This document shows, piece by piece, positions 1 through 64,000 of a DNA stretch of 64,000 nt. The notes under the pieces were generated by a model. The model saw only the letters and a list, made by a program, of their open reading frames with translations. It had not been told where the DNA came from and did no database searches. Position numbers and translations under genes: made by a program. Each line of letters begins with the position of its first letter. The stretch's first letter is position 1. This stretch comes from Dimorphilus gyrociliatus (taxonomy: Eukaryota; Animalia; Annelida), in contig CAJFCJ010000007.1 of the NCBI GenBank assembly GCA_904063045.1, forward strand, positions 3,293,404 to 3,357,403. Direction: 5' to 3'.

Positions 1-772
1 ACACAATTCTCCCTTGCAATCAAGATTTGTATTTATACAAGCGTTACTACTGTTTGGGTTGTTGTAGAAACATTTGTAAGAGAGTAAACTAATAAATAAC
101 ATAGACGAATTTCGAATCTTGAATGATAGAACTGGAAGTTTCTCAATCCTTACAATATATCCAAGCTCACTTTCACTGTTCGAGGATGTATCGCATAAAC
201 AAGGATTCATTGGATCTTGTCCTAAGCACATATCTTTTGTATCACGACCCCACTCCCAATTCTCTTTCGTCTCGCCGAAAATACTGTCTTTGTAAGTCCA
301 CATTAAATTATTTCTTATCTTGTGACCAGCTGAGCAGCTCAGAGTTATGTGAAGCTCACAGTAAAAAGAGTCACGAGTAAACAAACTGTATGAAGAAGAA
401 TTTGTCTAAAATTTAACTCTTAAATTAAACTTCTACTTACTGTACAGCTCGCCAGTCTCCATGATAAACCACATCGTGTGTACAAAATTCACCTGAACAA
501 ACGCCCGTTCCTAAACTTGCACTAAAAGTATACCTTTCTGCGTTATTTACACTATCGCAGAATCCCTCCAAACGATAGCCCTTATAAGTTTGATTGAAAC
601 CTATCTGTGCGTTTGTATGTTCACATAGTTCGACCACTCCTGTAAAAAATAAAGTTGTTTTCGACAAGTTTGATAAAATAATTGAATAAAAATTCATGTT
701 TTTACCACAGTAAACACATTTGAAACTTAGAAGAGAAAGAAAAATAAACTTGAAGCTAAACATAGCATTCAT
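1..772 (-). CDS. Secreted protein with a CASPR/neurexin-IV-type fibrinogen-like domain; 3' end runs off the window
   Basis: Exons 772-706, 639-441 and 385-<1, with GT-AG introns 640-705 and 386-440. Signal peptide MFSFKFIFLSLLSFKCVYCG. Exon 3 is an open frame reading ...DSFYCELHITLSC...WEWG...CLCD...ELGYIVRIEKLPV, which resembles the CASPR pattern S..CEQ....C...W...CNCD...D.G.....LPV. Family call is by recognition only. Confidence 0.65.
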
Positions 773-1079
773 CTATTAAGCTCCAACAGATGAGTGAACC
801 ATGAAAAACTTTTCTATGCAATGAATTAATAATGAGTATGTGACTCTCTCCAATAATCAATTATCAATGATAAATATAAATCTACTACTCTATAGAAAAA
901 GAATCTCTTTCTCTCAAGGCTTCATTTATTGAAGATAGCTTGTAATCAGTAAAATTTCTAATTTTCTTGCTTTAGAATTTTTTGTATTCTTACAAAGAAA
1001 ATAATAAATAATATTTTATAAATATTTATTAAAATTTAGAAAATATAAAGGTCTCTTTTCAATTCTATTGCTTTGTATT

Positions 1080-1120
<41 letters not shown>

Positions 1121-3130
1121 TCCAATGGAAGAGCAGTGATCATTGAAATTAACTGCTTATTGATCCTAATTTACAAATACATCAAATATGTTGATTCCTT
1201 TGTGAGTATGAGCATATTATTGGAGAAGTGTTCTACATTCTCTTTGTTCGCTATAAGTAAAAATACGATAAAGTGATATATTAAACCGTGTTATAAACGT
1301 TTTCTAATCAGACTAAAGACTAAAGAGCATATCTGATACAAAAAAAACCAGAAAGGGAATAGAAATTAATAAGGATTACACTTTAAGTCCTTCGAATTTT
1401 TTCCTCATTAATTATTAACCGAGATGATAAATGCATAGAAAAAGACAAATAAATTCAATCTGTATTTGCTACAAGTATATAAAATAAACATATGAAATGA
1501 TAGAAATGATGATCATCCTTTGTCTGAAAATGATCATGTAAGTCAGCAAACTGTAAAAGATCTTACATTACAATCAAAACTTCTTATAGTTTATAGAAAA
1601 AACATTTATAATAGTTTTGATTATTGGTCTCGTATCTAGTGTATTTTTATACTTTTATTGAACAGTCCTATATCATTTAACATGTTCAAAAAGAATTCAA
1701 TTCGCCAAAAAAATATTCCAGACTATAATTAGCTCAATCACCTCATCCTTCTTTTATTTACCCTACTATTTATTATGTCTTACATTTTTATCGTTTTCTT
1801 TTGTCTCTCTTTTTCTTCATCACCGACTTTCAATAATTCTTATTGGTAAGTATAGAACAGAAAGAATCGATCATTTTCGTTCTAGCTCATACTTTTTCAC
1901 CTAGAAAAAACAAGTTACAATGGCTTTCTATAAATAAACTTGTGGGACAGCAATTTATTAATTGTTCATAAAGATTTTACCAAAAGTGAATGATATCATC
2001 CATATTTGATAATTGATATGAAAACGATAACTTTTAATGGGTATTATAATCAGAACAATAGCACAAATATTCGATTAATACAAAGACGTCTTTACAAAAA
2101 AATAAGTTTTAGAAATTCTAATAATTAATTGCATTTCGTATAAAATATCATTACCTGCTTTACATATCAAAACTATTATAGTATAATAGACTTTCTGGAA
2201 ATTTTTCATATTTTATTCTTCTAAACTTTTCTTCTGACACCTTTCTTCCTCGTGATAGCTATGTCTTATAGTGCTGGTGGAAATGCATTAGCAAAGTATA
2301 TATATCTTGCTTAATCAATATGAAGTTTGTTCGCTCTAAATAGTTTGCGCTTTAATGACAGTAATTTTCGATGTATATGAAAAAGAAGAAAACAGCATTA
2401 CTTCAATAATCGTTTAAGTGATTATTGCCCTTTGGCTGTGAGAGATAACTTGAACAGTTTTTTTCAAGGCATAATAGATGCTCTATAACAAATAGGTGTA
2501 ATGTTTAATTCTCATCGAATATTGCTCTGCTTCTTTTTGACATTTGAGATAATAAATCTGCAAATAATCGTGTATCATTAAAATATTTTTAAATTGATTT
2601 TAATCCTCATATTTATACTTGTTTATACCTTCAGCCGATCAATCTTTTATAAACTTTTCCCAGAATTTTATTCTTCTATTAATAAATTATTAAAATTTTA
2701 TATATTTCTTAAGATTTTCTAAAATTATCCAGATTATCGATATTTTTCTTTCTATATCGAGAATATATAAAAAATTCATCTCACTTAAACTTGGTTATTC
2801 GATAAAATTCGAATGTTCCTTAAAAGTTTGGTTACATTCTATTTGTAATTCTTTTCGTTATCGTTTAAAGCAAAAAAAAATTTAGAAAAAAAAGTAGTAT
2901 GTATTCATATTTCCTTTTGAAATATATATCTATTATTAAAGATTACTAATTCCAATAGTTTAAATTGTTCTGCTTTATTTGTAATATAAGCGGTGGTTTT
3001 ACTCCGTGAAAACTGGTACAGTTGCTTGATATTTTTAAAGGTATATTTTGCATATAATGGCGGAGTATCGAAAATTTGATTTATAAACAATAAAAACATT
3101 CAGTTAAAAGTTTATAAATTTTAGATCATT

Positions 3131-6100
3131 ATGGCGGAAAAAGCTGATCAGGAGCTTGATGTTAAACCCTTAATAAAAAAATTATGTATGTGTGAGATAC
3201 AGCATTATTATTTTATAAAGAGCATGTTTGAACTTGTTTTCAGCTCATAATATTGAAGAAGTTCGGATTAGAGCCTTGCAGAACATCCGAAGCAAACTAG
3301 AATATAAATTATTGTGTGATGCCGATCTCGTTCATGAACAGCAATTATTTGTTGCACTATTAAATTGGTTTAACTATGCTTCTTGTCCTTGTCAGGCCGA
3401 AGTTCTCGATCTCCTTCACCGGCTCACCCTTGTACGTGTTAATAGGAATAAAATAGAGCTATTATTATAAAAATACTCAAATTTATAGCATAATGCAGGG
3501 ACCGAACTCCTCTGCCAAATGGGAGGGATGGAATTTCTCTCCCAACTTCGGTTGAACCTTCCCAGTGAATTGAAAATAAAAACAGACTCAATTCTAGAAC
3601 GGTTACTTCATTTACCCTCGCCTGAATATCAATATCATAAATGCATATTTCAGCCTCAAGAGAAAACCAGTAAAGTCCTATATAGTTGAAAATTATATAA
3701 TTAAACTTCTATTTTCTTTAGAGAAAAAAATCAATCCAAACCTATCAAAAAGCTATTCAACTACTGAACAAAAGACTGACTCTTCTATTCCCCAAACATC
3801 ATCAACAGATAGTACGTATCGATCTCCAAGGTATGGTTATTTCGATAGTATGGTGGACTCAAATAACAGTTCTATTAGAGGTACATTACATTATCAATTT
3901 ATTAAAGCATATATAAATGTATACATATATATATAATACATCTCATTATTCAGAGACACTTAAGTGCTTTAAATTTTTTACCTTCCCATGGCTACGTCTC
4001 TGTAGAATGGATCTTGATGTTCTTGTGAAGAGTGAAAGGTTAGAAATAAGAAATTCCTTAATAGCAATAATAGAAATTGAAATTATTGAATTTGTCTATT
4101 TAGCTCATTAAAGAGTAATGATACAACCACAATTTCGCAAGCTTGTGATCTTCTTTCTCAAGTTATTGTTCATGACTTTCCAGCTGAGATATTTCTCCAG
4201 AGGCCTAGTTATATTCAGGTTTTTTTTCAATTCTTCTAATTCGTTAAAAATCTTTACTATGCTCCGCAAATATTTAATGGATTATTTTATTTAAGACTCT
4301 TACATCACTTTTGGAAAAAACTGACAACTTGGATATTAAAGAAAGGCTTATTTCATCTACTAGATATATAGCTCAGGCAGTTCTCTCTAGAATATTTCAT
4401 TGTCAAGATCCAGCTACATTCTGCACTAAGAACGGTTAATTTTATTGACATATCCATCTCAATATTTAATTTTTTTTATAATTCGCCTCTTTATTTTTTA
4501 GTTTGGGAAAGTAATTCGACAATTCAAACGGAAACATCCGAAAGTGATTCTTTTTCCAGTTCGGAATTAAGGCCATCTGGCGTTACCGGATCGATGAGAC
4601 TTGCTGGAGATGGGGAAGCCGGAGAAGCACTATCAGCCAAGTAACTAATTATTAAATTTTCTAATGTAGGCAATTTTGAACAGTATAACTATTTTTATTA
4701 CATTATTTCAGCTCGTCAAGTGTCTCTTCAAGTACAAGTCGTGGTATTCGTGATCCATCTTTGAGAGAAGATGTTCACATTCTCCACGAGGATATTTCAG
4801 CTTTACAATTTGTCCAAATAACTACACCAAAATACTGCGTAACAGTCTGGAAAGTTTGCGTTCCCATACTTGAACTCTGCGAACCAACTATGTTTGTTGA
4901 ACTAATGCAGCTATTCGACTATGTATATTAATTATATATATAAATTCGTGGAATTCTAATATTTTAGTATTTTCGTTTTGAAAACAGATTTTAAAGATAT
5001 GGTGCGAATCCGTCGATAGAGAAAGTCTTTGGACTGAAAATTGTCATTCCGTTATCGAGATAGTAATATTCTTTTACTTGACAATGCATATATTTGATCG
5101 ATATTTTATAATTTTCTTGTTTGTCAGACTGATCAACTTCTTGAGATTTTGATAAAACTTTCGGAAGTTGTAACGCGTTTGCACGATAGATTAACAGTTA
5201 AATTATCAACTCATCGACTTCAGAAGGAAGATATAATTAATGTCGAACAATCTTTAATTGGTTGTGGTCTTTTACTTTCTAACCTATTGGACCACGCTTT
5301 TACCGAATCTCAAGTAAGTTTTTGGGTAAATACTTGTTTTTATAGAATTATTGATAAAATATTTCTAAAAATAGGCAAAAAAGTGCATTGACGATAGTTG
5401 TATTGAAACTTTGCAACATTTCTATAATGATGAATATCTTTTCTTATCTTTTCCAACTATACGAAAAAGTGTCGGTAAATATTTACAAATTTTAAAACCA
5501 GAAGCCTACAAGGATTTTGAGAGAGCGGAAATTGTTTCTGAAAGTTTGACGAACTGCTGTAAATTTCTTTTAAGTTTTCCCACTCAGAAAGAGGAAAATT
5601 TTTTAGAAATAGCACAGTATGCGGAGAAATCTTTGATCAGCGTCGTATATCATTCTAGCTCTTCCTACATAAGAGGATCTGTACACTTAGCATGTCAAAT
5701 GTATGCTATTTAATACCTGCAACAAATTATTATTATTTTTATAATTACATCTTTGTAATTACCAGAGCGAAAAGAGTATCACCTAATCCAGTAGCAGTAG
5801 AGAAGTCAAAAAACGTCCTACTTTGCCTGTTAGCCCATTCAAATTCTACTGTTCAAAGACTAGCCTATTCGACTTGTTTATCTATTATACGAGACTCATT
5901 AAACGCCGAGAGAGCGTCAAATCCGACTGCTGCATCAGTATTGAATGTAAAATTCATATCAGATGTCGATGTTCTGAGAGAAATTTGCTTGTTCGGGATT
6001 CCGTGTCAGGATAAACAAGTTTGTTTATTTTAGTAAAAAGTTCGATTTATAATCTATCTCTACAATAATATTGCAGATATCGAATGATGCAATATCAATT

Positions 6101-9100
6101 ATCATTCATCTCCTCCAAAGCGAGTTAATGCTACCAGCAAATCAATGGAATCTGCTTGTTCATCAACTCCTACCCATTTTACCAATTATACTAGTACTTT
6201 TATATTATATTGATCTATTAAATTTCATTTAAATTATCTCAACTATTGACAGAGTTATGCAGAAAATTCTACAAGACTTGGAAAAATTATTCTATCTTTT
6301 ATCGAACCAACATTTAGATCAGAACCTTCGATTCCTTCTTTTCAAATACTTCGTTCAACTATAAGGCTATTGTATTCACCTCTAGCAAGGTATTGATGAC
6401 AATCAAATTAACAATAGAATATAAAAAGATTAACTATGCTTCCTCCAGCATACGATCAACAATGATAGGTAGATTGTTGGAAATCGTAAGTAAAGAAAAA
6501 GATAGTTCATTTAAATTCGTTGAATTATCAAATGTTACATCAATGAGCAATCTACTCTTTATTGATGCTCCAAGATCACTATTGACAAAGAATGATGCGG
6601 ATTTTGAGGTATTTATAAAACCTAAATGCTAATTAAATTTTCTAAAAAAAAACCTTGCTAAATTAAATTTGCAGAAAGAAAATCTAATAAAGATTATGGA
6701 GATATTTACGTCAGATAGTACAGATTGGGGTGTAAAAAAGTCAGCTGCAGAGCAGATATCTATTATGCTTGATTGCGTCAAATTGCATGAATACTTCATT
6801 AAACGAGGCAGTTTTGAATTCATCACTGATATAATACACAAAGGCGTCAGAAAATGGGAAGAAAGCAGTAATTATTCTCCTCTTTTGCCATCTTGTATTA
6901 GAATTAGTCGGAGTTTGATAGAAAATAATATTGAATTGAGAAGAAGAATGGCATCTGATGAGTCTTTTACTTATTCTATTGTTCGATGTATGTTCTACTG
7001 TATTAAGTTCTCCGTTAATTAAGCAATATTCTTTCATCGCCAGGCGCTCTATTATATCATAATGAACCACTTATAAAGCCAGATTTATCACAATTGCTCG
7101 CTTTCCTGGTTTTTGATGAAGTTTTCGCAATGCAAATCATGTAAAAGAAATAATTAAAAATTATAGCATTCCTAATTATTTAAATGAACTGTTACGTATT
7201 TTAGTGAGGAAGAAACCAACAATGATAAGACACCTCATAACGTTCTCTCATTGCCATCAATTATTTGCAAAAAGTATAATTTTTTTATCACTATCACTCT
7301 ACCCCTTAATACTAAACCAATTTAATAATTTTCTCTTTTTGCAGATTTCAACTTCCAGTCAGAACTGGGCATCATGCAGTTAAATCCTCTCATAGGATTC
7401 CAGAACCCCCATCAAAGGATTCACTATCATCAGGACAATTATTTTCTTTGTTAAAATTACGATGGAATATCGCTTGGTTTGGAGGCGTTCAGTCTATTAT
7501 AGAGTTACATGAAAAGGATAAGTTAGTTACCGATAAACAATTCAATAGTGACCTTCAACTTACCGACAACGAAGTATTATTTTTAAAATATTGCTACTTA
7601 AAATCAGCTTTAAAGGTAAAATAATAATATAATTTATTAAAATTGTATTGATAATTGCTTAACTATCCTTTAACTAGAATTGTGCTTATGACATATCAAA
7701 CGCCACTTCTCATAGAACGCTTAGTGAAACATTGAAAATTTTGGCTTGTTACATTGTTATTGGAAAGAAATTTGACGCAATCAAAATCTTATGCAACACT
7801 GAATGGACTAATTCTATCGAAAGGTTTCAAATTCTTTTTGTCTAAAATCAAAGTAACAGATTAATTTATAAACTGATTTTATGTCGAAATAGATTCCTTA
7901 CTACAATACCATTATCTGAGGCTGACACTAGGCTATTAAATCATTTATCATCCCTTATCTGTTTGGTTTTGTCGCATGACGATGGGAAAGAGATTGCCTT
8001 ACGTAAATGGTTAATAAAGACTATTCAGGGATCCAACTCCGCCTTTCTGGCTTTGGTTCGACGTAACCATGAAAAGGAACCTAGTCAATTTTGGAGTTTG
8101 CGGAAGTGAGATTTCACTTTTTTTTGTTATCGCATTTGATATTTAACTATTCTATTGTCCTTTAAAGAAAGGTTCGGGGACAGCTAATCGCAATGCTTTG
8201 TAATATTATATCAACACCTCCTTACGACGGGGAAGCAGATGAAAGTATGGTCAGGGGAGTTATTGTAAGACATGTTCTGGATACTCTTCATTTGTCGGCC
8301 CCTTGTGAAAATTTCAACCTCGTTGATATGCAAAATGTATTATGCTGTTTATTACATGTAACTGCTCGATATGGTTGGAGCATGTGCTCTTCTAAAGACG
8401 AAAGTTTGGATCTTTGTCAAACCATTTTGGATAAACTATTACAGGTTGAGTTTATTGGTTTTTAATCAATATATACGCTGATTTACAAATAGAGTTATTA
8501 TAATTAATTTAATAAAATTTATATTCCATAGGTAATTTCATCTATACATGTTGGTCGAGGTGGAATGGGACATATATTTTTAGGTGGAGGAGTTACCAGA
8601 AATGCAGCCATCTGCTTGCGACATCTGGCGGCGGAAATGCATGCTACGCTTAATGTAAATAGCTAACATAATTCCCTTTGATAATACAATTAATAGTGTA
8701 TCTTCTTCAGAGTGAAGATTGGCCGAGACAGTGGTTATTCCCGGATGAAGGGTCGATTCATACTGGAGGTTTATCTTGGTTACTCAATTTATGGAATTAC
8801 CGAGATGTTGAGGTTCGGGCAACGGGTGTTGCGCTAGCTGCTGCCTTAGCCACAACCGAAAGTGGCAGAATAACTTTAACAACGCAATGCCAGCATATCC
8901 CTGGAGGAATTTGGGGAGCGGCTTTTACTTTACTTCTCGAACATAAAGAATGCAGTCTTGTTCGTTCTCAGGCCGCTCTCCTCCTTGTAAACTTAACTTC
9001 ATCACCAATGCCTGGTGGGAAAGGTGATAATATTGCGGATTCTACAGCTTTACAGGGTGTTTGGTTGGGTCCCATTATAAGGAACGAGGAGGAAAATTTA

Positions 9101-11981
9101 TTTGGTCTCGCGGCGTTAGATAAACTACTCCATTACGGTCATTTCTTCTTCGAAATTAGAACTTTAATATCCCACTATTTCTTTCAACCGGCTATTCATC
9201 CCGTTTCTGCTGTTCCCTCATCCCGAACTCAAACATCAGCAGGTTCCTCCAGTGCAGCCACAACTATAACCGAAACAAATAGCTTCCAAAGTTCCACTAT
9301 AAATGACCAGATAGTTTCCACCCCTCAAGACATTCGCCCTATAACTGTCGGGCGATCGGATAGCCTTGAAGATGGAAATGGAACAAGTATGAATCCCCCC
9401 TTCTCTCATAATTTTATTACATATGTAATAGGATTATCTAAAAACCTTTTGTTTTATTATTTTAAGGTCAAGCCTTGCTGGGATTAAACATAACTATGTC
9501 AGAATTTGAGAGCGTGTCAACTCCAAGCCTCGTTTGTGTCGTTTGTAAATTGTTACAAAATCTTGGAGCATTACTCCCTCAGAAGGTTATTTTATCATCA
9601 TTCAAAGATGGAGTTTTTGAGTCCATTATAAAGTATGTAATTAAATAACAATCAATAATCTAATTTCTGACAATTACGCGCTTTTCCTATTGACTAACAG
9701 CCTTATTCTGGATGCTCCATCGTTATTGGAATCTTACGTAAATGATATTAAAAATATTCAAGATCCTAAACAACATTTATTAACCTTAACGGATATTTTG
9801 AAAATGCTACAAAGCATACTAGACTTTTTAAGATTATGTATGAAAAATTCTATTATATTTTGCGCAGGCCTACTAAAAGATACTGATATGCTGAAAAAAC
9901 TTACCGATTTACTAGGATTTACTTGTTTTCGTAAGTAGAATAATATCTTGTTAGATATCTAGACTAGTCAAATAAGAGATTATTTGTTAGCACTTATTAT
10001 TATGTTTGCTTTTTTTATTAGATACAAATATCATACGACGAGAGTGTGAAAAGTTGTGGCAGAGCATTTTTCTCTTTCATACAACTTTAGTACAAGGATT
10101 GGGACAAGACGCACTAATTACTCTAACGCGAGTCTTCATAAATAGATGGGACATTGTCATAGGTAGGTAAAATTAGATAATAGTTCATTGTTCTCCTTAA
10201 AATGGAACTCTAATTAAATCGTCCACCAGGTCGTTGCTTATGTATTCTTCAATTGGATGATTATAATCGGACGAGCTTGTATTACGCGACCTTGACATTT
10301 CTTAGCCAATTATTAAATGAGGAAGCTCAGCTTATTGAAAGAGATGAGAAATATTCGTTTGCTAATTTCTTAGACAAAATTGAAGGTTATTGTTTATTCA
10401 AAGGAGCTTTACGATTTTCAACTGATTTAATGAAATTTTTTCATAAGGTGATGAAAGCAAAGATTTTACTACCAATAAAAGAAATAGCGAACTAATATGC
10501 TCATATCTAATAAAATCTTATGATTTTATTAAGCTCAAATCAACATCAGAATATGCCGAAGAAAAAGGCGCTATAATAAACTGTTTAAAATCATTATTTG
10601 CTGTTAGTTCCATCGCAAGACTAAGTGCATTAGAAGGTCAGCATTCATGAATAATTTGTTTAGAAATCTGTTTATTATCTTAAATTTTTTGCTAATTAGA
10701 TGGGTTCCTCTCAACAATTATAGCACATATTAACTACTTAATTTACAAATTGCAAAGAGATCAATTCCAAAAATCCTCAAAAAAGAAGGAAAGCGTCTAC
10801 ATATTAGAGTTAATTTGGAACGCCGAACTTTTAAGAAATGCCATGTACAAAGAGCCGAAAACCAAAGTAAGCTATATATATATATATATGTATCAAATAA
10901 ACTATGACAATTTTCTAATTCTAAGGAGGTGGCCTGTGACGAAAACTTAGCTCAAATAATACACTCTTGTTGGACGTGGTGCCTAAGCGATTTATCGCTT
11001 TTACAATCTATGTTAGCCTTGTTAAGTACTTTTACAGCAAATTCCGAGAAAGGTTAAATAGGATATGTTTTATTATTTTAAACGCTATTGTAATACCTGA
11101 ATTCTAAATTTTAGCTTCAAGCTCCTTAGCATTTACCATAGCACATGGTGACAGCAAATTTATACAACAACAACACAGTAGTAATTCATTAGTTCACAAT
11201 TTAATTAAACTAACTTCTAGGTAAAGAAAAACTATTTTCTTCTTTATAATTTACTCTTTAATAGTGTTTTTACTATATTTAGAGAAACTTCGAGTGGTAA
11301 TATTGTAACCCTACGCTTGATATTTGGAATTTTAGTCAATATCTCGTTTTCACCGGAATGTAGAGGTATCATATGCAAGGTAATAAATGATATAGAGTTA
11401 ATAATTATACCCTGGTATCAATACGATATTTTTTTTCTTGTACAGAATAATTTTCTTAATGACTGGATTAAAAATTGCAATCCCCGAAAAGCAAATAAAA
11501 GTAAAACTCAGAGAGTACTTGATACATTATGGTTACAACTTATTTTATCATTATCTTTACGAGAGGAAGGCATTCAACAGTTGATTAAGATACCACAATT
11601 TATTCATCTTATCACTGATATAGCTGAGCAGTGCTCTGATTCTAAACAACGTAGTGCTTTAGTTATATTGAGAAATTTGTGTTGCCATAATGCTGTAAAA
11701 CAAATGCTGTTGGGCCAAGGTACTTTATTTTACTTTTAAAATTAATAAATTATACAGAATTTGACTTCCCCTTTTTAGATAGCGTGGTTGCTTTATTTCT
11801 GGCATGCTTGGATTCAGAAAGCCTACGGGATGTAGCTGTTTCGGCTTTGTATGCATTATGTTATAATAATCAAAAGGCCAAAACCAAATTAAAGAAAAAC
11901 GAGGTTTTAGAAAAGCTGAAAGACTTTAACGAATCACACAGAGATGCTTCCAATCTTTTGATTCTTTTAAACGCCGTCTGA
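3131..11981 (+). CDS. RTTN: Rotatin (centriole/cilia armadillo-like helical protein), about 36 exons
   Basis: Spliced N-terminus MAEKADQELDVKPLIKKLSHNIEEVRIRALQNIRSKLEYKLLCDADLVHEQQLFVALLNWFN matches the rotatin N-terminal domain. Further hallmark segments are FFTFPWLRL, DFPAEIFLQRP and GIWGAAFTLLLEHKECSLVRSQAA. About 35 short GT-AG introns were traced in frame. Stop TGA 11979-11981. Confidence 0.95.
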
Positions 11982-12430
11982 CGTACCTGAAGCGCCACCC
12001 TATATTCTCTTTTTTTTTCGCGCTCTGTAGAAAAATAGAACATTTTATTATAATTTTCGTACATTTTTAATAAATCACTTTTCAAGCATATATGACTTTG
12101 TAATTTTTGAAAAAGCAAAAAAAAAAAATATTAATTATTTTCGTAAATTAAGTGCGGAGCGCCAAGCTAACTACTTCAATATGGCGGATTGATTCCATGA
12201 TAAAAGACTTTTCTCGAATTTCTATCCCATTACGTATTCTATTCGTTTTTTTTTAGAAAAAGGTAAAAATATCTTTGAAATAAAACATTTTTTGTTAATA
12301 ATTTTGTTTATGATTTATCATTGGATACCACTTAAAGCCAAGTATCTCCGAAATTCGATCTTGTCGTCCTTTCGAGCACATAATATACTCATCTTTTGTT
12401 GTTATAATCATTTCAGATTTTGAAATCAAG

Positions 12431-15111
12431 ATGCCGAGACGTACACGGCAAACCGTTTCAAAGGCTGCAAAAGAAGAAGTTTTCGAAGAGCCACCAAAAT
12501 CTCGAAGGTACGTTATTTTCGAAAAGCCGGTGTTCCATTCCCAGGTTAAAAATCACCATATCTACCTTTTATTTATAGCAGAGGTCGCAAACGAGGACGT
12601 CCAGCTCAGAATGAAGTTACAGAAAACGAAAGTGTCAATAGACCAAGAAGAGCTGCAGCAAGAGCTGCTGAACAAGCAGCAGCAGCAGCTCAAATTGCCG
12701 AAGATGACTACGCCGCCATTGAAAAAGAGGAAGACGAAGAAATGGATATGGATGAACCGGAACAAGGAGCTGGTGATTCTAAACCCGTAAAATCAAAGAA
12801 ACCTCCTTCACCAACGAAAGCTGCGAAACGTTCTCGTAAAGCCGTTGAATATGAAAAAGACGAAGAAGAAGATGAAGATTATGCTGAAGACTTGGAAGAA
12901 GATGATGACTATGAGGTTGATGAAGATGATGATGATGATTGGAATAAACCAAAAAGAAGAAGATCAGGAGGGAAGAAAACTCCACCAAAAAGTCCTGGCA
13001 AAAAATCAGCCAAAAGTTCCAAAACTCCACCAGTACCAACTCGTCGTTCTTCCCGCACTAGTCGAAAGTCTAGGGAACCAGTTGAGGATGATGAACCAGA
13101 ATTTGAGGAAAGTCCTCGTAAGAGATCAAGCAGGAAAGCCAAGTCTGCTGCCGAAACTAAACTTGCCGAAGCTGAGGCAGACGATAGCAACGAACGTAAA
13201 ACGCCTGATGAAATGAACGATAAGCCCGAAGAAGATGCAATGGAAGAATGTCCACCTGAACCAAAAGAAGCTAAGGAGGTTAGTGAAACCGAAAAGAAAA
13301 AGACAGTTCCGATAAGCAAACCTGAAGAAAAGGTTGAGGATCAGCCAAAGGAAGCTCCTAAGGTTGAAGAGAAAGCCACTGAAAAAGAGGCTGAATTAGG
13401 CACAAAAAAGCAAGAGAAGAAAGAAGACAATATAGCAGATGACGAGGATGATGATGATGATGATGATGATGAGGGTAAAATGCAAATTGATGAGGAAAGA
13501 ACTGAGGAAAATACCGAAGAAAAACCAAAAGAGAAAATAGAAGAAAAATGTGAAAAAACGGAAGAAAAGTCTAATGATAAAATAGAGGAAAAGGTTGAAG
13601 AAAAGCTTGAGCAGAAACCTGATGAGAAACCCAAGGAAACTGCTGATAAAACCAAAGAAAAAACTGAGGAAAAGTCAGCTGAGAAACCCGATGAAAAAAC
13701 TGAGGAAAAATCAGCTGAGAAGCCTAGCGAAAAAGTTGATGATAAAACTGATGAGAAAATGGATGAAGAAACACCAAAAAATAGTGATCACGACGTTGAA
13801 GAAAAAAAGGAAGAACCTAAAGAGAAAGTTGAAGAGAAAATCATTGAAAAGCCAGAAGAGAGAGTTATTGAAAAACCTGATTCCGAATCAAAGAGCTCTA
13901 ATGTACCCGCAGCTGATGATATATCTAATAAAAATACTAAGGAAAAATCGGATGAAAAAGTGACTGATTCGTCTCCAGTAAAAGAAGCTGATGATAAAGC
14001 TGAAACCGCTACAGTTGAAAAGAAGGAGAATGGTGAAAAAAGTAATCAAAATGACAGTGAAAAAGAAATTTCACCAAAAAAACATTGCAATGGTGATGTT
14101 CAAGACCCTTTGTCGAGATCGTCAATCATTAATTCTAATGCTAAGCAAACTGATCCTAAGAACCGATTCTCTCTGGTAGTATACAATCTCTTGGCTGAAT
14201 TTCATTCTTCCCGTGGCTATCTTACGTGGACGACCCCAGAAGATCTTGATCAAGTGAATAGACATAAACTACTTGTAAAAGAACTCGATTATTTGGATGG
14301 GGACTTGCTTTGCCTTCAGGAGGTAGATGAAGCTTATTTTGCGAAGACCCTTCAACCAGAGCTAGCCAAGCAAGGTTATGAAGGTGTTTATTTCGCCAGA
14401 AAACAAAATTATACGGAAGGTTGCGCTACTTTCTATAGAAAAAGTGTGTTCAAATTGGAAAAAGAGGAAAAGGTGCATTTAGAAAAAGCAATTGTGGAGC
14501 AAGTTGAAGCGAGTGAGCAAAAGTCGAAAATTGAATCCGCTGTTACGAGTCCAGCCGTGATGATCGTCATGACTTTTCTCCATGAACCATCCGGTAATTC
14601 GATAACAATCGGAAATGTACATGTGGATTGGGCAAATTTTACAAATAAGAGTTTGATTAGTGTTCAATCAGCTTTAGCCGTCCGCAAAAGTGCCAAATCT
14701 CCGTACCATATAGTTGCTGGAGATTTTAATGCATTTCCAGATTCTCCAGCTTATCAAATTTTAACTGATGGAGCACCTAATGAAAAGAGCTCAAGTGTTC
14801 TATCAGGAATAAAGATCGAAGGTGAAAAATCACTTTTAGATCTTTGGAAAGATGGATTCAAACATTCTTCGAAAAATCTATACAGCGCTTACAAACGTGT
14901 TGCTGACAATGAACCAGAACTTACGAATTGCAACCCAGAATTATGGAAAGAAGAAAAGGGAAAGACTACAGATTATATTTGGTGTTCTCCCCTCATCGAA
15001 ACTCTAGATGTGCTTAGTGTTCCGCAAGTTAAGCAAATCGGCTGTAAGATTCCAAACAAGCAGTTTGCGTCTGATCATTTGTCTCTAAAAGCAACTCTTG
15101 CATTTCATTAA
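12431..15111 (+). CDS. CCR4/nocturnin/Angel/PDE12-family EEP hydrolase with a long AT-hook-bearing, K/E/D-rich N-terminal extension (about 869 aa)
   Basis: Exons 12431-12507 and 12579-15111; the acceptor is a NAGNAG (tag/cag at 12578/12581). EEP motifs YNLLA, LCLQEV, GNVH, GDFN, TTDYIW and ASDH are intact. A 5'-UTR intron is likely (donor about 12262, acceptor tttcag about 12417). Confidence 0.9.
13657..13728 (+). repeat. Two near-identical 36-bp tandem units encoding EKTEEKSAEKP(D/S), inside a longer EEK/EKP-rich region
   Basis: gaaaaaactgaggaaaagtcagctgagaaacccgat followed by gaaaaaactgaggaaaaatcagctgagaagcctagc. Confidence 0.85.
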
Positions 15112-15608
15112 CTTAGTCATACTTTATGTACTAAATAGATGAGTGTTTAGTTTAACAACTCTGCCATAAATAATGACTTCGAAACGAGTGATCAGTTTTC
15201 TTTTAAAAGATGAGCTCTAAATTACCTTGTGTATAACGTGATTGTCACATAAGATGTTTGTTAAGTTTCGAATTTCAGTACTTGGGTATATTTCTTATTC
15301 ACTCTATGTATATAAATATGTTACTCTTACTTGAATTCAGATTACGTGAATTGATGAGTATTTCTATCTTGATCGTTCTATATATAGTTACCAAAAAGAG
15401 TTTTAATATTTAGCCCTAGTTTTGCATACAGTCGTTCATAAATTAAAACTGACTTTTATTTTACTTCAAACATTTAATTCGGTGATTTTACCTCACGATT
15501 TCTTATCACAAGACTCTTAGAAAGGAAATTCATGCATATTAATAAGCTTGAGTTGCCTTGAAGAGGATTGGTTAAAGTAGACCGGAAACATTTCACCTAC
15601 AACAGCTG

Positions 15609-15622
15609 GCGCCATATAGTGG
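15609..15622 (-). promoter_or_regulatory. CTCF-like motif in the promoter region of the 15.9 kb membrane-protein gene
   Basis: The minus strand reads CCACTATATGGCGC, one mismatch from CCACTAGATGGCGC. An ETS-like ACCGGAAAC lies about 25 bp upstream. Confidence 0.5.
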
Positions 15623-15855
15623 AGTAATTAGCAGACAACAGCCCAAACAACGTAAAACGAGATCAGGTGTGACTCGATATAACAACTACACAATCTGGTG
15701 ATAACCGTCAATCTTATATAATTTATAGCGTCAGCTATATTGGCTGAGGATCTATGCAAGGATACTGATTATATCACGAACTTCCTTATGAGAAGATAAA
15801 AAAAACACTAAGTCGTCTTTAAACACACAAGGAGAATAAACAGACTAAATTTAGA

Positions 15856-17230
15856 ATGGGTAAGTTAAGAAATAAATTGTTTTTTTAATCTTTATCATTC
15901 CTAAGATAATGAGTTGTACTTTTTTAATTTTTAGCGGTGAGTGGAGGTACAATTGCTGGTATTATTGTTGTAGGAGTGATTGGTGTATTTGCCGTAATTG
16001 CTGTTATTTTCTTTCTAGTTAGATGGTACCTGTAAGTTTTTGATCAAACAAACACTAGATCCGAGATAACTATATAATCCACTTATTTAAACTAATAGAA
16101 ATAAAAATAAGAAAAAGAAAAAAAGTAACGATGTGGAAAAAGGAACAATGGCCAAAGAAAACAGGGCATTTGATAATATTAGTGAAAATATTCCGAAAAT
16201 TCAGAAGCCAGCTGGAGTAAAGTTATATCAACCAAGAGACGTGGTACGACATAATGGTAACTTGGAAACATTAGACGTCAGAAGGCTACCTAAAGGAAAA
16301 GGCTCCAGATCGAATTCCGATCAACCAAGAAAACTGAAATCAAGTCTCAAAACCCGAACTAAAAATGGTTATGAACCATCCGATAGTGACACATCGTGGA
16401 CGAGTGATGCTAATTCGAGCGCAGGTAGCGTTATGCTTCCAGTTCCTTCTCCTCATGACCCAGGATCAACTTGGATTACTGAAGCTGGATCCACAAATGG
16501 CTTACCTCCTAATTTGGCTCAAAAGTTTTATATGCCATCATCTAAACCTAAAAAGAGCTCATCTAAACAAAATTCATCACAATCCTCAATAGCTTCCTCT
16601 CAAAAACCTTTAGCTGCCTCTTCGCCAGTTGCGATTCGTACAATCCCCAATGTTGGAAAAGTTAATTCAAGTATTGAATCAAGTTGTACTGAAATTGAAG
16701 ATAATACCATGGGTGCTAGAAATCAAGCTTTCATTCCGGATAACCCACCAAATCGAGGTAACTACAACGATCAAATGCAAATGTATTTGAGGACAAAAAG
16801 TGATTCGGATGCTCCTTACGAGGGTCCTTCGGAAACAATCTCATCCCGCCATTCCGAGCCTCCATTTGGTCGAAATTCTCCATCACCAGATAAAGTTTGG
16901 TCAAATTTCTCTTCAGAGAGCTCTCGCAGTAAAAAAGTGTCATTTGAGATACCGGAGAAAGAAGTAAACGTAAAGAAAAAAGTCAAATTAGAAGACTTGA
17001 ATGCGGGACAACTCCAAAGAATTATTAAAAGTGCTCCTTATATCCCACATAGTCGCTCCAGACCAAAGCGTAGAAGCTTTGGAAAGGGCACAAGAAGTGG
17101 GCCTAGCCAGCCAAAGTCAAATAGTCTGCCACCACAGCATAGAATGAGTAACGAAAATTCTAATAATAATTCCGGATACTCTAATCCTGCTCATAATACT
17201 TCGAATCAGTCTGTCGAAACGGACGTTTGA
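15856..17230 (+). CDS. Orphan single-pass (type III-like) membrane protein with a long S/P/N-rich disordered cytoplasmic tail
   Basis: Exons 15856-15859, 15935-16031 and 16099-17230 join in frame: MAVSGGTIAGIIVVGVIGVFAVIAVIFFLVRWYLNKNKKKKKS (TM helix plus polybasic stop-transfer), then the 365-aa ORF. No family recognised. Confidence 0.8.
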
Positions 17231-17325
17231 TCGACTCTGCATACGTTGATAATTTTATAGTTTTTTTTCTACGCTTATCTGTGATTTGTTACGTATTCTT
17301 TCTTTTGTTAACACTAACATTTCGG

Positions 17326-18530
17326 CTAAATTACATTCCAAATTAACTCTTTAAAACACTCGTTTGTAAAAAAATGTTCACCTAACGATTTCCAAGCTGC
17401 TCCGTAACGGTGCAATACTTTCTCTATCTCGAATAAACTAGCTATGTTTGAGTCAGGGCACACAGATAGCTTCCTGAAGGAGTGGTTAACTTCATCGTTA
17501 TTTATAATATCAAGCGACCGTCTTAAATACACTCTAAATGGATTTATAATTGTTTCTAGATGCGATGTCTGTTGATTAAAGAGTGCAGGTTGAATTTCTT
17601 CAATATCTTCCCCACGTTTAATTGACAGAACAGTTAAAGCTCGTAAAAGACGTAACCACATACAAGCCGAATGAACTTCTTCAAGTTTCCTTTTCTCATG
17701 GATAATATATTCGATTATAGGTATATTGGTTGGGGAGTTTGCATTATGAAATTCAGTAGCCAGCTGAATCCACAGTTCTGACTTTTCCTCGTCATTTACA
17801 TCTTCTTTGTTCAAAATGCAATAAAAATCTTCTGGTCTTGTCATTAATCCAGTTGAGTCGATATTTTTAAAGGATTGCTTAAAGAGTTCCCAGCTGCCAC
17901 AGAGTAATTTCGTGGCAGCGTTTATACTAATCCACGTAGAATCTTCCTCATCCATGGGAATCCTACTAAGTGAACCAACTGTTTCGGCATTGGAATCTTT
18001 TATACTCTCATCAAATCTTATGAGAGCGTACCATAAACTCTCCATTTTCAAAATGATGGAGTCCTCATCTTTCTCACTCAACTGGAATGATTTTCTCAAG
18101 GACTGTACAATATGAAGTAATTTTTTGGAATTATATGATTTTAATCTAGTTTTATTAGAGCCAGGAGATGGATAGGGAAAGATTGCGTCAATAGTAACCT
18201 TCTTCTCCTTCTCAGAAAAACGAACCCGTCTAGTAGAGGTAGCTGTTGCTTGAACTTCTTTCTCAATATGCTGTGAATTATTTTCATTTGGAAAAATTTT
18301 TCTATTCTTTGCGAATTCTTTAACGAAGAGTCCGAATGCTGCAAGTAATAACAACACCAAGGAGGCTATTCCAGTAATGAGAACAAGGCAGTTAAGCGAG
18401 CAATGTGTCAATGTAGCTATAACCGTTTCAATGTGTTAAAATATTAGCTTAAAAAGCGTTTTTTTAGAAATATTCTACCTTGAGTAGTATTGTGAAACGA
18501 TACGACTAAATTATCCACGGACAAGTTCAT
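17326..18530 (-). CDS. Orphan single-pass membrane protein with a predicted helical cytoplasmic domain
   Basis: Exons 18530-18479 and 18416-17326 (62-nt GT-AG intron) give MNLSVDNLVVSFHNTTQATLTHCSLNCLVLITGIASLVLLLLAAFGLFVKEF..., with N-glycosylation sequons NLS and NTT before the TM helix. No family recognised. Confidence 0.8.
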
Positions 18531-18763
18531 ATCTAAAATGTTCGATAAAAAGAACACTTTTTTTTTTTCAAATTGTTTTTTTTTTATTATACGTAACGTT
18601 TTCGTTCTTCTCTTTGTTTAAATATCATATTTATTCTGATAATAATTTTAATAAGGATAAAAAAATAACAAACAGAATATTCTTTACAAAAAATTGTTTG
18701 TACATCGTTTTTTTTTAAAAAAAAGGGTTTAAAAAATTTTTCTTCATCTAAAATTTTAATCGT

Positions 18764-19610
18764 CTAATCATCATCTTCTTTCTCGACTGCCATATCTATT
18801 AAAACCATAAAAAGTGCTCCAAATGTAAAAACACAAGAGACTACTGCTAAATAAAAAGCCCATGATAATTGACCAATTTGAACCGTTCTAAAGGGAATTT
18901 TCTCCTGAAAGTTAAAATAGTCGTTGTATTTTCCAGCCCACGTTCCTATTCCCACGATCAAGAATAAACCTAAATGGTCGTAAAATATATTATTTAATAA
19001 AATTAGTAAACACAGATGTATTATGCAAATATCACTAACCCGTTACTCCAAGACCTATCAAAGCGAGAATGTGTCTATGTTTAATTGTATCTACGAATAC
19101 GAGGAGGACGATTGTAGCTATTGCAAGGAGGAAAGAGAAGAAAGCCAATGTCATAAAAGACTGCGCCGCTTTATGCCAATCTGGAAAAACCAAAATGTCA
19201 ATTAATATCAAGTATAACTTTTATTGTTTAAGTTACAGTATAATTCTATTAACGTTCTTATTTAAATGGGATAATACTATTTGATATGTGACTATGGCCT
19301 TAATAATAACTTTTATTTGTTTAAAAGGCTATCAAGGTATTTGGGTAAAAGTTCAGGTGAACCAAAATTTTTTATACGAACCATCTGTTCGCCAGTCAAT
19401 GAAGTCCGTACAACTTTCGCCACCGTTTACTGGATAAGTACATCTTCTCCATAAACCTATGTGTTCGTCCCTTGTACTATATAAGGGATCGGTTTTAGCC
19501 CAATGAGGCGCTCCGAAACTGATGAGGAACAGTAGAAAGGCGATTATGGTCAGCAGTGCTCCCACCTTCGGCCACATGCTTTCTGACAAAAACGCTTTTT
19601 TCTTGTCCAT
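18764..19610 (-). CDS. Claudin/PMP22/EMP-superfamily tetraspan membrane protein
   Basis: Exons 19610-19382, 19180-19040 and 18969-18764. Carries the W...GLWRRC...C signature, four hydrophobic helices and the LSWAFYLA motif before TM4. Confidence 0.9.
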
Positions 19611-19767
19611 TCTAATAGTTTTCTTAATTACTTAGATCAGGTAAGTCTACCTGTTTATCCGGATGTAGATAGCGCCATCTACTTACAATGGTAGTAATCG
19701 TTGAGTGTTTTAAATTCGTAACCGAACTTGCAAAATTACGGCGTGACAAATGAATTCGCCTTAAAAA
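19611..19767. promoter_or_regulatory. 157-bp bidirectional promoter region (claudin-like / TRUB2)
   Basis: Divergent ATGs at 19610 and 19768. CTCF/YY1-like AGATGGCGC on the minus strand at 19672-19680, inside the inverted repeat GTAGAT-agcgcc-ATCTAC. Confidence 0.75.
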
Positions 19768-21150
19768 ATGGGTACACCTTACGCTCCTAACATATTTAAG
19801 GCCCTAGAAGGGGTTTTTTGCGTATATAAACCTGCCGATTTTTCAATAGGCCGATTGTTATATCATGTTAGAAATAATATAGTTCAGGACTTGAATAAAA
19901 TAAATGTAAGGCCAATGCGAAGAAAGTTTTTCACTGATGAAACTAAGAAAGACGAAGATGGTCTTCCAATGATCTTAGACGTGCCCGATCTAGCAGATCA
20001 TACACTTGGTAAAAAAAAAACATAATAATAGTAAACTAATACAAATAATATTTTTGTTCTTTACAATTATTTATTAACAATTGACTTTAATATTTACAAA
20101 TCCTTTCTCCACTATCTTCTTATGTTTAGTGATTGGTCCAAGATATACGGCGGAAGATATCGATCTGAAATGTATAACACCCTTACACAAGCTCTCCTCA
20201 GGAGTTACTCGTTAGTAATTGCTTATTTAAAAAAAAGTGCCTATTGAAAACAATTTTAAATGAATTTTTTAGTTTTATCCTGCCAAAACCATAGCCAACT
20301 GAGAAAAATACAAAATAGATTTAATGTTCGCGTTCATCATGTCATCGGAATGCTTGGAACTGCAACTAATGATTTTACAGTTAATGGTTCAATTGTAGAA
20401 AGATCAAAGTTCAGTAAGCGTTATATTTAAAATGGAAAGCGATTACGAATTGATTAATAAATCTTTTCCAGAACACGTTGATCACAATAGAATCGATAGA
20501 GTATTAGCAGGAATGCAAGCCGGCCATCAGCGTTATATGTTCCAGTAAGTTACCATATAATTAAAGAGGAAAAGTGCATGACGACTATAGAAGACTTTTT
20601 TTTTTTTCATTACAAATACAATCAGAGCTTGTAATGTTGACCCACAAAGTCAAGAAGCTTACGAATTGGCCATTAAAGGTTTAATAAGGCCCACGGATCC
20701 ACAAGCTGGTCCTGTTGTCTACGGAATGAAGTGTACAGCATTCAGTCCTCCGTATTTTACTTTGGAGGTAAACAAAGCACAAAAACTAGATAAAAAAATA
20801 AATTAATTTACTTTTTTTTTTGTTTTTTATTTCAGATTCACTCTGTAAATGAAACTTGTATTTATTTGCATAAACTTGTTCACGAATTAGGCCTAGAATT
20901 ACGAACAAACGCAACAACCGTTAAATTAAGAAGAAGTAATTACGGTAGATTCACAACTAATCACGCTCTGTTAAGGAAACATTGGACTCCGGAGAATATA
21001 GTAGAAAATATAAACATTTGTAAGAAATGTCTAGAAAAAGATAGAGATAATGAAAAACTGATAAAAAGAATTGACGTAACCGACGACAATTTCTTATTAG
21101 AGGATGAAGACGAGGAAGAAGTACATTTATTACCAACTACAAATGAATAA
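19768..21150 (+). CDS. TRUB2: Mitochondrial TruB-family pseudouridine synthase 2 homolog
   Basis: Exons 19768-20008, 20130-20210, 20273-20413, 20472-20544, 20626-20767 and 20836-21150. Segments GVFCVYKP, GMLGTATNDF, SQEAYELAIKGLIRP, LVHELGLELRTNA and ALLRKHW match TRUB2. Confidence 0.92.
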
Positions 21151-22696
21151 ACGCTGTTAGATATACTGTATTATTAGGTTAATCCTATTCAATTTGCTTG
21201 AATAACTGAAGTTTAATCTTAAAAAGAAAAAAAGCTGATCATTTCTCGTTATTGAATTAATTTATACGGTCACTTGGTCTTTTCCTAATAAACGAATACG
21301 CCTTATTATAAATATTGATAAAAAGAAGAGGGTTAAAGAAATAAATAACCCTAGAATAAGTCTGAATGGTAAGGCAATTCAGGTGTCGCTATAATACGGA
21401 AGGTTTTGAATTCCCAGTAAGCCTAGCGCATTTTCTTTGTATTTAGTCAGAAGTGTGACGTGTGCGCATACGGCGTGCTGGTCTGGTAAACTATTATTAT
21501 AAACGTCGAAGATATCATCAATAGAATATAAACTGTTCAATTTCTTATCCTCCATTTTACAGGAAATAGTAGTGAGAGAGAGAGAAAAAAAAAGCTGTGT
21601 ATATTTAATTCTATTGCAATTCAAACAAAAGCTTATTTTAATAAAATAAAAAGAAAAAGATTCCTCATACTTCTCTAGATCATTTCATGGCTTTAAGCTT
21701 AATGACAGGTAATTTATTTTGAACTTTTAATTTGTTCGTATGTGCGGACAGAGAGAGAGAGAGAGAGAGAGAAAGAATACAATATACTGATTCCACATTA
21801 CTAATCTCATTACGATTAATTAATGAGACGTATTATGAGGGAGAGGGAAAAAAAACATTTTTTACTCCAAATGTGTTAAATCAATGAACGAACAAAATCG
21901 ATATTTTTTTTCTCTCTACTACCGTTTTTCACATGGAAGAAAGGTTGATTTTTATTATTTATTTATCATTATTATTGTTATCCATGTGCATTGGTTGTTT
22001 AGTCTATTATTATATGTTATAAATAACCTACAAGAGTATTAATCTCGTTGATATATTGGAAAAAACAGGTGATTTCAGTTATATTTTTTCTATTAATTGA
22101 TGGACGAATACGAAGAGAGGAATGTTTATAAAAAAAAATAATAGATAGATTGATAGAGACTATTAAGCAGAAAGATATATATAAATAAAGATAATAAATC
22201 TTATTTAACATAAATTAAGCGTTAATTTTAGCTAATTTAAAGCCTTAAACTATCTATTCTTTATTAACTGGTTGCCAGTATTTATTTAAAGGTATGCAAG
22301 AGAAGAGTTTGAAGAGAGGTACGTTGCCTGAATAATGATTGTTGTGGAATGTTATGAATTTGTATATAGATTACTAAATTTCTTTTTATAACATTTATCA
22401 AAACTTTCTCTCCAGTGGGGAATTTATGATAATAACCTTTGTTTTAAAGTTCTTTATAAAGCAAATAATAATAAAAGAGGTATTAATGTTTTTCGTATGA
22501 ATTATATCCTGAATAAGATGTTTTACTCTATAATCATGAATAGGTTGTCCTGTGAACGAATGTAGTGTATATGTATCTTATATCATGGATAATTTCATGT
22601 ATTATCTATAAAAAAAAACGTTTTGTAAGTGCACTTTTATTATCCTAGAAATAATGGGTGGAGTCGAGTGTTGATACATATTCTTTACCGTACTGT

Positions 22697-22700
<4 letters not shown>

Positions 22701-22740
<40 letters not shown>
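22701..22740. repeat. (TA)20 microsatellite
   Basis: Directly visible. Similar tracts lie at 1087-1118, 31037-31066, 43672-43702, 49408-49443 and 57081-57116. Confidence 0.95.
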
Positions 22741-22744
<4 letters not shown>

Positions 22745-23155
22745 ACCTAGAGTTTAATATCTGCTTGAACGATTTTATCTATTTATTTATCTTACAAAAT
22801 ATCGTTTAATTATTTTTTTATAACAGAAAAGTATTCCTATTTCCTCCTTCTCTTATCCTCTCTCCCTCTCTTCTCCTGTTTAATTAGTCTCTTTTGATAG
22901 ATATATCAATAATATTTCACTTATTTTTTTTTATCTTATTAATATTGATAAACCAACCGTTCAGCCTGTTAAAAACTTTTAATGTTGCTTATCAAAATGT
23001 TTTAGATATTAGATAAGTATCTTTTAATATTTAGTTTCTACAAAGGAATAGGATCAGTCAGGCATTATCATTTTATATCGTTCCTAACCTCGGTGTTTAA
23101 AATTCATCGACGCCTGAAAAAATTTGAATAATTTCTAAAAATTCATAATCTAAAT

Positions 23156-26100
23156 ATGTCTTCGTTTCTGTTCTCTAATGAATGTCGAGAAGCGGTTGAT
23201 GAATGTTCAACAGTAATGCGTACGGATATCGATTGTTACACGGAGTAAGATTTAAGCCTATACATTTTTTTTTCTATTTTTACCATATGAGGAAGGTTGG
23301 TTGAGTAATATTGAAAAAGAGAAAAACTGTCAGTTTTTTTTACTATTACTGTCATTGTTTCTTTTTTTAAAAATAATTCTATAAAGTGGCCTCGCATTTA
23401 ATTTAATCTAAAAACATGGACTTCAGAGAGACGAATATGGCGAATGGGTCGAATGTTTCCAGTGAGGACTATGCGGATAACGAACCAATAGAAGCAAATA
23501 TTCTATTACCCAATGGAATTCACCAAATACATACTCTAGGACCAAATATATCTCTACTTGATACTGTTCTACAACTTTGTAAAACTTTACATTTAAATCC
23601 ATCTGATCATAGGCTAGTCCCGTTCAATTTCGAAAATGGAAGAGAATATAGGCATAAGCCGTCTCAGAAGATTGGAGCATTTAAAGATGCCGAATTTCAT
23701 TTGGTTAACAAATATGATACAAAGCCAAAGAAAATCGTTCAACAAAATTTCGAGGTTAGGCTGAATATTTTCGTATTTTTTTGTTGTTGTTATTGTTGAT
23801 AAAAATTATATTTTATTCTTAATATATTCTATTCAATAATATTATTATAATATCTATTTTTAGACCATTTTTTCACCCTTAACTTTTCCTATTAATTAAC
23901 TAATAATACTGTATATATTATAAATAGATGACGAATAGAATTGCGGTGGATCTACCTCGAAATCAAAAGCATGCTATTAGAATCTCACCTAAAGTTACAA
24001 TTGAAAACCTTTTAAGGCAGGTTTGCACTGAAAAATCCCTCAATTATCATCATTTTAACGTTTGCAAACCGACCGATTTGGAAACTCCGTTAAATTTTAA
24101 TTCGACGCTAGAAGAACTGAATATAAAACACGTTACACTGGTTCCAAATGCCAATTATTCACCTAATGATAGTCATCGTATAGACGGTTAGTAATTTCTA
24201 CTGTATATCTATATATTTGTATTTATAATAGTATACATCTTTGTCAGCGTGTATGCGGCTTGTATAGGCCGAGGTTTTTTTTTTTTTACAATTACTGCCA
24301 TCTGGTAGGAAAATTCTGTACTAAAAAGTATAGAATGATAAAGAAGATATCGTAAATTTTAGTCGATCGAACATTTATAGCAATTACAGTTCTGATTTTT
24401 TCTTATCTAGTTTTATATATAGATAGTAATATGTAGATAACTATTTCCTTATTGAATACTTGACATAATGTTTTTAAATAGCTGATAGATAGGTGAAAAA
24501 AAATTTCAATTCTCACCCAACGTCACCTCACAACAAATATTGTAAACAATTGTATTGAACACAGGCGTCTCTCTATTCACTCAGGTTTCTCTTGTAAACT
24601 ATTTCCTCCTTTTTATCTAAATATTATTATTTTGACCTCCTCTAAAAAGAATAAAGGTAATATCAAAGTAATTTTTGTTTATTTGTTTCTTTTATTCAAT
24701 TAAAAGTTTACCTGAAATCTGACAAAGTACCGACGTTATTTTTTTTGTTTAGTAAAAGGCCTATTAAAAAATTTCCATTTAGATTTAATTCTGTAGTTAA
24801 ACAAGTTTCAGATAGGCAATAATTGAAAATTGTTAAAAGAGTTTTAGCGGTGGATATAGAAGCATCAGCTAGATGTAAAGAGCTTGTATATATTTTAATA
24901 TAATACTAATAGTCATTGGACTTGCATGCGATTTATCTTATCCGAAACAATATTTTTAAGCATTGAAGTTGATATTATTATCTTGTCTTAATAGATTAAT
25001 ATTTTAGAAAAGAAACGCCATTTAATATAAATCTCTGAAGATAGAGAGAGAGAGAAACAGACAGACTAGTAGATAGGTAGATAGATAGGTAGAGAGAAAA
25101 CAAAGGGGTAAGCATTTTATATTCAAAATATTAATAGATAACGGTAAAATTTTGTAATCTATAAATCTAATATATTATTTCATTATTACTTTTCCTACCA
25201 TCTTATTCATTTCGTAATATTTAAACAATTTTCGTATTCAAGACTTTTAATTAGGTCTAAAAAGAAAAAAATAAAAAACAACACGTTTTTTGTAAATAAA
25301 GCAAAAATAAAAACAAGATATTCATTAGGAAGCTTTCTATCTTATTAAGTATTTATTTAATTTCTTTTATTGTTTCTATTTTATTAGTAATAATAGCATT
25401 TATTATCAAAAGAACATTGTATATATACAGTATATATATATATATATGGCTTATGCATGCTCAACATAACTTTTTTTTGGAAGGAGGACTATATATATTC
25501 TATTTTAACACTACTCATATAAAAGGAATAGTATTAAACTATTATAGTAATAATAAGATTTAATGTAGGCCTATGATTTTTTGAAAGAACAACTTTTATA
25601 AATCGATAAAAGTAGTCGAATGCGTACACGTGCTGCGAGTTGAAGAGAGAAGCATATAGAATAAAAGCCAAAAAAAAAAAATTGTATTCGATAAAGCGTA
25701 ATATCGATTTTTTTTATATTAATCGATTTTATTGACTGTTTTTTTTTTTAAAACAGAATCGAACAGAAATAGAACGAATAGTTTCAAAAAAATGGAATAT
25801 ATGCCTGCCGAGAATACGAAGAAGAAGAAAGGTCTCTTCTCTCTTTTCTCGAGGAAAAAGAAGGATAAATTTAATACGGTAATAACGAGCTTAGACTTGT
25901 TATAAATCGTATTCTATTGCGTTTCCCTTTCTATTTGATGTATTCTATATAGCTTTTAATATAATTACTAGGAGAAATAATTGTTGCTCTGTTTCCTTTT
26001 GCTAATTATCTTTTATCTTATTGCAATTTTTACAGTCGCTTGATTGTCAAACTCTTCCGAGAACGGTAGATCAATCAACTAAGTCTTCCATGCCACGTTC

Positions 26101-29100
26101 AAAAAGCTTGCACACGAATGTTAATGCTGCTCCGAATACAACTTTACCTGTGAAGGAGGAAATACGCCCTAGTACTTCAGGGTCAACGAAGAAACGAGCA
26201 CCTCCTCCTCCTCCTCCTCCCCTTTCTTCAAATACATCTTCTGTTGATGATACCCCGAGTCGTTCTCCACTTAATCTAACTAATCAGTCGACAACTCGTT
26301 CAAGAACATCTTCATATTCTTCAGGAATTAGTGAAACGCCAGGTTCATTAACAAAACCGCTTAGAAAGAAGAAAAAAGCACCACCTCCTCCCGTACGTGA
26401 GCCAACACCAATAATACCCACAGAAGAAAAGAGAGAAGAAGAAGAAAAAGCAGAAGGTATGTAAATCATTTCCTGTTATTCCTTTTCTTGTGAAAAGTAT
26501 CAAAGTCGATTTTTTTCTTCGATTAACAATAGTAACAGAAATAACAAAGGATGAAGAGGAAATAGTAGCACACGATTCAATTAGTAATATAGAATCAATT
26601 GTGAGGGCTCGAAGTCCTTCTCCAACTCATTCTGAAGAAATTAACATTCGATCATGTAAATCAGGTGAGTTATTCGACGACGAAAGGGTGCAAAAAACTA
26701 TTACATCGGCCGAATCGTATGAGAGTCTATGCGAATTGAGTGACAGTAATTGGGAAAGGGAAACAAACATATTAAACAAGCCAAATACCAATAGTTCTAA
26801 ATATGTTCGATCCGACGATAAAAGTTCATCGATTCTATTTACCGCGAAACGAGACGATGTTCTTAGAACAAGACTCGACGTCTAAATTGACTTTTCCAAA
26901 AGCTTTTATAAATGGTACTTTTTAACTATTCCATCATTTTTTTACTCTATACAAAAAACTTTAGTTAACAACTTTATATTAGTAAAAAGGAAAATAATAG
27001 ATAATGAATAACATTTTTAGAATTGTATTGTTAACATTTATATTAATATCTGTCCACGCTGTGTATGTTTATACAGTATATACACAGTTTTTTTAAAACT
27101 TGTGCTTTTTTTAATATGAAATAATCTGCTTAGTCTGTGTTCAAACTATTTTTTTTGTACAAGGTAAAAAGACATATCTTTAATCTCTTTAATATTTTTT
27201 TAAATCCTGTTGCTATGTCAATTTATTATAGAATAGAAACAAACAACAACATAAAAAACAATTAATAATGTTTATAAATCATAATTTAAATGATTTGTAT
27301 GTGTTTACTCTTCTAATGTTTATCCTTCATTTTCTTTCCTATTATGATCTTTTTAATTATTTTTCCCGCCAAAAACAAAATCACAAAATTTTTTTGACAC
27401 CTTATGCATCGTTATAAAAACGTGTTTGGGAAAGTGTTTTTTATTGATTCCACTTCCAATCGGGAACAGTATAACCTAAAAAAAAGTAAGTTAAGTTTCA
27501 TGTTCTTTGTTTATTATGTATATATATATAAATATTTTTTTTTTTTAAAATGGACTCTTTCTTCACTCTTTTTTATCATTTTATTTTTGCACGGCTAATT
27601 AGTCTCCCTTATTTTATGTTTCTACTTTGGTTTCTTTGTTGTAATTTATTTCCCCCCTTCCTATTTTTTGTAGACCGTTTATCTATTTTGGCTTGGGTAA
27701 CAGTTTTTTGCACCACCAAATATTTAAAAGCAAACAGAATAAGTAAATAAAAAAAAAACATTATACTAACAATTTGAATAGTAGTTTTGTTTTTTTTTTA
27801 TTCAATTATATTTAATTTATGTTCACTATTTTGTAATTTTTTTTTGTTTAATTTCGACAAAAGCATGTCCATGTAATTGTCTTTATTTTTTTTCTATTAA
27901 GAATTTAAACAAATAACTGTGTCTACTAGCAAAAGAACAACAATTATGCACTATTTAGGCTTTTAGAGCGTTTTTTATTTAAAAGAAAAAAACAAACAGC
28001 ATTAGTTTACGCTTTCAGATAGAAATCGGCCCAATACGCTTATTCTTCCCCCACCACCCGAAGAACCACCTCCAGCTGATACACCCTCTCCGAGGGCATC
28101 CATACTAGCTGCTAGTTTTCAAAATTTGGACAAATTAGGCGATCAATTGATCGACAGTAAAAGTAAATCTTATTCAATTGGTTCACAAACGCACTTGGAC
28201 GACTTAGATTTTGGTAAGGGCGTCACTTCCCAAATCTGTCGCTATCGAGTGTTCACGAAATTTTAGTTTGCAAAGTCACCATATAAACTTTCTAACAAAA
28301 GAAATCAGCTTTATTGTATTTTTTTTATTATTATTACTTATTTAAAAATTTTTCAAGTTTTTTTTATTTATTATTTCATCGTTTTTACGCTTCTTTATTA
28401 AAAATTTTAATATTTTATTTTTAATACTTTCTATTGTGTTGAATAGCTACGTTTTCTTCAAATGGTTATTCAAGTCTTTTTAACGTTTTCTTATCACTTT
28501 CTACTGTTTTTTTTATATATATGAGGTTTCTTTTTTTTTTCTTCACATAAATGGTGTGTTCTTAAGATAATAATTATCCCTTTAGTTTTGTTTAGCTAAA
28601 TAAGGTTGTTTTTAATTAGATTTTTCGTTGAATACAGATGATGATATGCCAGCTGCTATTCAAGTTCATCAAACATCTATTCAAAAACAAGAGTTAGAGG
28701 ATGAAGTGAAAATTGAAGAAAGCTTAGAGGAAGAAAAACAAGAATATAAAATTTCTGTAGATGATAAAGGTGAAAGAGATGAAAAAATATTTAATAGTGC
28801 AGAAATGAAGGATGATAGTGTAGAGTTAAGAGAGAAGCCGAAAGAAGTGAATGAAGTAGAGAAGTTTGTAGAAGAGGCAATTGTAGTCGAGGAAAACGAA
28901 ACTAGTGTGATTAATGAACAATTGAAAGAAATAGATCACGCACTTGAATCTAATGAAATTTACAACAATGAGACGACAAAGGAGGAAGATTCGATGGGAG
29001 AAGGGCAATATTTTAATACTATTTCAATTAATTGCGATGATAACTCGGAGCAAGAAAAACTTGTCGTTGAAGATAACAGTAGACAAGCATTAGCTCCCTC

Positions 29101-30874
29101 TCCTCCTCCATTGAAAATGTCGTTAGAAGATGATATGAAGACTCCAATTGAAGAAAAATTCATATGGGATGATAGTGTAGATGAGAAAGAGAAACAAAGC
29201 GTAAAAACTGAAGTTAAAGTTGAAAAAACTGACAAAATAATCAAAGATAAGCCTGTTGAAAAAGAGGAAATGTCAGTTGGAAGTTTAAGATCTGTCTTAA
29301 GAAAACCTACGAAACAGCGTTCAGTGGAATCAGATTTAACAACAAGCAGCGGTGAAAGGTTATCCTCTCTGTGGAAAAATGAAGATTGGACCAAAGAAGG
29401 GCTCTGGGGAAGTGAGACTGGTTTAAAACATGTTGAAAACAGATCGAAGATTGGACAAAGTAAAATGTATGCTGCAGTCAAAAGTAGGCCACGTTCTTTC
29501 GACATTGACGTAAGTAGAGTAAACAAATCGCCGACTGAAAGCGTAGACGAAGAAAAGGATGAAGGTTACGATAGTTACTCGAGCAGGCTTATCAAAACTA
29601 GTACGCCTATCCACCAAGATTCTATGTCAATGTCTTTATCCACATCAAACAAAGACTCTTTCTATTCAAATAGTGATGATCGCAAAGTACCACCCTTGAA
29701 TTTAGACGGAGATTCAAATGCAGAAAATGAAGCCGCTCCGATTCTTCGTACAAGAGACGTCAAAAAATCAGAAATAGTGAGCAACAAAACGTCCCACGAG
29801 TTGAAAGAAACAAAGTCTCCAGAAGTAGAAAAGGCCGACGAATCCCAGGAACCGATAAATAAGCAGGAGGATAACAAAATACATATTACTTCCGTATTCA
29901 TTGGAGATGATAGAATAACAATGACAACGGCTACTACTGAGGATGATATTTCCTCTTTGAATGAAGAGAATGTAGACGCTTTTGTTCAGAATCTCAGCAG
30001 CGATAGCTCTGATGAAGAATTGGAAAAGAAGCCCTCGGCTAAAATTATTGATATGCGAGACGAGAAAGGCGGTTATTCTCATACGAAACAAACAGACGTC
30101 GATCAAATTAAGCCAGTAAGAAAACCAAGTATAAATCTTCTAACAGCTAGACCGTTCGTCCATAGTAGTCATACGACGGAAACAAAAAAGGAAAACGACC
30201 GGAAATCTTACAGAAAGGATTACGATTCTGTACAGAAACAAATGCAGCAATGGCAAGATAGATTACAAAAGAATCGGGATGTTCTAGAGAAAACGAAACC
30301 GAAGAAAGAAGAACCTCGTCCAAGCGAAGATCCAGTTGGTTTATTTGGTCAGTTTACATCAACGCAGCTATCAAGCATGCGCGATAGATTAAAGAAATCA
30401 CAGACAAATGAGAAAAATAGTGGCGTTGCTTTGGGTAGAGTGCTAGACGTTAATCCCCCCAATACTTCTGAACATGAAATACCTATACCACCTCCTCCAC
30501 CACCTCCCGTAGCCAATGTACCCTCATCTCCACCTATTACTCTACCGAGTCTAACTACGCCTAAAGGAATGGATGATGAAATGAAAAACAAACCACCATC
30601 AGCCCTCAAATTAAAATCGGGTCTAGAAGACAAACCAAAGAGTCGTTTTGGTCCAGTTCTTGATCCCCACGAGGAATTAATGCTGGCTATCAAGAGTGTA
30701 AATGGTAGGGGAGCCCTGAGAAAAGTAAGATTCAAAAATAACAAGTTTTTATTTAGACAACATAAAATATTAAATAATTAATATGTTCCATTCTCTCTTC
30801 TCTCCAAAAAACAATAATAGGTTTCTGCCAAAGATTGCCATTGGGCTGATGGAGCAAAGCTGAATCGTAGTTAA
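23156..30874 (+). CDS. COBL: Cordon-bleu-like actin regulator (ubiquitin-like domains, KKRAPPPP motifs, C-terminal WH2)
   Basis: Exons 23156-23244 (putative; alternative start ATG 23416), 23427-23754, 23928-24186, 25757-25878, 26036-26456, 26533-26664, 28019-28213, 28638-30724 and 30821-30874, all phase-compatible. Cobl Ubl domain RIAVDLPRNQKHAIRISPKVTIENLLRQVC...STLEELNIK, KKGLFSLFSRKKK, KKRAPPPP, KKKAPPPP and WH2 HEELMLAIKSVNGRGALRKV. Confidence 0.88.
24295..24309 (-). promoter_or_regulatory. CTCF-like motif in a COBL intron
   Basis: The minus strand reads CCTACCAGATGGCAG, close to CCACCAGATGGCAG. Confidence 0.45.
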
Positions 30875-31034
30875 ACTGCAAGGACACTAAAATTCAATCT
30901 GCAAAAATATTTTTCTAGTTCTGATACATATCCTTTTTTAATGAAAGAAGTTCTTCACTAGAAAGGTGCCATGCACGCATTGACTACAGCACATATACTT
31001 ATATATTCCTATATATATATATATATATGTTATG

Positions 31035-31072
<38 letters not shown>

Positions 31073-31317
31073 TATATGAATATATAAATATATACATTAT
31101 TTTTTTAACATAATGCATAATTAATTATTTTTTGTTTATTTTCAAAATTCTTTTTGTATTTTAAAAAATTATGCAAATGATAAGAATTATTCCAACTTCC
31201 ATAATAGATTGCAGAAGTTTGAATGTATTATCTAATTTATAAAAAAAAAGTGAATGAAAGAGAGAGAGAGAGACAAACTAAGAAAAGGATGTGTAATGTT
31301 CAATTAAAAAGATAATG

Positions 31318-31359
<42 letters not shown>

Positions 31360-31368
31360 ATCTGAATT

Positions 31369-33144
31369 TTATACCTCTCGGCGTAAAGAACTAGTTAAAA
31401 TTAGTAAAGATGATAAAAACATTATCGATAAAACTATTATAAAGAAAAGACGATCTAGGACTGTCGCTAAAGTTCGCCATTCTTTTGCACAATCAGAACG
31501 TCTTTTATCGGCAGCAACTTGTGGCTTGTAAATTCTGGTGGGCCCTTTTGTAATAACGGGATAAGAATATTGTGTATTAGAGGATGTCGTTGACGCTTCG
31601 TCGACGACGTCTAATTGATGCATAGCAGCTTGTCTATTGCAGTGTTCGTCCAATAGTGACTTAATTTCAGTTGTATCATTTTTTACGAAAACAAATTTTG
31701 CAATATGCCCTAGAAAGAGTGTTCTCACACAAGCAGGCATAGGAGTATAGCCCCCTTTATAATGGATATTTAAAACTATGACGCTCAAGCAGACGCTTGC
31801 TGTTCCTAGTGCCATCGTCGTCGTTAAATACATAACTGCAAATAAATATTTAGATAGTGAAATTGGGTGCATATAACTTAGTCGTTTCTTATATACCGAG
31901 AACTGGAATATCCAAGCTGGTTCGAGGCACGTTATCTGCTAACATGAGAAGAAAAACTGTAAAGGCTAAGAGAACAGATATTCCGGCTGAAATCTTTTCG
32001 CCAGCATCAGGGGGAACGCAAAAGACGACGAGTATAAGTATAGATAAGAGAGAGCAGGGTAATATGATGTTCATTATATAGAAGGTAAATCGTCTCGTCA
32101 TATGAATAGTAAAAAGCACTTTGCTGTAACTGCGTGATAAAGGCTGTTTTCGAATTTTTTAAAAGGGCAATTTTTCTTTGATCCTTACCGAATATGAGGG
32201 CAGCACGGTAAAATTACTTCTTTCCATTCTGCAGTAGTCTTAAAGATATCCCATTCACCATTTAGCTTAAATTCCTGCAGTTCCATCTCTGATGCGACAT
32301 TGGTCAAGTTCATCCTTGAGCTGGTGTAGGCCCAAGCACCAATCTCAATAGGACACTCTTGAGTATCAAATGGAAAGTAGGATATGTCAATATCGCAAGT
32401 GGTTGAAAAAACACCGCCAGGTTCCCAATGAACCAAACCATTGTGAGCAATAAGGACACGAATTTTTTCAAAGTCCTGTACATTATCATCCGCTCTGTAG
32501 AAAAATCGAAATTGACTTTTTCAGACGCACAGAGAGAGAATATATAATAGATTTGTTTTAAGATAAGCCCTTTAATCATTAAAAGTCCAACTTCCCCCTA
32601 TGGAACTGGTTGAACGTCTCAAAACGTACCATTAACGAAATTATAAACCACCCTTCTGATCTTTACCACTATTTATACTATACCCGTTAATGATTGCCAG
32701 TTCCGGTAACCATATTCTATCAGCCGTTACAACTACATCTGATATATTCCAATATTTCTCTTGTGACCACCTCAAGCGTTCGTCGGTCCATTCCTATACG
32801 ATAGAAGAGAGAAAAAACATGCAGCAACAAATTAATTAATGAGTAAACAAAGATTATATTCAATTACTTTAATTACTAACGGTTATAACTAATCCAGTTG
32901 TAAGCATAGCTTGACTTCTTTCGTCTAACCTTTGAATCCGAAGTAGCATAAAATTTACAGTAACTGTAACGGTATCGGAGACCTTAAGAACTCCTCTTGC
33001 GTCCCTGTCGTAGCTGGTTAGGATATTATCCAATAATCTCTCTTCCGGAGTCTTCGTTCTAGTCCGATTAACTTTGTAACAACAACATTTGACAATGGCT
33101 AAACTTAACAGGATGAGGTAGATAAATGCATTTCGATTCGCCAT
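31369..33144 (-). CDS. Nicotinic acetylcholine receptor-like Cys-loop channel subunit (alpha-type vicinal CC, cation-type M1-M2 linker)
   Basis: Exons 33144-32881, 32793-32684, 32494-32189, 32129-31897 and 31835-31369. Signal peptide, Cys-loop CDIDISYFPFDTQEC, loop B GAWAY, loop C CC, M1-M2 PPDAGEKISAGISVLLAFTVFLL, and M4 preceded by EWRTLATVLDRLF. Confidence 0.95.
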
Positions 33145-33187
33145 GTGATAGCGCGCCTAAGCGCGCAGGGTAAGAATAAAAAAACAG

Positions 33188-33190
<3 letters not shown>

Positions 33191-33219
<29 letters not shown>
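33191..33219 (+). repeat. (GA)14 microsatellite just upstream of the nAChR start codon
   Basis: Directly visible. Other (GA)n tracts lie near 21751, 34587, 34812 and 59851. Confidence 0.9.
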
Positions 33220-33222
<3 letters not shown>

Positions 33223-34577
33223 ATGAGCAAAAGCGAGAGAGAGAGTGAGTGAAGGGGTGGGGAGTTGGAGAAATTGATGAAAAAGGCAGAACGAATCGCC
33301 GGACGTCGATTAGTCAAATAGAACGTGCCGCCTCTCCTTCACCCTCTGTAAAAGGGAATAAAAGGAAGAGATTTTAAAAAATTATTTCAATAAAATCTAT
33401 CTATAATTATATTTATAATATTCTTTACTAATAAATACAAATAAGCCAACACAAATGATAGGGTAAAGCATTACACGAAATCTAGGCCTATAAAATTGCT
33501 GTTTTTATTCCAGGCCACGCGTTCCATATATATTTTTCATATTTTAGTAGAAACTATGAAGAATTTCACTTATCTATTGTTGTTATTAGAGAGATATATA
33601 ATCTAAAAGTTAAACAATTTCTTTTTCTTTTTTTTTTACAACCTTGTCTGTATATTGCAGTACGTTGCAGTGTTGTTTTTCTTCTTTTACTAGTATAATT
33701 TACAGTCTATTCAAATGAAAAGAAAGAAAAAGGGTATTTTTTTTTCAGTCGATTTAATACTGAGCAATTTCTCTCCTTTGTTTCTTTCTTTCTCTTTTTA
33801 CTATTTGGTCAACAGGCGGAAAAAGTATAAGATTGTTTTTGAAAGATTCCGTGATAGGATAAGTGGAAGACGGAATTGGAAGAGGACGGGGGGGGAGGAG
33901 ATGCGAATGATGATTATGTGTCTAAGTAAAGGAAAAATAAAAGAAGCGAAAGAGTACAGATAAAGAAAGAGAAGGGATTGGAGAGAGAAGGAATGTTTAA
34001 GCAACATTTTCCTTATCGTCTTTCTTCTCTTTTTCCGTTATTTTTGGCATATTGTTTATTTTTCTGCAAGGTTTCGTTGATCGTGTTCGCTCATTAAATC
34101 TAGAGTCTCGTTGAATGATTGTCGACGTAATATAGTTTGTCATACTTGTTATAAAGCAAAATAAAGTGATAACTGGTAAGACACATGTTAGCTCAGGCGG
34201 AGAGAACTTTATAAAATATTGAAAACAAGGGGGTAAAAAGTGGGAGGAAAAACTGAAAAAGAAATGGAAGGGGAGGAGGGAAGAAGGGCGTTATATAGGT
34301 GGGGAAGAGGATATCAATTTTATCGTAATTATCTTTATTATATATACCTAAAGTGTATTTATTTTTTAAACAAATAACTACATTAGATAGGAAAAAGAAA
34401 AGATAAGAAAGGTAACTCTAACTTGTTTAAGAGAAACAGTGGTCATCATAGAAAAACACTAGGCCTATAAAAATGATTGAAAACGCAAGGAAAGTATGAG
34501 CTATATATTATCTTAGAAAAAAAAAAGCTATATAGCAATAACAACAAGTCACTCAGTGAGAATAATGAGTAAGTAAA

Positions 34578-34618
<41 letters not shown>

Positions 34619-34804
34619 CAGCAAAGAGAAAGAGAAAGAGAGAGATCTAGAAAGAAATCTAATGTAAAGAAAAAAACAACAGCTGCATTATAGGCTTAAT
34701 ACAAAAAACTGGCTAATTTGTTTGAAGTTCATAGACAAAATAATAAATAATTTTTATATATAGTTTTACAAATTATTGATCAAACGAGAAAAAGAAAAAA
34801 CGAA

Positions 34805-34837
<33 letters not shown>

Positions 34838-36217
34838 AGATGGAGAAAAATAAGACGAAAAACAACAATGATAAATTCTCGTAATTCAAATTAATATGCC
34901 GTATATAAATAATTTTTTTTTTTGATGAAAAGTTATAGGCCTATTTAGGGTAATTTTGTTTTCGGCAAATATTCTCTGTAGCTCTTTCTTTCCTTTCTTT
35001 TTTGTCTCTCTGTCTCCGTTTTTCATTAAATAGTTTGTCTTTTCTTATGTACGAAAAACAAGGATGCCATTCCATCCTTTATTTTAGTCTTCACTTGATA
35101 ATTTAGTTTACCCAGCTTTCATATCTACGTTTCCCTTACTACATTTAAATTGATTGATGAAGAGATCTATTTCCGTTAAAACTAGTCCATAGTTAATCTG
35201 TAGTCTAAATTATAGGCGTCTCTAATTTCAAAGGATCACGCCACAATTCGTTAAATAAAAGAATTAACGCCCGCTAATAACAATAATTAATTTAAAAAAA
35301 AATAGAAATTTTACATAGGCCTATCTTTTTGGAAGGAATATATTTCTGAGAAAGGAGGGCGAGAGTTTACGGGTTATTAAATCTTACGTACGTGACTGAG
35401 CTTTTAATACATTCCTTTCTGCCGGTTGGATAATTGATTTCTCCTATTCATTTGTTGCAGTTGGTGATTTCTATCGTTTTGCAAGCTCACACCACACCGA
35501 AGAATGACAAGATAAAAATTATTTCTGATTCCCTCCCGCACTCTATCTGGTCTTTTTTACATTTTGCTTTCGCTATCAGTCTCGTTTTCTCTCCTTGTCT
35601 TCCTGTCCCTGTTTGACTGTATCAGACACTTTAATATACTTTTAGTTTTTTTTTCTCTCCTGTTCTCTTGTTGTTTGTATTTATAGATTAGCATAACTAA
35701 AGTAGTTTCAAAGGGAGTTGCAAATGAAATTAGACAACCCCCAACCGTGACCAAAGAATTTCGAAATCGTTTATAATCAAATAGTATAAATTCCAATTTG
35801 GAAACCAGTTGATGATTGGGAATTTTAATGATTGTCATCCGGTTGTTAACCGCTTAGAGCAAACACGGAAATTCGTTTACCCTCAGCAACATCTGTCGAA
35901 TAAATAGCTGAAAATTACGAACAGGGCTCATTAATCATTCCGAACACCGTGTGGCTTAAAGCTATCTTTCCAATAGAATATTAAATATATGAAGGGAGAA
36001 AGAAGAAGAAAACAACCTCCTTAACTGTTTTTCCTTTTTCGGTCACTAATCAAAGTTCTTTTTTCAAGTTTGACTTTTACTTTGTTGCTGAGATAAAATT
36101 CATCTATTCGGATAATAGAGCTATTTACTCTACAAATTACAGAATGTATATGTATTTAATTGAAAAAAAAATGGTTTATTTTTAGAATAACAACGAAAAT
36201 CTGACGTCCATATACAG

Positions 36218-37331
36218 TTAAGCTTTGGCAGGTTTTTTCGTCGCTGTTTTTCCATCGTCTTTCTCTTTTTTCTTCTCTTCCTCTTTATCCTTCTTTTCTT
36301 GCCTCGAGTCACTTCTTTCGGCTTCTTTATTGCTAATTTTATTATTTATAAGGTTATGTAAGGAAATGATGGCTCTTATCAAACCAGAAAGGTACAAAAC
36401 CAGCATTTGATCATTTGTTCGGACATGCATTGATTTGACAAAATTGGGAGCTACAACATCCGGAAGGAGATTAAAAGCGTCTTGCATCAGGTAAACAATT
36501 TGGTGATTTATAGGTAATTTTTCATCAGCTACCATTCTCATATATTTACAAATATCCTCTAATTGAGAGTGTAGACCTTTCAATCCTATTAATTGCGATG
36601 TAACCCTTTGGGACAGAGATCCAACAGTTGTATCCTTAATGTCTCTCAACAAGTGTTCTACGCCCACTTCTTCGGCTTCTTCAGCACCCATTTCGCTTGG
36701 TAGATGATCGAATGTTTTGGTGGTAGGTGTACCGTCGTCATGAACTTCTTCCACAGCAACATAGGCATCGGTTGGAAGACCTAAATCTTTAGGTTCGGCC
36801 TCAATAATCACAAGCACAGAATTTGGATTATATTTGCGGAATAATTCATTAATATCGATATCATTATTGTATAATTTGGGTCCAGTATGATACCATCCAA
36901 CTATCTTTTCCCGAGCTTAAAAAATAATATATATTTTATATTAGAGACATAAATATATGGTAAATATAGAATTTAAAATAATAACCATTGACTTTTTTGA
37001 ACATTCCATACATATTTTCCAAGTAATCGTGATCCAAAAACCATACTGATTTATCCTTGTCATCTTCATCGTAAGGCACTGAAATTAAAAACAAAAACGA
37101 TTCATCTCATTGAAAGCATAATATTTTTAGGACTTTACCTGCAAAACTGTTTGAAATATCCAGAGAAGTTCCTTTTTGAGAACCTAATAATACACCAACA
37201 ACTCGTCTGGAGTGGCCGATTTTGTGCATTCGATTAAAATGATCGACAACACTTAATAAAACCAACGGGTGCACGACGACCTTTTCGATCTTCGGTAGTA
37301 AAGGCTTAATAAGATCGTTTACCTCAGTCAT
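36218..37331 (-). CDS. PSMD7: 26S proteasome lid subunit Rpn8 (MPN domain)
   Basis: Exons 37331-37139, 37078-36986 and 36915-36218. [62 protein letters not shown] and [21 protein letters not shown]. Confidence 0.97.
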
Positions 37332-37726
37332 TGCTCAGGATTTATAATATTTCTCAAACTATGATTACAGAAATGACTTGCACTAGCCGACAGGAAGTGG
37401 AAATAGTTTAAAAGTAGTTCGGTCAAAAAAAACTAGTCGAGTATTTCGCCTATTCTGAAAAATGTTATGGCGCTAAATTTTTTTTAAATGTTGTAAAAAT
37501 GCGAAATGCTTGGAAAATTTCCTTTTAAACTAGAACAATTTTCATTAATTGATTTATTAGAGATGGAAAATTTAGTAAAATTATGAATATAAAATTCCTA
37601 AGAAGGCGTAGTAATGTAGTGCCTGTCAACATATAAACAAACAACTTATTCTCACAATTTAACGTGTTTGAAAATCGATTTCAATCATTACTTATTGATA
37701 ATATAAAGCGTTCCAATCCCTCTGCA
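37332..37726. promoter_or_regulatory. Bidirectional promoter region (PSMD7 / coiled-coil gene)
   Basis: Divergent starts. ETS motif CAGGAAGTG at 37391-37399. Confidence 0.65.
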
Positions 37727-39124
37727 ATGCAGAACTGTTACAGAAGTCAGTCAAAGAATACCGAAGGTATGCAAAAGGATCAGGATGATCGGCTTACAAA
37801 AAAGCACATTCAAACTCTGTCATTCGTTCAAGAAGTTGTCAACGAGAACAAAGCGTTGAAAGATAAGATTAAAGAACTAGAAGTAAATAAATTAATTTTC
37901 TTATATTAATTTGCATATAAAACCAATTATGTAATCAAATAAGGATGAATTAGCAAAGTGCAGCCGTCTCCACGAGGTGGCGAACGAGGCGCAAGATAGA
38001 ATACAGAAAATTCAAGCGGATTCTTTAAAACGTATTGATCAAATTACGGCAGACTTAACGGAGAAACATGCCAATGAGGTAATTTAATGATGAGCACCGG
38101 AATTGAATAATTTAATTGTAATCTACTGCAATTCATAAGTATAACGCCCCCTTAAATATTTAATAGATCTTAAGAAAAGTTCAGGAAAAACTCAATGCAG
38201 AAAAAGAATGGTGTGAGAAAGAGGAGAAAGTAGGTAAACAAAAAAAGCTTATTTAATAAAAATCGTTAAAATTCTCTAATTGTTTTTGTTATTCTTCTTC
38301 TTCCTCTGTCCTCGCTGCCTTTCATTTTTATCCTTTTCTCCTTTTATTACTTCCCACCTTCGATCTCTCTCTACGAATATTCACCTCTTGCGTCTGTTGT
38401 TAATAAACAGTTCACTTCAACTGTTGAGAGTTTAAGAGTGGAGAATACGAAGTTAAAAGGTTTATTGGAAACGTTAAGAGACGGATTTGAAGATTTAGAG
38501 GGAACAAAGAATAAACTGGGTAATGTACTTGATGAGCTTTGTGTAGTTAAGGAAGAAAATGATAACCTAAAAGAGGAATGTGCGAATCAACGAGCCGAAT
38601 TGAGTAGGCTTGCTAAAGTGGAAATAGCCAACAAGAACTTAGCGGACGAAGTTAGAGCAGTTAACGCTAAACGCAAAGAATTGGAGTTTGAATTAAGCAG
38701 AACACGTAATGAGCTAAGTGGAATGTGTAATGAGGACGTTTTCGCGAGTTTAAAAGCAAAAATTACTAAGCTATTACGAGAAAAGGACGAAGCGAATGAA
38801 CGGGAAGCGAATCAGGAGATAACGATTAATGATTTGAAATCAGAATTGGCTCTGACTAGGCGAGCTTATAGCGATTCGGAAAGGCAAAGAACGGAACTAG
38901 AGGAAGAAATAAAGAAAATGCGACTAAATATGGAACAGCATCGAAAGTCAATTCCTATTTCCGGTACAGAATCGTTTAAAGATTACGTTCTGCTTAAAAG
39001 AGACTTTTCTGCATTGAAAAAGCTAAACGAAGAATTAACATTAAAGTTGAATTTGAAACAAACTGCTTTACCTAAACTTAAGCCGGAAAGTATGGCTAAA
39101 GGCAATCACAAAGGTAAACGTTAA
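37727..39124 (+). CDS. Uncharacterised long coiled-coil protein
   Basis: Exons 37727-37882, 37944-38078, 38167-38229 and 38411-39124, all phase 0 with GT-AG introns. E/K/L-rich heptad pattern throughout. The start codon is uncertain. Confidence 0.8.
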
Positions 39125-39191
39125 ACATAGTGTCACTTAATGTCCAATAGAGAAATGTCATTTCTTTCAATCTTTATTTACGAATAACAAG

Positions 39192-41675
39192 TTATTTTCT
39201 ATTATTGGCTGTCGTTTGTTGCTTTTCTTGATTGCATTTCTTACATCTTGGGTTTAAGGGGGCGGAATATGTTCGTTTATCGAATAATCGTAATTTTGGG
39301 AGATGTATACTACATCTGGAATGTGCTAAATGGCAACAAAGTAAAATATCAACGGAAGTCGGTTTTTCAACACTTAGTAACTCTCGACAAACGGAGCATT
39401 GCAAATTAGTGTCCTGGAGGGGTGAAAGAAGATAAAAAGAAACGGAAAAGAGATAGTACTTTAGAATATTATTATTCTCATTTTACTTGAAGTATGTCCT
39501 GGGCGGCTATAGAGCAGAGGTGAGCTGCAGGCCAGTCCGATAAATATCTGTACAACTTCTCCAAGTAGACATTGCACCTCAACTTTGTCATCTGTTGAAA
39601 CAAAGAGGAGACAAGAAGAAAAAAAGGTATGGTATGGGAATAGACAATTTTAAAGAGAAAAGTAAAAGACTCGTATAAAAAATGGGAGATGGATGCGGAA
39701 GAAATGAGAAAAAAAGAGAGAAGTTGTCCTGAAGTACCACTGACCCTGGACGACCCTAATAGATAATTACCTTATCGTCACTCTGTTCAGCTTTGGACAA
39801 AATAATTTTGTTCAATTCTAGAGCCTGTCACGGTTTTAAATTGGTAAATTGATTAGGTTAAGACACTCCTTATAAATACGACCTTGCATTCGCAAATGCA
39901 GCCGTTGCGTCGCATTGCCATTAAAGTTGCAGTCTTACCCAATAAAATCTTTATCTCCAAACGGTGCAGTAGTTGCTGGGGACGTTTTTGAAAATCTTGC
40001 GGAAGATTAGATGCCAGTTTACGTTTAGCGTGTTCGTAGTTCTCTAAAGCTTCCTTTTAAGATAATAGAAATATGAGAAAGATAAACGTTTACGGAATAG
40101 AGATTCGACGCCGTCCTGAATACGATTAACGTAGACTAAATCAACAATAGACGCTTTGAATGACGTTTTTTTTTAGTTTATACTATTAATAAAAACATGG
40201 GAATCTCACATGATAATCCCCGCGACGTCTATTCGCCTCTCCTAAACATGTTAGGCATCGAGCCTCCAACTGAACATCACCTTCAAGCATCGAGGCACGT
40301 AACGCGTCCTGTTTGTAAAAGAAAGGAAAAGCTTTTTAGCTTGCTTCAATCGAAAATCGCTCTTATTGTTTGTCTACCGACCGACTTTGCCAAACGAAAG
40401 CCAACTACACATATACTGTGCACGGATTATATATGTATAAAATATATATACCGTACTGTATATATCTATATATACATATATAATAGTTTATATACTCTAT
40501 ATTCAATATACATTATGTGTACAATTTGCTCTATAGAGAAATAAAGTGCTATTATCTCTTTCCTTTTACTTCAAAATAAGGTCACAATGGTTTGATTAAT
40601 CGTTAATTATCCTTGCACAAGCAAGGACTTATGACTAGAACAAAACATTTGTCTAAAGAGAATGATATGCAAAGTTGGGTTGTAATTCTAATGAAACGAT
40701 GTAATATTCATAAAGCTCCGCTCAAGCGGCTTTAAAGTGTTAAATTCTACGCGTTGTCACGTAGTTTAGACGTCAGCTAACAATGGTATAGACGCCTTCG
40801 GCCCTTTCTGATATTAGCTTTGTGTAAGACAAGACGATTGCCTTCAGCCTATTGGGAAACGTATTGTGTAAATGTATAGGTTACTTAAGTAGCCTTTACT
40901 CGAGCGACCGATGAAAATGATTGAAAAGGATAAATCTTCAATTTTCTCCCCCTTTGCCACCCCTTTGCGCTCTCTCTCTCTATCTCGTTTAATTACTTAC
41001 CTTAGCAATCGATGTAGCCTCGTCCAATCTCTCAAATTTGCAGTTTACTTCTGCTAATCTAATCTCGGATTCTCTTTGATATTTGCTAGAAGTTACATCA
41101 AAACTTTCCGATAATCCCTTGGCACATTCATAGTGTTCTTCGGCTTTTTCATAATCTCTCAGTTCTATCAAAAGATCACCCAAGATTATATGAATTTGTA
41201 GTTCAATTTCCTGTTTATTCCTTATAATTCTTGCTTCATATAAATGACGAATACAAGCATCAAATTCTCCCAAAGCTAATAATGAACGTGCTGCAAATAA
41301 ATGACAATCGACGGTTAATCTAGTGTCTTTAGGCGCATCTCGCTCCAATAAGGTTTCAACTCTTCGAACACACCAACGATTCTCGCCGAGGTAATAGCGA
41401 GCAACAGCTAAATTAAAATTGGCATAAGCGTCTTTAACCGCGCAATCTAGCATTTCAGCAATATTCCTTTGCTGTTGGGCGTATTCCAGCATTTGAAATG
41501 GATGGTTGAGTTGTGCGCTGGCTGAAATTAAATATGCTAGAGCAGAAAATTTATCCGAAGCCCTTCTAACTTGATTCAAAGCTACTTTCCATTTTTCAAT
41601 AGCTTCAATTCGCTTATTCCTCGAGTACAAACGGGCTCCTCTGTCCAGATTGTACCTTGCCATTTGCTGCCCCAT
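39192..41675 (-). CDS. RAPSN: Rapsyn (TPR repeats, coiled coil, C-terminal RING-H2)
   Basis: Exons 41675-41001, 40308-40210, 40053-39883, 39824-39771, 39591-39487 and 39413-39192, all phase 0. N-terminus MGQQMARYNLDRGARLY parallels rapsyn MGQ...GL.LY. DALRASMLEGDVQLEARCLTCLGEANRRRGD and RING CSVC...LLCCHLAHSRC...CKKC. An in-frame upstream ATG lies at 41741. Confidence 0.92.
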
Positions 41676-43210
41676 CTTCACCGTCACTTTTACCGCTTGC
41701 AAGGTCGGCTTTATTTTCCGTCCACTAGATGTCTCCTTCATAGACTCTCAAACGATTTATAAAATCAACAGATGTCTCTAGTTGGGAATCATTTGTACAT
41801 ATCTAACTAAATTTACAATATATTCATCCGTATCTATAGATATATTTAGAGAACAATCAAATGAATAAATCCGCTATATAAGCTTTATATAAGATGGTTG
41901 TATATACACAATATGCATCCTGTATGTAGGCTGTACAATCACCTCATGTTAGGTAACATAAGGCGGCAAAGGTTTTATCAATCGCTAAGAAAAGCTATTG
42001 ACATTTATGTAACGTTAAATATAAATATGTACACATATACATATTATAACCAGCTATTATGGTACTCAGTAATGATGCTGAGACAGAGAATTTAGAAGAT
42101 CCGATAAATTTAACCTTCTCTGACAAGGAAACCGTTGATGTTATGTCTATAAACTTGAGTGACTGTGGACGATAACTTCCTATTCTACAGACATATACTA
42201 ATTAATAATTAATAGAAATAGAAATTCTATAGAAATTTCTAGAGATTTATAATTTTCACTGCGCCATTTTATTATTATAAACAAAAAATTGCTCTAATGA
42301 ATTAATAATATAAAGTACTTCTTTCTTATAATATCATAATATTAAAATATCAATTGTAAACTGTAGTTCTTTATGCTCCTATCTAGTTTGTCCATTTGCT
42401 TCTACTATATATATATATATTTAAATAAATACATTAAGTGCATGTTTCTATGTCTTTGAGCAGAAGGTTGGGAAAAAAAATTGCTCTAGCGTGTTGTGAT
42501 GTAATCAATTGGCAATTTGTGGCTATGCGCCAAAATATTAAAGGAGACAGTCGAATTTATAGCGCACTTTGCTGTCCATCGCACCATTTTACCACAAGAA
42601 AAAGAGAAAGAGAAAAAAGAAACGAATAGAGAGGGAAAGATAGAAAAGAAAAGGAGACAGTGAGGTAAAGGAGAGACAGAGAGAAACTATTTTAATGTGA
42701 ACAAGAAAAAGAAAGAAAACCATGAAAAGAACTAAAGAATAACGTATAAAAAAAGGGAGAAAATAGAGCGCGCCAAACTTAGTCGGGGCGTCTAATTAAA
42801 CCGACACAATTCGCTATGAAAAATAGGCTGGCGATAATTTATATCGACAACTCTTGCATAAAGCTCGCAATGAATAGACGTTCGCATTGCTTGACCGGAC
42901 CGTTTGTCGTTTATTCAATAGCTAATTCTCAAACCGTTTCGTCCCTTCAAACGAATTTAACCAAACATCCTTATTGCCTTTCTTCCTCCTCTTTGCTACC
43001 ATTCGTTCATCTTTCTATACCCTTTCCCATCTACAGTTATTAATAATACGCATATCTACGTTCTAATGAAGTTACTGATTTATTTACAGAGCGGCGTCAC
43101 GTCCTAAAGCCGACGCTTGATGGAATCCTATACGGCTCATTGTTGTTGTTAACGAAGGAAAGTAGCGCCGAACGATTTTCGCCAGGGAAAGGTCAAGCAT
43201 TGATTAGCGA

Positions 43211-43220
43211 GTGACGTCAC
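43211..43220. promoter_or_regulatory. Perfect CRE palindrome (G-TGACGTCA-C)
   Basis: GTGACGTCAC is seen directly; function is inferred. Confidence 0.5.
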
Positions 43221-43440
43221 AGGATAAAGTTGCGTAAAATCATCATATGCAATTTTTTTCCCCATCTCCTTTCTATTCTAGTCTCTTTCATAGGTTTTTT
43301 ACATAAAAAAAATTTTAATCAGTTTTTTATGCTAATTACAATTAGTCCCAAAGCATTAGAAGTCAACTCGTTTTCCCCAGCCAGTGGCTCCATCTACCGA
43401 CCGGTCAAGTGGCGTTCTTACGGTGTATAGCACGCTCATA

Positions 43441-43510
43441 CCACGCCCCTTATATAAACGTAATTAGTAATTAGAAGTTGAGGCGTGCCAGAAAAATTGA
43501 CGAACACGTG
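43441..43510 (+). promoter_or_regulatory. Core-promoter-like module: KLF/SP site, TATA box, E-box
   Basis: CCACGCCCC 43441-43449, TATATAAA 43451-43458 and CACGTG 43505-43510. Confidence 0.45.
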
Positions 43511-43669
43511 CGTGACTTCATCGACGTTTATAGACGTCTATGCGAGCTACTCGCCTCTTCTTTCCATTTAGTCGCGACATTTGCAGATTTTTTTGCAGTC
43601 GACCGCCTTATTAATTATACCCCGTATTTGCGCTAACGAATTCTATGTATATATTTAATTTCATCGAAG

Positions 43670-43705
<36 letters not shown>

Positions 43706-46700
43706 TATATCGGCATCTACGTATATAAATAGACACTTAAACTTATTTAAAAGATCGATGAAAATTATAAATGTTCCTTAAAGAAGCATTGTAGAAAAAT
43801 TTGGAAACTGTAGATGCTAAATATATAGAGATGAGCGTACTTTTATAAACAATACTCAATATATTCCATTATATACGAATACTTCGACTTGCTAATATGC
43901 TATCTATACCCTATATATTCAGTTAAATATACTAACAATTTAGTATATGGTACAGTGTACTCTATTGCTTCTATTGGTTTATATATGTATATGTATATAT
44001 TTATACATGCTTTTGTTTATATACTAAAACGGACCAGATTCATACAAATATGCATATTACAGTATAATATGTATACTACAAAAATACATTCCATGTAATC
44101 TACTCCTATGACTGGTTCACCATACATTATGTAACAATACTTGTATGTACAAAGTGTATAACAATGAATTCTTAGATGTCTGTGCTGACCAGTTTACACA
44201 TCTATTCGTTTATATGTATAATTTTTTTCCCGGTAGCTAGCGACGCCTATACCCAAATCGTTTCTGCTTGATTTCTACCGTTTTACGCTTGTCCAAGTTC
44301 TAGGGAGTTATTTGTTTGAACGTAATTGATGATGAGAAAGTGGCGTCTATTTACCGTTACATCGGGTACTATTGTTAGTGTCGAGCATAGAAAAAACGAG
44401 AAAAAGAATAGGGTTAACAAAATGAAATTACAAAGATGTAAACGTTTGTGCTAATACTATAGTAGAGGGAGAAAGAGAGAGAGAGAGAGAGAGGGAACGA
44501 GGAAAGGAGAGAAGATAGAAAGAAAACTAGATAGATAGATAGATAGATAGATGGATGGGTAGATAAATAGATAGATAGATAGAAGAAATGACGATGTAAT
44601 ACACGCACACAGGTTTGTTAACTACGCAGAAAAGTTTGTGCATTAGCAGGCCTAATAAAAATTATAGAGGGAGAGAGGAATTGAGTAAGAGAGAAAATGT
44701 GTATACCAACGTGTTTGATGCGTAAGGGGAAGAAAAGAAATGATTAGGTTTGTGTCTGTATGTGGTAGAAGAAAGATGAGCGTAAAGAGAAAGGAAGACA
44801 GAGTGAAAGAGAAAAGTAGAGAAATAGGGGGAAAAAATAGAGAAAAGAAAGAGAGAAACAGAAAAAGAATGAAAGGAAAGAAGAAAAGAGTGAATTTTAA
44901 AGAGAAAAGAGGAAGGGGTGGAAAGGAAAAGGCTAGTATTTAAAGCTAGAACGATAGATCGATGATGTCGTAATGGGCAGCTATAGATGGATTTTTGGGA
45001 TCAAGAGTTGCTTATAGTAAAAGGCTCCTCTAAGGGATTTCTTTAGCGCCGTGTCCGATGCGTCGTGCATAAATTTGTTTTTGATTAAGCTCCGATATTT
45101 CATTGTACTGCATAGAAAGCGTAGAGAGGCAGAGAGTAGGCGCTCTTTAGAAAATAATGGCTTCTGTAATAGTTTAGCATAAGAGATAGATGCGCTTGGC
45201 ATATATCTGTCTGGAACAGGCTCCCGTCTTAATTGGCCCGAATTGAAGTTTGCTGCATAAATCTATATAAATCTTTATATATATCTCTTCATGTATATAT
45301 ACGTTTATTTATATATTACCATTATACGGGTATATGAACAATACAGATGTAAATAGAAATGCGAATAGTGTACCTATATAGACGGATGATTTAGATAATA
45401 ATAATAATAATAAAAAAACTTATTTAATTTATACAGGACGCATTGAATATTATAGAGTGGAAGAAAATTCGCTTATATAGACCTCTTCCACTCTGGCAAA
45501 CTCGGCTTTTGACGTTGTCGAAAGTCGACAGAGTGACGAAGCGCATTTATAGCGAACGCCTAGCCTAATTAGCGCATAGCCAAATTCTCGCAAAAATTAC
45601 GCGGCATTCGCAGCGACGTCGGCGTCGATTAGGCGATTATTAAGCGGCGTCCATTTTCGCTAATATTCTGCCCCTGCCTTTCGAGCGCGGACGCGTTCAG
45701 GTCATCACTATGGTAACGATCGTTCTCCAGCGGCTTTTTCTTACTGCCGCTTGCGCAACACTGCAAAGACTCTGCAACGCGTGCCGATAGTCGGCTGCAA
45801 TTATGTTGAATAGGGCGGCGATGAGCGGTAAACAATGCTGGTGAAATGCGAGTAATGCGATTATATGTAGAATAAAAATATATATATATCTGTAAATATA
45901 TATATATATATATATATGTTTATATATAAATATATATATATATATACATGTATATTTATATACATATATATATATATAGTACATTTATATACATACTAAA
46001 AATCACCTCAATGATATAACAGTACTTTATATATACATACAGAGTTTATATATTTACAGTTTATATATGTATATATGCATGAGTTTGTATGATTTAACTT
46101 GTTCATATAGTAACCCTGGATAAGACAGGATAACGTCTTAAATGAATATAGGGTAGAATAGATTATGGAAATAAAGAAGAGGACAAGGAATAGAGGGTGG
46201 GATAGAAAATCCCTTATCATTTATCCCGTCTTAATACTGACTGTACCTAATACTCAAAAGATATGTGTAGATTCTTGTATGTGTTTTATCAGTAAATCTT
46301 TCCTTTCATAGATATTCTTACGTAATATATAAATATATAAGTGTATATTATAAATACAAGACATTACTAACGTATACGTAACGCCCCTGATGCTAAATAA
46401 TTAATTTGCGCTTGCGTCTTGCAGTAGCGAACCGCCTGTCAGACGCTAATGAGAATGAATGCATTTCGCGCAACCCGTGTCTAATTGTTGCGTATATGTA
46501 GGCCTGTAGCGAAGAAACTTGGGTGGCTTTGATGTGCGCAATTAGTCTGTCATCGGCCTTTCTACGCTTAATGGCCGTTAATTGACTAGAGGCGTCAATA
46601 GACGGCAGATTGTTGCTTGATTGCGGAGCGCAGATGAAAAATGGACGAAATTAGAGAAATAAGCTTTTTGCAGATCACGCCCGTATGCCCAATGGTAATG

Positions 46701-47488
46701 ACAGATTGTGAGCACGTGCTGTAGAACCTTTTTCCTTTTGAACGACATCCAAATTCACAAGGTGGCGTTACCTTCTTTTTCTGTTTTTGTTTTTACCTGC
46801 ATCTCTTCCGTTTAACTCTTGAACTGCTGCTATACGTAACAAACGAAGGGAAGACTAGAGTGTACTGTAATAAGAGAAAAGGCAATTAAGAGAATGGCAA
46901 TCTGCTAATGAAACAACCTTTTTCCTACAAATAATTTATTCATTATTTTCAATCAGCCATTAATTTACTCGGCTTTCGCTAAGTCTAAATAGAAATGTGT
47001 GAAAAAAAGGCAAAAGTTTCGTATTTGATGATATATAATTAGTATATGCAAATAATCATTAGTGGATCACGTACGGTGTCATTTTTTCATTCATTTCCTT
47101 CTCTCTTAGCGCACGTGATTGCACATATACGAGCTGTATATATAAAATGCGTGTCCACTTATATTATCACGTTCCCTATTGAATATTCATTAAGTGTTTA
47201 ATAAGTCCGCTTATCTATAAAAACGGTAGACAACTCACATCTTCGTTTTTCAACTTTTAGTTACCAGTTTATTCAAACTTTTTCTCCCGCGCAGTAGATG
47301 TTTTTTGTTATTTGTTTTTCATTTGGTTAGCTTAGTTAAGTGTTTTTTTCTTTCTACTTTCTTTTAGTATTAATTATAAGAGATAATATAGTTATATAAT
47401 AATATAAAAACTACTATATGTATATATATATATATATATACTGTTTATATATATATATATATATTTATTTACATATTTATATAAATAC

Positions 47489-47524
<36 letters not shown>
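47489..47524 (+). repeat. (AGAT)9 tetranucleotide repeat
   Basis: Directly visible. A second interrupted AGAT/GGAT tract lies at about 44529-44582. Confidence 0.9.
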
Positions 47525-49398
47525 GGTTAGATAGAAGTTTATGTATATAGACTGTATATACATTTATATATATATATATATATATATTATATATTAATAA
47601 GTGTCTATATGTACTTAAAAATGTATTAAATACAAGTTAGAGGGCTTATGTGTGTATCTCATAAGGTTTATATCTATATATGTAAATATTTATATATATA
47701 AGCATGGAGAGACGAGGGCGGAATGATCACGTCTAGGACTGATAATTAGACTTTTTATTATAAACACGTATCTAGTATTTCTCTTTCATGTTGTAAATCC
47801 ACCATTACTTGATTAACAGTGAGAAATGACTGCGTCACCTTTCCGTCTTTTTTCCCCCGACTCGTCTCGGTTACGTTTTTGTTCGTTCTTCTATATTAAT
47901 ATGGGATAACGAATTATTTTTTTTTTTACAATAACAAGCAAATAATAGTATATTTCTTTTTTTAAAATAATGGTACATATGTAAAAAATTATATATGTAT
48001 ATATATATATATATATGTAGAGAGAGAGAGAGACACACACACAGACAGAGGGAGAGAGAGAGAGGAACATTACAGAGGGGAAACTTGTATCACTTAATAT
48101 ATATATATATATATATTGTTATATATGTATATTTATAAATATGGAGTAATTTTAGATCTGTTACACAATTTGGGGAGAAGGGATAGAAAAAAAATAAAAA
48201 GTGGGAGGAAAGGAAATTAAATGAATTTTGAAACTTGGATGAAATTTAATAATAAAATAAGATACACGCACTTAAAATAAAATAAAAAAACTTGTTCTTA
48301 TTATAATAAGAAGAATAAGTTATTTATTTATTAATTACACTTAACGGAATCATCAATATAGTTGTAATTTATATAACTATATATATATACATTGTATTAA
48401 TGCATTTATTCATGTATTACTTTATTCATTAGTACATGGATTTTCTCACACATTCAATCAGTTTAAATATTATTAAGAACAGACTAGTTTATCGGGATTA
48501 TTTGTATATGATATAGGGAAAAAATGGCGGAAGAATTTTATTATTGCTCCGCCGATCATTTCATTCCGACCCACCATCATATTCGAGAGCCGCATACAAA
48601 TCGCGCGCAACTCTACTCTAATTACCAAAACTCGTCCATATCGATTGCCCTTCTGGCGGCTCGTCGCAGTTTTTTTTTTATACTACAGATATTCCTTTAT
48701 TTATTTATTTATTTATTTACTCTATCTTCTCACTCACTCCGTCTTTCTCTCTTTCTCTCTTTCTCTTTTTCATTCTGTCGTCTTTCCCTCATCCTGTCTT
48801 ACTCCTTCCCTGTTACTTTTCCTTTTTCAATTTATTCTTTATCTTGTCATTTTCCCTAATTTCGCTTGTTTAGTATTTATCATGGATGCGTTTTATTTTT
48901 TTTTTGTTCTTGGCTATTAATTTGCACTTCAATTGTTTACTATATATGTATACATTTATATATATATATATATTCTATATTCTATTGTTGTCTTTTTAAT
49001 TGCAAACGTTTCTACTCAGCTTACATTATTTTAATTTCTTATTATCATTTTTCTTGTTATTAATAGTTATTAGTTTTCTAGTTTCGCTTATACATAATTA
49101 TCTCTAGAGGTTACGCGGAGGTGCGAAAGGCGACGAAAACGAGATTGTTATACTTCAAAGACTTTTCTAATCAAGACGGCACGCGTTCCCTTAATTCTCG
49201 TTTATGAAAGGGGAAAAGATTGAGGGACTGTGTTATGACTGAGTGTATTTTCTTCTCCTACCATCGAATGTTTTACGTTTAGAAATGTAATAATGACCTA
49301 TTTACATCAAAATAAACTAAATGTAAAAAGATTTGCATATACAAAATATATGTCAAGATATAAGAATGTACATTGTCTAATTTGCATATTTTAAAAGA

Positions 49399-49446
<48 letters not shown>

Positions 49447-52400
49447 GGATATATAAGCTATATAAATAGAGAGTAGCGCCAGTTGCATCTTCATTAGAGT
49501 AAATTGACAGAGATTTTTGCATTGTTCCGCCTTAAACCTTCTTCAATGACATCTCCTTCTCGCCCGGCTAGGTGCCGGTTTTTTTTTTCTTCTATATGCG
49601 AACATAAATAATAGCAGAATTGGGAATAGAGAGGAATGTAGGACGTCGTCTTCAATTAGATGCATATCTGACTCGGCAACTTTTCTCATTTCGTATTTTT
49701 TAGTCGTTTGTCATAACTACTCAAGAAAATTGCACAATGCCCCTTTGGGCCGGCTATATTGGCGGCATGCATCAAAGTACATTCCTTTTTCCCACTTTTT
49801 CCTCTAAAATATAAATAAATATAAATGTATTAATAAATCAACTAATGAACTTGAAAATTTTGTTATCTTTTGTATAAAATATAACATATTGTACATCTCT
49901 CTCTCTATATATATATATATTTTTTTTTTTGTTTCTGGCCTTTATATACAGTATATTAGGAAATATGAAAGTATATATTTAAATATACTTTATTCATATA
50001 ATAGCTCCAGTGTTTTACGTATTGTACTGTTTATATATATATATATATCGATATACATAACAGTATATACAATTTACATATACTAAATTCGAGCACATAA
50101 TTCTTTTATTTCTTTCATGTTCTTCCTGTACTAAATTGTTTCCTCCTCTTTATTGCTGGTCGTAGGAAATGTTCAACTAATCGGCAAATGGCAAATGCAA
50201 TTTGGACAGGGTCGGAGGTCAGGGCGTCGTCCCGTCACCGACGGTCGGTCATTCTCCATCCGAAAGCACGCTATCCTTAAGTTGTAAACGGATTAAATAT
50301 TATCAACATTTTTTTTTCATAGAAAGTAGAGATGGATAGAGAGAAAAGAATTAAAATGGGACAAGAAAAAAGACCTAATGGGAAAAAAATCGCTTAAAAA
50401 AGGAATTTGTAGTTGGTTTGAGTAGAAGAGAGAGAGAGAGAGAGAAAAAAGGGGGAGAGAGCGGAGGGGGAAGGGAATAGAAAAAAAGAAGGAAAGAAAA
50501 GTGCACTGCCTATAGCCAGTCACGCCATCCAACGTAATCGGCGGATTAAAAGGGGGAAAACGTGGCGAAAAGCGTCCACACGGCCTAATGGCTTAAATAC
50601 GATTAGTCGGAGAATTGAGCAATCAGAGGCGGCTTGAATGGTGTAGCTAGTGACTAGCAAATGGCGCCAATGCGCACAATCAGTCGGGCCTAATGCGATC
50701 GGGCTCGGGAATTAGGCAGAGCGACCGTAATTATGGTTAGACGGCCTCGGGGGTGGTCAGTCCGAGCTTTATAATATTTACGTTTCGTTTAATTATAAGC
50801 GGTCGTCTACAAACGGGATGGCTAAAATACAGATGAAACATGAATTTATACAGCCTTTTTCTGTCATTCTAATACAATTTCATAAATATTCAAAATATAT
50901 ATATATATATATATAAAATAATATATATATTTATTGACTCATATAAGGAAGTAACTTACATCTAAACACATTTATATATATATATGTATATATATATATA
51001 CATGCACACATTTATATTCTGTGCATGTAGTCTTAAACACTTATAAATAGCAGTTAAAATGAAATTAGAAGAGGGAAAGATTTAGGAATGATTAAGATGT
51101 AGAGATTAGAAGAAATAAAGAAATAAAAGAAGGAAAAAGAAGAGAAAAGAGAGGGGGTGGAGGGGAGAAAAATAGAAAAATATGCGCGATTAGACGTCGT
51201 ATTCGGGCAAATAACTAATGGCGTTCGTTAGGCGGACGCAACTGCGAGGCAAAGCCGCGTAACAGACTGCAATCGTCCTGCTAATGCAGTTGATGTAATT
51301 TCTTTTCTCTTTGCAGCCTTCTAAACTATTGGAGCCATATTTATGGGCATCTAATACACTTCTAGTGAAAAAATTCATTCTACGTAACCTACTGTAATTT
51401 CCATTTAAGAAGAAGAAAAGGGGTTGGGAAGATGACCTTTACAAACGCCTTTTTTATTGTTAACATATCTTTTTGTCTGTTCTTACACATGTACACTTAA
51501 ATGCATACTATGTGTATATATACAAGGAAGATGTATGCGTGCGCTATTACCTTTGTTAAGAGCTGTCTCTTTCGCCCATAGTCTTTGAAGTCGCGCTGAT
51601 GGGCCGTCACTTTGCCGTCACCGCGAGGCGTCAGCGACGTCCAACAAGGTCATTACGATAGAACTGCGGGCCGTATTAATTACGTACGACCACTTTTCCC
51701 TCTGTAAGCGAGATGAATCGTTGACAATGTAATTGTTACCCAACTACCATCCATCACTCACTAATTATACATGCATGCTCTTCGAAAATGATAAATTAAT
51801 ATGAAACTAAGTTAGGGTCCTCTCAGGTAAAGTTTCGTGTATGATTCAAGAAATCAGACGCCGTCGGTTAGAAAGAAGCACTTTGCGTAAAATTGACGTC
51901 TTGTCAACGCTGTTGATTGTCGATGATTGGTGTTATAAGTTATGTAACGCAAACCTTTTTCATCCAAGGTGGGTGGAAAAGAGAGAAAAAGTATATATAT
52001 ATATATATACATCAATCTATATAGAATAATATTTTATATATAGTAACGATTTTATTGAGAGTGAGTTGTTATCGAGTCTAAACGATTAAATGAAACGCCT
52101 ACAGAAGAGTTAAAATAACTTTTCTTTAATTAGTAATTAGTTAAATTACTAAAAAAAACAAGAAAACAAACAAACCATAAAGAAAGGAAAACTTCTCTTT
52201 TTCTCTTCTCATAAACAAGATATTAAATTAAATTAAATTAAATTAATTAATATATAGGAGAAACAGAAGCATGGACTAAAGAATATTAAGAAAAGGACAA
52301 ACGAGAATGGGATACGTTGAGAAAAGTGGAGAAAAGTAGAAAAGGTAGAAGGGGAGGGGGAAGAGTAAGAGGAGGAGTAGGAGTAGGAGGAGGTGGAGTA

Positions 52401-52668
52401 GTAGTACTAGCTGTAGTAGTAATAGTAGTACAAGGAAGAAGGATAGATTGCAGTTGAGAAACAGTCGCAGGTGCGAGAAAATACGAAGGGCGTCGAATTT
52501 AAACAATGCGTGTACATACACACTCCTCTTCCTGGTTTGTCATTTCGCTCGCGCGTATAATTACGTTCCTTTACCTGACTGCGGTCATTACAGCATTGCG
52601 TCTAATGTACGATGTTATTGTTGCAGTCGGAGTTAATAACGGTTGATTGCCGTCGTAAAACGAGACGT

Positions 52669-52670
<2 letters not shown>

Positions 52671-52706
<36 letters not shown>

Positions 52707-52709
52707 TTT
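52671..52709 (+). repeat. A32 homopolymer followed by T7
   Basis: Directly visible. Confidence 0.9.
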
Positions 52710-53621
52710 ACGCTAGAAAATTTATTCCACCGCGCAATTATTGCGATATTTGCCGCAATTTCGTACGAATTAACGCCGCCCTTTAATGTATAAAGCTCTC
52801 GCTAAAATTTCCTATATATTTAATAATAGAGGATGCGAAAAAAGGAGGTGGAAACAGGAGAAGAGGGCTGCTTGGCAATATAGGAAGAAATAGGTGAAAA
52901 GTGGGATATATATATATATATGTATATCACTATATGTCCTATATTATATATATATATATATATATAAACACGTATATGTACTTATGTACGAAATGGATGA
53001 ATTGTTACCTGAAGTTTGATTAGGTAGGGAATTACAAGATGAGGACAGATGAGGACGAGTAAGTGGGGTGAAATGGCGGGGGGAAACAAAGGTAGGATAG
53101 AAAGCTAAAATAAGTGTTTGAGTAACGTATAGCATCTACGTAATCTTACTTTATGCCAGTCAGTTAAGAGTTTGATAACTAAATTATATGTACAGTTTGT
53201 TTAACCTATTAACATAAGATATATTACAAATTCTCCTATTATCTTTAGGCTATTATAGATATTCTTTGCATTAAAATCACCATAAAGTAGGTTAGAACAT
53301 GAGGATAAAAATAGTAAAATGCTACACTCATAACATAAAACCAATTAATAGGTTTAATTGTTGGATTACAACTTTGTCTGTTGTTTATTCTGATATACTT
53401 TCTTCTCTTGCAGAAAAGCATATATGTATGTACATATGTACATAAGATAAACGTCGCTACCAGTCAGTATAATTATTTTAATTAAGCCTATAGCACGATG
53501 GAACTGCGGACTGTTTTAAGAATGAATAAGAAATGGGTATGAAAAGAAAAGGGATAGTGAATGGAAGAAAGATTAAGTAGAAACAGATATAGAGGAAAGA
53601 GTAAGAGAGATGGAAGAAAAA

Positions 53622-53657
53622 GAAGAAGAAGAAGAAGAAGAAGAAGAAGAAGAAGAA
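53622..53657 (+). repeat. (GAA)12 repeat within a polypurine tract of about 250 bp
   Basis: Directly visible. Confidence 0.9.
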
Positions 53658-55218
53658 AAGGGGCAGAAGAATTAGGTAAAGCTGTATGAGAGAGAAAAAA
53701 AGAAAAAGAAAAAATAAGTAAAAGAATACATAGTAAAAAGTAGAAGAGAAATAAAGAGTGAGAGAGAGAGTGAGTGAACGAATTATGCCAGATGAGCGAT
53801 TTTGCAGTCCACCGAGACCGAAGGCGAAGCGAGATAGTAGAAAACGATAAGAAAAGAAGTGGATGAAAAAGCACCTCGCATATTTATATATATTCGCGTT
53901 TGCCGCAATTAGTCGCCTGCAGACATAAACACAATTTCTCATTTCGCTTCGAAAATGTAGGGTGAAAGGGGTCGGGCGCGTACCCGCGAGATGGACACGG
54001 TCATTAATCAAGGCGTCTTTTTTCTGCAGCAGCAGCAGCGCGTCCGAGTCGCGCGCAATCGATTTGCATCAACTTACGCAATGTGACGCTTCCCTATACC
54101 GAATATTATAGATGCAGATATAGATGGACATATATTGTGTATCAGTGTAATATATGTTTTCACTATTACCATTATTATCATTATCATTGTTATTAAAGTT
54201 AATTTGCATACGTGTATTTGATGATATACTACGTACTGTGCATATGCCATAAAGTGTAGAGAGTATATATTTACTTATGAATAAACATGTTGAAAAAAAT
54301 CATAAATATTCATAAACATTTAAATTATTATATATCTGGATTTCAAAATGTGTATATGTATATAGGATAAGGGCATATATATGTACGTATAATATATATA
54401 TGTATATATTAGTATATATATATAGAGAGAGGGAGATATTTTTCTAAAGCAGTGTATAAGATGCAATGGCTACCACAAAATATATAACGGTTCGTTGCTT
54501 TTGTGACGCTCGAACGGGCGGCCGGTCGACGCTAATTGCTGACCGAATTACGTCACTGCCATATACGTGCATTTACATGTGTATATGTAATTAATAATCA
54601 CGATGCTCCGTGACAATAGGAGCAATGTATTTTTGTTCTAATTTCATTAACGCCTCAGCTTCAAACTTCTTTTTCTTTTCGATTTGTTAACCACTTCAAA
54701 AGAACGTAATATGCGTATATATATGTGTGTACGAGCGTCATAAGGCCGCCGGCGTCGGAATGGACGTTGTATAATTACATTTATCCACCGTTAATCTAAT
54801 CTTAAAACTTGCTACGCGCAAGCGCCAGTCCGTATTAATTCGGTCTTTTCGGTCGGCAAACAAGCTTTATATTTTCGTTGCAGTAGAGAACCACGAGACT
54901 GCACGAATTTTATACATTGCGGTAGAAGCATCTGTGTTGAGAACTAGTTAAAATTTAGTTTTATAGTATAATTATTAAAGGTGAAATTATACTTAATTAG
55001 TATACATGTATATATGAATAAATGTATGTATGTATGTATATGCGTATATATAAATATATATGTAAATGTATGCATTCAAATGAAGACTTTACAGTAATAT
55101 AGACGTATTTTAGATATCTCAATATACAATATAGACGAAATCCTATAGATATAACATGAATATTCATATATGTACGCACACATATACGCATTTGCATGAA
55201 AATATATGCACATGCAGC

Positions 55219-55249
<31 letters not shown>

Positions 55250-56514
55250 CATATGTACGGCTCTCCTTTTAGCTTATAAACTATATATATATATATAAGA
55301 ATATGAAGAATATATATATATGAAAATATATAAATATTATATACTATATTTTTTATTAAATTTACACCCGAATTGCGCGCATTAACGAATAAAAAGCGGC
55401 ACACGTGACCGTTAATCGCCGACTGCATTAAGCTTAATTAACAATTTCATCAAGAGCTCGTGCGTATCGAATAAACGCCGACACGTGTTTAATTAAAAGC
55501 CGTATAATTAATGCGGCTGACACGTGACGAATTAGGGATGAAGATTGCAAAATTCTGTATAGCTTATATATTGCATGACGAATTAATAAGAGAAAAAAGG
55601 GAGCATCGTGATGCCACATCTATTTTCGTACACGCACACGCAAAACAGGCGCGAACCGACTGCAACAACTGCAAAAGATATGCAGGTAAAGAAGATAAAG
55701 TCGGGTCAAAGGCCGAAGTCAGTTAACATTCTTCGCCGTCCGTCTCTGGCGCAATCTATGAAATTAAGGGCGGTTGCCATAGTTACGTAGCCGTCATAAA
55801 ATGTGATTTGGGGTTGTGTAATAAGTAGTCAGCCACTGCCCTAACCTCTTCATTACCACTAGACGTCACTAGTGCGACCTCACACACTCACACACTTTAC
55901 ACATAAACACATATATACTTATATGCACATATATACAACGTTTTTACGTAAGAAAATCAAAGATACATTTGCACACACACAAAAAAACACGCAAAACTTA
56001 ACACTTTAAACAGACTAAACCAGTTAGACGCCTCAGAACTAATGGCGTGCTACGCTCCTCTACATTCCTCCTATCTGCTCTAATACATAATAACATTTAA
56101 CTACATGCATTGTATATTGCGCTTAATTCTTCTTACATGAATATTCATGTAGGAGGATATACATGAATATATTATACCTAATAAGGTTATTATACTCGCT
56201 TATATAATATATAAAGATTGCATATATTAATTATAGATTTCTAACTCAAGTTGACTGATTTCTTTTGGTCCAAAGACTTGTTTGTAATGCAACTTAACAG
56301 TTGTGTCACAATAGATTAATATTTCGATTTATGTGTTTTTCGTTGCGGATTAATCTTATTCCTGATTAAAGCTGGGTTGAAAGTTTTCAATTGTCACATG
56401 ACCTGAGCACGGTCACTTAGACTGGTGTTGTTAAATAATTTTTAAATTCAGGGGATTTCCAACCGTCTGCTAGATTCTTTCCCAGAATTCAGGGCGTAGT
56501 AGAGAGATGTTCGT

Positions 56515-56528
56515 ACGCCATCTGGCGG
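56515..56528 (-). promoter_or_regulatory. Strong CTCF-like motif
   Basis: The minus strand reads CCGCCAGATGGCGT, matching the CTCF core CC(A/G)C(C/T)AG(A/G)(T/G)GGC. Confidence 0.6.
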
Positions 56529-57072
56529 GCACTCGAACTGAATAATTAATTGGCCTCAATCAAGCGGCTATTTATCTCACGTGGCCGCGATTGCGGGAGT
56601 TATTCGCTCTCGACGAGCGCCGCAAACTGGAAGCGTTTTATGTATAAAAAAAATTGGCCTCTGAAGAAAGTATAGAAGAAAAGAGAATGATAGCAAAGAA
56701 CGTTAAAAGGTAAGGTCGATTAGTTTGTCGTGTAACGTGTTTGTTGCAACTTTTTAGACAAAGAGAGTCGGAAAGTAAAGTAGCGGAGAGCCTAGGGCTA
56801 ATTAGGGCAGAGTAATTAGCCGACGTTGCAGTAGGGGCAGCTAGGAAAATGGGCGTCCAGCTGAGCGTTTGCCTTTTGTCTTTGTTATATTTAGTAGAGA
56901 GTTACTGTATACGGGCAGCACGGCAACTGCAAACGGTATAAGGTCAAACAACAAACGCTAACGAACGCTGCGCTAATTGCTGCGTTTCGCAATTAAGCAT
57001 TAATATTTGATGGAGTTGGAGAGAAAGCGAATAGAATATATCGTATATGTATAACACGATTATATTTTATAA

Positions 57073-57127
<55 letters not shown>

Positions 57128-58227
57128 AGTATATATATATATATGTCAAATATTGCATGTACCATCTGTATACATCCTTATACGACATCAATACACTGGT
57201 TATCCTTATGAGTACCATTTCATCTCTCTTTTTATTTTATGCTCTTTCCTATATACCTTTATTTATGAATATTTCAATATAACAAATGTATATAAGTATA
57301 TATAAATGCACATTTACCCTATATATATACATATATATATATATATATACATATATGCATATTGTATAAATTCTAAGAGAGAAATCTGGTGGTCACGAAG
57401 GCAATGCGATCCGGTCGTCATGATTAAGTTTGTATTGCAGAGCGGCTAATTGTCTCTGTTTGATTGCGATCGTTTGATCTTATTGCATTCGCAAATACTT
57501 CCAACATTGCACTGTTTGCTTTCGAAGCGCTGAAATTATAGAAGCGCCCGCGATTAATCATTAAGGCATATAAAAAACTGTATATTTAGAAGCATACATA
57601 CGAAATATTACGTAGATAAGTGTTTTACATTTTATAAACTGTTCTCTTCTCACTATAACATGGATGTTTTTATCATCGTTTATATAATTTAAATATGCAT
57701 GTTGGCTTATAAATATTCATATATTTATTTGTTTTACTCACAGTTATAGTTATATACATAAACACTTGTACATAATGATATACATCGAAGTATGGCGACT
57801 GTTTATATACATATATCTCTCTGTGTATTGATACACTTTACTTGTCATTGAGTAGTTTCTATTCTTATAATCATTTTATTTTTCAAATTCGAAATTAATA
57901 ACGCTCATATTCAGTTATAAAACACACTTAAAAAATATTGTATAGAGAAAGAAGCGACGCCGCAGTTGGCTCGCTGAGCCGAGCGTCAATAGACGCGAGA
58001 TTGGTCTGAAAGATTATTCAGTAAGCAAACACTTAAGTGAAGCGGCGTTAGTGCAATTAAAAAGGGCGCGCGCGAAATCCGTTAATTGCGTATTGCAGTT
58101 GGCAAACACTAGACGCCTGCAGTCGATACGGGCCGCTTGATTGCGTCGCGGCGCCGTCTTTTTCACAAGCGAATATTGGGGGAAGCAGTGCAAAGAGAGT
58201 GAGGGGGAAGGGTAAATTGGGTCGTTT

Positions 58228-58241
58228 TCGCTAGATGGCGT
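58228..58241 (+). promoter_or_regulatory. CTCF-like motif, opposite orientation to the 56515 site
   Basis: The plus strand reads TCGCTAGATGGCGT. Confidence 0.45.
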
Positions 58242-59849
58242 TGGTTATCCGATTTTAATACTCGCCTTTTTTTTCTCTATTATATAACTTCTACTGATTA
58301 AGAAGCAGTTCGTTTCCTGCTTTATTCTGAAATGACTGTTCATTAAGGTAACTTAGCCGTTCAATTACTATCCACATCATTTTGATCTTCTCTCTTCTAT
58401 TGTACGGCGTCTCCTGCCGTCACTTTGTCGACCGACGTCCGTTTTCCTGTATATACCGTCGTACGTGAAGAAAAAACGTTTTTCTAGACATACCAGAGAT
58501 GTATAGAAAACTATACATCATTCGTTTATTATGTGTATGATGTGTACAATATGCCTTGTAAATACAATATGTAACGCATGTACAAGACGTCTATGAAGGC
58601 AAAAGAAACGTATACTGTCTATTGTATTAAGTATAAACTACATACTACGTACTATAACACTACATTCTAAAATATAAGAATATATATATATATACAAAAT
58701 ATACAGCGCATAAAAAAAATTATATATATATATATAGATGTGCAAGCTTAGCCATCGCTCTAATTGCGCGCGTCCATCAATCATATAGCCGGTCTCGGTG
58801 CAGCAGAGCGCCGGTATGCGCTAACTAATTAACTATTCGCGTCAGGCGTCGAGCAGCGTAGTCTTATCGAATGTGAGAGATGATATGCAGAACTCGCTTT
58901 CCCCATGTGGGACTCAGCGGTCAGGTCAGTCGGCGTCCTTTTCGGGGCATAAAAAAATATTAAGAGAAAAAAAGAGAGAGGGGGGGTGTAGGAGGGGTGG
59001 AAGGGTATTTACAAGTCATAGGCAAATTTGTGTAGAGTGGTGGGCTATGGGAGAGAGAACGAGTGGGTGAGAGAAAAAGGAGAGAGAAAAGGATTTATTA
59101 TTATTATTATTGTTATGAGTATTTTTTAACACTATATAACGCACGTGCTAGGGAATAAAACGCATTTCAACTTGGATAGAATTTCGACGCGCATATTGCG
59201 CGCAGACCGATTGTTTTCGTTCTCTATATAGACCGACCCCAGCTCTCCTCGTATAGGACTAAAGCTGTAGCCTGCTCGGGGTGTATAAGTTAGCTGCAGG
59301 CGCCACTGATGGTTCAACTGATAATAGCGAAAGCGGGTAAGGCACCGCGTAGACTTTCATCTTTCGCCTTGATTTATATTATACATACGTATAACGTTTT
59401 TTTCAGGGCGTGGCGCCTACGGCTCTAGCGACGACCCATTTACTAAATGAACGTTTTGCCCCTAATAGAATTTGTATATATTCACAAAACGCAACCGTCC
59501 TCGCTACTTAACGGACGAATAGCCTTCTCATTAAACGGTCGTCATGACTACACAGTTAGCGTATCTTTTGTTTCTGCACGCGGCGGGCCAAACGACGCCG
59601 TCGGCGTTATACTGTCCACTCGAACGCCGTCTTTCAAAACGGCACGCCTGCGTCCTTGACGCCGCAATCGTCTCTGACCAATCGTTAATTGGGCTAAGTC
59701 TACTAATGAGAGTGAGGAGGAGGTTAGAAGAGGGTAGGCAGAGAGGGAAGAAAGGGAGAGTATGAGAGAATGAGTGAGAAAATGAGTACAGAAAGAATTA
59801 AAAAGGGAGAGAAGAGATAGAGTGGGAGAGTGAGAGTGAATGTGAGAAT

Positions 59850-59882
<33 letters not shown>

Positions 59883-62332
59883 GGAGAGAGCGAAGGAACG
59901 AAAGAAAGAGAGTGAGCGAGAGAGCCTAGCCTTATATTCCATCAGAAATCGAAACGCACGGTAAATAAGTGACGCCTAAATAGACAATGAGGCGATTGAT
60001 TGCGACGGTTAAGTTTTCAATTTATACGACCGTTGCTTTTTTTTTCTTTTTTTTTTATTTCTAGCATTCCAACGCTGATAAGCCGAGTGGTACCCGTCGT
60101 CACTCTATTGAAATTAAAAAAGAAAAACGCGTAATTTATGCGTAATTATAGACGGAAAAAATGTTTGCGAGGCGATTTCAATACCATCTATTGTGCGTGC
60201 GCATAATTCGAGACCGCCCGTAATACGTAAATTAACTAGCACTACGCCGTCTGACCGTTGGTCACTTGCGCCTAACTGTCAATGAAGGTAATTTTCAGAA
60301 GTAAGGGTGAAAAGGTCGAGACACCAGTATACATTGAAAAAAAAAATACCCCTGTATACACGCAAGCCATATACTTTAAAAAATATGTTTTTAACTCTTT
60401 GCTTTTTCTTAGGATTATTGTTATTTAAACATGTATAAACTGGGATTTTCTTGCAGTATATATGAATATACATAGTATGTATATGTGTAAATATACATAG
60501 ACATACATTTGTATTTATATATATATATATATATAGATGTATATACGCCAAAAATATCTATACACATATATACATATATGTGAATGTGTATATATATACA
60601 GATATCTATCTAGGAGTATGTAAATGGTACCGAACGGTCTATTGGTGTGTATATGAGATTGCATATGAACACATCTATATCTTAATATAAATTCTGTGCA
60701 GTTGGATTTATAAATATGAAATATGTAAATATAAAGTGTAGGCCTAAACTCTTAATTAAGCCGACCAACCTTCGGCTCCGGCCCGGAGATGCCTCGTTGA
60801 CGCCGTCGGATGTTGAGCTAACGAGCGAGAGACGCCCCTAAGGGGTGAGCAATGCAAGCGTCGCGTCGGTATTTACCCTTTTTGTTTTGATCTCTCGCCT
60901 GCCCACTGTATATGTATTTATCGATCGCCGTGCGCGTTTGCGCGCTGCGTCTCCGGAGACGTCCGAATCGGGTCAAAGATGAGGCGCGCGGTCGGCATGG
61001 AAACGCAATTAGTATGCATATCGGACGAACTAATGAGGTTAGGTAATCATAAGTTTGACAAGCGTTGCGGATCCGTCACCTCATTTGGGATTAGGGGCAG
61101 TCGCAAAGGCACTAGACGCTGGTCATAGTTGTAATATAGGAAAAAGAAAAAAAGAGACGCAACCACGTGACGCAATGCCCCGCCCAACGGCTCATTATGA
61201 GCGCGTGGCGTAATGAGAGGCCATAATGATGGTATTTGCGAGGCGCATATACTGGTCGGACGCCGTAGCGCCAACAGCAGCTCTTCTTTTCTCAGCTTCC
61301 GCTAGACGGCGCTACTGAACGGTCAGCATCAGTTCGTTCAGTTCGGTCTTCGCCCTTCGCCCAGCGCTGACAGGATAGACGCCCGAAAGAGACGCTCGTC
61401 AATCGTTCGCTTTTTTTCCAACACATTCCTCGCGCGCTCCGCATTCCACGGATAGTCGACGAACGACCGTCTCAGCATCCATCTTTCGGAGGTTGGTAGT
61501 TTCTAAGAGATAGGAACACTAAGCTCGTGTGTGGCCTAAATCTATATATAAATACATATATATATATATATATTGGTGAGGATATATATATAGTATATAT
61601 TTTATTATATATGTATATATATAGATGTATATATAGATGGAATACACACGTTAGTATTCGTCAGTATGTGTGTATACGTACGTATGGATGTTTAAAGTGT
61701 GTAATATGCGTATAAAAGATATGCATATAAAAGTAAGTGTAAAGGAACCTACATACATACATTTTAAGAATGTGTGTTACTGTAAAAGCGTATAAAATGC
61801 ACCGGGAGCGATTTTACTCGTTTCTTTTCAACTCCGTCGGAAACAATGCGTTCGATTGTGTCAAATTTCTCAACAAACGATTTTCGTAAAACTTTTCGGC
61901 AATGTGTTGCTTCTATGATAAATAGTAAAATCGTCCTGACAGTTTTTTTTTCTCTATCTCTATCTCTATTTATCTCTCTCTCTTTTTTTTTCCTTCTGAT
62001 TCTGTTTCATAATCCACTCATAATATTATTTCTCTTCCTCGATCTTCTACGAAAACACTATTGGCATCACCAATATTACTTGCTCATTTTATTCTCTGTA
62101 CCATTCGTTTAAGTCAATTTTTTCTCTTAGTCATCCCCTTACTTTTTGCAGCTTTTTTTCTCTCTCTTATTTCTACTTCTCTCATCTTTCAACTCTTAAA
62201 TCAGTTTTTATTCTCTAACATCTCGTATGTAATTATTTTCTTATATACACTGCAATTTTATGTACTTTTCATCTTATTTTGGATATGTAGACACTCTAAG
62301 TAGAATATACATAAGGATTTATACAGTATATG

Positions 62333-62363
<31 letters not shown>

Positions 62364-64000
62364 TTCGTTGCCCCCGAAGGCATCTGTTGCAGTCGGCCGT
62401 GCTGTGGCTCCATCTGTCATAATCGGCGCATTCCGTAGAATAATCTCATCCGTTTCGTGTCCCGCGGGAGGCAACGTTTTTAGGCAAAGGCGTCCTACTA
62501 TTAATTAGGAACCGTCGAGTTGACCACGCGTCTAACGCGATGAAGGCGTGAGCAATTCAGGCGTCACTTTGGCTAAATTAGCCGAAATATTATATTTAAC
62601 CAGCACTAATATTATTACACAGTGCACTATTTTACTGCTATCTATCGAAGTGTGTATGCCACTGTATGCAAGTGTATATTTATATAAATATATATATATA
62701 CCGGTATATTTTTTGAGATGCATGCACGCATGCATGCGTTGGCTTGGCGTGGAGATCGTGAACAAATAGCGCGCCGAAAAAATTTGCATATGAACCGACG
62801 CCCCGTCGAGATCGGCTTCAAACAGCCTCGTGATTAACTTGAGGTCACGCCGCTGACCTGAATAATTCCCGCCATTTGTTCTGTCCATCCGACCTCTAGG
62901 CGACCTTCTCGCGCGCTTTTCCTATCGTCTCATTTTCCGTTTCCCCACCTCTTCATCACTCTGATTTTCTTAATCTTTAATTGATTATCTCCCAATAAGA
63001 CAGACAATCGATATATTTTCTGACACCACTTTCTTACCCTCTCTATCTCTATCTCTTTTCGCCTCTTTCCACCATTTTTGCTAATCAACAAATTTTAAGG
63101 AGTATCCTATTGGCCAGCGCAGTAAGCATCATATTGTACAAAAACGCCTATCACACCCCACCCACCCCATTTCCATTACGCGTTAGCCGAGCAGTTCCAG
63201 AAAGAGAAAAATAAAGTATCTAATGTGTTTTATTTAAAAAAATGTGCCCGCCAAAAAACGATTACGGTAATTATAAACCGTTTTGACGGTGCTGCCGCCC
63301 TTCTTTAGTTAAAATCCTTAGGCCTAAGAGTAAAAGGGATAGAGTGAGAGAGAGTGGGGGGGAGGGGGAGGTCGGTGAGTGTTCAGTTTTAAAGGTAGAA
63401 AAGAGTAGAACATAGAGAGAGAGAGAGAGAGAGAAAAAGAAGAAAAAGAGAAAAAAAAGTAATTTAAATACGCGACAAAAGCGTTGCCAATTAAAAGAGT
63501 CTCGAGTCGTGCTTGAACAAAGAAAGAAAGCGCTTGAGAAAACAGAGGCCGTCGCAATGGCCTAACCGATCGCATTTCCTGCGCTTCGAAAAATTATTTG
63601 AACGGCTTTTGTATATACACAATCAAAAAAGGGTGGAAGGCGGATTTTTTTTGAAGAAGAAGAAAGGGAAAAAATTAGGAGGGGTTTACCAAAATGGGGA
63701 AGTTAAGAGATAGAAAGATATATTTATATATTTACATTCATGAAAGAATGGTATTGTACATTGTATAGAAAGGGGAGGAGGAGGAAACAGAGAGAAAAAG
63801 GAGAACGAGATGGTAATAAAAAAAGGATGTGAGGGAAAGAGAATACGCGTATTTTCCGTTTAGTGTCTAGGAAAGAAAGGAGAATGAAAAGGTAAAAGAA
63901 TTGCAGCTAATTAGCGAGCTTGACCGTTGGCTAGTTGAACCGTCGTCTTTTGTCTACTCGTAATTTCGCTAATGGGGAGGCTCGGCGTGAAGCCCTTTTC

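Follow-up and report, generated by a model that had tools for sequence, protein, structure and literature searches.

A protostome branch of CCR4-type EEP enzymes whose long N-terminal tails carry arginine motifs resembling nucleosome-binding motifs

Introduction

CCR4-type enzymes are known mainly from five vertebrate and yeast branches, namely CNOT6, PDE12, ANGEL, nocturnin and the plant homologues. The LRR domain of CNOT6 and Ccr4 serves CAF1 binding, ANGEL2 is a 2′,3′-cyclic phosphatase and Nocturnin is an NADP(H) phosphatase. Among chromatin proteins, the HMGN proteins are about 100 aa long and occur only in vertebrates. Short arginine motifs bind the nucleosome acidic patch in HMGN2 (RRSAR), Dsup (RRSSR) and the yeast enzyme Dot5 (RRSAR(IAT)), and in functional tests the three arginines of R-R-S-x-R were needed for this binding (PMC12487698, PMC13347269). 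AlphaFold 3 models of HMGN2–nucleosome complexes have been reported as unreliable (PMC12487698 or PMC13347269), and ‘untapped’ HMGN-like nucleosome binders have been predicted (PMC12487698). A further point of comparison is provided by regions of the nucleolin, NUCKS and Nopp140 type, with their D/E tracts and K/E-rich polyampholyte spacers: grammars of this kind characterize nucleolar proteins and direct where they localize (King et al. 2024; PMC11938373).

Here we describe an EEP gene of the annelid Dimorphilus gyrociliatus, located in a 64,000-nt stretch of contig CAJFCJ010000007.1 (hereafter, the window, to which all coordinates refer). Its product of 868 aa consists of a disordered N-terminus of about 530 aa followed by the EEP domain. 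The features listed by the initial annotation of this DNA are all present in the sequence; their interpretation is revised below.

Gene structure and transcript evidence

The gene comprises the following parts:

12198..12262, + strand: 5′ UTR exon, with its 5′ limit at least 12198; position 12262 is spliced to 12417 (GT..AG) in contigs of X1 and X10
12417..12507, + strand: first coding exon, encoding MPRRTRQTVSKAAKEEVFEEPPKSR and two bases of an Arg codon, defined from the sequence and the X1 and X10 contigs
12508..12581, + strand: intron of 74 nt (GT..AG), supported by contigs of X1 and X10 through the joint 12505/12580 (cut +2)
12582..15111, + strand: last coding exon, with TAA at 15109-11; the mRNA 3′ end lies beyond 15165

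Translation starts at the ATG at 12431, in the exon that stops at 12507. An in-frame stop precedes this ATG at 12190-92 and, as read from the DNA, an earlier in-frame ATG is absent. An out-of-frame upstream ATG occurs at 12197-99 in the 5′ UTR exon, 3′ of that stop. The transcript evidence consists of assembled contigs from two runs, X1 (RNA) and X10, in both of which the intron at 12508-12581 is spliced out; the X10 contig matches the window with 0 mismatches. The acceptor of this intron is a NAGNAG, of which splicing uses the distal AG. The first and last coding exons were searched and aligned separately, the codon at their junction being taken from the DNA sequence: the intron splits the Arg codon AG|A, and the junction 12507|12582 reads KSR-R-GRKRGRP. 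The creation of RGRKRGRP at this junction, proposed in the initial annotation, agrees with the spliced contigs of both runs. Downstream, the last exon forms a single open frame, covered by contigs at 12580-13432 and 13482-15165, the gap being a (GAT)n repeat skipped by the tool. A fusion with the upstream gene (an X10 contig spans both) is ruled out by the upstream stop at 11979-81 together with the in-frame stop at 12190-92.

A strain variant present in X1 differs from the window at 13 synonymous and 4 non-synonymous sites in the EEP gene, and at 10 synonymous and 2 non-synonymous sites in the disordered part alone. Because these sites are mostly synonymous, the N-terminal frame is coding and constrained. 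The gene is real and expressed, and its N-terminal region and EEP domain reside in one mRNA, as the claim of a fused protein had implied.

The catalytic domain and its closest relatives

14098..15108, + strand: CCR4-type EEP catalytic domain, 337 aa, recognized by Pfam, PDB sequence matches, AlphaFold, Foldseek and catalytic columns

In the last-exon product, Pfam PF03372 scores 49.1 bits (E 7.9e-13), above its cut-off of 24.5. The catalytic set is complete (N30, E75, H175, D209, N211, D292, D326 and H327 in domain numbering) and identical to that of the PDE12 and CCR4 references, bearing out the earlier statement that these residues are intact. The AlphaFold model of the domain (pLDDT 94) is closest in Foldseek to CNOT6L (TM 0.80), followed by NOCT, ANGEL2 and PDE12. 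The domain is apparently an active Mg-dependent phosphodiesterase.

By sequence, the domain is matched best by PDE12 (2′,5′-phosphodiesterase 12, PDB 4z0v; 1.9e-15 with the single sequence, 1.2e-60 with the family profile), which shares its catalytic residues and fold. By contrast with PDE12, the window protein has neither the N-terminal domain PF21171 nor a mitochondrial-type N-terminus, and it falls in a separate clade (100/99). A diverged PDE12 of this lineage was rejected as an identity by the tree and by the presence of both genes together in molluscs, which have a PDE12 as well as a member of the long family (Sinanodonta P0113, P0053). CNOT6, CNOT6L and yeast Ccr4 include the top structural match and reach profile E values of 4e-56 to 7e-53; unlike them, the window protein has no LRR domain in Pfam and belongs to a separate clade, and the genome encodes a true CNOT6 orthologue elsewhere (L002, 1e-151), along with a second LRR-EEP gene (L004). 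ANGEL2 and Nocturnin likewise share the fold and catalytic core. The ANGEL orthologue of this genome, however, is another gene located elsewhere (L003, 4e-46), compared with 8e-13 between the window EEP domain and ANGEL2, and Nocturnin, which has no row in the tree, scores lowest among the five PDB relatives (3.7e-46 versus 1.2e-60 for PDE12).

An uncharacterised protostome branch

The window protein is not an isolated oddity. At least 60 long relatives, of 700-2100 aa and sharing its build, occur in molluscs, nemerteans, annelids, a brachiopod and spiders. In a tree of EEP domains built without nocturnin and vertebrate ANGEL rows, the proteins with long N-termini form a clade of 31 rows (support 97/89) that includes the window protein, next to annelid-like rows (92/92). 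This clade is split from PDE12, CCR4/CNOT6, ANGEL and the plant CCR4 homologues at 100/99, the PDE12 clade itself being separate at 100/100. The enzyme is not a CNOT6, ANGEL or PDE12 by this tree, which is of the kind that the initial annotation had called for. The nearest relatives are 35-40% identical in the domain, and neither of the two protein libraries searched contained a relative more than 50% identical or the window's own protein; P0255 (869 aa), a candidate for the latter, was rejected as an unrelated protist zinc-finger CCR4 homologue. No vertebrate member of the branch was found in any search run here.

Tail-less relatives of about 370 aa occur in amphioxus, echinoderms, Lingula and bivalves, and one tail-less member (Babylonia, 365 aa) lies inside the long clade. 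Across the family the tail ranges from 200 to 1750 aa, with a mean column identity of 26% in A2, and arachnid copies without the catalytic residues still keep it. The tail predates the split of spiralians and arachnids and has been retained ever since. The window gene is the fast-evolving representative, in this genome, of a CCR4-type EEP branch of protostomes that is uncharacterised, and this branch, with a short form and a long-tailed form, appears to be a sixth animal branch of these enzymes. The gene is not a novelty confined to this genome but belongs to a widespread, unnamed protostome family. To our knowledge, the long-tailed branch has never been characterised. Among the names that NCBI assigns automatically to the orthologues are ‘nucleolar protein dao-5-like’ and ‘nucleolar and coiled-body phosphoprotein 1-like’, both driven by composition.

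Composition and motifs of the N-terminal tail

The tail contains the following features:

12583..12603, + strand: GRKRGRP, AT-hook-like and with a GRP core; the junction Arg completes this patch, which stands at the place of the family RGR patch
12640..12663, + strand: RPRRAAAR(AAEQA), which occupies the orthologous N-terminal position and is a degenerate form of the family motif P-x-R-[RSK]-S-x-R-A-[SA]-[TV]-[KQ]-A (for comparison, Lottia EPTRRSSRAATQAS)
12859..12939, + strand: D/E tract (DEEEDEDYAEDLEEDDDYEVDEDDDDD) after KRSRKAVEY, neg-neg patterning z 3.3
12943..13077, + strand: basic K/R/S/P block containing NLS-like KPKRRR, TPPK, SPGK and PTRRSSRTS; net charge +9 over 25 aa
13042..13056, + strand: RRSSR, an exact match to the three-arginine nucleosome acidic-patch motif of HMGN, Dsup and Dot5
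13438..13473, + strand: poly-Asp tract of (GAT)n repeats (DDEDDDDDDDDE); with a run of 12 (z 5.6), it is the longest of the D/E runs
13507..13771, + strand: spacer of K/E-rich imperfect tandem repeats in units of 36-45 nt

Overall, the tail has a net charge of -57, with 54% charged residues. Charges are segregated (z 4.0), pos-pos patterning stays at chance level (z 0.1), and the K/E spacer is 21% E and 17% K. Six S/TPx[KR] sites (SPTK, TPPK, SPGK, SPRK, SPVK and SPKK) stand against about one expected from composition, an enrichment of approximately 6-fold. A Pfam scan of the last-exon product yielded no match to AT_hook (PF02178), linker-histone (PF00538) or HMG14_17 (PF01101); among 28 orthologue N-termini searched at E up to 10 there was no chromatin domain, just weak composition-driven matches, and the 505-aa tail gave nothing usable in a feature search of the ESM Atlas.

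Several short basic motifs near the N-terminus are retained across the family; the initial annotation had named a lack of such conservation as a refutation. The start MPR (MPRxTR) is found in 37 of 60 relatives, and the window first-exon peptide aligns with gastropod orthologue N-termini at z 3-4 versus shuffles. RGR occurs within the first 120 aa of 45/60 relatives (local-shuffle mean 6.6), which carry RGR(R/S/G) where the window has its GRP patch, and the latter aligns colinearly with Aplysia KSGRGRRG. The AT-hook proposed earlier is not itself kept in the orthologues: RGRP appears anywhere in about 9/60 of them, never at the matching place, and GRP within the first 120 aa in a single one of the 60, below the shuffle mean of 5.4. 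A relaxed RRSxR-type motif lies in the first 80 aa of 27/60 relatives, compared with 2.7 in shuffles, at a density 24-fold higher than in the remaining tail. In the form R-[RSK]-S-x-R it is located at aa 13-48 in 36/68, spiders included; the strict R-R-S-x-R form is present in 14/60, and heterobranch snails have the motif without the fifth-position Arg. The window's own N-terminal copy is degenerate (RRAAAR, with no Ser and one residue extra). Its exact RRSSR sits about 180 aa in, within a locally R/S-rich block where we put chance, estimated from composition, at about 0.05. The RRSxR pattern is also that of a basophilic-kinase site.

The arginine motifs at the N-terminus look more like known nucleosome-binding motifs than like AT-hooks. 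HMGN, tardigrade Dsup and yeast Dot5 share with the window protein an R-R-S-x-R string (here RRSSR) containing the three arginines essential in those proteins, and the Dot5 motif, at aa 6-13, lies near the N-terminus of an enzyme, as does the family motif. Unlike a true HMGN, the window protein shows no profile-level homology to HMGN and its N-terminal copy is degenerate. The chromatin tether suggested at the outset finds no support in its AT-hook form and persists in a recast one, in which R-R/S/K-S-x-R matches the acidic-patch motif by sequence resemblance.

Models for the function of the long-tailed enzymes

Taken together, these observations make chromatin or nucleolar tethering of the enzyme plausible. 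The best explanation, which we hold with moderate confidence, is that the protein is a nuclear CCR4-type EEP enzyme of the protostome branch whose tail acts as a tether to chromatin and/or the nucleolus. Under this model, the protein would be nuclear and the tether formed by its N-terminus would be multivalent and probably regulated by phosphorylation. Its RRSSR-type motif may engage the H2A–H2B acidic patch in the manner of HMGN, Dsup and Dot5, and the RGR/GRP patch and K-blocks may contact nucleic acid. The long acidic K/E spacer would allow the catalytic domain to reach nearby RNA 3′ ends, which it would trim or from which it would take off terminal phosphates. A more specific version is tentative and, in its entirety, unlikely: the family, an ancient one, would be anchored directly to the nucleosome acidic patch by R-R-S-x-R and released when the motif serine and the S/TPxK sites are phosphorylated. 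It would work on RNA ends that are nascent or chromatin-associated, and in arachnids the enzyme would have become a catalytically dead chromatin protein.

A nucleolar role without nucleosome anchoring is a possible reading to which we give a similarly low probability. Here the tail, with D/E tracts and with K-blocks set in E-rich stretches, would partition the EEP domain into nucleoli, where it would trim pre-rRNA or snoRNA 3′ ends, the arginine motifs being NLS/NoLS elements. The net acidic tail, its D/E tracts, its charge segregation and its K/E-rich spacer fit this reading equally well, in keeping with the grammars of King et al. 2024 (PMC11938373), and regions of the nucleolin, NUCKS and Nopp140 type have the same ingredients. 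The window tail differs from these in being attached to an EEP enzyme and in its K-block patterning, which is not significant in a simple test, so that the published K-block criterion is not clearly matched. The nucleolar names given automatically to orthologues also point this way but, being composition-driven, are not evidence. A purely nucleolar role would moreover leave the positional conservation of the RxSxR motif unexplained, and it is partly compatible with the tethering model rather than exclusive of it.

Slightly less likely still is the idea that the enzyme is an ordinary soluble deadenylase or phosphatase and that its tail is no more than a fast-evolving appendage of low complexity, bearing classical NLS patches but no specific tether, with motifs that reflect R/S/K-rich composition and kinase sites. 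The existence of tail-less relatives, one of them nested in the long clade, the variable length and poor conservation of the tail, the lack of a chromatin-domain profile match and the empty Atlas search all favour it. The motifs, however, are strongly position-specific and several-fold above local-composition shuffles, and the tail has been retained from before the spiralian–arachnid split, persists in arachnid copies devoid of catalytic residues and varies mostly at synonymous sites.

The HMGA/H1-like label originally attached to the tail is improbable. It implies minor-groove binding of AT-rich DNA by an AT-hook in RGRKRGRP, along with H1-like S/TPxK repeats, and draws on the R-G-R-P core with basic residues before it, the six clustered S/TPx[KR] sites, the recurrence of RGRP in some relatives and the AT-rich genome (~33% GC). 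Against it, the hook is single and unconserved, its Pro is followed by AQ instead of basic residues, GRP near the N-terminus is rarer than in shuffles, neither an H1 globular domain nor a Pfam match to AT_hook or linker-histone is found, and the tail is net acidic where HMGA and H1 are not. Finally, a gene-model artefact joining two separate products has a negligible probability: no single contig bridges 13433-13481 and neighbouring genes are also merged in X10 contigs, making contig continuity alone weak evidence, but an 842-codon frame crosses the gap without interruption, synonymous-biased variation lies on both sides of it, and the fused architecture and MPR start recur in orthologues of many phyla.

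Implications

The long form keeps its arginine motifs across several phyla, and these match the docking motif of HMGN, Dsup and Dot5 residue for residue. Should docking to the acidic patch not hold, the family would represent an ordinary enzyme with a low-complexity tail. Should it hold, the family would offer a testable case of a nucleosome-tethered RNA-end enzyme, and the HMGN-like motif would reach well past vertebrates and tardigrades. The family would then belong to the predicted ‘untapped’ HMGN-like binders (PMC12487698), as the first RNA-end processing enzyme among them.

Structure and transcription of the gene

The gene at 12431–15111 (+) comprises three exons, two of them coding, with a predicted product of 868 aa in which a disordered, charged N-terminal tail precedes a CCR4-type endonuclease/exonuclease/phosphatase (EEP) domain. 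Its structure follows from assembled contigs of X1, an RNA run from a coral metatranscriptome about 1% divergent from the window, and X10, evidently a transcriptome of the source species because its spliced contigs match the window with 0 mismatches.

Features of the gene (window positions)
At least 12198–12262, + strand: 5′ UTR exon, joined to 12417 across a GT..AG intron (spliced X1 and X10 contigs)
12431, + strand: start ATG, downstream of an in-frame stop at 12190–92
12507 joined to 12582, + strand: GT..AG intron of 74 nt (spliced X1 and X10 contigs)
13039–13065, + strand: exact motif copy PTRRSSRTS within a K/P/S-rich basic block
Last exon, + strand: single open frame of 842 codons, TAA at 15109–11 (translation)

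The split codon AG|A encodes Arg and the junction reads KSR-R-GRKRGRP, so that RGRKRGRP is indeed created by splicing, as the initial annotation had proposed. The acceptor at 12570–12582 is of the NAGNAG type (tatttatAG cAG), with the distal AG used in the RNA contigs; use of the proximal AG would insert one Ser and keep the frame. Contigs cover the last exon at 12580–13432 and 13482–15165, the intervening (GAT)n repeat being the sole part left out of the alignment. The 5′ UTR exon also holds an out-of-frame uATG, whose uORF of ~19 codons (12197–12256, TAG at 12254–56) closes before the main ATG.

X10 contigs extend without a break from the gene upstream on the same strand (stop at 11979–81) into the 5′ UTR exon (11777–12262), and from the 3′ UTR into the next gene (15111–15936; ATG at 15856, splice from 15859 to 15936). 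Three adjacent genes are merged in this assembly, either by transcriptional read-through or because their UTRs overlap, the genome being very compact. In the downstream gene, a small TM-like first coding exon (15936–16032) is accompanied by a long open frame of 365 aa rich in Ser, Pro and Asn (16133–17230).

The X1 variant differs from the window at 17 sites between 12762 and 14815. Thirteen are synonymous and four non-synonymous, with a ratio of 10:2 within the disordered part, which is therefore translated and under constraint. The X2 copy (match at 13925) shows ~4% divergence and a 12-nt in-frame deletion. Since such slightly diverged copies occur in marine and coral metatranscriptomes (X1, X2), the animal or close relatives are present in those samples.

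A distinct family of long-tailed EEP proteins

All searches and folds treated exon 1 and the last exon separately. The domain matches Pfam PF03372 above cut-off, and by single sequence its nearest solved relatives are PDE12, yeast Ccr4, nocturnin, ANGEL2 and CNOT6(L), at similar distances. A 37-sequence family profile recovered PDE12 (1e-60), Ccr4 (4e-56), ANGEL2 (3e-53), CNOT6L (7e-53) and NOCT (4e-46) among solved structures, and the confident AlphaFold model (pLDDT 94, pTM 0.93) matched CNOT6L best (TM 0.80), then NOCT, ANGEL2 and PDE12. The catalytic set, previously reported as intact, is complete: N30, E75, H175, D209, N211, D292, D326 and H327 all align with PDE12 and CCR4.

A word search with the domain returned two land-snail proteins of ~1000 aa with equally long and charged N-termini, and the family was gathered by searching with the snail domain and by running a profile against 1.84 billion representatives. 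This long family comprises many proteins of 700–1260 aa (2107 aa in Octopus) from molluscs (gastropods, bivalves, a chiton and cephalopods), nemerteans, annelids (Owenia, Helobdella), Lingula, an orthonectid and spiders. Their database names are all composition-driven (‘dao-5-like’, ‘mucin’, ‘neurofilament heavy’, ‘DNA ligase 1-like’), and full-text literature on the neighbouring topics of CCR4-family phylogeny and HMGN-like motifs yielded no paper on the family. Amphioxus, echinoderms, Lingula and bivalves have tail-less relatives of ~370 aa. One member, P0064, comes from the EukProt transcriptome of Siedleckia nematoides, an apicomplexan parasite of polychaetes; it groups with annelid sequences and is probably host contamination.

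Careful maximum-likelihood analysis of 63 rows, with nocturnin left out, places all long-tailed proteins, that of the window included, in one clade (97/89), where the window protein has a long branch next to annelid-like sequences (92/92). Support of 100/99 sets the whole subfamily apart from PDE12, LRR-CCR4, the ANGEL fragment of this genome and the zinc-finger CCR4 homologues of plants. The fusion of tail to EEP domain is real and conserved, and it lies outside the characterised branches represented in the tree. The same 77.9-Mb genome carries at other loci a CNOT6 orthologue (1e-151), an ANGEL orthologue and a second LRR-EEP gene. The last (L004, G000:C288:31420-35127) is a divergent CCR4-like gene, long-branched in the tree and unusual there in its amino-acid composition.

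Conserved arginine motifs in a poorly conserved tail

Tail sequence is poorly conserved among relatives, the first residues being the exception: 37 of 60 long members start with MPR, and 32/60 fit MP[RK]x0-2[TSK][RK]. RGR occurs in the first 120 aa of 45/60, where local shuffles give 6.6. The peptides encoded by exon 1 and by the start of the last exon align colinearly with heterobranch N-termini (z 3–5 versus shuffles), MPRRTRQTVSKAAKEE with MPRVTRRSLAAKEE and KSR/RGRKRGRP with KSGRGRRG; the ‘AT-hook’ is therefore the form that a conserved RGR patch takes here. What orthologues keep is this patch and not the GRP core, which is lineage-specific: GRP is found in only ~9/60 relatives, at other positions, and within the first 120 aa in 1/60, below the shuffle mean.

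At aa 13–48, 36/68 long members, drawn from molluscs, annelid-like sequences and arachnids, carry a second motif, R-[RSK]-[ST]-x-R-[ATGLS], whose extended consensus is roughly E-S-P-x-T-R-R-S-S-R-A-S-T-K-A-S. It is present in the first 80 aa of 27/60 members versus 2.7 in local shuffles; the narrower R[RK][ST]xR is 24-fold denser there than in the remaining tail, and strict RRSxR occurs in 14/60. At the orthologous place the window has a degenerate copy, ESVNRPRRAAARAAEQA, against Lottia SPEPTRRSSRAATQAS.

Seven arachnid-type members (P0177, P0198, P0189, P0201, P0210, P0226 and P0254) have replaced E75 by Q, H175 by Q/S/F and D209 by E/S/T while keeping the long N-terminus with PRRSGR/RRSTR/RRSAR, which argues for a separate tail function. 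Judging by these substitutions, they are probably pseudo-enzymes that retain it.

Possible chromatin or nucleolar tethering

Cryo-EM has shown that HMGN RRSAR(LSA) and Dsup (PP)RRSSR(LT) bind the H2A–H2B acidic patch via their first and fifth arginines (PMC12487698), and the yeast peroxidase Dot5 binds nucleosomes via RRSARIAT (aa 6–13), with R6, R7 and R10 required (PMC13347269). The long-family motif shares this R-R-S-x-R pattern with HMGN, Dsup and Dot5, a likeness confined to the motif level, and in Dot5, too, it lies near the N-terminus of an enzyme. Pfam HMG14_17 matched neither the window protein nor orthologue N-termini, and kinase sites, too, show the RRSx pattern.

The tail, analysed as 505 aa of the last exon, contains 21% E, 17% K and 11.5% D (54% charged residues, net charge −57). 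It carries D/E tracts of up to 12 residues (z 5.6), charge blocks that are segregated (z 4.0), K/E repeats in 36–45-nt units and six S/TPx[KR] sites (~1 expected); all tail motifs listed in the initial annotation were found in the translated sequence. Nucleolar proteins are defined by a disordered-region grammar (PMC11938373) with which these D/E tracts and the K/E richness also agree, although lysine blockiness was not significant in a simple patterning test.

The proposal of a chromatin-tethered enzyme is partly borne out: its fusion stands, and its HMGA/H1-like label is wrong. On sequence grounds, the window protein is best read as a nuclear enzyme of the CCR4 type that would be anchored to chromatin, nucleoli or both, the conserved arginine motifs presumably acting as the tether on a long polyampholyte linker.
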